Below, piece by piece: positions 1-64,000 of a stretch of DNA of 64,000 bases. The stretch is from Mustelus asterias (lineage: Eukaryota), in NCBI RefSeq assembly GCF_964213995.1, contig NC_135815.1, positions 22,816,001 to 22,880,000 on the forward strand, written 5' to 3'. Numbering within the stretch: the stretch's first letter is position 1; each line of letters starts with the position of its first letter. A program made the translations under genes and the position numbers. The notes beneath the pieces are model-generated. The model searched no databases, had not been told where the DNA came from, and was given only the letters and a program-made list of their open reading frames with translations.

Positions 1-69
1 TTATCATAAAACTAATCTGATTCAGTAATGCCCTTAAGGGAAGGTAATTTGACGTCCTTACCTAGTCCA

Positions 70-393
70 TATAGAATCATAGAAACCCTACAGTGCAGAA
101 GGAGGCCATTCAGCTCATCAAGTCTATACCGACAACAATCCCACCCAAGCCCTACCCCCTAATCCCACATATTTACCCCACTAATCCCTCTAACCTACGC
201 ACCCCAGACACTAAGGGGCAATTTAGCATGGCCAAAGCACCTAACCCGCAAATCTTTGGACTGTGAGAGGAAACCGGTGCACCCGGAGGAAACCTACGCA
301 GACATGGGGAGAATGTGCAAACTCCACACAGACAGTGAACCCGGGATCCTGGCACTGTGAGGCAGCAGTGCTAACCACTGTGCCACCATGCCA
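70..393 (-). mobile_element. HE1-like tRNA-derived V-SINE, CR1-type tail (type A)
   Basis: Reverse strand has a tRNA-like head (tggcacagtggttagcactgctgcctcacag), the central core (gtgtggagtttgcacattctcccc...gggtttc/tcctccgggtgc) and the tail ...ctgcactgtagggtttctatgattcta. Confidence 0.85.
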
Positions 394-394
394 C

Positions 395-991
395 ATGTAT
401 TAGCATATAGTGAAAAGTATTGTTTCTTGCACACTATACAGACAAAGCATACCGTTCATAGAGAAGGAAATGAGAGTTTAGAATTTAATGTTACAGTCAT
501 AGCTAGGGTGTAGAGAAAGATCAACTTAATGCAAGATAGGTCCATTCAAACATCTGGTGGCAGCAGGGAAGAAGCTGTTCTTGAGTCGGTTGGTACGTGA
601 CCTCAGACTTTTGCATCTTTTTCCCAACGAAGAAAGGTGGAAGAGAGATTGACTGGGGTGCGTGGGGTCCTTAATTATGCCGGCTGCTTTGCCAAGGCAG
701 TGGGAAGTGTAGACAGAGTCAATGGATGGGAGGCTGGTTTGCGTGATGGATTGAGCTGCATTCACGAGCTTTTGTAGTTTCTTTCGGTCTTGGGCACAGC
801 AAGAGCCATACCAAGCTGTGATACAACCAGAAAGAATGCTTTCTATGGTGCATCTGTAAAGGTTGGTGAGAGTCATAGCTGACATGCCAAATTTCTTTAA
901 TCTGCTGAGAAGATAGAGGCATTGGTGGGCTTTCTTAACTATAGTGTCAGCATGGAGGGACCAGGACAGGTTGTTAGTGATCTGGACATCT
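395..991 (-). mobile_element. Rex1/Babar-type LINE, 3' fragment
   Basis: ORF 526-1032 encodes the typical post-RT region (KKAHQCLYLLSRLKKF...YRCTIESILSGCITAWYG...IIKDPTHP...RTNRLKNSFFP). The same 3' UTR recurs at 25432-25712 and 46180-46655. Confidence 0.75.
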
Positions 992-1200
992 AAATATGAT
1001 CCTCCCACAGTAAAGAAAGGATAGAAATGCAATGAATTATATCATTGGAGAGGTAGGTGTAGGAGGTGGGGCAGAATAGTACAGAAATAGGTCAAAGCAA
1101 AAGAGCGATTGACAAAGATGTCAAGGACATGAGACAAAGGGGCTGTTAATGGTGCCATTAAGGACTGAAGGGTCTTAATAGCAGCAAAGGTAAGAGAGCA

Positions 1201-1723
1201 AAGGATATTATTAAACTAGAAAGAGTGCAGAAAAGATTTACTGGGATGCTACCAGGGCTTGATGGTTTGAGTTATAAGGAGATGCTGGATAGACTGGGAC
1301 TTTTTTCTCTGAAGCATAGGAGGCTGAGGGGTGGTCTTTTAGAGGTCTATAAAATAATGAGGGGCACAGATCAGCTAGATAGTCAATATCTTTTCCCAAA
1401 GGTAGGGGAGTCTAAAACTGGAGGACAAAGGTTTAAAGTGAGAGGGAAGAGATACAAAAGTGTCCAGAGGGCAATTTTTTCACACAGAGGGTGGGGAGTG
1501 TCTGGAACAAGCTGCCAGAGGCAGTAGCAGAGGCGGGTACAATTTTGTCTTTTAAAAAGCATTTAGATAGTTACATGGGTACGATGGGTATAGAGGGATA
1601 TGGGCCAAATGCGGGCAATTGGGATTAGCTTAGGGGTTTAAAAAAAGGGTGGCATGGACAAGTTGGGCCGAAGGGCCTGTTTCCATGCTGTAAACCTCTA
1701 TGACTCTATGACTCTTTGACTCT
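1201..1723 (+). mobile_element. CR1 LINE, 3' fragment
   Basis: Encodes VQKRFTGMLPGL..LSYKE.L.RLGLFSL..RRLRG.L.EVYKIM and ends gggccgaagggcctgtttcc...(tatgactc)n. Confidence 0.85.
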
Positions 1724-3875
1724 AAATGTGTTAATAAGAGAACTAAGGTCAGTGCTCAGTGGAAGCAAAGCTGAACAACAAGAGACAAGTGGCCATGTGG
1801 GGGTGGGGTAGGGGTGTGTTGGGTCAAGCCAAGGGAACAGAGGAATGAAAATCAAATTGAGGAGAGGCAAACTAGAAGAGGAAATCTTTTAGTTGTTTGA
1901 GTTACCATGGCCTTCCAGTCCTTTTGAGCTTGAAGAGGGAGCTCACGCATGATGATGATTGGGAAAGACCAACTCTTCAGTAACCTGACTGCAGAAGCTG
2001 AAGTCACAGCGCTTAATTCTGAAGTTTATTCATAAATGGTTAAGTATGGTTCTAAATTATTTCGCTATTTGAGTCCAAATAGTAAGTAAGTAACTAAGTT
2101 ACGGTTATAAACTTACATTTTAAATGATTGGACTCATTATGAAGGGGAGAGACGAAATTGACCCCTATAAATGCATACTGTGGTGAAAGGCGCTGAGGTA
2201 AATGCCGTGATTAAGGTTGTGAATTTAATTCTCCTTTCCTTTTATTACTGACATTGTGACACATTTATACTGTCGTTGCCATTCCAAGATGGTGTGCCAA
2301 GTCTGACAGTGTTTGACCTGGAGGAATATTGATTTTGTGATGAGAAGAATATGGATTTTTTAACATAAATCCTGAAGATATCTTGATTCAAATTAAATTT
2401 GTAGGTATATTGGACACATGATGTATGTCCCTGTGTTATATTGGGGTAGATCTTGAATTTGTCCAATGGTGTAAAATAGCAAGCTCACCTTCCTTTTTAT
2501 ATTTCTCCCGATTAAAGTTAACTATCGTTTATCTAGCTAGTTTCTATTTCTAGTTTTATTTTATTTCTTAGTAAAGCTGGTCTGAAGGAGCCTGAGATAA
2601 AATGTCTGTAAATATCTTTCTGTCCATCGGTCAGAGAGGACAAGGATAATTGGGTTACGACTGACCAGTGGCAGTGGATCACTAGTCAGCCGTAACCCAG
2701 AATAACCCCCTTGGAAAATGGCACGGGGGGGGCAATAATGCACCTGCATTCGGCAAGAGAATAGAAAAAACAGACTTTCAATGGTGAGAACTCATTTTCC
2801 GATTTTTGTTTCCCCTGTCTATCCGCCGGTGATGTAACGAAGGTGGGAACCTTATTTAAATGCATTTAAATAAATTTAAATGTAGTTAAAGGGCTTCCCC
2901 GCCATCTGTTTCCCCCCCGCCACTCCTCAGTAAAGAACTGCCCCTTCGCCAATGAGGTTTACAACAGATATTGAAAAACAGGAAGCAGTTGACGGACGGC
3001 GTTGGGGGGGTTGCCCCAGTGCTTATGTGTGTGGGGTGTTTCCCCGGTGTTTGTGTAGGGAGGGAGATTGCCCCAGTGCTTGTGTGAGAGGTGGGGAGCG
3101 ATGGGGTTCGCCCAGTTGCTTGTGGAAGAGGTGGCCCCCCTATGTGGGGGATAGTGTTGTTTTATCACAGATCACGACACCCTTTCAAAATGGCTGCCCT
3201 GAACTCTATGGTGCCAGCTCTATCAGGAGCCCGTCCCACCAGCATGACGGCAGAAACCACGCCCCCAGATTTTCTGTGCTCAGAGTGCCAGTAATTCTGG
3301 CAAGAAACCTCGGCTGTGCATCTCAAGAGCTCCACGCCGGTTTTCCTGCCCCAAAACTCTGATTCTAACTTCCGCCCACAAATAAGTCCCAACAGGCCAC
3401 TACCGCTTCTGTCATGGTTTGTAAGAAGTCAAACCCCGGCCTGCCTCTTATAAGGTCAACCTCATCAAGCAGAGCCAGAAATGGGGGACCCCCTATTATA
3501 CTGACAGGTCCTGCTAGCCTGAATCATATCCAGTGGCAGATATGTCGAATAACTTACAGGCCATTCTGCCCAATCAATCCATGCTGGTACCAATGCTCCA
3601 CTCAAGCCTATCCCATCTAATCTCATCTAAAACTATCATTGGAACCCTTCTCCCTCATAGGCTTGGACAGATTTCCCTTCAGTACATCTTTGTTTAACCA
3701 GTCCCCTCTGTTATTAATTAATTAAAATTGGGAGTAATGAACAATGACTTCACATTGTTACCATTCTTTGGGTGAAGGTGTTTCGTCTGAATTCCCAATT
3801 GGAATTCTTGGTGACTATCTTGCCCTGATGGCCTCTGGTTTCACTCTTCCCCACAAGAGGAAACATTCCCCCTGG

Positions 3876-4198
3876 GGTGGCATGGTGGCACAGTGGTTAG
3901 CATTGCTGCCTCACAGCGTTAGGGATCCGGGTATAATTCCAGCCTTGGGTGACTGCATGTGTGGAGTTTGTACATTCGCCCCGTGTCTGCATGGATTTCC
4001 TCTGGGTGCACCGGTTTCCTCCCACAGTCCAAAGATGTGCGGGTTAGGTGTATTGGCAAGGCTAATTTGCCCCTTAGTGTCAGGGGGACTAGCTGGGTTA
4101 AATGCATGGGGTCATGGGGTTAGGGCCTGGGTAGGATTGTGGTTGGTGCAGACTCAACGGGCTGGATGGCCTCTTTCTTCACTGTAGGGATTCTATGA
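3876..4198 (+). mobile_element. HE1-like V-SINE, type A tail
   Basis: tRNA-like head, core and ...actgtagggattctatga tail. Confidence 0.85.
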
Positions 4199-4387
4199 CA
4201 CTCTAGTAACACTCAGGCAAAGACATTTTTCAAATTGGCCTCCTTGTCCATGAGACCAAATACATCTGATAGAGGTTTGGGTGGGACAGGGGGGAACTGA
4301 GCAACCTTCTCCCTTAAAGGCTGGTGAGTGCTGTGATTTCGGGACATGTGAGGCAAACGAGAGGTGGACATGAACCCATTGCAGCAC

Positions 4388-4725
4388 TTAGAATCATTGA
4401 ATCCTACAGTGCAGAAGGAAGCCATTTGGCCCATCGATTCTGGACCGACCACAATCTCACCAAGGCTCAATCCCCATAACCTCATAACCCCATACATTTA
4501 CCCTAGCTAGTCCCCCTGACACTAAGGAGCAATTTAGCATGGCCAATCCACCTAACCTGCACATCTTTGGAGTGTGGGAGGAAACCGGAGCACCCGGAGG
4601 AAACCCACACAGACACGTGGAGAATGCGCAGACTCCACACTGGACAGTGACCCAAGCCGGGAATCGAACTCGTGTCCCTGACGCTGTGAGGCAGCAGTGC
4701 TAACCACTGTGCCACCGTGCCGCCC
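4388..4725 (-). mobile_element. HE1-like V-SINE, type A tail
   Basis: Full-length reverse copy, tail-to-tail with 3876-4198. Confidence 0.85.
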
Positions 4726-5297
4726 TTGCACTTTGTCAGTCAGCACTGGAGATTATTGATGGCTGTCACACTGGCTGGCATTGGCTCCCACACAATTTTA
4801 TGGCCCTTTTGTTTCCAGGACAATTATCTTCAGTAAACAGGTTATTGTACATTTGGGCGCAGAGATCACCCAGAAGGTTTTTCAATATTTCAATTCATTG
4901 GAACTGTGGCCTTGTTTTTAATGCAGTTCTTTACACTGGGCACAAGAAAGAGAGAGCTTGGAGAAGAGCCAAGTTGAAACAATTGATGGCAGCTTAAGTT
5001 GAATCAAATCTCATCTGAAGACCAGAATAGGCTGTTCAACTTTTAAGTCTAAGTAAATTGCTGGAAGCAAACAGCAGCATTATATCATGAGTATAACATG
5101 AAGGTTAGAATTAGCACAGAGAAAATCAGAACGTGCTACAAATACTCATTATATCTTCAAAAAAAAGTCATATTCTTTAAACTTCTGCAGTTTGTTTCTC
5201 TCTCCACTGATGCTGCCAATCCTGCTGAATATTTCCATCACTTTCTGTTTTTCTTTCCGATTTCCAGCATCAGCGGTAGTTAGCTTTTATCTTAGAG

Positions 5298-5568
5298 TTA
5301 AAGTTTATTTATTAGTGTCACAAGTAGGCTTACATTAACACTGCAATGAAGTTACTGTAGTAGCCACATTCCGGCGCCTGTTCGGGTAAACTGAGGGAGA
5401 ATTTAGCACGGCCAACGTACCTAAACAGCACGTCTTTCGGACTGTGGGTAGAAACCGGAGCACCCACACAGACACGGGGAAAACGTGCAGACTCCACACA
5501 GACTGTGACCCAAACTGGGAATCGAACCCTGGCGTTGTGAGGCAACAGTGCTAACCACCGTGCCACCC
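5298..5568 (-). mobile_element. HE1-like V-SINE, alternative tail (type B)
   Basis: Same head and core, but the tail is ...cccgaacaggcgccgg...acagtaacttcattgcagtgttaatgtaagcctacttgtgacactaataaataaac. Confidence 0.8.
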
Positions 5569-6781
5569 AGCTAGCAAACCAGCAGCAAAGAGTAAGTTTT
5601 GCCTCTTTAGAAGTGCTTTAGAAGAAGGTTGCAGGCCCAGCGGCGCATCAGGAGTTCAGGGAAGAAAGGGGATACCACAAGCACAAAGAGGAGGAAATGC
5701 GAGCACCTGGCAGGCGCTATACAAATTCTACACAGAACAAAAAACGGAAAGCCGCATTGGCAGGCATTGAATTGGTGCAAAACTGTCCATCAGCAGCACA
5801 TCCAACTGGTCGTGTTGGAGTTTCACAAGTGCAGGGAATTGAGGAGCAGGTGGGAAGCATTTGGCCCACGCTCATCAATTTGCAGGCAATTCATTGAGCC
5901 AAACAATTAGCCTGCACACTGTGTGAACTCTGGCTGGAACAGCCAAGAGTAACACACAGGGATGGTGCGAGGGGAAGCTGAATGTTACAGATACGATAAT
6001 GTGAGACTCTAACCATCAAGGTGCTGCCCAACCAGAGAAAGTATATGAGAATGGTCAATGTGTTTTGCCCTTGGACAGGATTTCAACTCATCAGAGAGGG
6101 CGGGACTGGGTATGGACAGCCGCGTGAACCAGCATCTTGAATGGTGCGACAGGAGTCAGAAGTGACAAGGTATCCGTACTGTGTAACTAGCCAATTAAAC
6201 ATATCGGTGATAAAAGCAAAATACTGCGGATGCTGGAATCTGAAACACAAACAGAAAATCTCAGCAGGTCTGACAGCCCCTGGGGAGAGAGAATATCAGT
6301 GAGCTTGTTATCAGGTCTGGGTTTGATGCACTGTCATAATCAAGGGATGGAAGAGGAAGTGGAGACACAACAGTAAGTGACAGAGGCAAGATACAGTGTG
6401 GAAGGACGATGGCTGAGGGATGGTCCTCATTCACAGACACTGTTCTTCATGAGAAGAAATATTTGTCATGCCTGCACCTTTAACAAGGGCTTAAAGGAGA
6501 GGGGTTGAGATTGCGGCGGGTATTAATGTGGGGTTCAGGCAGATTCGACACTCCAATGCCAAAGAAGGAAGGGCAAAATTAGAAATGTCATGAAGTTTCC
6601 TCTGAGCTTGGTCCAATCAATGATGAGGAGCAACATCTGCCAGAGCAGTTGCAGACCCCTAGGCAAATGGGATGAAGGGGTGAGCAAGGAGGAGCAGAAT
6701 GGCCCGAGGGTCCCGACCTAACACGAGCTTCACCAGTGCCCTCCATCCCTCATTTTCCATTCTCTGCAATTTCATCAAAAT

Positions 6782-7063
6782 GGGGCGGCAAGGTGACACC
6801 GTGGTTAGCACTGCTGCCTCAGAGCGCCAGGGACCCGGGTTTGATTCCTGGCTTGGGTCACTGTCTGTGTGGAGTTTGCATGTTCTCCCCGTGTCTGTGT
6901 GGGTTTCCTCCGGGTGCTCCGGTTTTGTCCCACAGTCTGAAAGACGTGTTGGTTAGGTGCATTGACCCGAACAGGCGCCAGACTGTGGCGACTAGGGGAA
7001 TTTCACGGTAACTTAATTGCAGTGTTAATGTAAGCTTTAATTGTGACTAATAAATAAACTTTA
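6782..7063 (+). mobile_element. HE1-like V-SINE, type B tail
   Basis: Head, core and B tail ending tgtgactaataaataaac. Confidence 0.8.
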
Positions 7064-7786
7064 AAATGACATAGACAGAAGTCAGCCTTCGTGCAACAAT
7101 TTTCCCAGCACTGTTTCTGATTATTTCACTATTATTTACATCATAAACACTCAAGTCATCCAGAAAAAGTGATGGCCCAGGTTGACAGCCACTCCTATGA
7201 GGTGCTCCCCCTGTGGATGAGGAGAAGGTGGATGTGGACTACTCATGAGTGCCTTTTGGGAGGGGCGGGGGAGTGACAAGGGTGGCTATCTGCCTTGGCA
7301 CAGGGGTGCTGAGGTGGTGGGGGGAGGTGTCTGGGGAATCGCCAATAGCTGGTGTCCCAGCAACACTACATGGGAAGCCTTTGTCACAGACATTAGTCCA
7401 TAGATGCTTCATCTATTGGAGGAGCCGTGGGGAAGGACGATGAGGATGGAGCCTCATGAGGAGTGGTCCCCTTATCACCGTGTGTCTCCTCCTCAGCCCT
7501 TCTCATGGTGCCTTTGAGAACAAGAGAGAACCACCAGCTCACACCTGCTCCATCCTTCATTACACCATTGGCACTGCTGACTGGTCAATGTTGCTGAGTC
7601 CGGAATGCATGCTGTACATGTCAGTGCAACCATTCCTCCATCTACTCTGAGTGATGCCACATTTGGCGCGACAAGAGTTTGGTCACTCTCTCAATGAAGG
7701 AGCTCACACAGCCAAAGAGGATGGTCAGTGTGGAGCACATAACGTGAATGGACTCCGCTATTCACCACAGAGCCTCAGGTAATTTC

Positions 7787-8090
7787 ACAGTGCCACAGTG
7801 GTTAGCACTGCTGCCCCACAGCGCCAGGGACCCAGGTTCGATTTCTGGCTCGGGTCACTGTCTGTGTGAAGTCTGCACGTTCTCCTCGTGTCTGCGTGGG
7901 TTTCCTCCGGGTGCTCCGGTTTCTTCCCACAGTCTGAAAGACGTGCTGGTTAGGTGCATTAGCCATGCTAAATTCCCCCTCAGTGTACCCGAACAGGCGC
8001 CGGAGTGTGGCAACTGGGCAATTTTCACAGTAACTTCATTGCAGTGTTAATGTAAGCCTACTTGTGACACTAATAAATAAATAAATAATA
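7787..8090 (+). mobile_element. HE1-like V-SINE, type B tail
   Basis: Head, core and B tail ending tgtgacactaataaataaataaataa. Confidence 0.8.
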
Positions 8091-9179
8091 ACATTTCACG
8101 ATCTGGGCACGCACACTGTTTCTCTGGGTGGAGCAGTTTTGTGACTCCTGGGGCACTGCATCCCTATCCTGCTGTACAGAGCTGTATCTTTGCTATATCC
8201 TCCCAGGGGCACTGGCCACAGCTGACTCTGCCTCTCCCAAATCCTCCACCTCTGGAGTGACATGTGCTTCGCTCTGTGCCACTGTCTCTAATAAAGTGCA
8301 AGTGGCAGGAAAGCTGAGGTGGTTTTGGATAAGCTGCATTTGTATTGTTAAATACTAGAAAGAAGGTATGGATTTAAGTGGGTTTAATTTAGTGTTTCTA
8401 TGCTAGCAGAGTAAAACTCTAGTTAGTTTCATGTTAAGCAAAGGTGTCTATATGTATGGGGGCTTTGGTTTTAATTCAAACTGTGTGTCTATCGTGCTTA
8501 GAGAGGTTTTGACATGAAAAGTAAATAAGGTTGGAGAAGGAAAGAGATGTTGTTTTGCAAACCAGAGGCACCTTTAGGATAGGAAGACTTTTTTGATTGT
8601 GTTAAATCATAGCAGCTAGTGACAGGAAGCTGGGAGGTGAGCAGCTATCAGCTTTGCTCAAAGAAAAGCCATACAATGGAGTAACGGTTAAGAAAGCTGG
8701 TGCCAAGAAATCTAAAGAACAGCTAGTTAAAGCAACTTCAGAAACAAAGAGATGATTCCAGGAAATCTAAAGTGAAAAGAACAGAGGAAATTGGAAACTA
8801 GAAAAGGGTACTCTTCATTTAAGCCACAGGCAGAACTGAAAAGGAGCTAGTTAGTGAAAAGTTAGAAGGATATCGAAAGTGATTCTAAGGTTTGCGAAAT
8901 CTTACTACAGCTTGTGAGACATTAGGTGAAATAATTGTGGAGCAACCGGCGGCTGGACTTTGGAGTTTGTGTCGAAGCATTCAAGACAAAAGGAATCCTG
9001 AAAGGTCAGTTGGAAAACCTGGAAATGAATTCTTGGTGAAAACAGCTGATCATAGAATAGGAGCATCGTTACCAGCATGGATTAGTTGGGCTGAATGGCC
9101 TGTAAATTATTCAACATATCTGCAACTGGAAATGATTCAGGCTAGCAGGACCTGTCGGGTTCAATGAAAAAAACAGGAG

Positions 9180-10932
9180 GACATTACACGAGGAACACCT
9201 GGCATTCCTAAAAATGAAGTGTCAACCAGTGAAGCTACAACACAAGACTACTTGTGTGCCAAGCAACATAAGCTGCAAGTAATAGAGAGAGAGACAAGCA
9301 ATTCCACAACCAATGGTTCAGACGTGAGCTCTTCAGTCCTGCCACATCCAGTCGTCAGTGGCGGCGGACATTTAAACAACTCCACGGATGAGGAGGAAGC
9401 TCCACCAATATCCCCACCCTCAATGATGGAGGAGCCCAGCACATCAGTGCAAACAATAAGGCTGAAGTATTTACACCAATCTTCAGCCAGAAATGCTGAC
9501 TAGATGATACACCTCGGTCTCCTCCAGAGATCCCTGAGTTCACAGATGTCAGTCTTCAGCCAATTCTAATCACTCCACATGATATCAAGAAATAGTCGAA
9601 GGCACCGGATACTGCAAAGTCTATGGGCCCTGGCAATATTTCAGCAACAGTACTGAACACTTGTGCTCCAGAACTTCTCACACCTCAAGTCAAACTGTCC
9701 CAGTATAGCTACAACACTGGCATCTACCCGGCATTGTGGAAAATTGCCCAGGTATGTCCTGTACACAAAAAGCAGGACAAATTCAGCCCAGCCAATCAAG
9801 GCCCCATCAGTCTGCTCTCGATCATCAGTAAAGTGATGGAAGCGGGTCATCAATAACCTGCTCACTGATGCTCAGTTTGGGTTCAGTCAGGATCATTCAA
9901 CTCCTGACCTCATTACAGCCTTGGTTCAAATATTGACAAAAGAGCTGCATTCCAGGGGTGAGATGAAAGTGACTGCACTTGGCATCAGGGCAGCATTTGA
10001 CCGAGTGTGGCATCGAGGAGTCCTAGCAATGCTGGAGTCAATGGTATTCAGGGGGAAAACCCTCTGCTGGTTGGAATCATACCAGGTACAAAGGAAGGAT
10101 ACTGAAGCAGTCCATGTCCAAGTGCAGCAAGATCTAGATAATATCCAAGCTTGAACTGAGAAGTGACAAGCAACATTTGTGCCACGCAAGTGCCGGGCAA
10201 TCACCATCTCCAAGAAAATAGAGTGAAACCACCGCACCTTGACATTCAATTGCATTATCATCGCTGAGTTCCCCACTATCAACATCCTGGGGCTGCTATT
10301 GACCATAAAATGAACTTGACTAGCCATATGAATACTGTGGCTACAAGACCACGTCAAAGGCTAGGAATCCTCAGGCGATTAACTCACCTCCTGACTCCCC
10401 AAAGCTTGGCCAAGGCACAAGTCAGGAGTGTGATGGAATACTCGCCACTTGCTTGGATGAGTGCAGCTCCAACAACACTCAACCTGAACCCCATCCAGGG
10501 CAAAAGAGCCCGCTTGGTTGCTACCCCTTCCACAAACATTCTCTCCCTCCACCACCAATGAACAGTGGCAGCAGTGTGTACTATCTACAAAATACACTCT
10601 AGTAACTCATCAACCCTCCTTAAATAGCACCTTCCAAACCCATGACTGCTACTATCTGGAAGGGCTGCAGATACACGGGAACACCACAACCTAGAAATTC
10701 CTCTCCAACTCACATACCATCCTGACTTGGAACTATATCACCGTACCTTCAGTGGCGCTGGGTCAAAATCCTGGAACTTCCTCCTTAACAGCATTGTGGG
10801 TGTACCATACCAAATAGACTGGAATTGCTCAAGAAGGCAGCTCACCACCACCCTTCTCCATGGTAATTAGGGATGGGCAATAAATTATGGCCTTGCCAGC
10901 AACACCCTTATCCTATAAATGAATTAAAAAAA
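9180..10932 (+). mobile_element. Degraded CR1/L2-group LINE (ORF2 RT remnant plus 3' tail)
   Basis: Fragments GPGNI..TVL.TCAPEL...WKIAQVCPVHKKQDK..PAN..PISLLSIISKVME, AAFDRVWH.G and KAQVRSVMEYSPLAW, then the tail gggatgggcaataaat...gaattaaaaaaa. Frameshifted. Confidence 0.75.
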
Positions 10933-11821
10933 ATATTTGATGTTAGCACAAGGAGTAAATTGCAAGAAGAAGATTCAAACACGGAGGAAGCGAGGTGACA
11001 TGGTGGGCGTAGGTTAGCTTCCAGGACGAGTGTATGTAAAGTAGTGCATAGTAAAAACCCACATATTGGCTGTAGGATCGAATTCATAAAGCCAGTGGCT
11101 TCTTAGAGGCAGAGAAATGAGAGAGCAGAACTACCATAAGGAACAGAAGCCACAAGATGATGCCGGATGCTCAATCGAACCAGCACTGATATCCATCTAA
11201 TTCTAACCCGATCCCCTTGACATTGAAATTCCGAAAGAACTGTGAGACCTGGATGGGGAGATAATGAAATATTCACAGGATAATCTGTAATGAAGATCAA
11301 TGCAATCATTCATGCTGAGCCGAGTTGACAAAATGTAACGTCTGCCAGGCCTCAGGACAAGCACCATCAGGCAGATCACCGTTCAATAGTATATTAAAAA
11401 CAAGCTGATAAACCGTCTCACTCATAACCAGGTCACAAATAGCTGTTGCCCAATAATGGTGGGAAGTATTGAGAAACAGTCAATTATCATTCCCTGATCA
11501 TTTTTGTTTTATTCCAGTAAGCAAGTGGCCCCATATGCTGAGCAAATGTCCCTGTCTTCAACTGCGCAAGAAAACCCCACCCCCCGACCACCTCCACCAT
11601 GGTGCTAATAACTGGAGAGGCAACTCTCCCCAAAAAGACCAGAAAAGGATTAACCGCTAAAGCTGGTGGAAGGCTGATGGGTAGATACTAAGTGGGTGAT
11701 CATACCGGCTGTTCGCTGCAGCGAAGTCGGAGAATTTGGCGCCCAGCCAAATGTCTGTCGGGATGGGAAAATCCCACCAGTGTGAACGGTGATAAGATTC
11801 CGGCCTAAGTCAAAAAAGAAA

Positions 11822-12090
11822 GAAAGTTTATTTATTAGTCACACGTAAGACTTACATAAACACTGCAGTGAAGTTACTGTGAAATTCTTCTCGTCGCCAC
11901 AGTCCGGCACCTGTTCGGGTCAATGCACCCTAACCAGCACGTCTTTCAGACTGTGGGAGGAAACCGGAGCACCCGGAGGAAACCCACGCAGACACGGGGA
12001 GAATGTGTAAACTCCGCACAGGCAGTGACCCGAGCTGGGAATTGAACCCGGGTTCCTGGCGCTGTGAGGCAGCAGTGCTAACCACTGTGC
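11822..12090 (-). mobile_element. HE1-like V-SINE, type B tail
   Basis: Reverse copy with B tail. Confidence 0.8.
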
Positions 12091-12207
12091 AGCAGGCAGA
12101 TGAATATCTTAGGGAGATTTTGCTCCTACAACTGTGGTCGGAACATCATCCGAGCAAAATGAGCAGCAAAGGAATATAGCAAACAAAACTGAAAGCACAA
12201 GCTCCTG

Positions 12208-12580
12208 AATTTTTTTTATTTGTGGGATATGGGCGTCATTGGCTGGGCCAACATTTATTGCCAATCCCTGATTGTCCATGAACCGAGTGGCTTGCTCGGT
12301 CACTTCACAGGGCATTTAAGAGTGAGACACAAGGCTGTGGCTCTTGAGTCACACGTAGGCCAGACCAGGTGGCAGATTTCCTTCTGTAAAGAACATTGGT
12401 AAACCAGATGGGTTTTTATGACAATCGATGGATGATAGTTTCATGCACACCATTAAAATTTTAATTGAGTTCAAATTTCACCATCTGTCATGTTGAGATT
12501 CGAAAGCGGATTGCCAGAGCGTTACCCTGACTCTCTGGATTGCTCATCAAGTGAAAGTACTAGTGCACCACCACCTCCCT
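12208..12580 (-). mobile_element. Second SINE family (tRNA-like head; tail resembles the 9180-10932 LINE)
   Basis: Reverse strand has gaaggaaatctgcc...acctggtctggcctacgtgtgactc and ends gggattggcaataaatgttggcccagccaatgacgcccatatccca...A-rich. Similar to 32020-32370 and 1-70. Confidence 0.6.
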
Positions 12581-12721
12581 ACGTCGGAAGCAATGACCCT
12601 TTCCTCCCCATTCCCCACCCCAACAACCCTATCCGATGCAAGGTTTACCAATATCACCCGGTGTGTTGTAAGTCATAAGACTTCATAAACCAACTCAAAA
12701 CTTCCCTCCTTATTGAAAACA

Positions 12722-13048
12722 CATAGAATCATTGAATCCCTACAGTGCAGAAGGAGGCCATTCAGCCCATCGAGTCTGCACTGACCATAATCCCACCCAG
12801 GCCCATCCCCATAACCCCGTGCATTTGCCCTAGCTTGTACTCCTGACACTAAGGGGCAATTTAGCATGGCCAATCCACCTAACCCGTATATCTTTGGACT
12901 GTGGGAGGAAACCAGAGCACCCGGAGGAAACCCACGCAGACACAGGGAGAACGTGCAAACTCCACACAGACAGTGACCCAAGCCGGGAATCGATCCTGGG
13001 TCCCTGGCGCTGTGAGGCAGCAGTGCTAACCACTGTGCCACATGGCAG
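12722..13048 (-). mobile_element. HE1-like V-SINE, type A tail
   Basis: Full-length reverse copy. Confidence 0.85.
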
Positions 13049-13966
13049 CACCTGTCTAACCTCCTGCCCCTTTCCCTCATTTAAACACTCTGTTTTGCCA
13101 TTACATTCAAACGCTTTACCCACTGGCTGTTCATCACTTTCCACTTTAACCTCCAATGGCTGCTTCTTATGTATTACCCTCTCTAGCTCAATTTTCCCTT
13201 TCACAATAACTCTCACCCCCGACTCCCCTCCATCCACCCCGACCGGCCCCCTAACTACATTACCCACCTCCCCAACCCTTGTTGGCCTGATGTCTCAAGT
13301 CTTATTACCCCAAGCATTAGATCTGAATTCCCTTTATTTGGTACTGCTCTGACCCACTGTTTGCCTTCAGTACCTCCACATCCCACCCTTCTGCCCCATA
13401 TTTTACTTATCTTTCCTGCTGCCCAATGATGGCTGAATTTTCCCAGCTCACCCCCTTTACTGGACCAACAATTTCCCCCAAGCAGAGATGCAGTTCATTG
13501 AACAGTCTTCCATTCTGCTTCTCTTTCGCCCTTACATCCCATTTCCTGATCTCTTCCCTCCTGCCTCCCTCTTTCCCGTCAACCCCTCGCTTTGCTGCTC
13601 CATTCTCTCCCCACCCTCTTCTCCAGCCTCCCCCTCCCCTTCTTTACTTGCCATGCTCCCTACAACTCTCCCTCTTGCCCCACCTTTACCCTGACCCTGC
13701 AAAGAATAAATAAATCTTGCCCCATCAAGTGGGATCGACTAATGATCTTTAAAACATTGCAGGGCGCAACATTCTAATTGCGTTACAGTGTGAGTCAGAT
13801 GCCCAACAGTGAGAGAAACGCACACAGAGAGGCCAGAGGGACTGTGGAAGAGGCACGTCTAGTTGGAAATGGAGGGAGGGGAGTAACAACAGGGGGCTGG
13901 AATTAAAACTAGATTTGTCACAGTTAAAAATGATTTGATTACCTAACAGAGACCTACAAAGCCAGT

Positions 13967-14285
13967 TGGGCAGCATAGTGGTTAGTACTGCTGCCTCACA
14001 GCGCCAGGGTCCCAAGTTCAATTCCGGCTTTGGGTCACTGTCTGTGTGGAGTTTGCACATTCTCCCTGTGTCTGCGTGGGTTTCCTCCGGGTGCTCCAGT
14101 TTCCTCCCACACTCCAAAGATGTGTGGGTTAGGTTGATTGGCCATGCTAAGTTGACCCTAGTGTCAGAAGGATTAGCAGGGTAAATGCACGGAGTTATGG
14201 GAATTGGGCCTGGGTGGGATTGTGGTCAGTACAGACTCGATGGACCAAATGGCCTACTTCTGTACTGTAGGGATTCTCGGATTCA
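13967..14285 (+). mobile_element. HE1-like V-SINE, type A tail
   Basis: Full-length forward copy. Confidence 0.85.
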
Positions 14286-15474
14286 ATCTCCTTCTTGAAT
14301 CAAGACTGTATAAAGCTCTTAGTGTGTACTCTGCTGTAATGGCTGGATGTGCAGGGGATTGACTGTGAGATCTAGCACTGTATTAAACTGTTAGCAAGGG
14401 CTGTGAATAATAATTGAATCCCTCATTCCTTATTGATAACTCCAGATGAATAATTGTACCAGGCAAAATTCCTTTCCTGTCAAATCTTGAAATCAATACA
14501 GTTTTTTTTAGATCTGCTATCACATTTGCTGTCTGACATTCATGAGTAACCAGTTTGAAGACGTGACTGTTTCTGCCCGTTTTGAACAGTGCCATAAATA
14601 TTTGCCTTTTTGAGAAATTTATATGACATATAGGTGAGTACATGGACAGTGATGATGCACTATCACTTTGTCTGTCTCACACTGCGCTATTTTAGATGCC
14701 AGTTTAAATTTCACAGGACGGAATCTTGTGCTCCCTCCCCTTGCCCCGTGAAGAGTTTGGGGGTGAGGGAGGGGGGGAGGGCATTTAATTGAACAGGAGT
14801 GTAACTGGTGGGGAACCCATCACCTTCTCACTCCACTGCCAATTGAGGCCCTTAAGTAGGCAACGAGTGTCCACTTAAGGGCTTCATCCCACCATCTACC
14901 CCACCCCCACCCCACCCCTGCAACCCCCGTATTAGCCCAGCAGCAAGCAGGCAACTCAGCAAGTAGAGGGCACGACAAGCAAACACAGGCTCCCAGGGGG
15001 CCTCCCTCAGTCAGAGGTGCTCAGTGCCAGATTGAGGTATCTGGCATTGAGAAGGGGGCAGGGTCAGCTGAAAACCACCTGGTGGTGCTGCCGAGTACAG
15101 AAGAGCTCCCAGCCTCTGATAAGCAGATAGATCTCTGAGAGACCCTGGGGGCCCTTGATCCTGGGGGAAGGGCCATTGCTGGATTGTTAAATGCCTGACT
15201 CCACAAGAGTCAGCGAGCCTCCTTGAAAAGAGATGCCGTGGGGAGTCTCACTGGCTCTGTAGCCTCCATCGTCTACACAGGATTCCAACCATACCATCAC
15301 TAAGGCATTTGGAGGCCATTTGGCCCATCAAGTCCATCTCTGTGGAGCAATCCATTCAGTCCCATTCCCCTTGCTCTATCCCTATTGCCCTGGAAGTCTC
15401 AATCCAACAGGGAACTACCCAAATTCCTTCTGAAATCATTGTTCCACCACGCTCACAGTAACTTCATTGCAGTG

Positions 15475-15790
15475 TGATGCGCTACTCAAACACGAGGCCT
15501 GAAGCTCGGTAAATGAAAGGCTTTTATTTACTGTAATGAAGCAGCCAGTAATTATATACACTATCCCAGACTGAAGGGGTCCCGGCCAGAGCAGGGACTC
15601 TTATACCTCTCCCAGGAGGCGGAGCCCGACTGGGATGTGCCACAACACTACAGTACGAAGGTGTAACAACCCCACCCTAACCCCAACAGCAACAATAGCA
15701 CAACCCAACAGTAACATATGTACATCCTTGTAGTACTGGCCAGCCCCTGGCTCAGTACTATCCAGTGGGAACCAACGATGGTTCACCACA
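15475..15790 (-). repeat. 3' LTR (316 bp)
   Basis: Differs from 19900-20214 by one 1-bp indel (cccc/ccc) and one C/T substitution. Confidence 0.97.
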
Positions 15791-15807
15791 TTCACCCCTC
15801 CTTTGAG
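15791..15807 (-). promoter_or_regulatory. Polypurine tract
   Basis: Minus strand reads ctcaaaggaggggtgaa immediately before the TG of the 3' LTR. Confidence 0.85.
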
Positions 15808-16208
15808 AACAAAGGCCGGCGGGGTACAAAAAAACAGAATAAAGTGTCAGCAGTCTATAAGTTCAGACGGTCAGGGGGACCGCACCGTCGTTGTGACCTC
15901 CTCAATACCGGCGGTGACACCGGAGTAGGCACTTGCGGTGGCGTTCTCCCCAAGACAGCGTCCAGCTGTTCTTCCACGGACTCACAGGCCGGTTGACCCT
16001 GAGGTGACGGTAGTCCATGGGATCCTGACACGCCCTGCAGTGGCGACCATCTTCTGGGCTCACGCAAGCTGTACATGGGAGTAAAATGGTTAAGCAATGG
16101 TCCCGATGCTGCCCGTGCCGTGTCCGGGGAAGAAACAAGAGTTAAAGGGTTTGTAACAGGGGGTATGGGAGCGACAGGGGTTGCTACGTCCCCTACTGGC
16201 GCCAGGTC

Positions 16209-19200
16209 TCAGATCGAGACCGTATCCTCTCGCCCGTCAGGGTATGCCACATAGGCATACTGAGGGTTGGCGTGGAGGAGATGGACCTGTTCGACCAACG
16301 GGTCGGACTTGCGGGCCCTTACATGTCGTCGCAGGAGGACGGGTCCTGAGTACGTCAACCAAGACGGTAATGAGGTCCCCGAGGAAGACTTCCGAGGGAA
16401 TGAGAACATCCTCTCGTGGGGAGTAGCATTGGTTGCCGTACACAGGAGAGAGCGAATAGAATGGAGCGCATCAGGGAGCACCTCTTGCCAACGGGAGACT
16501 GGAAGACCTTTTGACTTCAACGCCAGTAAGACAGCCTTCCAGACTGTAGCATTCTCACGTTCCACCTGTCCGTTACCCCTAGGGTTGTAGCTCGTGGTCC
16601 TACTAGAGGCAATCCCGTATGAGAGCAGGAATTGCCTCAAGTCATCGCTCATGAACGACGAGCCCCTGTCGCTATGGATGTAGCCGGGGTACCCGAACAG
16701 GGTAAAAAGATCACGGAATGCCTTGATAACCGTGGCAGCGGATGTATCAGAGCAGGGAACAACAAAAGGGAACCGAGAGTACTCGTCAATGATATTGAGG
16801 AAGTACACATTCCGATCTGTTGAGGGAAGGGGGCCCTTAAAATCGACACTCAGTCTTTCGAAGGGACGAGTGGCCTTGACTAAATGTGCCCGGTCAGGTC
16901 GGTAAAAGTGCGGTTTGCATTCCGCGCAAACCCGACAGCTTCTTGTTACTGACCTGACGTCCTCCACTGAGTAAGGCAGGTTGCGGGCTTTTATAAAGTG
17001 GTAGAGCCGAGTGACCCCAGGATGGCATAGGTCATTATGGAGGGCCTGCAAACGGTCCTCCTGTATACTAGCGCATGTTCCACGCGAGAGGGCATCCAAG
17101 GGCTCATTGAGTTTCCCTGGACGGTACATGATATCGTAGTTATAGGTGGAGAGTTCAATTCTCCACCGCAAGATCTTGTCATTCTTGATCTTGCCCCTCT
17201 GCGTGTTGTTAAACATGAACGCCATGGACCGCTGGTCCGTGATCAGGGTGAACCGTTTTCCCGCCAAGTAATGGCGCCAGTGCCTGACGGCCTCCACAAT
17301 GGCCTGGGCCTCCTTTTCCACCGCTGAATGCCGAATTTCGGGGCCTTGGAGGGTGCGGGAAAAAAATGCGACGGGCCTGCCCGCCTGGTTAAGTGTGGCG
17401 GCCAGGGCGAAATCAGATGCATCGCTCTCCACCTGAAAGGGGATGGACTTGTCTACAGCGTGCATCGTAGCTTTCGCGATGTCGGCTTTCAATTTATCGA
17501 AGGCCAATCGGGCCTCTGGCGTTAGGGGAAAAGTAGTGGACTTAATGAGCGGACGGGCTTTGTCCGCGTAGTTGGGAACCCACTGCGCATAATAAGAGAA
17601 GAAGCCTAAGCATCTTCTCAGTGCTTTTGCACTAGCAGGCAAGGGAAGTTCAGAAAGGGGGCGCATACGGTCTGGATCAGGGCCAATGACCCCGTTTTCC
17701 ACCACGTATCTGAGGATGGCTAAACGGCGCGTACGAAACACACACTTCTCCCTGTTGTAGGTCAGGTTCAGGCGAGATGCAGTGCGTAGGAAGTTCAGGA
17801 GATTCGTGTCGTGGTCCTGCTGGTCATGGCCGCAGATGGTGACATTATCCAGGTACGGGAAGGTAGCCCGCAGCCCGTTCTGGTCCACCATTCGGTCCAT
17901 AGCACGCTGGAAGACCGAGACCCCATTGGTGACACCAAAGGGAACCCTGAGAAAGTGATACAAGCAACCATCCGCCTCAAAAGCCGTGTATTGTTGGTCC
18001 TCTGGGCGAATGGGGAGTTGGTGGTAGGCAGACTTGAGGTCTATGGTGGAGAACACCCGGTACTGCGCAATCTGATTGACCATATCAGATATGCGCGGGA
18101 GAGGATACGCATCCAGCTGCGTATATCGGTTAATGGTCTGACTGTAGTCAATGACCATCCGGGGTTTGTTCCCGCTCTTGACCACCATGACCTGCGCTCT
18201 CCACGGACTAGCGCTGGGTTGTATGATCCTTTCTTTGAGGAGCCGCTGAACCTCAGATCTAATGAAGATCCGATCCTCAGCGCTGTAACGCCTACTTTTA
18301 GTCGCGATGGGCTTGCAGCCTGGCACAAGATTCTGGAACAAGGAGGGTGTGGTGATCTTCAGCGTCGAGAGGCTGCAGGCGGGGCGCATTGGGCAATTTG
18401 GAGGCTGCTGCTGTTTTCCCATTGCCAGTGAAGGGAGTGGCCCACCGTACTGTAGGATTACACTCCTCAAGTGGACCATGAAGTTTAGTCCGAGAAGTAT
18501 TGGTACGCAAAGATACGGCAACACGAGGAGCTTGAAACGCTCGTAAACTGTGCCTTGCACCTTCAAAGTTACCACGCAACTCCCTAGCACAGCAACAGAC
18601 CGGGACCTTGATGCCATAGAGGTTGGCTGTTTGGCAGGTTGAATCTGGAGTCCACACCGCTTCACAGTGTCTGGGTGGATAAAGCTCTCAGTGCTCCCGC
18701 TGTCAAACAGACAATAAATCACGTGGTCATTTACCTGTATATTCATCATACATTGGTCAAGTCTATGAGGCTTGGCCTGGTCCAGGATGATTGACGCCAC
18801 CGTTGGTTCATGAGCGCCACTGCAGGCAGCTGAAATCGATGAGGAGGACCCCTGCTGGTCGTTCGTGGTCAGTGTCGACCAACATGGCCGCTCCCATGAG
18901 TCGCTCGTGGGTGAGGGCGCCAAACTCAGCAACCCCTGGTGGTCACACACCTCCGACTCCGTCGACCGTAATGGCGTTGTCCTGGCCTCGCACGTGGACG
19001 AACCCCTCGATGACTTCGACGACGAAGACCCGAGCTCTGAAGAATCGCAGGCCGCACTGCCATTCCTGGGTTTAGATCGGCACACTTTCGAATAGTGCCC
19101 TTTCTTACCGCATGCGGTGCACAACACAGCTTTAGCGGGACACCGTTGCCGAGTATGCTTCGCTCCCCCACAGAAATAGCACCGCGGGCCACCCGGGGCT

Positions 19201-19844
19201 GCTGCCGTCGTCTGGCCCAAGTGTGAGCACGCCATTACGCAGCATTTCGAACCCGAGGGACGAGGAGTGATTGGCAACTGCTCCTGCCACGTTGTCTCCA
19301 CATGGTCCTCCGGATATAATACTAAGCTTTTGGAGGCCGTCTCGAGCATCTCCGCTAGCTCGATGGCCTGGGTAAGATCGAGGTTATCCTTCTCCAACAG
19401 CTTAAGTCGAATGTACGACGATCCGACCCCCGCCACAAACGCATCTCGGGCGAGGTCGTTCATGCTCTGCTCAGCCGACACAGCTTTGCAGTCACAGCCC
19501 CTGGCTAGCTGTAGGAGCTCGTTCGCATATTCCTCCATCGTTTCGCCAGACTGCCGTCGTCGAGTGGCTAGGAGGTAACGAGCGTGTATTTCATTGGGTG
19601 GTTTGATATAACGCTTCTTCAGAAGCTCGAGGGCCTTAGTATAATCGGTGGCCGCACGGATCGCGAGGTAGACAGTGTCGCTTACCCTCGCATGGAGGAC
19701 CCGGAGTCTGTCATCATCTGTGGTGACCGCTGCGGAGGCTGCCAGGTAGTCTTCGAAACACTTCAGCCAGTGGTCGAAGGTGTCAGAAGTGCCCACCGCA
19801 CGTGGATCTAGTGTAAGGCGTTCCGGCTTCAGGATTTGCTCCAT
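16209..19844 (-). CDS. Gag-Pol polyprotein, 1211 aa to a premature TGA; the frame stays open to 15855
   Basis: Two CCHC knuckles (CYFCGGAKHTRQRC, CTACGKKGHYSKVC), protease LFDSGS, RT (IDLKSAYHQ, PFG, YLDN), RNase H (ESDASD, EKEA, TD) and integrase (H..HPG..C..C, SVDFKGP, HSDRG, GNGQVER). Confidence 0.95.
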   Translation of the reverse strand: MEQILKPERLTLDPRAVGTSDTFDHWLKCFEDYLAASAAVTTDDDRLRVLHARVSDTVYLAIRAATDYTKALELLKKRYIKPPNEIHARYLLATRRRQSGETMEEYANELLQLARGCDCKAVSAEQSMNDLARDAFVAGVGSSYIRLKLLEKDNLDLTQAIELAEMLETASKSLVLYPEDHVETTWQEQLPITPRPSGSKCCVMACSHLGQTTAAAPGGPRCYFCGGAKHTRQRCPAKAVLCTACGKKGHYSKVCRSKPRNGSAACDSSELGSSSSKSSRGSSTCEARTTPLRSTESEVCDHQGLLSLAPSPTSDSWERPCWSTLTTNDQQGSSSSISAACSGAHEPTVASIILDQAKPHRLDQCMMNIQVNDHVIYCLFDSGSTESFIHPDTVKRCGLQIQPAKQPTSMASRSRSVAVLGSCVVTLKVQGTVYERFKLLVLPYLCVPILLGLNFMVHLRSVILQYGGPLPSLAMGKQQQPPNCPMRPACSLSTLKITTPSLFQNLVPGCKPIATKSRRYSAEDRIFIRSEVQRLLKERIIQPSASPWRAQVMVVKSGNKPRMVIDYSQTINRYTQLDAYPLPRISDMVNQIAQYRVFSTIDLKSAYHQLPIRPEDQQYTAFEADGCLYHFLRVPFGVTNGVSVFQRAMDRMVDQNGLRATFPYLDNVTICGHDQQDHDTNLLNFLRTASRLNLTYNREKCVFRTRRLAILRYVVENGVIGPDPDRMRPLSELPLPASAKALRRCLGFFSYYAQWVPNYADKARPLIKSTTFPLTPEARLAFDKLKADIAKATMHAVDKSIPFQVESDASDFALAATLNQAGRPVAFFSRTLQGPEIRHSAVEKEAQAIVEAVRHWRHYLAGKRFTLITDQRSMAFMFNNTQRGKIKNDKILRWRIELSTYNYDIMYRPGKLNEPLDALSRGTCASIQEDRLQALHNDLCHPGVTRLYHFIKARNLPYSVEDVRSVTRSCRVCAECKPHFYRPDRAHLVKATRPFERLSVDFKGPLPSTDRNVYFLNIIDEYSRFPFVVPCSDTSAATVIKAFRDLFTLFGYPGYIHSDRGSSFMSDDLRQFLLSYGIASSRTTSYNPRGNGQVERENATVWKAVLLALKSKGLPVSRWQEVLPDALHSIRSLLCTATNATPHERMFSFPRKSSSGTSLPSWLTYSGPVLLRRHVRARKSDPLVEQVHLLHANPQYAYVAYPDGREDTVSI

Positions 19845-19899
19845 ACTCTCTCTTTTTTTTTCTCTTCTTCGACGAGAGTTTAACGACAGTAAATAAAAT

Positions 19900-20214
19900 T
19901 GATGCGCTACTCAAACACGAGGCCTGAAGCTCGGTAAATGAAAGGCTTTTATTTACTGTAATGAAGCAGCCAGTAATTATATACACTATCCCAGACTGAA
20001 GGGGTCCCGGCCAGAGCAGGGACTCTTATACCTCTCCCAGGAGGCGGAGCCCGACTGGGATGTGCCACAACACTACAGTACGAAGGTGTAACAACCCCAC
20101 CCTAACCCAACAGCAACAATAGCACAACCCAACAGTAACATATGTACATCTTTGTAGTACTGGCCAGCCCCTGGCTCAGTACTATCCAGTGGGAACCAAC
20201 GATGGTTCACCACA
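19900..20214 (-). repeat. 5' LTR (315 bp)
   Basis: TG...CA ends. The minus strand has TATAAG (20030-20025), an Inr-like TCAGTC (19999-19994), a second TATATAA (19983-19977) and AATAAA (19953-19948). Confidence 0.97.
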
Positions 20215-20247
20215 CAGTGTTAATGTAAGCCTACCTGTGACACTGAT

Positions 20248-20581
20248 CATAGAATCAAAGAATCGTACAGTGCAGAAGGAGGCCATTCGGCCCATCGAGT
20301 CTGCACTGACCACAATCCCACCCAGGCCCTATCCCCATAACCCCATGCATTTACCCTCGCTGGTCCCCGTGACACTAAGGGGCAATTTAGCATGGCTAAT
20401 TCACCTAACCTGCATATTTTGTTCTCAGACTGTGGGATGAAACTGGAGAACCCGAAGGAAACCCACGCAGACATGGGGAGAATGTGCAAACTCCACACCG
20501 ACAGTGACCCAAGCTGGGAATCGAACCCAGGTCCCTGGCGCTGTGAGGCAGCAGTGCTAACCACTGTGCCACCGTGCCACC
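20248..20581 (-). mobile_element. HE1-like V-SINE, type A tail
   Basis: Full-length reverse copy. Confidence 0.85.
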
Positions 20582-21754
20582 CAAACACTTAACTCACAGG
20601 CAGCGGGTTTGTGGTCATTACCACCAGTTGTGTTAAAAAAAAAGTTCTTCCTCATTTCCCCCCTGCATCCCGTGCCCTAAACCTTAATGCAGTGACCCAT
20701 AATCCTGGTGCTTTCAGCGTCTTAATTTCACACTTAAGTTTTGTCAGAAGAATCTGTGAGAGCAGAACAATGCCTACAAGCAGCTCCATTCAGAAAGACA
20801 GACTCATTACCAAACTTTGTTCTGCTCTACGTGATGCCAGGCGGACTTTTATCAAAGTGAGATTGGAAACATCAAGCTCCATTGTTCATGGGCCCATTAA
20901 GTGGCGCTGACAAGAGAAATGGCTGCTATTAAAAACACCAAATTAAGCATGAAAAAAGACATTGAATCCTCTTCGTTATTTTCAGAGGTTTATACTGTGG
21001 CACTTTGAGTCCCATTTCCTCGGGGAACGTTGAGCTAAATTGGATAAATTTCAGTGCACCATATATCATGTTGAAATGCCCTTTGCTTTACTGAAGAAAG
21101 TAACATTTATGGCGACGACCGTAAGAAAACTGAAGTTTAAAATAGTTGTAACAATGAAGAGGACAATATGATTGCAGCTGACCTATAGACTTCCTGAGCA
21201 GCGCAGTCATCTATCAGCGCTTCGAATTTAATGTTTGTGAAAGTGAGCAAGCATTCACAAACATTTGTTTAGTGGCAGTTAAAGCGACATAAATTGACTT
21301 TGTGTCAGCTGCGTCTCAAATACATGTGCAATGGCTTCTAATCCCACTCCTGCACTATTACCTCCAGAGTCCCAAAGGATCTAACCTGGACCACTCTCTA
21401 TTTCTCATCTACGTGCTTCCCCCTCATCCCAAAGCACATCGGGTCCCACATGAACGCTGCTGACAGCCAGATTTATCTCCTCACCGCCTCCCCAACCCTT
21501 CTTTCATCTCTGATTTTGCACCGTGCTTTTCCAAATTCCAGAGTGTTGAATGAACAGAAATTCCCTTCAGCTAAATACCGGGAGAGATCAAACTCATTGG
21601 CTGGTTAATACCCCCGAGAATCGGGGTGCAAATCCCGTTATGGCCGCTAACTCCCGTGAGAGGGTCGTAATGGGATTGGCAGCACCGAAATCTCAGTTTA
21701 AGATCTTCCTCCCCCTCTGCCAGCGACATAAACAAGATTTAGAGTCAGAGTCGA

Positions 21755-22112
21755 GTCATAGAGGTGGACAGCATGGAAACAGGCCCTTCGGCCCAACTTG
21801 TCCATGCCTCCCCTTATTTTTAACCACTAAACTAGTCCCAATTTCCCCCGTTTGGCCCATATCCCTCTATACCCATCTTACCCATCTAACTGTCTAAATG
21901 CTTTTTAAAAGACAAAATTGTACCCACCTCTACTACCATCTCTGGCAGCTCGTTCCAGACACTCACCACCCTCTGTGTGAAGAAATTGCCCCTCTGGACC
22001 CTTTTGTATCTCTGCCCTCTCACCTTAAACCTATGCCCTCTAGTTTTAGACTCCACTACCTTTGGGTAAAGATATTGACTATCTAGCTGATCTTTGCCCT
22101 TCATTATTTTAT
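21755..22112 (-). mobile_element. CR1 LINE, 3' fragment
   Basis: YKIMKG.DQLDSQYL.PKV.ESKTRGHRFKVRG...FFTQRVVSVWNELP; same subfamily as 1201-1723. Confidence 0.85.
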
Positions 22113-22499
22113 ACGCCCAGTAACAGCATGAACCTGATTTCCATGAATTTAAACGCATTATCTTATTATTAAACAGCTTAGCGCCGTTGCTTCTCAGGGT
22201 GTTAGATGATCCCCTCCGCCAGCGTGGTGTCATGCCGGTGGGAATCACTAATGGTTTCCCAAAAATGGAAACCAGTCATAATGACCACACCGGGGTTGCA
22301 GAGGTGAGTCACCCTCATGCTTGCCCGTTGTAGTTGGGGGGAGCGGGGAGAGCAATCTTTTAGTCGTTGGAGGCGGTTACCCCCTCCGTGAGCGAGGGTT
22401 GGGGGTGTTGCCCATGTCCACGGTGGGTCTCAATGTTCGCGGGGAGGTCCCAGGGTTGTGGGGGGAGCCTTTCACCCTGATCTCAGAATCCTGGCTTTC

Positions 22500-22870
22500 A
22501 TAGAATCATCGCAGAATCATGGAATCCCTACAGTGCAGAAGAGGCCATTCAGCCCATCAAGTCTGTGCCGATTCTCTGAAAGAGCACCTTATCCGGCCCT
22601 CTCCCCTGCCCTATCTTTGTAACCCCACTCATTTACCATGGCTAATCCATCTAAACTACGCATCTTGGGACACTAAGGGACAATTTAACATGGCCAATCC
22701 ACCTAACCTGCACATCTTTGGACTGTGGGAGGAAACCAGGGCACCCGGAGGAAACCCACGCAGACACGGGGAGAATGTGCAAACTCCATACAGTCACCCA
22801 ATACTGAAATTAAACCCGGGTCTCTGGAGCTGTGAGACAGCAGTGCTAACCACTGCGCCACCGTGCCACC
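22500..22870 (-). mobile_element. HE1-like V-SINE, type A variant
   Basis: Reverse head, core and tail. Confidence 0.8.
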
Positions 22871-24869
22871 CTTACTTTCCTGGCGAACTTAACCTCCCCC
22901 AACTAGCTGTGTAATCCTTGCTAGTGCTTTGAAATGGCACAGAGTGCTGCTTGATCAGGATAGCAAAGGCACTGTGAAACCAGCGAGTTTCACATAGCTT
23001 TTCTCACCTGCTCCAACACTCTGTGCAATTCTGGAAAAATTCCACCCATTATCTTTGGTACTTGCCACAAACCTGGTTCCCGAGCTCCCTACTCCATCTC
23101 TCTCCCTGGGCACTGTCTGAGAATGAACCAAACTTTTTACCTGATCAACTTTTTTTGATCCTAAGCAGGGGTGTGGTGCTGCTGGAGCGCACCGGAGCAG
23201 CTCTCCCACACCTCCTGCTCACCACGAGATGGTAGACTCTCCTTCGCCAATTGGCCATCCATTACTTGTGGGAGGGATCTTGAGGAGAGGCTGGCCTAAC
23301 CACACACTGCTCGGATCTGCACAGACATGCCTCAGCGCCTGGGTTTCTTTATGAACATGCTTGAGACTCTGGCGTTTAGACGACCAGATGGTTAGATTTT
23401 CACAAATCTTAGAAGCGACCTGAGAAGAGCTTTTGCTTTTTGCAGCAGGCGCATGTGGTCTGTACTGTGGCTGGGAGAACTCCTCCTCTCTGGAACTAAG
23501 TGTATATTTAAGGCTGAGATAGATAGATTTTTGACTAGGAAGGGAAACAAGGGTTACAAGGAAAGGACAGGAAAGTTGACGCAAGGAATGTCAGATCAGC
23601 CATGATCCCATTGAATGGCAGAATAGGTTCAAGGGGCCGAATGGCCTGCTCTTGTTCCTATTTCTTATGATCTTAAGCACCTTTATCCTTGAAAGGTTTA
23701 TTCAGTCTCCAATAAAAGTTCCAGCTTGAACAATGTGGAGAGCAAGCTCCATCTGAAATCATTTTCCCTGATGTGAAATAATTCACCTCGGAAAAGATGG
23801 TAACCACACGTCACCATTGCCAAGCCTGGAGATGGCTCAGTATCACATCAGGCAGGACAAGGTGCAAGGGGAGTAAAGAATGGGCTTAAGTTCAAGTTCA
23901 AACACAGCGGGCGAGATTCTCCGGCCTCCCAGCTGTGTGTTCCCCGCCGGCGGGATTCTCTGGTCCCGCCGCTGCCAATGGGAATTCCCATTGGCGTCAC
24001 CCCACGGCGGCGGAAACCCTGCGGGCAGGACTGCGCTGCCAGCGGGTCTGGAGAATCCTGCCGGCGTGAACGGCCGGAGAATTGCAGCCTGCATCTTTCC
24101 AGTATTGCTAATCAGAGCAGGCTGCACTCATAGAAACAAAAATAGGAGAGAGGAACAGGAGGAGGCCATTCGGCCCTTCGAGCCTGCTCCACCATTCATT
24201 GCGATCATGGCTGATTATCCAGCTCAATAACCTTTGATCCCATTCGCCCCATCACTCAGACCATCACCAACTTCCCAATACTGTCTGTCCCAAATGAAGT
24301 TTTAGTAAGAATTTTTTCTAATCATCTCCAAGACCCGATTTTAGAGGGGGTGGAAGGAATGGCGCAACCCTGCTGCTGCTGCTGAATATCTCTGAGTCAG
24401 TGTGCACAGCGTCAACAGCAGTAACCCGCCTGCACAGCTCCAATTCTGTAAATAACTACAGATCTTCCAACTCCCTGTACACAGCTTTCTCATAAACAGC
24501 CATTTCAGGCTCTTTGAAGCTCAAAGTTCTTGGGATCTAAAGCAGCTTCCATCTCTCCAAACAGCTGTGTTTGCCTATTGCACATTAATTTCTTGGCTGT
24601 GATGACCTGAAGATGTGAGACGTCGTTATAGTGTTTGCATTCGCTTCTGGCAGTTTTACATGGAATTTACAGCACAGAAACAGGCCATTGGTCCACCTCG
24701 TCCACGTTGATGTTTATGTTCCACACAAGCCTCCTCCTACCCTACTTGACCACACTATCGGGGTAACCTCCAGCTTCTTTCATCCTCACCTATTTATCAA
24801 ATTCCTTGAATGTACCTATACTGGAATCATAGACTTGTCACAGCACAGAAGGAGGCCATTCAGCCCATT

Positions 24870-24995
24870 GGGCGGGATTTTCCAGCCTCACTCGCCCCGA
24901 AACTGGAAATCCCGCCCGAGGTCAACAGACCTCTCCATGGTCCGCCCCTTGCCCGCTCCGATTCCCATGGCAGGCAGGACAGTAAAATTCCCCCC
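24870..24995. mobile_element. About 125-bp GC-rich MITE-like element
   Basis: Imperfect terminal inverted repeats gggcgggattttcc...gtaaaattcccccc flanked by att/att. Related copies near 27937-28072, 39490-39615, 41710-41826 and 44417-44543. Confidence 0.55.
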
Positions 24996-25020
24996 ATTGT
25001 CTCTGTGATAGTTATCTAAA

Positions 25021-25184
25021 ATGTGGAGATGCCGGCGTTGGACTGGGGTAAGCACAGTAAGAAGTCTCACAACACCAGGTTAAAGTCCAACAGGTTTATT
25101 TGGTAGCACAAGGTAGGTTATTTGTGGCTTGTGCTACCAAATAAACCTGTTGGACTTTAACCTGGTGTTGTGAGACATCTTACT
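25021..25184 (-). mobile_element. Short palindromic Penelope-like derivative
   Basis: Inverted arms of about 55 bp (agtaagaagtctcacaacaccaggttaaagtccaacaggtttatttggtagcacaag and its complement) plus a unique end. 13-bp TSD atagttatctaaa/atagtcatctaaa (25008-25020 and 25185-25197). Confidence 0.75.
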
Positions 25185-25431
25185 ATAGTCATCTAAAACA
25201 GCAACTCAGCTAGTCCCACCCCTCGACCTGTAACCCTGTAAAATATTTTCTCTTCAGATACCCCCCAGTTCCCATCTGAAAACTGAAATTAAATCTGAGT
25301 CCACCACACGCTCAGGCAGTACATCCCAGATCCAAACCACTTGTTGCATAAAAAGATTTTTCCTCGTATCACATCTGGTTCTTTTTTATTCACCTTAGGG
25401 TTCTTGACCTTCTGTCAATTGTAACGACATT

Positions 25432-25712
25432 TTCTCTTCCACCTTCTTCTGTCGGGTAAAAGATACAAAAGTCTGAGGTCACATACCAACCGACTCAAGA
25501 ACAGCTTCTTCCGTGCTGCCGTCAGACTTTTGAATGGACCTACCTCACATTAAGTTAATCTTTCTCTACACCCTCGCTATGACTGGAACACTACATTCTG
25601 CACTCTCTCATTTCCTTCTCTATGAATGGTATGCTTTGTCTCTATAGCGCGCAAGAAACAATACTTTTCACTGTGTACTCATACATGTGACAATAATAAA
25701 TCAAATCAAATC
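25432..25712 (+). mobile_element. Rex1/Babar-type LINE, 3' end
   Basis: Encodes GKRYKSLRSHTNRLKNSFF and ends tgtgacaataataaatcaaatcaaatc. Confidence 0.75.
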
Positions 25713-26374
25713 AGTTTACCCCCATTTACCCAATATAGACCCCCTCCTGCTTTTGGATACTTCTAACCAATCTCCTCTCAACCTTCTCTTCCCCGAGGAA
25801 ACCTACCATAGCTTTGCCAATCTATCCATATAACAAAACTCTGTCTTCCTTGGGACCATCATAAATCTTTCCTGCACCCTTTCGAAAACCTCCCTCTTGA
25901 GGCTGAATCAGTGTTTTATGAAGGTTCATGACTTGCTTTTGTATTCTGTGCTCCTATTTATAAAACCCAGGATTCAGTATCATTTATTAATTACTTTCTC
26001 AGCCTGCCCTGGACCTTCAATGATTTATACACTTTGACATCCAGATCCCTCTGCTCCTGCATTTCCTTTAGAAATGTACCCTTTACTTTTTGTCACCTTG
26101 GCATGTTCTTCTGACCAAAATACATCATTCTATATTAAATTTCATCTGCCATGTGTCCTCTCATTCCACCAGCCTGTCTGTATCCTCTTATAGTCTTTCA
26201 CTATCCTCCTCACCAATCACAGTCATCCCAAATTTTGAAATTGTGCTCTGGCCTGGGTTATTCATGTAAATCAAGAGAAGCAGTTGTCCCTCTACATACC
26301 ATCCACTGGAATTTTTCTGTAATTAATGTTTTAATAGGCATGAATTAAATAATGAAACAGTTGCATAATGAAAT

Positions 26375-26940
26375 CTAGGGTGTTGGTGAGGTCACACCAG
26401 AGTATTGTGTGCCGTTTTGGTGTCCTTATCTGAGGAAGGATGTCCTTGCTATAGAGGGAGTACAGTGAAGGTTTACCAGGCTGATTCCTGGCAGATCTGT
26501 CATATGAGGAGAGACTAAGTTGGTTGGGACTATATTCACTGGAGTTTAGAAGAGTGAGAGGGGATCTCATAGAAACTTACAAAATTCAAACAGGGTTAGA
26601 TAGGGTAGATTCAGAAAGAATGTTCCCAATGGCGGGGGAGTCCAGAACTACAAGTCATAGTTTGAGGATAAGGGGTAAACCTTTTAGAACTGAGGTGAGG
26701 AGAAATTTCGCCCCCCAGAGGGTGGTGAATGTGTGGAATTCACTACCACAGAATGTAGTTGAGGCCTAAATGTTGTCTGATTTTAAGAAATTAGATATAG
26801 ATCTTGGGACTAGAGGGATCAAAGGATATGGGGGGAGGGGGGATCCGAATACTGAATTTGATGATCAGCCATGATCATAATGAATGGCCGAGCAGGCTCA
26901 AAGGGGCTAATGGACTACTCCTGCTTCTAGTTTCTATGTT
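26375..26940 (+). mobile_element. CR1 LINE, 3' fragment
   Basis: GLYSLEFRRVRGDLIETYKI...QRVVNVWNSLPQ; same subfamily as 57035-58538. Confidence 0.85.
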
Positions 26941-28234
26941 TACTGATTCAAAACACCATGTGGTTCAAACTAAAATATCCACTGGCACTAAGATTTTTCA
27001 TTTAAAAAGCAGTTTTGCTGGCGTTTGGTGAATCAAATGATTAAGACACGGGAAAACAACGTAACAATAGATTTAGAAATGATATGGCCAACACATTTTC
27101 TTCAAACGTCTTCACCTCAAAATCTGCCACAACACCACTGATCCTAAGAAACTGCTACTTCCACTTCTGTAACAATGTGAGTCTCTGCCCCATCTGAGCT
27201 CCTCTCCTACTGAAATCCTCATCCACACTTGATAGCTGAAGGTATGATCTTCAAAAGGTGGACCAATTACAAACAGATGCACAACAGGACAAAATAGGAC
27301 AGGCACCAAGATACTGGAGGGTACAGAGAAAAGGGTTGGAAAGCATGAACTATATTTAAGGTAATGGTTATGGTTTGATTTGCTATCTGCAACAGGTTAT
27401 CAAAAGTATAATATTTATAATACCAGATGGGATAGGTAGAGAGAATAAAGGAGAAGGAATTTGTGTTTCTTTAATCTTCTATTACAAATTAATGCATTAG
27501 GTGATGATGCCATTCCCAAGCATGTCTTTAAGCTTCACAAATGTCTCATTCTACAGAGACACATTTAGTAAAGGTGCACTTTCAGCAGTTATATTTACAT
27601 ATCATTTAAGAAGAAGTGTCATTCAAAAAGTGTACAGTAATTAGCCATCATGCAAAGATGCTGAATATTTGAAAAGTACGTGCAAAAGGAAAGAATCAGT
27701 TCTGAATGTTGATTTGCTGTGTGCAGATTAAAGATCTCATTTTTAATGATGCACCAGTCAGAGCACTCAAATATCCCAAAATATTATTCCCTTTTCATGT
27801 ATTCCAATTTGGAAAAGCTCTGTGTAGTATAAGACAGGCCTTGCATAAGACAGACTGAACTAAGAACTTGAGTGCTACTTAAAAATGTAAAGGTTCAGTC
27901 CCTGATCTGCACTAATCTGGTTCATCCATGGCAGAGACGGAATTTTCCCATCCCGCCCGCCAGGATGGGAAAATTCAGGAATTGTAGTGGGCGGGACATG
28001 GACCATGCAAAGGTCTGTTGACCTCGGGTGGAATTTTCCAGTCTTGGGGCAGGTGCAGCCAGAAATTCCCACCCAAGATGTCTGTGGTTGGTCTCCAGTC
28101 CTGGACCTGAGAAGGTTCCTGCTCTTCAGCCCGATCACATGACAGAGGCTAACATAATTTAAAGATGGGGCCAATCAGATCCAAGCAATGACAGAGTCAA
28201 CATGTCCAACATCAATACCTGGTAAAACAATGCA

Positions 28235-29890
28235 GTCCATACTAGACATGGTACTGGGGAATGAACCAGGCCAGATGATCAATGTTTCAGCGCGGGAGCA
28301 TTTTGGGCTTAGCGACCATAATTACATAAGAGTTCGGGTAGTCATGGATGAGAACAAGAGTGGCCCTCGGGTCAGGGTGGTTAATTGGGCGAGGGCCAAT
28401 TGCATCCAAATTAAACAGCAACTGGGGAATGTGGATTGGGAGCGGCTATGTGAGGGCAAATCCACGGCTGGAATGTGGGAGGCTTTTAAAGGCCAGTGAT
28501 TGAAGTGCAGGACAGGCATGTCCCGCAAAAATGAAGGATAAAAATGGCAGGATTTGAGAACCATGGATGACAAGGGAACTTGTAAGTTTAGTCAAAAGTG
28601 AAAGGAAGCATACGATAGGTCTAGGCATCTAAAAACTGACAAAGTCCTTGAGAGTACAGTGAAAATAGGAAGGAATTTAAACGTGGGATGAAGAGGGTGA
28701 AAAGGAGCCATAAAGTGTCTTTAGCAAACAGGGTCAAGGAGAATCCCAAGGCTTTCTTTGCATATATTAGGAGCAAGAGGGTAGCAAGAGAAAGAGTAGG
28801 CCCACTCAAGGACAATGGAGGGAAGTTATGCGTGGAACCACACAGGAAGTGGATGAAATCCTGAATGAGTACTTTGAATCGTTATTCACCAAGGAGAAGG
28901 ACATGACAGATGTTGAGGTCAGGGATAGGTGTGTGAACGCTCTAGAGAATGTCAATATATCGAAGGAGGAAGTGTTGAGTATCCTAATTGGCATTAAGGT
29001 AGACAAGTCCCTGAGGCCGGATGGGACCTATCCTAGGTTGCAGCGGAAGGCAAGGAAAGAAATATCTGGGGCCTTAACGGAGATCGTCACATCCTCTTTG
29101 ACCACAGGTGAGGTTCCGGAGGATTGGAGAATAGCAAATGTTGTTCCCTTGATTAAGAAAGGAAGCAGGGATAATCCAGGAAATTATAGGCCAGTGAGCC
29201 TGACATCAGTGGTGGAGAAGCTTTTGGAGATACTGAGGGACAGGACATTTGGAAGAAAATGAACTAGTTAGTGACAGGCAGCATGGCTTTGTACGGGGAA
29301 GGTCATGTCTCACCAACTTGATTGAATTTTTTGAAGAGGTGACAAAGATAATTGATGAGGGAAGGACTGTGGATGTAGTTTATATGGACTTTAATAAGGC
29401 ATTTGGTAAGGTCCCACATGACAGACTGCTACAAAAACTAAAATCACATGGGATTCAACATGGGCTGGCTAGATGGATACAGAACTGCCTTGGTTATAGA
29501 AGACAGAGAGTAGCGGTGGAAAGATGCTTTTCAGAATGGAGATCTGTAGCTGGTGGTGTTCCGCAGGAATCAGTGCTGGGACCTCTGTTGTTTGTAGCAT
29601 ATAAAAATGATCTGGAGGAAAATGTGGGTGGTCTGATTAGTAAGTTTGCGGATGATGTGAAGATTGATGGAGTTGCTGATACTGCCAAGGATTGTCAGAG
29701 GATACAACAGGATGTAGATAGATTGGAGACTTGGGCACAGAAATGGCAGATGGAGTTTAATCTGGATAAATACGAGGCGATGTATTTTGGAGGATCAAAT
29801 TTAGGTGTGAATTATATTATAAATGGCAGAATCCTTCAGAACATTAACATACAGAATCTGGGTTTGCAGGTCCACAGTTCCCTAAGGTGA
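28235..29890 (+). mobile_element. CR1 LINE ORF2 remnant (end of endonuclease through RT)
   Basis: LDMVLGNE..SDHN, PEDWRIANVVPL.KKGSRDNPGNYRPVSLTS, QHGFVRGRSCLTNLIEFF, GVPQESVLGPLLF, KFADD. Frameshifted. Confidence 0.9.
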
Positions 29891-30240
29891 GTGACCTGAT
29901 GAAGGAGCAGCGCTCCAAAAGCTTGTGATTCCAAATAAATCTGTTGGACTTTAACCTGGTGTTGTGAGACTTCTTACTGTGTCCACCCCAGTCCAACTTC
30001 GGCATCTCCACCTCATGACACCACAAGCTGCAGGCTCAAAGTGGAGAGGATCTCCAAGAAGATTGCCACAACACCACAGACATCAGTTTCTACAAGATGC
30101 AAGAAAGCAGTCAAGATCCTGAAAGGACTACAGATCACAAACCCACTCAAGTCAACAGACTCACCTGATGAAGGAGCAGTGCTGCGAAAGCTCGTGATTC
30201 CAAATAAACCTGTTGGACTTTAAGCTGGTGTTGTGAGACT
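29891..30240 (+). mobile_element. Penelope-like element fragment: pLTR, ORF start, second tandem pLTR
   Basis: Two direct copies of ctgatgaaggagcag.gct.c.aaagct.gtgattccaaataaa.ctgttggactttaa flank a frameshifted ORF start (ATG at 30015; CRLKVERISKKIA...RCKKAVKILKGLQITNPLKST) that resembles vertebrate Penelope N-termini. Confidence 0.7.
30161..30197 (+). ncRNA. Minimal hammerhead ribozyme motif (one stem II mismatch)
   Basis: ucac-CUGAUGA-A-GGAGC-AGU-GCUGC-GAAA-GCUC-guga. Confidence 0.7.
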
Positions 30241-30244
30241 ACTT

Positions 30245-30625
30245 TCAGTATCTGAGGAATTGCGAATGGTGCTGAACATTGTGCAGTCGTCTGCGAACAT
30301 CCCCACTTCTGACCTTATGAGGGGAGGAAGGTCATTGATGAAGCAGATGAAGATGGTTGGGCCGAGGACACTACCCTGAGGAACTCCTCAGTGATGTCCT
30401 GGAGCCAAGCTGACTGACCTCCAATCACCACAACCATCTTTCTTTGTGCCAGGCATGACTCCAGCCAGTCGCGAGTTTCCCCCCTGATTCCCATTGAGCC
30501 GAGGTTTGCTGGGGCTCCTTGATGTTGCACACGCAGTCAAAAGCTGCCTTAATGTCAAGGGCAGTCACATTCACCCCAACTCTGGCATTCAGCTCTTTTG
30601 TCCATGTTTGAACCAAAGCTGCAAA
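30245..30625 (-). mobile_element. CR1/L2-group LINE RT fragment
   Basis: ALVQTWTKELN...VTALDIKAAFD; same family as 9180-10932. Confidence 0.7.
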
Positions 30626-32019
30626 ACATAAACCAGAAGATACCATATTGAAACTGTGTGATGCTCCGGTCAACTCAGATCTTGGTTGTGTAATTTCATG
30701 GGGGTTCTGTATCTGTTACCATACATCATCCATCAGGAGGCTGAGGGAACCTCAAGGGAAACATTTACGTCATTTGCCTGGGATTCCACCGGAGATATAA
30801 CAAGGTCTGGGAGACTCCTCAGGGAATTTCAGGCCTCAGCTCTGGTCACCAAGACATAAGGAAAAACTGAGGATGACAATCCCTATTATCAAAGTACCGA
30901 AGAATAATCATTTGGGACAGGAAGGCCTGAAGCACCTGTGGGAAAAAAAAACCTCAGCAAGGTTTGGAGTCACATGTAGGCCAGACCAGGTATCCTTTTG
31001 AAAAACAAGGAAAGCAGCCAAGATTTTCTCACTAAAAAAATGCAGTCCTAAGTGTCTCCTCTCAGCTATTCAGAAAGTAACCGTTTGACAAAAATGTCCG
31101 CTAATGTCACTGAAGGTTACGAAGATGAGGTTTTTCTACTCATCCTGGTAAACCTGCTGTGGCAGGTTTGCATTTGTACACATTATGGAGTTTAGAGGCC
31201 CTTTTGCTGAAGTCAACATGGAAGATCAAGAGAATCTCAATGGAAACTCACCTCCAATTCCCTCTCACAGCGATGAGAGTTAAATATGTAGACTGTCGGG
31301 TTTGAAGCACTCGAGATATCCCGAGGGCATGCAGACGAGAATTCTTTTCATTTCTTAAAAGAAGCAGGAAAAATAATGAGGAAACCACTCATGGATTTTA
31401 TTTTCTGTACTTAGCACAGAATTTTGTCTTGATGCACAAAGGTACTAACAGAATTTAAGCAAAACAACGTGTACCTGTTAAGGATTTTCTTACAATCTCG
31501 ATGAAGGCTAATCTGCTTCACAACTGCTTGGCTAACTACAGAATGTTAGTAAGTCTGGCAGCACCTGAAAAGAAGAAATCATTAGTTCTTCGGATGTAGA
31601 CTTTTTTTGGCTTAGATTTGCAACTGAAGTTTAATTCCAAATGGCTAATGATGGGTTTTAGACTCCCTCAAATTGAAATATGCAGTTTGCATTCAATTTT
31701 CTGAAATTAGATTTGGGTAGATACAATGCGCATCTTAGAAGTGGAAATGAAAAGTTGCACGTAAGTGAAATTTAATGGACAGGGATATTGGCAGGGAAAA
31801 ATTACAAAAGCCTTTGGAAAAGTTCAGTACACCGAAGGCAAGTGGGGGTAGCTCAGTAAATAATTACCTGTTTGATAGTTAATAAAATGGTGGGAGGGGT
31901 TACATAAGGTGACCCTCTGTGCTACATCACTTCAGCACATGTGAAAGAAGATGGAGTTAGATTTCAAACTTCTGACTCTGCCCTCTTGTGCATCCTTCCC
32001 TCTTATGCCCTGTTACTGT

Positions 32020-32370
32020 TTTTTTATTATTCATTCGTGGGACATGAACGTCACAGGCTGGGCCGGCATTTATTGCCCATCCCCAGTTGAGAATCAACCA
32101 CGTTGCTGTGGAGTCACATGTAGGCCAGACCAGGTAAGGACGGCAGATTTCCTTCCCTAAAGACCAGGTTAAAGTTAGTGAACCAGTGAGTTTTTCCGAC
32201 AATCGACAATGGTTTCATGGTCGTCAGTAGATTCTTAATTCCAGATTTTTTTATTGAATTCAACTTCCACCATCTGCCGTGGTGGGATTCGAACCCTGGT
32301 CCCCAGAATATTAGCTGAGTTTCTGGATTAATAGTCTAGTGACAATGCCACTAGGTTTACTGCTTCCCCG
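32020..32370 (-). mobile_element. Second tRNA-derived SINE family
   Basis: Reverse strand has a B-box-like gggttcgaatccc and the tail gggatgggcaataaatgccggcccagcc...cccacgaatgaataataaaaaaa. Confidence 0.7.
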
Positions 32371-33939
32371 GTTGCTGTGCCTTCAGCCACCTCAGTTCCT
32401 CAGTCTGGTATACCCTCTCTAAACTCCTCTGGTCCTCCACTTCTCACTATTCCTTCAAGAAAGCCTTTAAAATCCACCTCTTTGTCCAAGCATTTGAATA
32501 TCCCACCTCGAATCTCCTCCTTTGGCTTTGCAAGCTGTTATTGATTACAGCACTTTATAGTTCTTTGAGAAATGTCTCTGCATTAGAGGCTATATAACTT
32601 CCAGCCCCTGGTGATGTTAATGATGTGCTGTCCTTATGCTGCGCACTAACTCTGTGCCCTTACAGCATATGGCACAATACTATATTTGGCTCGCTAATGA
32701 CCCGAAACATCTTGTAATCTTTGCCAGCTTGGTGTGCCAGGGCCTGCAGATATGGTTGATGGCTTCTTGACAGTGTAGGCAGTCAGCATTTACTGGCTGC
32801 TGCTCACTCTGGCATGCCTTCTTTCAGGAAGGAGCTTTGAAAGTGCAACATGCTGCAATTTGGTTATTTATTGGAAAGCATCTCTTTTATGATTAATCGG
32901 GAATTCACATCTGTTATTCATGACAGCTGGCCAGCACTTAAACTTCCTTCGGGAAGAGGAGAAACCCCATTTACTAATGGTCCATTAATGTAAAATCTGT
33001 GAAGGTCTCAGCAGATGCAGGTGTGCGCGGAGAACTCCTCACACAGCTCGGTCTGCCTGGTGCTCTTTATTGATCCTCCAAACGCCCTGGAAAAGGAGAT
33101 ACCCATTGGAAAACCCTTTGGTGCCATGGATGGCACTGGGGAGAGTCAGGGGGCGGAGGGGGGAGCGGGAGAGGGTGTGGGGGGTGGGGGGAGGGGGAGG
33201 TGGGGGTCGGGGGGAGTGGGGGTGGAGACAAATAATTTACCAAGTGTCACAAAAGCTGTTGAGGGCAAAACAGTTAGTAAGGAAAATTAAAATTTAAAAC
33301 TAAAATGTTATTCCTGACCTTCAATGTGCTCCTAATTGCCTCAGAACCATTATATCCAAGAGGGCTTGTTTGACATCATGGCCAGGATTCTCCCATCTTG
33401 CTCAAGTACTGCAGCAGGCTGGGAGGTAACAGCAGGAGGCCTTTAGTGGGATTCGCGACCTGCGTCTGGCTGATCACGAGTCTTCGAGGCCCTTCTTCTC
33501 AGTGTTATCAGCCCTGTGCTGGAAATCGTCACAGAGCTGATGACCATATGGAAATAGCAATTTCCTTATGATTAACAGGCCTGGGACAGTAGTCTCCAGG
33601 CCTCATGCCTGCCCCCTGAAAGGAGAGGTGGCCACTAGCTGGGTTTACAACTGCTCCCCACTGATGGGGAACAGACGGCCTCACCCCGCCGGTGGGGACA
33701 GAGGCCATTGAGGTCTTCCTGGGAGATTGGGGGCAGGGAGGGGTGCCAGCCTGGGAACCTGGCAGCCTGACACTGCCCAAAAAGCACACTGCCCAGCAGG
33801 CAGCTTGGCACTGCCCACCAGGCACTTTGGCACTTCCAATCCAGGCACTTAGCAGTGCCCAGGGGGCAGGGCCAGAGGGGGGCATGTTATAGGGCGGGGC
33901 CTATTGGGAGGAGTGATTGGTGGTAGAGGGGGGACCCGC

Positions 33940-34288
33940 TGCCACTCTGCAATAGAATCGGTGGGGGAGGGAGTGAGGGGCCAACTGGGGCTGTCCATCG
34001 GGGGAGGGGGTCGGGACTGGCCTTCGGGGGAAGGGGAGGGGTTCGGGACTCTCGGGAAATGGGTAGGTTGGGACTGGCCATTGGGGAGAGGGGTCGGGAC
34101 TGGCTATTGGGGGGTGGGGGAGAGGTCACGGCTGGCCCTCGGGGGAAGGGGAGGGGGTCAGGACTCTCGGGACGGGGGGGTTGGGACTGGCCATTGGGGA
34201 GGGGGGTCGGGACTGGCTACTGAGGGGTGGGAGAGGGGTAGGGGCCAGCCATCGGGGGAGGGGAAGGGGATCAGGACTGGCCATCGGG
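33940..34288. repeat. G-rich imperfect tandem repeat next to the assembly gap
   Basis: Recurrent ggggtcgggactggccat(c/t)ggggga units. Confidence 0.7.
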
Positions 34289-34488
34289 NNNNNNNNNNNN
34301 NNNNNNNNNNNNNNNNNNNNNNNNNNNNNNNNNNNNNNNNNNNNNNNNNNNNNNNNNNNNNNNNNNNNNNNNNNNNNNNNNNNNNNNNNNNNNNNNNNNN
34401 NNNNNNNNNNNNNNNNNNNNNNNNNNNNNNNNNNNNNNNNNNNNNNNNNNNNNNNNNNNNNNNNNNNNNNNNNNNNNNNNNNNNNNNN
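34289..34488. other. Assembly gap (200 N)
   Basis: Run of N. Confidence 1.
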
Positions 34489-34836
34489 AAACAGAAATCA
34501 GACTCCTGTTTTTTAAGCTAAAATCAAATCAGCTAGTCACAGAGATTTACAATTTTAAGTTTTATTGTTTGACCAATTTAACAACAACAGCTTAATACAG
34601 ATAATAGAAAGATAATGGGAGGAATGATCAGATAGATTTGCAATTCTAATCAATTATCTCTGAGCAGTCAGTTAGTACCATCAGCATGAAGTGGAAACAT
34701 TAAATACCATCCTGTACAGTAAGATTCATCACATTGAATTGCTCATTTTACATGGAATTGCCTTTATTACTTACTAATGTAAGGCCCCCATTGGTTCACC
34801 TCTTCCTGAGAGAGTCCTTGTTGGTGCTTCATTCAC

Positions 34837-34938
34837 TCGGCGCACTCTGATTATACTGCTCTGACTGAGTAATCGGCGCACTCTGATTATACTGCTCTGA
34901 CTGAGTAATCGGCGCACTCTGATTATACTGCTCTGACT
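34837..34938. repeat. 36-bp tandem repeat, about 3 copies
   Basis: Unit tcggcgcactctgattatactgctctgactgagtaa. Confidence 0.9.
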
Positions 34939-35029
34939 GCAGAATTCCCCAAACCTGATCCTCTCCCTGCATTACTCCCTGATATCCCCGTCCATAGTAC
35001 CACACATATCCCCAAGTGAGTCGCTTGTG

Positions 35030-36025
35030 CAGCTCCTCTCCCCAGGCACTGTTACTCTCCCCGGGTGCTGCTCCTCTCCCGGGGCGCTGCTCCTCTCCCC
35101 TGGCACTGTTCCTCTCCCCTGGTGTTGTTCCTCTCCCCTGGTGTTGTTCCTCTCCCCTGGTGTTGTTCCTCGCTCCTGGCGTCGCTCCTCTCCCCAGACA
35201 CTGTTCCTCTCCCCAGGCACTGGTCCTCTCCCCTGGCATTGTTCCTCTCCCCGGCACTGTTCCTCTCCCCTGGCACTATTCCTCTCCCCTGGCATTGTTG
35301 CTCTCCCCTGGTGTTGTTCCTCTCTCCTGGCGTTGTTCCTCTCCCCTGGCACTGTTCCTCTCCTTTGGCACTGTTCCTCTCCCCTGGCACTGTTCCTCTC
35401 CCCTGGCGTTGTTCCTCTCCCCTGGCGTTGTTCCTCTCCCCTGGCGTTGTTCCTCTCCCCTGGCGTTGTTCCTCTCCCCTGGCGTTGTTCCTCTCCCCTG
35501 GCACTGTTCCTTTCCCTGGGCACTGTTCCTCTCCCTTGGCACTGTTCCTCTCCCCTGGCACTGTTTCTCTCCCCTGGCATTGTTCCTCTCCCTGGGCACT
35601 GTTCCTCTCCCCTGGCACTGTTTCTCTCCCCTGGCATTGTTCCTCTCCCTGGGCACTGTTCCTCTCCCCTGACGTTGTTCCTCTCCCCTGGCACTGTTCC
35701 TCTCCCTGGGCACTGTTCCTCTCCCCTGGCGTTGTTCCTCTCCCCTGGCGTTGTTCCTCTCCCTGGGCACTGTTCCTCTCCCCTGGCGTTGTTCCTCTCC
35801 CCTGGCACTGTTCCTCTCCCCTGGCACTATTTCTCTCCCCTGGCGCTGTTCCTCTCCCCTGGTGTTGTTCCTCTCCCCTGGTGTTGTTCCTCTCCCCTGG
35901 CGTTGTTCCTCTCCCCGGCACTGTTCCTCTCCCCTAGCGTTGTTCTTCTCCCCTGGCGTTGTTCCTCTCCCCTGGCGTGTTCCTCTCCCCGGGCACTGTT
36001 CCTCTCCCCTGGCATTGTTCCTCTG
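35030..36025. repeat. 19-bp minisatellite, about 50 copies
   Basis: Unit ttcctctcccctggc(act/gtt)g with strong strand purine asymmetry. It accounts for all the long ORFs in this interval. Confidence 0.95.
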
Positions 36026-36693
36026 CCCTCCTCTCACGGTGCTGCCTCAGTTAAAGATCTCATTCACATTATTGTAGTTCGAACAACACATTGTGGAGGC
36101 TCAGCACAGATCATATGCTGCAATTCTGATTGGAGCTTAAAATGTTGACTTAGGTGCGAGTTCTATTAAGTCCGGCACGCGGAAAGAAGTTGACAAATTC
36201 CCAAGTCAGCTGTTACAGCAAAAACTCTTATCGCAATAGCTGCTTTCCTATCTTAAGGTGGAAACGTGCAAATGTTTAATTACAGTGCAGACACCTGCCT
36301 TAATTGATAAGACTGATATTTTAAGGATTACATCCCAAACCAATCATTCTTGACTTTGGCTTACTTTATTGGTTCAAAATATTTTCCCCAGGCAGAGTTT
36401 CAATGTTTGAGTACATAATATGTACTCACTGAGTAATGTAAAGAGCTGTAAAAAAATGAGATATCCACAACACTGTAAATGCTGACAATGGTCTGTGTAC
36501 AATTAGCCACTTCCCATGTAGAGGCTAATCATCATCTGATGATTAAACAGAAGGCAAGACCAAAGGTCAGACCTGCCAATCTTGTTTTCATGTCATATCC
36601 AGTTGGACCATAATTGGACAGACTCCTGGCCTCATATGTACTTCAATATACCTGACATATACACATTTATACAGCACAGTTTCCATTTACTGA

Positions 36694-37260
36694 CAGCACG
36701 GTGGCACAGTGGTTAGCACTGCTGCCTCACAGCGCCAAGGACCCGGGGTCGATTCTCGGCTTGGGTCACTGTCTGTGTGGAGTTTCCACATTCTCCCTGT
36801 GTCTGCATGGATTTCCTCCAGGTGCCCTGGTTTCCTCCCACAGTCTGAAAGACGTGCTGGTTAGGTGCATTGGCCATGCTAAATTCTCCCTCAGTGTACC
36901 CGAACAGGCGCCGGAATGTGGCGACTAGTGGATTTTCACAATAACTTCATAAAAGCTTAAAGTTTATCTATTAGTCACAAGTAGGCTTACATTCACACTG
37001 CAATGAAGTTACTGTGAAATTCCCCGAGTTGCCACACTCTGGTGCCTATTCGGGTACACTGAGGGAGAATTTAGCATGGCCAATTCACCTAACCAGCACA
37101 CCTTTGGACTGTGGGAGGAAACCAGAGCACCCGGAGGAAACCCACGCAGACACGGGGAGAATGTGCAAACTCCACACAGACAGTGACCCAAGCCGGGAAT
37201 TGGACCCGGGTCCCTGGCGCAGTGAGGCAGCAGTTCGAACCACTATGCTGCCGTGCCGCC
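36694..37260. mobile_element. Tail-to-tail pair of type B V-SINEs
   Basis: Forward copy at about 36694-36950 and reverse copy at about 36958-37260. Confidence 0.85.
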
Positions 37261-37790
37261 ATTGCAGTATTAGTGCAAACCTACTTGTGATACTAATAAA
37301 TTAACTTTAAAAACTTTTTACGCCACTCTGCCAGCTTTCACTCAAGCCTGTTGAACAATCTGCTGCAGGCACACTTTTCACCTCAGAGTTGGAATTCTTA
37401 GATTTAAACCTCCCCTCCTCACCTTCAGCCTTTTGTTGACAATTTCTAATAATGTAACAATGTTACTGTGTGTGTGTGTGGATTAAATTTATATTTTCAC
37501 TCTCGCAAAGTGAAGACGCTGATTGCTGTATTATTAAACATGCAAATTAGAAAGTCTCATTTAAGCCTGTGACTGATACTCATTGAGAGGATCTCGGGCA
37601 AAGTGGCAGTTCGGCCATTGATCCTGGCACCCCTGGGTTAGGGAATGCAATAGATTTACAAGACATACAGCACAGCAGAGTGCTCCCTGTGTGGCTCCCT
37701 GCTTCAGCAGGCTGAGAGACTGACACACCTGCTTTAAATAGGGAACATGAGGCTCCCTGATTGGATCATCAATTAGGATTCAATCAGGGA

Positions 37791-38191
37791 CATCTTTTTG
37801 TGTGCAACCAAATAAACAAAATCAACTTAACTTAGGGACAACTCAAAAAGGGCACCTCCCTAAAAGAAGGGGAACCGCCCGAAACAAAAAACAAAGTGGA
37901 AAGGAAACTTAAAACATCAAATTAAAATGTAATTAAAGGGGTCAATAATATACCACAGTCCCTGCGGTGCCCAGCAGGCATGGAAGGCATCAACTGTGTC
38001 TCGGACACCACATGCTCCCTCTCCAGGGACACCCGGCCACAAATGTAGCCGCGGTAGAGGAGCAGACAGTTGGGTTGGACGACCCCCTCGATCGCCCGCT
38101 GCCTGGATCTGTCGATGGAATGCCTTGCCAGGCCCAGGAGCAGGTTCACGAGGAGGTCCTCCTCCTTTCACGCCTCCTTCTGCACCAGGTG
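37791..38191 (-). mobile_element. 5'-truncated Tx1/L1-clade LINE 3' end
   Basis: Encodes NLLLGLARHSIDRSRQRAIEG...RGYICGRVSLEREH plus a T-rich 3' UTR. 16-bp TSD aggattcaatcaggga/aggactcaatcaggga (37775-37790 and 38192-38207). Confidence 0.7.
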
Positions 38192-38511
38192 AGGACTCAA
38201 TCAGGGAGTTCATACTCTCGCAGGCCAACCTCAGCCTGACTGACGTCATCACAGGGAACGAAAAGTCAGCCAGGGTTCCTGCAACAAAATTAGCATCTAA
38301 TACTGATCCCTCCTGAAAGTGTAATGTGTTTGGATATCAGGTGAGGAAGGGATCGAGTGTGTCTATGTTGCTCTCTCAGTCAAATCATTCATTAACACAC
38401 ACGATGAAGAATCATACACTAAGAATGATCGCCGGGACAGACGGTTGCTGGGACAATGGAACCCTTGTCCAGTATGTATTAACTCCTTCAGGAAAAGAGG
38501 TGAGGAGATGA

Positions 38512-38652
<141 letters not shown>

Positions 38653-38749
38653 TAAATTAAGAAAATACAGACATTTACAATATTTAATCAGGATTTAAAT
38701 TAAAAGCTCTGTTAAAGTGAAGCTAAAGGACTCAAACAAAGCACAGAGT

Positions 38750-39209
38750 TCATAGAATCCTTACAGTGCAGAGGGAGGCTATTCAGCCCATCAAGCCTGT
38801 ACCGACAACAATCCCACACAGGCCCTATCCCTGTACCCCCACGTATTTACCCTGCTAATGCCTCTGACACGAAAGAGGCAATTTAGCATGGCCACTCAAC
38901 CTAACCTGCACATCTTGATCGGTAAGGGAATTAGGGGTTATAGGGATCAGGCGGGTAAGTGGAACTGATCCACTTCAGATCAGCCATGATCTTATTGAAT
39001 GGCGGGGCAGGCTCGAGGGGCTAGATGGCCTACTCCTGCTCCTATTTCTTATGTTCTTATGTTCTTATCTTTGGCGTGTGGGAGGAAACCGGAGCACCCG
39101 GAGGAAACCTACATAGACTCCATACAGACAGTGACCCAAGGCCGGAATTGAACCCGGGTCCCTGGCGCTATGAGGCAGCAGTGCTAACCACTGTGCCACC
39201 GTGCCGCCC
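38750..39209 (-). mobile_element. Type A V-SINE interrupted by a forward CR1 tail (about 38917-39066)
   Basis: SINE sequence stops at cacatctt and resumes at atctttgg. The insert ends in (ttcttatg)n. Confidence 0.75.
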
Positions 39210-39787
39210 AAGCCATTTGAATTTGACTGTACACTGATAACCTCAGTTATCAAACCTATTTGAACGATTTAATCTGCTTTTTCTTATTCCACAAGCAGAA
39301 AATGTATCTGAATGTAATGGAAAATGATCTACAGCTATAATGGGGCTTTATCAATCTTAAGTATAGGATCAGGCAAGTGAAGATGTGAGTTAAAATTCCT
39401 GTTATCATTCTGATTATTTAAACGAGAGTAACACCGTAACCTCAGTGTTACCCAGTTTCTGGTGGTCAATATCCTGTGATATTACACATGCAGAATTTTA
39501 TGGCCTCGCTCGTTCCGAAACCATAAAATCCCGCCCAAGGTCAACGGACCTTTCCATGTTCCACCCCTCGCCTGCTCCGATTCCCGCTGGCGAGCGGGTT
39601 GGTAAAATTTCGGCCAAGGTGCCTAAACAGATCTCCCAGATAAAGCTGTGTTGGAAGGTATAGATAATTGGACCATGGTGCGCAGATATAATCCAGTCCC
39701 GATTTTAAAATTATTCATTAAGTCCTTTTAATTGATATTTTAGTTAAAAATAGCAAAATGTCATCCTTTCGGAAACGTGGAAGAGGA

Positions 39788-40144
39788 CACAATCTCCCTT
39801 TAATCCACCGCCAACCTTCATCCCACTGTCTGGGATTGCAGCGCAGGGTTTTGCAGTACAATACAGATTGAGAAGCTGGGAATCAGAAAACAGACACACA
39901 GCAACACTGCCACTAGCAGGAGAATTTAATTACAGCAGAACAAGTTTGTACAGGAAGTTTCCATTATATATTTGGACATGGAAATTTACAATGGGAAATA
40001 AAGGCAAAAAAAAAACTGCGATGAAAACATCACAACGAGAATCTAATGATGATGCCGGGAGCAGGAAATGAGGTGGGCGGCTGGTGAAATGTCAGCTCCC
40101 AGACAGTGGGATGAAGGTTGGCGGTGGATTAAAGGGAGATTGTG
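39788..40144. repeat. Perfect 48-bp inverted repeat (39788-39835 / 40097-40144)
   Basis: cacaatctccctttaatccaccgccaaccttcatcccactgtctggga and its exact reverse complement, with a 261-bp spacer. Confidence 0.95.
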
Positions 40145-40572
40145 GTTTCCGATGGCAAGCTGCAATTTTAATGCCATGTCATGTATACCCGTTAACACAC
40201 ATGCTCGCCGGTTGAAATTGGGTCGTTGAGATGAAGTCGAGAGTCAACAAGAAACACGTGGCTTCAGAGTCATGTCTGGTTAAAAGTGACTTGCAGCAAA
40301 CAAGGTTGTCTTCCTGGTAGACTTGGAGCTTTTGTATGCGGAGCTTTGTTGAACCAGGAGAGGGGACACTGAGATGTTGCATTGAGTTCAGGTCGTGGCT
40401 GTTCACGGAAGTCGGGGCATGACCATAAAATATAGGAGCAGAATTAGGCCATTCGGCCCATCGAGTCTGCACCGACCACAATCCCACCCAGGCCTTATTC
40501 CCGCAACCCCATATATTCACCCTGCTAATTCCCCTGACATTAGGGTCAATTTAGCATGGCCAATTCATCTAA

Positions 40573-40660
40573 ATGTGGAGATGCCGGCATTGGACTGGGG
40601 TAAGCACAGTAAGAAGTCTCACAACAGGTCTTTAACCTGGTGTTGTGAGACTTCTTACTG
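40573..40660 (-). mobile_element. Very short palindromic Penelope-like derivative inserted in a V-SINE
   Basis: Same termini as 25021-25184; TSD caattcatctaa/caattcacctaa (40561-40572 and 40661-40672). Confidence 0.7.
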
Positions 40661-42367
40661 CAATTCACCTAAGCCATTCACCTAAACATATCATGGCTGA
40701 TATGTTTCTCAATCCCATTCTCCTGCCTTTTCCCCGTAACCTTTGATCCCCTTACCTATCAATCTATCTCTGTCTTAAATACACTCAGTGACCTGGCCTC
40801 CACAGCTTTATGTGGCCATGAATTTCACAGACTCACCACCCTCTGGCGGAAGAAGAAGAATGGTTGTCCCAGGATTGAGGTCGGATGAAGGTGGGGTGTC
40901 TAAGAAAGATTGTGGAGGATGGGGGGAGAGAGCTGGGTGACACAGCAAAAATCCCAAGCGCAAAAGAGAGGAGATCACAAGGGTGATTGAGGGAAGGTCA
41001 ACAGTGAGGTTGAGAGAGTCGAGGGTAACCGGGGGCAGGTCAGGATTGATGGGGAAGGGTTGAGGATGAAAGTTGGTAGGTTGAGGGTGACTGGGGGTTG
41101 GGTGTGGGGAGGGGCATGTCCAAGGTGCCGGGGGAAATTCGATGGTGAAGGGGGCAGCTCTAGGTTGACAGACAGTTGATCGAGGGTGATGTGGGTGGCT
41201 TGTGTGTCACCCAAAGCAAGCCAAAAACTGAGAGGGAAGGTGACTGTGAGAGGGTGCAGAATGGTGGCTTACAGTTCTAGTGTCAGAGTGGGGGAGCTCA
41301 GGCAGCAAGAGGTAGCTGGAAACCAGGTTGAGGAGGTCAACTCCTATTGTTCGCTGAAATCTCCATCCAGGCTGCCTTGATCAGACCCATCTGCCCCTGA
41401 TGCCATTGCTGGGAAACATGATCTCCCCTCATTCCCGACAGATTAGAGGAGGAGAGACATTGCTAGATGGTGGGGCCACTCTGTGCCGAGACATGGTATC
41501 CACTCATGAATGGGTAACAGCAGGTGATTGGGATCCATGGGTGGGTAGAGGATGGCAGCAGCCCCAGGTCAGTGAGTGCCCTCCGTCCAGACAGGCAGAA
41601 GGAAGCATGTGTCTGTCTATGTGCCTCGTAAATATGGCACCTGGATCTTCAGCCATATGAGGCTGATGTCCAGCCCCATCGCACAATTGGCCAGGCCCCT
41701 CAATCTTAAGGGCGGGATTTTACAGCCTCGCTCGAGCGAGACCGGAAATTCTCGCCCGAGGTCGATGGACGTTTCTGTTGTCTGCCCCTCGCCCACTCCG
41801 ATTCCATGGCGGGGTGGTAGAATTCCATAGTCCATGTCCAATTGGCTGGTCGCTGTGTGATTATGTGTGTGTGGCCCACCTCTGAGCAGAAGGTCCAATC
41901 ACTTCCAATCCCTTTATCAGGACACCTGCTGCTGCAACAAAACTCTGCCTCGCATTATGTGGACAAAACCTGTGTGCAGATACAATGGGCCTCAGTCTTC
42001 CAGTCCTGTCCGCCATGGGAATCATTGTCAGGCAGGAAGGAGAACTTAACAGACAAGCAAAGGATCCGTTGACCTCGAGCAGAAATTTCCAGTCCCAAGG
42101 TGGGCAGGAGCAGAAAATGCTACGCAGGATTTTTAATATAGATATGTAACTGCTGACTCCATTTCTCACCTAGTTCCTCATCAATTTGAACTTCCCAAGG
42201 AGCACAGGGTAAATCCATTTGATAATAACCACACTGCTCCTAACAATGAAAGAGGTGATGAATTTGTACACGTTATCACATTATCTCAATGATTACAAAG
42301 AGATAAATCTTCACTCTCACTTCTACCTGTTTCATTGCACATTATCTTTCAAAACTTTAGACTTTTT

Positions 42368-42503
42368 GGCCGCAATTCTCCAATCTCGTTCACCCCACCA
42401 CTGCTGCCAGTGAGAACGGAGAACTTGGTGCTCAGCCAAATCTCCATTCACTGCAGCGGGACCGGAGAATCCCAGCCCCAGGTGAGGTCGGAGAATTCCG
42501 CCC
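42368..42503. mobile_element. About 135-bp MITE-like element, second subfamily
   Basis: ggccgcaattctcc...ggagaattccgccc. Related copies near 11715-11806, 53601-53735, 55040-55173, 60935-61051 and 63036-63165. Confidence 0.55.
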
Positions 42504-44132
42504 CTTTATACACTGGGTCATAATGCAGACCATCTCAGTGTTTGCCTGGCCTCAGAATTCCAAAACAGGATAAACAGTCTCCTATTTGCCTCAATTGATT
42601 TTCTCATTAAATTCCAAGCGAAATCTCACTAAAAATTACTGAGGTTATCAAACTTGATTGGTTCCCTGGTGAGTAGTCTCCATACATCCATCCTGCGTGA
42701 AATGGCCGCTCACTTTCCTTATTCTGTGCTTCATTCTGTGTCTGCTCACTTTTCTCCCAGGGGCATGAGAAACAATTTTCAGAGCTCAACGTGAGGATAC
42801 ACTGAAGCATCTTGAATATCTCAATAAGATCCCCTTAAGAAGGTTGTATGTATACAGAAGCTCAGCTTCTGTAGTCCCCATTTACAATTCAGGCATCATT
42901 CTTCTCCAGTGCCATCTTTTCTTTGCTATAGTATAAGCCAGAATTACATACAGTGATGCAGACAGGGCTGAACTATTAGCCTGTATAGTTTCAGTATCAT
43001 GTTGTGGTCTGTTTTCTAGTCCAGATGCTATACAGTGAAAAAATGTCATTTGTCTTATATACCACTATGACAGGTGGAGTCAATTATCCACTTTTTCCTG
43101 GATGAATTTTGTATTTAACTCCTCATCTGTATTTATTTTTTTCTTTGTGAATGTCAATATTGAATTCCATTAGCCAAACTTTCCAATTTATTCACCTGTT
43201 GCTGCTTCTGATTATATCAAACCTCACAAGCCTCCCACAGGCCAAGCGTCATCTTTAATTCGGACATTGACTTACACCAAAAGAACGCTAATGTATCAGG
43301 AGCTAAATGCACTATCCTGTAGTGTTGATCCTCATAAACCAGGAAGCATGCCAGTGACACATTGGGTTGGACTTTCCAGTCCCTCCAGCCAGTGGGGTCT
43401 TCCGACCCCGCCAAAGTCAACCTCTGGCACGGATTCCCCCAATGGTGGGACGGGCAAGCCATGCAAAGACCCGTAGACGACGGCGGGACTGGTAACTCCC
43501 GCCAGCAGCCAATGGCTCACCACATCCACTGCTGGGGTGGGGGTCAGAAAAACCCAGCCATTGAAACAATCCAAAACTGAGAGGCAGCGCCATAGAAACC
43601 ACTGGAATTGTTTGTGTAGCAGTGGAGTACATTTTCTTCCATTTATTAATATTAATGAAGGTTTTTCCACTTTATATTCAAGTTAATATTGTTGTTAACA
43701 TTGGTGAATGAAGGGAAACCTCGTCTAATATATTTTATTTTAACCCAATCACTTTGAGCAATTGATTATGTAAAACAATCATTTATCATTGCCTAATTTG
43801 TTCAGCTTAATTGATAGGTTCATTGTTTTTACGTTTGTGTAAAATATCCAACCATTACATCCCTTTTGGGAGAATGGTTTTCTATTTTGTCATAGCTGAT
43901 ACACAACAGAGTTCCATACCCATTAGATTTCACTAGCTGCAGCAGACATTTCATACATACAGGCTTCAAGACGGTGATGTGGATTCCAGCGTACAAATGT
44001 TAATGGTTGTTAGAAGTTCCTCAGTCTACTGTTCAAGCAGAGTTACTAACCCTTTGTAAATAGCTGACTTAACACTGCCACTGTTACCCAAACGTGAAAT
44101 GGCAAAATTAGAATGTTTTGTACTTCCAACAC

Positions 44133-44396
44133 AGTCCAAAGATGTGTGGGTTAGATGGATTGGCCATACCAAACTGCCCCTTAGTGTCCAAAGATGTGCA
44201 GGTTAGATGGATTGGCCATGCTAAATTGCCCCTTAGTGTCCAAAGATGTGCAGGTTAGATGGATTGGCCATGCTAAATTGCCCCTTAGTGTGCATAGATG
44301 TGCAGGTTAGGTGGATTGGCCATACTAAATTGCCCTTTGGTGTCCAAAGATGTGTAGGTTAGGTGGATTAGCCATTTTAAATTGCCCCTTAGTGTC
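44133..44396 (+). repeat. 52-bp tandem repeat (5 copies) derived from the V-SINE interior
   Basis: Unit tgtccaaagatgtgcaggttagatggattggccatgctaaattgccccttag. Confidence 0.9.
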
Positions 44397-44645
44397 TTTC
44401 AGAGAGTCGATGCAGGCTGGAATTCTCCCATCCCGCTCGCCACTGGAATTTTAGCAGGCAGGTCGTGGACAATGTGAAACCCTATTGACAGTCGGGTGGG
44501 AATTTCTGGCTTTTAGACCAGCACGGCTGGAGAATTCCACCCGCCGACTATTACCTCTTGCTGCACTGTAGGGATTCTATGGTTCTGTCTTGTGTACTGT
44601 TAAAGTAATGCTTTTAAAGTAAAGGAAGAAGTATTTATCAAAATA

Positions 44646-44952
44646 GGGGCGGCACTGTGGCACAGTGGTTACCACTGCTGCATCACAACGTGTTCAATTC
44701 CGGCCTCTGTCTGTGTGGAGTTTGCACATTCTCCCCGTGTCTGCATGGGTTTCCTCCGGGTGCTCCGGTTTCTTCCCACAGTCCAAAAATGTGCAGGTTG
44801 ATTGGCCATGCTAAATTGACCCTAGTGTCAGGGGATTGGCAGGATAAATGTGTGGGATTGTGGGAATAGGGCCTGGGTGGGATTGTGCTCAGTGCAGACT
44901 CGATGGGCCGAACGGTCTCCTTCTGCACAGTAGGGATTCTATGATTCTATGA
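44646..44952 (+). mobile_element. HE1-like V-SINE, type A tail
   Basis: Forward copy. Confidence 0.8.
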
Positions 44953-45691
44953 AAACTACTTCTGCTCTGGGAGAGAAGAGTTGCATCAGTCATTGCCAGG
45001 GTCATGTTACACACAAGTGGTATGGTAATGTATTTTAATACAGTAGTGCGTCAATTCCTCTTTAAACTACAAGTTACCTGAAAACATCTGGTGGTTTACA
45101 TGTAATTCCAATTCTCTTCCCGCACCTAGTGGTGCACTAAGGCAGACTCTTGTATGTTTCCCCAGCTAGTAATTCCCAGAACAGGTCGCTTGTCTGTCAC
45201 CAGGGACTTGTAGCGTGACGGGTACCACTCTACATCAAGGGTGGCTGGCCATGAGTCTTTCCTGCTCTTACCGCCAGCCATTGGCGTGTTGGAAGGATTT
45301 ACAAGTTGACACTCAACCTGTTTGACCGTATTGTGAACGCACCTTCCTTGGCCATCAAGTCCTTGAGTGGGACTCGAACTTGGAACTTCTGGCTCAGAGG
45401 CAGGGGTGCGACCACTGAAATGACATGTAAACCAAGGCTTAAATATTAATCCTTTTTTAAGAGCCGCACTATGCTATAAAGTACAGAACATGTTAAGTTT
45501 TGCCTGCAAAATAACCCTCAGAAGCAAGAAAATACATGATGCTGGCTGTTTTAACTGGCTTTAATGGCTGAGAAAATAGCCGAGATAACTACATCTGCTG
45601 GCTGATCTGCTGAACTACCACTCCATTATATTATTAGATCACTGCCTTGGACAACAATCAGGCTGTCAGATCATATTCATTTGCTGTTTGA

Positions 45692-45829
<138 letters not shown>

Positions 45830-46179
45830 TAAGAGAAAAGGAGAAGGGTGAGCGTAACCATTGAGACAGCTTACATCAGGTTTGCAGAGTTGACCAGTCG
45901 TACTGCACTGACAGCACAATCATAGAACAACAAAGAGAAGGAAATGAAGATTACTCCCACAGTTTCTATAAGATGGAGGTCCATTGCGAATTAAACACAG
46001 TCCTTTCACCTCCAGAATCTCTGGTTAAAATTCCATCTGCACAAACTGAATTTCAGAACTCTCAGCCTGTCCTTAGCAAGCAGTTCCACATCACCCCACA
46101 CCGATTCGGGTCTCAATTTGGTGATCTCAATCAATGAGATAAACACTTTACCTAATGCATTTAACTTAGAAAAAAATAT

Positions 46180-46655
46180 TTTTTTATTTGATTTATTTTT
46201 GTCACATGTATTGTTATACAGTGAAAAGTATTGTTTCTTGCACACTATACAAACAAAGCATACCTTTCATAGAGAAGGAAAGGAGAGAGTGCAGTCATAG
46301 CTAGGGTGTAGAGAAAGATCAACTTAATGCGAAGTAGGGCCATTCAAAAGTCTGACAGCTGCAGGGAAGAAGCTGTTCTTGAGTCGGTTGGTACGTGACC
46401 TCAGACCTTTGTATCTTTTTCCCAATGGAAGAAGGTGGAAGGGAGAATGTCCGGTGTGCTTGGGGTCCTTGATTATGCTGGCTGCTTTGCCGAGGCAGTG
46501 GGAAGTGTAGGCAGAGTCAATGGATGGGAGGCTGGTTTGCGTGATAGACTGGGCTTAATTCACGACCTTTTGTAGTTCCTTGCGGTCTTGGGCAGAGCAG
46601 GAGTTATACCAAGGTGTGATACAATCAGAAATAAATTTTTTAATGGTGCTTTTGT
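46180..46655 (-). mobile_element. Rex1/Babar-type LINE, 3' fragment
   Basis: Closely similar to 395-991. Confidence 0.75.
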
Positions 46656-47643
46656 AATGTATTCCAGTGGGCTTCACGGAGCCAGGAAGAGAATGGAAGC
46701 TGAAGGGAAGAAGGGAAGTATACAGAGGTTTTTAAAGGATTGGGATTGCAGAGGGTGGGAATTAAGACAGCAAAAATCATGATGGTTGATGTTGAGGTGA
46801 AAAGCCAGGGAATGCTCAAGGGGCGAGGCAGAGAGTTGTGGGAATTGTTTGTATGGCTCACGTAGGTTACAGAGATAGGAGGGGCTAGGGCCAGGAGAGC
46901 TTTAAAGTCAAACATAAAGGTTGAGAAGGCCCTAATGGATAGCTCGTGTGGGTAGCAGAAATAAAATCACACTGGCACAGTCGATTTGTTTGTTAATGGT
47001 GATGGTGGGAAACTCATTCCCCAGCACAGACAGTCATCACCTAGATCAGCACAAAAAATTCACCGTAAGAATTCACCAAGCCCCACAAACACATAAAGAG
47101 GAAACAGGTTAAGTGGCAAGAACAATACTTTTAGAAACATAGAAACCCTACAGTGCAGAAAGAGGCCATTTGGCCCATCGAGTCTGCACCGACCACAATC
47201 CCACCCAGGCCCTACCCCCTTAGCCCTACATCTTTTCAATTTTGATTTTCAATTGGTGGTTTCTGGACAGTGAACTTAGCGTGCTACATATCAAAGTGTG
47301 TGTTTTAAAAGTAGCAGTGGGATCAGTAATTTAAACCGATCTGCTCTATTTCTTAGTTACCATGTCTTTTTTAATTCTGTCTTGAATTACTATAGTGGCA
47401 TTTTACCTGGCAGAAGCCAGATGTGAGGGCAGACAGGTTGGGAAAATCAGAGACTGATGGCATTAGACTGCTCTTGTACACTCCCTGGCAGAGACATGGG
47501 AGCCGATTGCTCGGCTATGTGGCTTCCCAAGTGCTGGTGGAGCATAGTCTCAATAGACATTGAGAAGAGGAACGGGGTCAGGGTGTAAGGCAGAATGTGA
47601 TCAAAATGGAGGAATTCTGAAGGATGGCGTAACCTTAAACTGA

Positions 47644-47895
<252 letters not shown>

Positions 47896-48478
47896 TGATC
47901 TTTGCCTCTTCCCTTGGTGTTACTGAGATTTCATTGCAATAATCCACATACTGACAGCTGGGTACAACAGAGATCTATGGCTAAATCGTTTCATTTGTAT
48001 AATGGGCCCTCCTTGATTGGTAAGAAAATAACTGGGATTGAGATGACCTAGTTTATTAGATTTAAGTGACTAATGTAGCACCTCACAGTTGATTTATATT
48101 GGAGCAGGGTTGCACGCGCCTTGAAAAGGCGCAATGCAAAGGAGTTGCCAGCACAACACGATAAAAGGGTGATGTCTAAATATAAAGTAGTTCTAATCGC
48201 CCACAACAGGGTAGCCGCCAGTGCGGGCTAGCATGGAAGTGAGAAGACATGAAAATTCAAGCTGACTTGTTGGTTTGCCGGTTCCGTTCTGTTCCCGAGC
48301 CATTTGCCAATCCCAGGATGGGATTAAAGAGCGGGGTTCAGTAATTAAAACAAATTAAAAGCTAAACATCTAACCTGATTTAAGTTTACAAGTATTAATT
48401 AGATAGCTAGGACAGGGAAGGGTTCAATGACAATTAAAGGCCGATTGAGGCCTATTGCCAGAGGTTGACTGGAATTTT

Positions 48479-48650
48479 CAGTAACAGTTTTAACAACACC
48501 AGGTTAAAGTCCAACAGGTTTATTTGGTAGCAAATACCATTAGCTTTTAATGGTATTTGCTACCAAATAAACCTGTTGGACTTTAACCTGGTGTTGTTAA
48601 AACTGTTACTGTGTTTACCCCAGTCCAACACCGGCATCTCCACATCATGG
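48479..48650 (+). mobile_element. Short palindromic Penelope-like derivative
   Basis: Near-perfect palindrome 48479-48611 centred on ccattagcttttaatgg, followed by ...ccccagtccaacaccggcatctccacatcatgg. Confidence 0.75.
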
Positions 48651-49142
48651 CAGAGCACAGGCTGCCTGGTGATAGTCAGGCCTGTGGGTCACTCCAGGCA
48701 GACTTTGAGGCCCTCCCTGCCTGCCTAGTCACAGCTGGGACGGCAGACCACCCTGTGAAGGAGCTCTTCCTACTCAATGGTGGCCTGGCTGCTGAGGGGA
48801 TTTTTTTAACTTATTGGTGAGATGGTGCTTCTATCTGGAGCTGCCCTCTCCCCCTTACTCGGAAAGACACATTTCTTCTTTAGTGACGGATGGATTCCGG
48901 TTGACCCTTGAGCTTTGAGAGCCTGCTCGCTGTGCTTAGGTGTGGATGTTGAGCTCGCTCTCTGGTGACTAATTGGTCAAATTGGTGAAAATCGCTGTTT
49001 CCCATACAGTCCTGACCCTGATCCCTGGGGAAATTCCTGCCCCTTGCCTCAGTGATTAAAAGGAATTAAAAGCTAAGCATCTGACCTGATTTAAGTTTAA
49101 CAGTATTGATTAGATAGCTAGGACAGGGAAGGCATTAAAACA

Positions 49143-49733
49143 TGGCATGCAACCATGGTTAGCACTGTTGCCTCACAGCACCAGGGACCCGGGTTCAATT
49201 CCGGCCTTGGGTCACTGTCTGTGTGGAGTTTGCACATTCTCCCCGTGTCTGCATGGGTTTCCTCTGGGTGTTCCAGTTTCCTCCCACAGTCCGGGTTAGG
49301 TTGATTGGTCATGCTAAATTGTCCTTTAGAGTCAGGAGGATTGGCTAGGGTAAACATGTGGTGTTATGGGGATAGGGTCTGGGTGGTATTGTTGTCGGTG
49401 GAGACTCGATGGGCCGAACGGCCTCCTTCTGCAATGTAGGGATTCGATGATTCTATGTTTATTTGTTTATTAGTGTCACAAGTAGGCTTACATTAACACT
49501 GCAATGAAGTTACTGTGAAATTCCCCTAGTCGTCACACTCCGGTGCCTGTGCGGATACACTGAGGGAGAATTTAGCATGGCCAATGCACCTAACCAGCAC
49601 ATTTTTTGGACTGTGGGGGGAAACCGGAGGAAACCCATGCAGACACGGGGAGAACGTGCAAACTCCACACAGACAGTGACCCAAGCCGGGAATCGAACCC
49701 GGGTCCCTGGCACTGTGAGGCAGCGATGCTAAC
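49143..49733. mobile_element. Tail-to-tail V-SINE pair (forward type A, reverse type B)
   Basis: Junction near 49457, where the A tail ...gattctatg meets the reversed B tail tttatttgtttattagtgtcaca. Confidence 0.85.
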
Positions 49734-51628
49734 AGGACTAAATTGGCACATTTTTCACCTGACAGGAATTTACATGCAACATTTAAATGTCTGAAGCCCA
49801 GTTCAACTTAAACAAACACATGAGAAAGCTGAAATTACTTTTGCTTTATCTACAAAGATTAAGTAATGTTTTATTTTTATCTCGAGTTGTCACGTGAGAA
49901 TAAGGGAGTAGTAATTAGAAGCTCTGAGCTGCAGCTTGATAATCAGGTCCACGACTCCTGATCACACCACAGCATTGACAGGTCCAATGGTGCGCAGATA
50001 GACCACGTTTTACATTCCCCGTGTCTCTGTAATTAAGGGGAATTTGCAAGCTGATTTATGTATTTTTTCCTGTGGTGGTTATATTGGGAACTGTTTGAAA
50101 ATGAAATGCATAATTAACATGTCAAAGTGTGGCTGTGTTTGTGTCCACGGATCTAACTTTGAAGCAACAGCATTGTCCTCTCGTCTGTAGCATGTCAGTA
50201 GCCACGCTGAAGCCAGTTTAATGTCAGGCTGTCACCTTTTCCCAACTCCAACATTTGACAAGGGCAGGATTGGGGCTAGACAGAGAGGGCGGACTCGTGG
50301 CTTCAGTTCTGTCTCTTCAGCGCTGGTGAACTGGAATGACTGTGATTTCCACCAATGCGGTAACGGGAGATTCTCTCCCATAATGTGTGCCCAGTAAATC
50401 CATCACAGCTTCTCGGACAGCCCAACAGAAAATGCCTTTTGAAAAGGAACAAAAACAGAAAATGCTGGAAAATCCCAGCAGGTGTGACAGCGTCTTGGGG
50501 AGAGAGAATAGAGCCAATGTTTGGATGACCCTCCCTCAGAGCGTTTTAACAAGAAACTGGGAAACAGCTATAACTGTTCCCACAAATCAGCCCACAATGT
50601 TACATCAGGAAACACTGCCGAAAGGACATAAGAGGAACCGTGGATAACCAGGGAAATTGCCTGTCACCCTTGATCCAGTGTGATTTAACCTAGTCAAAAA
50701 GAAAAGGGTACTTACGTCAGGTCTGGGCAACTAAAAACAGACGAAGCACTTGAAGAATACAGAGAAAGTAGGGAAGTGCTCAAACAGGGAGTTAGGAGGG
50801 CCAAAAGCAGTCACGAAATGTCCTTGGCAGGCAGGATTAAGGAGAATCCCAAGGCATTTTATACATATATTAGGAACAAGAGGATAGCTAGAGAAAGACT
50901 TGGCCCACTCAAGGACAAAGGGAGGAAATTATATGTAGAACCAAAGGAAGTGGGTGAAATCCTTAATGAGCACTTTGCATCGGTGTTCACAAAGGAGAGG
51001 GACACGTTGATTGATGGTGTCTCGGAGGGATATGTAACCCCCTAGAGCAAGTCATCATTACGAGGGAGGAAGCATTAAGGTAGACAGATCCCCAGGGCCA
51101 GATGACATCTATCCCAGATGACTGAGGGAGACAAGAGAGGAAATTGCTGGGTCTCTAACAGAGATCTTTGTTTCCTCATTGGCCACAGGTGAGGTCCCAG
51201 AGGATTGGAGGATAGCCAATGTTGTCCCATTATTTAAGAAGGGTAACAAGGATAACCCGGGTAATTATAGGTCAGTGAGCTTGACGTCAGTGAATTAGTT
51301 GGAGAAGATTCTTAGGGATAGGATCTATACACATTTGGGACTGAATGGTCTTATTAGCGACAGACAGCATGGTTTTGTACCAGGGAGGTCATGTCTCACA
51401 AATTTGATAGAGTTTTTGAGGAGGTGACAAAAATGATTGACGAGGGAAGGGCCGTTGCTGTTGTCTACATGGATTTTAGTAAAGCATTTGACAAGGTCCC
51501 TCATGGCAGGCTGGTGCAAAAGGTTAAATCAGGGTGAACTAGCTAAATGGATTCAGAACTGGCTTGGCCATAGAAAGAGTTTTAACAACACCAGGTTAAA
51601 GTCCAACAGGTTTATTTGGTAGCAAATA

Positions 51629-51665
51629 CCATTAGCTTTCGGAGCGCTGCTCCTTCATCAGATGG
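51629..51665 (-). ncRNA. Minimal hammerhead ribozyme, intact core
   Basis: Minus strand reads ccau-CUGAUGA-A-GGAGC-AGC-GCUCC-GAAA-GCUA-augg, with perfect stems I and II and a palindromic AGCU stem III. Confidence 0.8.
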
Positions 51666-51988
51666 AGTGGAAATGTGCTCTCAAACAGGGCACAGAGACA
51701 CAAAATCAAGTTACAGAATATTGATTAGAATGCGAATCCCTACAGCCAACCAGGTCTTAAAGGTACAGACAATGTGGGTGGAGGAGTAACCCCCACAGCT
51801 TGCCTCCTGGACTTGCGGGCTGGCCTGTCTGGAGACAATACACATCTCTTTAACCTTTGTTTAATGCTCCCTCCACCCACATTGTCTGTATCTTTAAGAT
51901 CTGGTTGGCTGTAGGGATTCGCAATCTAATCAGTATTCTGTAACTTGATTTTGTGCCTCTGTGCCCTGTTTGAGAGCACATTTCCACT

Positions 51989-52025
51989 CCATCTGACGAA
52001 GGAACAGCGCTCTGAAAGCTAATGG
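51989..52025 (+). ncRNA. Minimal hammerhead ribozyme motif, weakened stem II
   Basis: ccau-CUGACGA-A-GGAAC-AGC-GCUCU-GAAA-GCUA-augg. Confidence 0.65.
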
Positions 52026-53170
52026 TATTTGCTACCAAATAAACCTGTTGGACTTTAACCTGGTGTTGTTAAAACTCTTACCATGTTCACCCTAGTCCAA
52101 CGCCGGCATCTCCACATCTTGGCCATAGAAGACAGAGGGTAGCGGTGGAAGGGTGTTTTTCTGAATGGAGGTCTGTAACTAAGGTGTTCCACAGGGATCA
52201 GTGCCGGGACCTCTGTTGTTTGTAATATATATTCATGACTTGTAAGAAAACGTAGCTAGTCTGATTAGCAAGTTTGCGGATGTTGCTAAGATTAGCGGAG
52301 TTGCGGATAGTGATGAAGATTGTCAGAGAATACAGCAGGATATAGATAGGCTGGAAAATTGGGCGGAGAAATGGCAGATGGAATTTAATGAGGACAAATA
52401 CGAGATGATGAATTTTGGTAGATCCAATTCAGGTGGGAGCTATAAAATAAATGGCAGATCCATCAGCAGCATAGACACACAGAGAGATCTGGGGGTTCAT
52501 GTCCACATATCCTTAAAAGTGGCAGCACAGGTGGAAAAGGTGGTGAAGAAAGCATATGGCATGCTCTGCCTTCATCAGACGGGGCATCGAGTATAAAAGT
52601 TGGCAAATTATGTTACAGTTATATAAAACGTTGGTTCGGCCACATTTGGAATACTGTGTCCAATTCTGGTCGCCACACTACCAGAAGGACGTGGGGGCTT
52701 TGGAGAGAGTACAGAAAAGGTTTACCAGGATGTTGCCTGGTATGGAGGGTATCAGTTATGAGGAGAGATTGAATAAACTGGGATTGTTCTCCCTGGGAAG
52801 ACGGAGGCTGAGGGGCGACCTGATAGAAGTTTATAAAATTATGAAGGGCATAGATGAGGCGAACAGTTGGAAGCTTTTTCCCAGAGCAGAAATGACAATT
52901 ACAAAAGGGCACAAGTTCAAGGTAAAGGGGGAAAGATTCAGTGGAGATGTGCAAGGGAGGTTTTTTACACAAAGGGTGGTGGGGGCCTGGAATGCATTGC
53001 CAAGTGAGGTGATTGAGGCAGACACATTAGCGACATTTAAGGCTTATCTGGATAGACAAGTGAACAGGCAGGGAATAGAGGGATATAGGCGGTTGGTCTA
53101 GATGGGACAATGTGATCGGCGCAGGCTTGGTGGGCCGAAGGGCCTGTCCCTGTGATGTACTTTTCTTTGT

Positions 53171-53468
53171 AGGGGTAGCACTGTGGTTAGCACTGCTGCT
53201 TCACAGCGCCAGAGACCCAGGTTCGATTCCCAGCTTGGGTCACTGTCTGTGTGAAGTCTGAACATTCTCCCTGTGTCTTAGTGGGTTTCCTCCGGGTGCT
53301 CCGGTTTCCTCCTACAGCCCGAAAGACGTGCTGGTTAAGTGCATTGGCCATGCTAAATTCTCTCTCAGTGTCCCCGAACAGGCGCCGGAGTGTGGCGACG
53401 AGGGGATTTTCACAGTAACTTCATTGCAGTGTTAATGTAAGCCTACTTGTAACACTAATAAATAAACA
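53171..53468 (+). mobile_element. HE1-like V-SINE, type B tail
   Basis: Forward copy directly after the CR1 tail. Confidence 0.8.
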
Positions 53469-53868
53469 ATGATGCCCCACATTACAAGCTTGAACAAAAC
53501 AGTTTTACTTTAGGTGAAGTTTGTTAGGGTATTTGCTGTTGACACTTCAGACTGAATAGGCTCACTTCAACAGTTAAGTGTAGTTCATTGAAACACATAG
53601 GCCGGAATTTCCCGACCTCACCCATTGCTGGGATTCTCCAGTCCCGCTGCAGTGAATGGAGTTTTGGCTGAGCACCAAATTCTCCGTTCTCGCTGTCAGC
53701 GGTATCAGGACGAACGAGATCGGAGAATCCCGGCCATAGTTTAAAAAAAAATCAAACCCTACAATGGAGGACATCACCAAGGTCGAAAGAAAGATAAAGG
53801 GAAGGAAAAATACATTAAGTAGCAATTGTGCAAATATGAATAGATGCCAGATATCTTTACATTTTTAA

Positions 53869-54081
<213 letters not shown>

Positions 54082-55304
54082 TGAATCTAATAAATCGTGA
54101 CTTCCAAAAGTGTTTAGTGAAGGACCCTACAGGAGGCAGAAATGGAAGCTCATGATATGAAGATGAAGTTATAAATATAAATTAGATTATGAATTAGCCA
54201 GACAAAGGGGAAACAGAGGGCAATTATCAATGGCTCCAGTGCACTGAAAAGAATTCCAGGAAATTGTTACCGACAATCAGATGAGATCACAGTACAGAGG
54301 CACAAAAGGATTGGGAGAAAATCAGCACGACTCTGAAATCATAAAGAAGTGATGAGAGTTAATTAATCTTTTCCCATTCTCTAAAAGGACAAAATTCAAG
54401 AGTATTCTGAAATTATTAAGTGGAGCAACTTTTAGCGTTCTTGAAGCGTGGACAAAGCCGCCTGTCCAGGCTTTTAGGTTCCCCTTGGGCATTAGTGTGC
54501 AACTGGAGAGACATAGAGGCCTTATACCAGATAGGTTTAAATTCAACCCCAACCATTTTGGTTGTGATTTGCTGGTGAGTTCACACTCTTAAGTTGCACT
54601 GATGGGAATTTGAACTAATTGCTACTGGTTTTGTTATTTAAGTGCCATAACCAGTAGAAAGCCACACCCTTCTTGAAGGAGCAGGGGGTAGAAATCTTGG
54701 GGAGTGGACACAGAGGTTCCTTCTTTGAACCAAGATGACAAAGGTAAAGCTTATCATACATCAATCAAACCACAAGTTAAATATGACTTGAGGAATAAAG
54801 GGAGTACAGTAGGGGAATGATCTGACACCAAAACAGGAGGGAGGTTAAGGAAATCTGATCAATTGTGAACATGAACCTGAATGACAAGATGATCGATCCG
54901 CTCTCATTCCTGCCTCCGTGCATGCTATTTATTTTTAACGTCTATTGTTGCACGTCTGCTGAGCTTGCACGTGCATTTGTGTGGAGCAGGCCCTTATCTC
55001 TGCCCAGCTCCTGCTGGTGACCAGGATTCACCCAGTGAGAGAATTCAACCCTTCTCCAGTATTGCACACCCCGCTGCCAGCGAGAATGGAGAATTTGGCA
55101 CCCAGTCAAATCTCCATTCAGTGCCGGGGGACCGGAGAATCCCAGCTGCAGGTGAGGTGGGAGAATTCTGGCCACTTTTGGGGCCACTGATGTTCAGTAA
55201 AAGGGAAATTGGGATCCAGTGAGTTGAAATTCTTGAGGTAATCCATTAGGAAGCAGAAAATAAGACATATGACAAACAGAAAGAAAATTACAGACGCCGA
55301 TCAT

Positions 55305-55620
55305 ACAATCATAGAATCCTACAATGCAGGAGGAGGCCATTCAGCCCATCGAGTCTGCACCGACCACAATCCCACACAGGCCCTATCCCTGCAACCGCAT
55401 GCATTTACCCTAGCTAGTCCCCTTGACACTAAGGGGCAATTTAGCATGGCTAACCCGCACATCTTTGGACTGTGAGAGAAACCGGAGCACCCGGAGGAAA
55501 CCCACACAGACACGAGGAGAATGTGCAAACTCCACACAGACAGTGACCCAAGCCGGGAATCGAACTTGTCGCTGGCGCTGTGAGGCAGCAGTGCTAACCA
55601 CTGTGCTATCGTGCCGCCCC
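55305..55620 (-). mobile_element. HE1-like V-SINE, type A tail
   Basis: Full-length reverse copy. Confidence 0.85.
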
Positions 55621-55922
55621 AAGTTATATGAATATTGATTAATATTTTAGAACTTAGTTTCCTTTCTGAAGGTGATGTTTTACACTGGGGTACTATGCCA
55701 AAGGCACTTGTAATTTCTGAAGCCTCGCAGGAGTGAATATTAATGAACACAGCTAACTTTAGTTCTTCCTAATTTTGGAATGCAGGGTTCAATTGTGCAA
55801 ATGTTAAGAGCTCCATTTATTTAATGGAGTGTGCTTCGGGAAGGTGCATTTCAGTGGGCAGGTTTTCCATATGACCTGTGATCTGGTCACTAACAACATA
55901 TTATTTGCACTTTTTCCTCCAG

Positions 55923-56750
55923 GATCCTGATGTCATAAACACGTCTTTGCCTGTAGAATACGGGCCTCCAGCAGAAGAAGAAGGAAATGTTCCGATGCGC
56001 CCAGATGACCCTGACGGATTGGCGCCCCTGTTAGTATCACCAGCACAAGAAGCAGAGAGTGAAGGCGCTCCCACTGATCCCTCCCCGGCACCCGAGCGTC
56101 CAACCAGCCTCTGCCTAGGTGAACACCGGGTCAAATTTGGCCCAAAAGATTCTGCCGTTGTACATACTGGAGGGCCGGCTGAGGAGGGCTCTCACGTCAA
56201 CAAGACATACTCACAAATAAACAACTCTTCTGCTTTACCGCAAGGCAGAGGCTCCCGGAAAAAGCCCACCAACCTCTGGAACCCGACGTACGGGTCTTGG
56301 TTCACAGAAAAGCCGATGGTGCAGAACAGCAACACTTTGACTGACAACAAACCAGCGGAAAGGGAGGATTCTGGTTTCCATGCCAGCGGCAGTTCTTCTG
56401 CCACCATCCCAACTTCCAGACCGCAGGCCTCTGCTGTTGTACTAGAACCTTCTTCCCTCCTCGCCAATACGTTGGATGTGCCTCTTTTCCGGCTGCAGCA
56501 TTTTCCTTGTGGGAATGTGAGTTATGCATTCCAGCAACAACAACAACAACAGCAACAACAGCAGCAGCAGCTGCAGGGTCTGCCTCTGGAAGCAACCTCT
56601 GCTTGTGTTTCCTGTAAGGAAGATTACAACTCACATGTCAGTAAGGGCTTACCTGTCCAGCAGGACCCACGTGTTCACCCTGTTGCCAATATACCCACTT
56701 GGGACTCAGGACTCTCTCTAGCGGAGGATGTAAATGTTACTATACTGTAA
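55923..56750 (+). CDS. ALK: ALK last coding exon (human exon 29 equivalent, C-terminal tail)
   Basis: Polypyrimidine tract and cag acceptor, then DPDVINTSLPVEYGP...KPTNLWNPTYGSWFTEKP...VPLFRLQHFPCGNV...GLPLEA to TAA at 56748-56750. These tail motifs match ALK rather than LTK. Confidence 0.96.
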   Translation, partial: DPDVINTSLPVEYGPPAEEEGNVPMRPDDPDGLAPLLVSPAQEAESEGAPTDPSPAPERPTSLCLGEHRVKFGPKDSAVVHTGGPAEEGSHVNKTYSQINNSSALPQGRGSRKKPTNLWNPTYGSWFTEKPMVQNSNTLTDNKPAEREDSGFHASGSSSATIPTSRPQASAVVLEPSSLLANTLDVPLFRLQHFPCGNVSYAFQQQQQQQQQQQQQLQGLPLEATSACVSCKEDYNSHVSKGLPVQQDPRVHPVANIPTWDSGLSLAEDVNVTIL

Positions 56751-57034
56751 ATAAGAAAAAAAACTGAAAGGTGGTTTTACTTGAGCAAGTATTACGCCGA
56801 CCAAAATTAAAAGAACAAGCAGTAGCAAACACCGTTTTGGCACACAGGGCTAGCACACAGGGTTTTAATTTTGAGCTGAAAATATAGCAAGAGCCACATT
56901 TGATTTTGAGACATGCTGTGCGATCAATGCATGTGAAAGACCGAGTCCGTGTACAGGTAACCTTGGGCTAAACTTACAAGTACAAAAAAACCACTGCAGC
57001 ACCAACTAAGCTAATTTATTGTGTTACAAACAAA

Positions 57035-58538
57035 CATAGAAACCAGAAGCAGGAGGAGGCCATTCGGCCCTTCGAGCCGGCTCCACCATTCATTTTGATC
57101 ATGGCTCATCATCGAATTCAATATCCTGACCCCGCCTTCCCCCCATATCCCGCGATCCCTTTAGCCCCTAGAGCTATCTCTAATTTCTTCTTGAAATCAG
57201 ACAACGTTTTGGCCTCAACTACTTTCTGTGGTAGTGAATTCCACACATTCACCACCCTCTGGGTGAAGAAATTTCTCCTCACCTCAGTTCTAAAAGGTTT
57301 ACCCCTTATCCTCAAACTATGACCCCTATTCTGGACTTCCCCACCATTGGGAATATTCTTTCTGTATCCACCCTGTCAAACCCTGATAGAATTTTATACG
57401 TTTCTTTGACATCCCTCTCACTCTTCTAAACTCCAGTGAATATAATTTTAACTAATTTAGTCTCTCCTCATATGACAGACGTGCCATCACAGGAATCAGC
57501 CTGGTAAACCTTTGCTGTACTCTCTCTATAACAAGGACATCCTTCCTCAGATAAGGACACCAAAACTGCGCACAATACTCCAGGTGTGGGCTCACCAATG
57601 CCCTATACAATTGCAACAAAACATCCCTATCCCTATACTCAAATCCTCTCACTGTGAAGGCCAACATACCATTTGCCTTCTTTACTGCCTGCTGTACCTC
57701 CATACTTACTTTCAGCGAATGACACACAAGGACTCCAAGGTCTCGTTGAGTATCCACCTCTCTCAATTTACACCCATTCAAGTAATAATCTGTCTTCCTA
57801 TTATTGCTACCAAGGCAGATAACCTCACATTTATCCACATTATACTGTATCTGCCATGCAGATGCCCACACACTCAGCCTGTCCAAATCACACTGAAGCA
57901 TCTTTGCATCCTCCTCACAACTCACCCTCCCACCCAACTTTGTATCATCTGCAAATTTGGAGATAATACATTCAGTTCCTTCTTCCAAATCATTAATATA
58001 TAATGTGAACAGTTGGGGTCCTAGCACAGATCCCTGCGGAACTCCACTAGTCACTGACTGCCAATCTGAAAAAGACCTTTTTCTGCCAACTCTTTGCTTC
58101 CTATCTGTTAACCAGCTTTCAGTCCATCTCAAGACATTATCTGCAATCCCATATGCTTTAACTTTACATTGTAGTGTGTCTTGCGAGGCCTTGTTGAAAG
58201 CCTTTTGAAAGTCGAGATAAACCACATCCACTGGTTCTCCTAAGTCAACTCTACTAGTTACTTCCTCAAAAAATTCCAATAGATTCATCAAGCATGATTT
58301 CCCTTCTGTAAATCCATGCTGACTTTGTCTGATTATACCACAGCCTTCCAAATGCCGAGTTATGAAATCCTTGGCAATGGACTCTAGCAACTTCCCCAGT
58401 ACCGACGTTAGGCTCACTAGTCTATAGTTCCTTGTTTTCTCTCTACCTCCCTTTTTGAATAGTGGGTTTATGTTTGCTACCCTCCAATCTGTAGGAACCA
58501 TTCCAGAGTCCAAAGAATTTTGGAAAATAATCACCAAT
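57035..58538 (-). mobile_element. CR1 LINE 3' portion with a 361-codon open RT frame
   Basis: ORF 57452-58537 has QHGF, VYLDFQKAF, GVPQGSVLGP and KFADDTKL; the CR1 tail lies at about 57035-57110. Confidence 0.92.
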
Positions 58539-58747
58539 GGATTACAGTAACTTTTGAACTGAAATAGCGTTTTTGAGTGAAGGATCTACAAAAGCCACTG
58601 TGCAGAATTCTCCACTGGAATTATCTTTTGCCAAATTCTGCAGTGGTCTTTTAATTACCATGTCCCTTTTCTCACCAGCACACCCCACGCACTCCTGAAG
58701 AGGGAAGTGATTGGTTTTGAAAACTGAGGAGAAGTACAAATCTATTC

Positions 58748-59070
58748 ATAGAATATGTACAAATCCCTACAGTGCAGAAGGAGGCCATTTGACCCATTGA
58801 GTCTGCACCGACCACAATCCCACCCAGGCCCGATTCCCGTAAGCCCACATATCTACTCTGCTCATCCCCCTGACACTAGGGTCAATTTAGCATGGCCAAT
58901 GCACCTAACCTGCACATCTTTGGACTGTGGTAGGAAACCAGAGCACCCAGAGGAAACCCACGCAGACACGGAGAGAATGTGCAAATTCCACACGGACAGT
59001 GACCCGAGGCTGGAATTGAACCCAGGTCCCTGGTGCTGTGAAGCAGCAGTGCTAATCACTGTGCCACCTT
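58748..59070 (-). mobile_element. HE1-like V-SINE, type A tail
   Basis: Full-length reverse copy. Confidence 0.85.
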
Positions 59071-59819
59071 GCATTTATATAGCACCCTTCACCATCTCAA
59101 TATGTCTCAAAGTACTTCACAGTCAATCGAGTAATTGTGAAGACAAGTCGCCATTATAATGTAGGAAAATCAATACGAGGAGTTGTTTGTGAAAAATCAA
59201 AGGCAGAGCAAGGAGATGTAACACTGTAAATGATGGCAAGATCCCACTGATCGGTGAAACAACTACTGATCGCACTCAAGTGTGCGGTGTCAACAGGTGG
59301 TCACCTGATCCACATACAGGGGACTTTCACTACTCGGGCTGTCCATCTGACCCAGAGTGTTGTAATGTATGGTGGTGGGTGCCTGGTCTGGGACAGTCTT
59401 CCTTCCCCCTGTATCCCACCAGGAAAAAAGTGAGCAACCTCCCCTCAGCTCCCTTTGTAAATGGCTGCATGTAAGTCTAAAACAAAACATGATTTTGATC
59501 TTTGGGTTTGTATCGACACCCACTCCCCCCCCCCCCCCCCCCCAAACCCGCCATCACCTCTCCAACTCTCGCAAAATGTCTCATGTACATCAAGGGGTCC
59601 TGTACAATTTCCCTGACTGCAAATACTGGCCTTCTGTACGGCCAAGGTTACAGGAACTCCCAGTGTGTGGAAGCCTAAATCCCAGCCCCCATCCATTACC
59701 TTCCACATTTTACTGGCCTGTGAGGGATAGGCAGAAGCATATCCTCTGACAAGACCGGTATATGATGGATCCAGATCCCAGTGTATTTTCTGGACCTTCT
59801 GCTGCATCCCAACCCTCCC

Positions 59820-60117
59820 TTAGAATCCCTATAATACAGAAAGTGGCCATTGGGCCCATCGAGCCTGCACCGACAACAATCCAACCAGGCTCTATTCCCG
59901 TAAGCCCACTAATCTCCCTGACACTAAGGGGAAATTCTGCATGGCCAATCAACCTAACCTGCACATCTTTTGACTGTGGGAAGAAACTGGAGCACCCGGA
60001 GGAAACCCACGCAGACATGTGCAAACTCCTTACAGACAGTGACGCAAGGTCAGAATTGAACCTGGATCCCTGACGCTGCGAGGCAGCAGTGCTAGCCGTT
60101 GTGCCACCGTGTCGCCC
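59820..60117 (-). mobile_element. HE1-like V-SINE, type A tail
   Basis: Reverse copy. Confidence 0.8.
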
Positions 60118-63100
60118 ATGTTGCAACAGTGGTCCGCTGGAAAGATCAAAGATTTTAAGCCCCAGCATATCGAAACAACCAAACGTTACTTGGCCACATC
60201 AAGCTTACTGTGCTACCTAGGCCACCATTTCAGGCCTGATTAGGCCATTCAGTCATCATTTTCATTCCGACGTCCGTTTCCCTCTAGTTCCTGCTAAATT
60301 TGGAATTGCTTCAATTTTGTTTAAATTCTTCGACAAAGCAGTATTTTGCACAAATCAACAATTGTAAAGAATATATTTATAAATTTAATGAATCCGCAAG
60401 TCAGAGTTAGCGTAATGAGTAGCTTCTTCAGACTTGGAATGTAAATAATTAGCTTACCAGAAAATAAACTGAACGTGAACTGGTTAAAGTTGATAAAATT
60501 GTTTCAGCAAGCACGGACCTTGGTTTTGACTAGATAGTGATTTTTGATACCTGTAATATATGAAAGGGTGTCCACGCCCACCACTCCTGTTTTATCTTCT
60601 TTCACGTTTAAGTACTAAACCTTCATTGTGAAGATTTCGGGTCTTTTGGACTCTTAATGTGTTGTGCTGCACAGGTGGTGTTTGTATGTTAAAGTGGTTG
60701 AATATACAAATTCCATTATTCATTTTTCTGAAAATCCCCAAGCTTCATTCTGAAAATTTCATCCCTTTGAACTAACATTGACTCCATTTCAACCCACTTG
60801 GATGTTGGGGATGTTGTCCTGTAGGACTATATACATTGCAGACATGAAAATTATCTAGAAGTGTCAAATTTCCCAGAGCAATTCCATATTCCCTTAATCT
60901 AGTATTTACTCGTGTCTTTTGAGAGTCTTTTGAGACTCTCTCCAATGTTGTTCGCCCTGCCACCGCTGAGAATTTGGTGCTTGGCCAAAACTCCATTCTC
61001 AGCAGCGGGACTGGAGAATCCCAGCCGCGGACGAGGTCGGAGAATCCCGGCTGTAGAGTTTAAAAGTTACTTATTTGCAATACATTCAGTTTGGAACTCC
61101 ATGGATTGTTCCCTTTATGTATGTATATCCCAACTGGAAATTTGTGAAATTAAAAGAGGAAATGCTGGAAATACTCAGCGGGTCACAGGCAGGCATTAGT
61201 GGAGCAAAGCAAATTTCAAGCCAATGGCTTTTCAATAGAACTGGGAAAAGTAGGAAAGGTTGGAATTTGTCAGGGTTGAATGGTCTTCCTGTCACAATAC
61301 TACAGAATATCATTATGAAACGTTGGTCTCGATTTTAACTCGCAGATGGCAAGGATCCCCTGCCCACTCTACATGTGTTGATCGGGCCCTGATCTGCTAT
61401 TTTAACCCAAGACCTCAGTGGGGTTACAATAGTGTTTTCCCCCGACAAACAAGCAGACCCAGTCAAGTTTTATTTCTTTAAGTTTCTGTGTGGACCTGTT
61501 GGGATCCTCCACTTACCTCGTAGCAATGGCCACTCCTGCTTGGTCAATGGGACCACCTCCATTTGCCCAACTTTCATTCCTGCTTGTTTCAGGCGAGTGT
61601 CCAAGTAAACCTAGGGGCCTCTGTGTGCGAGTATGTCATTTCAACATTGCTGAAGCTGGAGGGAAGGGGGTGGGGGAGAATCTTCCCCAGCTCGTGTTCA
61701 TAAAGAGGCGTGTGAAAATGAATTCTGAGGAGAAACAAAAATTTAGCAACAAGGAACAAATCTGAGGTCCCACAAACCAGTATCTTTTCCATCAATCAAT
61801 TTTGCCATTTACTAATAGCCCTCAATGACTTTTCTCAACACGTACATTGATGTTGGCGTTATTGTCATGTCTGCTTCAATGTCTTTCCCTGATACCATTT
61901 CATAACTCTGCTTAAAAGAGTTCACCTATTTATGCTTACTCCCTCATTTTTAACTTGAAATGGAAAAAAGAGACTTGGGGATTGTACATCTGCATCCAAG
62001 TATTAGAAGATATTTGGGTTTTTGAAGGGATGATTGTACTGAATAAGAACATATCTACACTGGTCATTGCTTCTTTCAGTAACTGTTCTGATCTGATGAA
62101 AACATTTGTCCAGATATCTTTGCAGTCTAGTAATTGTGTGAAGCACTTTGAGATATGTTGATGTTCTGTAAATGCTAATGTCCCTTCGCTTAATTGAAGG
62201 AAAATCCTGTATGAAATACTGTGAAATGGTACGAAGATCATTCAAACAAAAAATGTGGACGTTGCTTAAGGGTCTGAACTTACCGCTGCCCCACAGAGAT
62301 CCATCCGATCTGTTAATAACCCGGAAGCCAGCTCCGGACTTGCCGTAAGAAAAAAAGAATTGCAACTGGCCAAACGAGACCAACAGGTTTACAGAATTAA
62401 TGATCCGCATTGGGCACAAGAACCACAAGCTGTTAGGGAGCTACCATTCTCGAAGGGAAATTCTTCATCTCTAAATAAGTATAAATGTTCATTACGTCTG
62501 TCTTCATACTGTCCAGAAATTTTGTGCTATGGTGAAACTGGCTCCTTTTTGGTTGATGCTGACTGCATGGTCACCAAGCCAGAATACTCGATAACCTAGA
62601 ACGTGGTGGCGTCAACGTGTGACCTTTCCACACAGGGGTTACCAGTTGCAACGCCTCCCCGGTGAGCAGTTGGCATTGTAAAGTTACTATTAGATGCATG
62701 GCCCTATGATTGTTTTACACCAAGCCTAGTTATCAGTTACAATGAATAGGTTTTGAAGTCATGTATTTTAAAAGAACTGGATGTTACAATTAAAAAATCA
62801 ATAAAACCTAGCAATTGCAATATTAGTGTAAGAATGCTCACTACATTTGTATGACATTTATTCATCAACTACTTTAACAGCAGCATTAACCTATTTGTTT
62901 GAAATAGGGTGAAATCACTGCTAAAATAGGAGACAGAAATATCTCACAGGATGCTAATGTTTCAAACTACAATGTCTCGGCTTAAAGCAGGAATAATTTG
63001 CTCTTCGTTTTCTGACTGATGAAAACAAACATCTGGGCTGGAATTTTCCAGCCATTCACACCTGCCGCTGTGAGCGAGGATGGAGAATTTGGTGCTCAGC

Positions 63101-63629
63101 CAAATCTCCGTTCACTGCAGCGGGACCGGAGAATCCCACCGGCGCGAAATGCTGGAAAATCCCCCCCAGTGAACTTTTGACCAAATGTTTGGAACTGACA
63201 ACTTTAAGCAGTAGCGTTCTGACATTTGTTGTAACACTGTGCGACTGTGTTAAGTATATTGAAATATCATGATATAAGATTGATAAATGTTTCATTCAGT
63301 TGTTGACATATTATTTATGGCATGTAGTTCCTTCAAGATGCGGAGGTGAGTAACAATCTACCTGTTTGAGCTAAAAGGATTCTCTTGCTACACATCTAAT
63401 TGTTAACTTTCCCTGTGAGAAATCTGTCAATTGCCCAATTACATAACAGTTTAAATATATTATCAACTTCTGAAAAAGGAAGGCAACTTCATCATGAAGG
63501 ATTACATCTGAAATATTGGCATGTTCTTCACTTTCACAAGATAGGTTTAATAATAACATTTTTCCAGAAAACACCAGCACCTTCTCTTTATAGTATCTAT
63601 TAGTGCAGTATCTAAGGTCACAACCATTG

Positions 63630-63822
63630 TAGAATCAGAGAATCCCTACAGTGCAGAAGAGGCCCATTGAGTCTGCACCAACTCTCCCCCACCCTATCCC
63701 CGTAACCCCAAGTATTTACCCCACTAATCCCCCTAACCTACACATCTTGGATCACCAAGGGACAATTTAGCATGGCCGATACACCTAACCTGCAGACCCT
63801 TGGAGTGTGGGAGGAAACCGGG
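63630..63822 (-). mobile_element. 5'-truncated HE1-like V-SINE
   Basis: Tail and part of the core only. Confidence 0.7.
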
Positions 63823-64000
63823 GCTGGTGTACCCCAAAGCTGTTGTGTTCGACGATGTTTATTATGGCCAATTTGTTTCCTTGTACATGAAGCAAATGTT
63901 TTTTATTGGTGACAGTCGACCTCCACTTGGTCACATGATTCTGGCCGTTGGAGCATATTTTGGTGGCTTTGATGGGAACTTTGCTTGGAATCGTATTGGC

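Follow-up and report, generated by a model that had tools for sequence, protein, structure and literature searches.

How does a Gypsy retrotransposon begin reverse transcription when no tRNA primer site follows its 5' LTR? This question is raised by an element in the window, by which we mean the whole stretch of 64,000 nt that was analysed from contig NC_135815.1 of Mustelus asterias (host genome 3.68 Gb). The element lies on the minus strand and is young, its two LTRs differing at 2 of 316 columns. Its TG...CA LTRs, target-site duplication (TSD), polypurine tract (PPT) and domain order identify it as a Ty3/Gypsy LTR retrotransposon. Two CCHC-type knuckles, seen in the translation, precede protease, reverse transcriptase, RNase H and integrase, found with Pfam; this Gag-PR-RT-RNase H-IN order is the one that Ty3/Gypsy requires, and the nearest solved structure to the reverse transcriptase is that of Ty3. 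The window copy is broken in its integrase tail by a stop at 16211-16209, behind which the same frame is open for a further 117 codons. We take the two CCHC knuckles and the 5-bp TSD to be Mag-like. The features, in element order, are as follows.

20215..20219, minus strand: upstream TSD CACTG, matching the downstream CACTG
19900..20214, minus strand: 5' LTR, 315 nt, TG...CA, from LTR comparison
20025..20030, minus strand: TATA box (TATAAG from 20030); sister junctions mostly have TATAA 30-34 nt before the initiator (Inr)
19995..19999, minus strand: initiator-like motif TCAGT, with a predicted start at A 19997; one sister-family fossil arm ends here
19977..19983, minus strand: second TATATAA (starting at 19983), present only in the window's own family
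19947..19959, minus strand: LTR segment ACAGTAAATAAAA, predicted from complementarity to be the 3' end of a self-primer, with AATAAA at 19953-19948
19899..19946, minus strand: 48-nt loop made up of the remainder of R, U5 and the single spacer base A, beginning with a conserved GCC; from the primer position, the predicted template of minus strong-stop DNA
19886..19898, minus strand: primer-binding site (PBS) position TTTTATTTACTGT, without TGG
16209..19844, minus strand: single gag-pol frame from ATG to a premature stop (translation, Pfam)
15855..16208, minus strand: open frame behind the stop, a proline-rich integrase tail with no Pfam family and no chromodomain
15791..15804, minus strand: PPT AAAGGAGGGGTGAA, before the 3' LTR
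15475..15790, minus strand: 3' LTR, 316 nt, from LTR comparison, with a copy of the segment at 15534-15522
15470..15474, minus strand: downstream TSD CACTG, matching the upstream CACTG

The window also holds a short interspersed repeat in many copies (e.g. 208-400, 12846-13038 and 20377-20569), one of them just upstream of the element; this repeat resembles the shark SINE HE1. A long 19-nt tandem array occupies 34912-36148 and a G-rich imperfect array 33975-34285, and the open frames at both places are spurious because of these arrays. Other open frames lie at 55875-56750 (plus strand, 291 codons) and 57452-58585 (minus strand, 377 codons).

On the minus strand, the 5' LTR ends in GCGCATCA, followed by A (19899) and then by TTTTATTTACTGT (19898-19886). 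Read in reverse complement, these 13 nt match ACAGTAAATAAAA (19959-19947) exactly; the two arms are separated by 48 nt. An earlier reading of this DNA, made from the letters alone (the sequence-only reading), had reported this match between the PBS position and the AATAAA segment of the LTR, and re-deriving the coordinates gave identical values. A 13-nt match arose in 0 of 300 LTR shuffles and at 0 of 1360 internal start points, and the element's 3' flank, taken as a control, is complementary to the LTR over just 4 nt. The 3' end of the segment adjoins U5 and points into it. The segment in the 3' LTR (15534-15522) is equally complementary to the PBS position, and a long-range pairing between these two is also possible. 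The hairpin had been described as able to form only at the 5' LTR; this is correct for the local hairpin, but it overlooked the 3' LTR copy as a possible partner. Both 13-mers are kept in all 30 of the best copies fetched, including the window's own, although these were picked by similarity, are 94-100% alike and show only that the pairing is the state of the family.

Just upstream of the segment, TGCTTCAT (19968-19961) could pair with ATGGAGCA (19844-19837) at the start codon, an outer helix that could possibly tie priming to translation. Sister families have TGCTCCA where this outer helix sits, and it is weaker in the close subfamily described below.

We compared the PBS position with host tRNA 3' ends, using a partial set of 34 distinct genes with 10 anticodons. 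The best match within this set was 9/18, without TGG, and the longest run anchored at the PBS was 6 nt. By comparison, the PBS of a control Gypsy family from the same genome matches tRNA-Thr(AGT) at 17/18, and the sequence after its LTR pairs with that LTR over at most 7 nt. The control came from 20 RNase H matches fetched as outgroups, all of which proved to be one tRNA-Thr-primed family. This family (L221-L240) is abundant, has frames of up to 1996 codons and carries its tRNA-Thr(AGT) PBS 4 nt after the LTR. Within this partial tRNA set, the earlier claim that the window element has no tRNA PBS is borne out.

A search of the host genome with the junction region returned 3362 candidates. To investigate whether the two arms change together, a check that had been proposed for this element, we gathered a close subfamily with a pattern in which the fifth base of the LTR segment is altered (461 matches, 30 loci read). 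C stands at this base in 29 of the 30 loci, and each of these 29 has the corresponding G in its PBS; 27 of these are exact over all 13 nt, a T-A pair being replaced by a C-G pair. The swap appears to be one ancestral double change. Uncompensated changes were limited to one A variant among the 30 read loci and the single match of a separate pattern, the compensated and uncompensated figures together covering 31 fetched loci.

The same holds further out. Sister families, whose Gag identity is 51-58%, contributed 51 distinct junctions, of which 43 are paired at 12-13 of the 13 positions and 48 at no fewer than 10; a further locus lacked a junction. The three that fail are L258, L138 and L249, and in L138 other sequence replaces the LTR. 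Among 11 representatives, hand-picked from the families of this genome, 97.9% of cells are paired and none is a G-U pair, with two-sided changes at 7 of the 13 pairs and one-sided changes at none. Pairing as high as this was reached by 0 of 500 shuffles, while slid controls gave 42-52%. One of the two-sided changes, in L135, falls inside the hexamer and turns AATAAA into ATTAAA. The two sides thus change together in the close subfamily and the sister families, as well as in the distant families to which we now turn.

A metagenome scan for relatives left 80 loci. Of the 20 with both LTRs (about 9 families), 17 pair over 11-19 nt, while their 3' flanks pair over 6 nt or less; loss of complementarity in related families was an outcome that the sequence-only reading had named as counting against its proposal. 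The helix starts 1 nt after the LTR's CA in 15 of the 17, the other two having a changed base there, and its outer end varies, giving the range of 11 to 19 nt. L045, L071 and L110 fail this strict test, although L110 pairs 11/11 at a junction 3 nt further on. We also scored 33 loci chosen for having sequence upstream of gag: 19 pair 11/11, 7 pair 10/11 and 7 pair less. Of these low scorers, L065 pairs 12 nt in the both-LTR test and L035 looks mis-registered. G-U pairs fill only 2 of 286 cells in the 26 distant loci that pair 10-11 of 11. Across the distant loci the inner end of the helix is fixed (CA, one spacer base, mostly TTT facing AAA, then mostly GCC or ACC), while its outer end and its sequence vary. 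The poly(A) hexamer (AATAAA or ATTAAA) is missing from the helix in about 6 of 18 distant families, and two of these, L037 and L103, have AATAAA in the loop instead. The loop, or distance to the partner, is 33-58 nt in the families examined.

Identity to the window element over RT-RNase H is 46-88% across the 23 group rows of our tree, which separates them from 2 rows of the tRNA-primed family with support of 100/100; this tree has one outgroup family and cannot name the clade. Named homologues come from elasmobranchs (the nearest being in sharks and rays), Trichinella, Trichuris, Xenia, Actinostola and Styela. No chromodomain was found in the window element (Pfam), in 20 scanned relatives or among the 120 matches listed, and a search of the host's own genome for a chromovirus outgroup returned only weak SH3_Tf2-1 matches. 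With its two CCHC-type knuckles and 5-bp TSD (CACTG), the element is not sushi-like, as had been stated. A pattern scan of IMG/VR gave 47 matches, of which 0 were confirmed. Two further observations concern the distant loci. L103, L107 and L108 form a more distant subgroup with the junction GTTCA, A, TTAAAC, in which L103 pairs 11/11 with its own LTR. L059, L099, L109, L072, L082, L095 and L110 carry polypyrimidine runs ending in YAG in the LTR, resembling 3' splice acceptors, 25-60 nt upstream of the paired segment.

Where the RNA starts determines what kind of primer the segment could provide. Most sister junctions keep TATAA and, 30-34 nt later, a TCAGT-type Inr that precedes the segment's 3' end by about 50 nt. 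This conserved pair predicts a start at 19997 and a primer of about 51 nt, in agreement with the sequence-only reading, which had preferred a start near 19997 for the better spacing of its TATA and Inr; all of its positions (19983, 20030 and Inr A 19997) were as stated. It had also considered that the second TATATAA, 24 nt upstream of the segment, would allow a Tf1-like start. The position is right, but 0 of the 51 sister-family junctions have a TATAA after the Inr. Finally, a start at 19997 had been said to require internal cleavage. A cut would indeed be needed, but this is no extra burden, as the accessible text on Tf1 describes a single RNase H cut there too (PMC7175516).

Folded from the Inr, the helix has a predicted probability of 0.95-0.99 in 6 of 7 copies at both lengths tried. 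The seventh is the window copy, which reaches 0.12 with 20 nt after the PBS, where another fold is preferred, and 0.99 with 60 nt. Folding from the segment gives 0.87-0.99 in 7 of 7 copies. In the predicted folds, the helix is extended inwards with a bulge, and further out there is pairing with the leader; Tf1/sushi elements have a three-duplex 'pretzel' around the primer helix.

A second kind of evidence comes from insertions in which the PBS does not lead into the normal leader but continues as the complement of the LTR, seen initially in L277. Screening for these overruns with patterns gave 20 matches in the window's family, in which ordinary junction 22-mers number 1667; sister families gave 18 and 16. 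Removal of 3 duplicates left 51 overrun loci, which were classed by script. Nineteen are palindromes with a 5-bp TSD (17 exact and 2 with one mismatch), laid out as the whole LTR, A, the PBS and then an inverted R-U3 to the first base of the LTR; two of them, L355 and L356, have their flank in common. In another 20 the arm reaches the LTR start with no matching TSD seen at the other end, 4 have arms continuing into the PPT, and 8 were flagged as stopping early; among these, inspection by eye showed L341 to be a further palindrome flanked by a TSD and the arm of L329 to extend to the start of the LTR.

The two U3 ends and the TSD point to integrase acting on a product of reverse transcription. 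The overrun junction needs a plus strand that has read through U5 into the PBS and is then extended on the LTR segment in exact register, and this register therefore marks the PBS position as a working primer site. In Tf1, about half of the cDNA is described as retaining a single-stranded PBS at its 3' end (PMC11042837, in its accessible part), which would be the substrate needed for overruns. The palindromes thus appear to be fossils of reverse transcriptase joining the PBS and the LTR segment. They show pairing during reverse transcription, not the identity of the priming molecule.

The arms of some palindromes are not identical. In L324 they differ at 28 sites, 21 of which are polymorphic among 53 ordinary LTRs (baseline 7.7%), and in L314, L316 and L323 the differences fall at the same places; a second template was therefore sometimes used. 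At least these four palindromes seem to combine arms of different template origin, and this includes the part upstream of the Inr. L333, with the TSD AACAG, has a 53-nt inverted arm that breaks off at the Inr and resumes, stuttering, in the 3' UTR, with 2-3 nt of microhomology. A primer ending at the cap would leave such a trace, although this is a single case that could also reflect a later deletion, and 0 of the 20 overrun matches in the window's family have an arm stopping at the Inr.

Related structures were also seen. In L342 (G000:C817:150476) the PBS overruns by a few bases and rejoins the normal leader, and its PBS allele differs from its own LTR. L343 (G000:C1442:44976) overruns through almost the whole inverted LTR before the normal leader and contains two different PBS alleles. 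The alleles of these two loci suggest two templates. Head-to-head LTR junctions a few hundred bases apart (L282/L283 at G000:C1:44819275-44819808, and C3:62340310 and 62340625) are probably other mis-jump or self-integration products.

The pairing, the covariation, the fixed register and the palindromes are directly visible in these genomes, while the start site, the cut, the enzyme and the LTR copy that primes are inferred. The primer role is strongly supported by the covariation, the fixed inner end, the near absence of G-U pairs and the fold-back insertions, and we regard self-priming as very probable, taking together a primer from the 5' copy, from the 3' copy or from a Tf1-like start. Probably, the 5' copy primes after one RNase H cut behind AAUAAAA, and the primer is about 51 nt long. 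Transcription would begin at the Inr (19997), placing the segment at nt 39-51 of the RNA, from where it would bridge the 48-nt loop and pair with the PBS. A single cut by the element's own RNase H, immediately behind ...AAUAAAA where the conserved AAA/RCC border lies, would release a 3' end that is extended over the spacer A, U5 and what remains of R and then jumps to the 3' R. When the plus strand is made later, the primer would in turn be copied into the PBS, and the strict Watson-Crick pairing and lack of G-U pairs may be explained by this copying. If so, the covariation would be partly templated rather than due to selection alone. A plus strand that overruns or mis-jumps onto an LTR segment would give a palindrome that has U3 at both ends. 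Where the helix contains the hexamer, concealment of the 5' AAUAAA may come as an added advantage. One helix had been proposed both to silence the 5' poly(A) signal and to supply the primer; the latter fits the sequence evidence well, but silencing, though possible, is not general, given the families without a hexamer. Several points count against priming from the 5' copy: the shorter transcript of the window copy prefers another fold, no overrun arm in the window's family stops at the Inr, a 51-nt primer offers no evident reason for the plus strand to stop at 13 nt, and both the arms from different templates and the 4/51 arms into the PPT would also fit priming from the 3' LTR.

In that alternative, the 3' segment of the same or a co-packaged RNA would pair with the PBS, the tail behind AAUAAAA would be cut off, and the genome would prime with its own 3' end, the primer being trimmed by RNase H once the first jump has taken place. 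It would remove the long-primer problem and has an equally complementary segment to draw on, and the at least four palindromes with different-template arms and the 4 of 51 overrun arms that enter the PPT and 3' UTR show that a second 3' LTR can be joined at the register. However, a plus strand mis-jumping onto a second RNA would yield the same products, the local partner is only 33-58 nt away and should fold first, L333 ends at the Inr, and the literature, in its accessible text, offered no precedent. We consider it unlikely. Quite unlikely is the classic geometry of Tf1, with a start at or just before the segment (19959) and the first 11-13 nt of the RNA as primer, as described for Tf1 itself (PMC7175516, accessible part). 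The near TATATAA of the window's family would suit it, folding from the segment gives the helix in every copy, and Tf elements are reported to use alternative starts (PMC5341516, likewise). Yet the near TATA is absent in 51/51 sister junctions, most of which keep the TATAA and Inr about 50 nt upstream, and the helix is 16-19 nt long in several distant families. A distance of 24 nt is also short for the spacing from TATA to start.

Two explanations would do without a self-primer altogether. The helix might solely hide the 5' poly(A) signal while priming takes another route. AATAAA or ATTAAA does lie in the helix in this genome's families and in about 12 of the 18 distant ones, but the others pair without a hexamer or, as in L037 and L103, hold it in the loop, and hiding a signal calls neither for a start one base after the LTR nor for the absence of G-U pairs. 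As it also provides no primer and leaves the palindromes unexplained, we find this very improbable. That a host tRNA, a tRNA fragment or another small RNA primes, the LTR match being incidental, is hardly credible. The tRNA comparison covered only the 34 genes and 10 anticodons, and half-tRNA priming is described for some Copia lineages (PMC6317226, accessible part), but the best match found falls far below that of the control family, the longest run anchored at the PBS is only 6 nt, and a host RNA is hard to fit to a PBS that differs by family in step with each LTR.

How does the preferred reading, self-priming from the 5' copy, compare with known systems? The Tf1 primer is described as the RNA's first 11 bases, with the RNase H cut between 11 and 12 (PMC7175516), and Tf1/sushi as a chromovirus sublineage with its self-primer at the mRNA 5' end (PMC10085805, PMC4600332). 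As in Tf1 and Tf2 of Schizosaccharomyces pombe, Tj1 and other Tf1/sushi elements, the window group has no tRNA PBS but a post-LTR PBS complementary to its own LTR, the primer would be released by a single RNase H cut, and in Tf1/sushi the PBS is likewise copied to the cDNA 3' end (PMC7175516, PMC4600332, PMC10085805, PMC11042837, in their accessible parts). Unlike Tf1/sushi, however, the group has no chromodomain, has two CCHC-type knuckles and has hosts that include elasmobranchs, nematodes, cnidarians and a tunicate. Its paired segment likely lies 39-51 nt inside the RNA rather than at nt 1-11 and usually holds the poly(A) signal, and its primer, unlike that of Tf1, would have a 38-nt unpaired 5' part. 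The window element would work like Tf1, yet is no member of Tf1/sushi.

Self-priming has also been predicted from PBS-LTR complementarity in the Tcn1 chromoviruses and in the plant Copia lineage TAR, according to the accessible text of one paper (PMC6317226). TAR, a Ty1/copia lineage, places self-priming outside the chromoviruses on the same kind of evidence as here. Unlike TAR and the chromovirus clade Tcn1, the window group consists of animal Gypsy elements with integrase after RNase H. Other unconventional priming sites are described for Skipper and bivalve TRIMs (PMC5006619, PMC6934838), and motifs of animal Gypsy LTRs have been described (PMC3601003), again as far as the accessible text goes. 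Mollusc and annelid surveys listing non-chromovirus Gypsy clades do not contain the words PBS or tRNA in their main text, in the parts available (PMC6238403, PMC8556966). The searchable literature, which excludes subscription papers and Repbase, gave no description of priming in this clade, and nothing related to the palindromic insertions turned up in a look-up for them. Some Repbase entries are reportedly titled 'self-primed Gypsy', so a prior mention is possible. The element resembles Mag A/B/C, Cigr-1 and MolGy in its compact single frame and absent chromodomain. Its size presumably fits Cigr-1 of Ciona, which we take as a lead only for the clade name. In HIV-1, AAUAAA is held in a 5' RNA helix, the poly(A) hairpin, of which both arms lie in the LTR, and a tRNA primes. 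Here, by contrast, the PBS forms one of the arms, and several families do without the hexamer.

Self-priming has been demonstrated for Tf1 only and is regarded as characteristic of the Tf1/sushi chromoviruses; plant Copia supplies a predicted case. We lean towards the view that a large animal-wide Gypsy clade outside the chromoviruses self-primes in a manner unlike Tf1, with a primer that ends in an inner segment of R, usually the poly(A) signal. As part of this view, the primer would come from a capped fragment of roughly 50 nt or from the genome RNA's 3' end, the helix may mute 5' polyadenylation, and errors would give the palindromic two-U3 insertions. The palindromic insertions recording the pairing are new here; they provide in-genome evidence for it that needs no bench assay, and offer a simple computational test for any suspected self-priming element. 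If this view is true, a widespread animal Gypsy group without a chromodomain would be another lineage of tRNA-independent priming. PBS-based LTR finders would miss or mislabel such elements, and control through tRNA fragments that target the PBS would not reach them.
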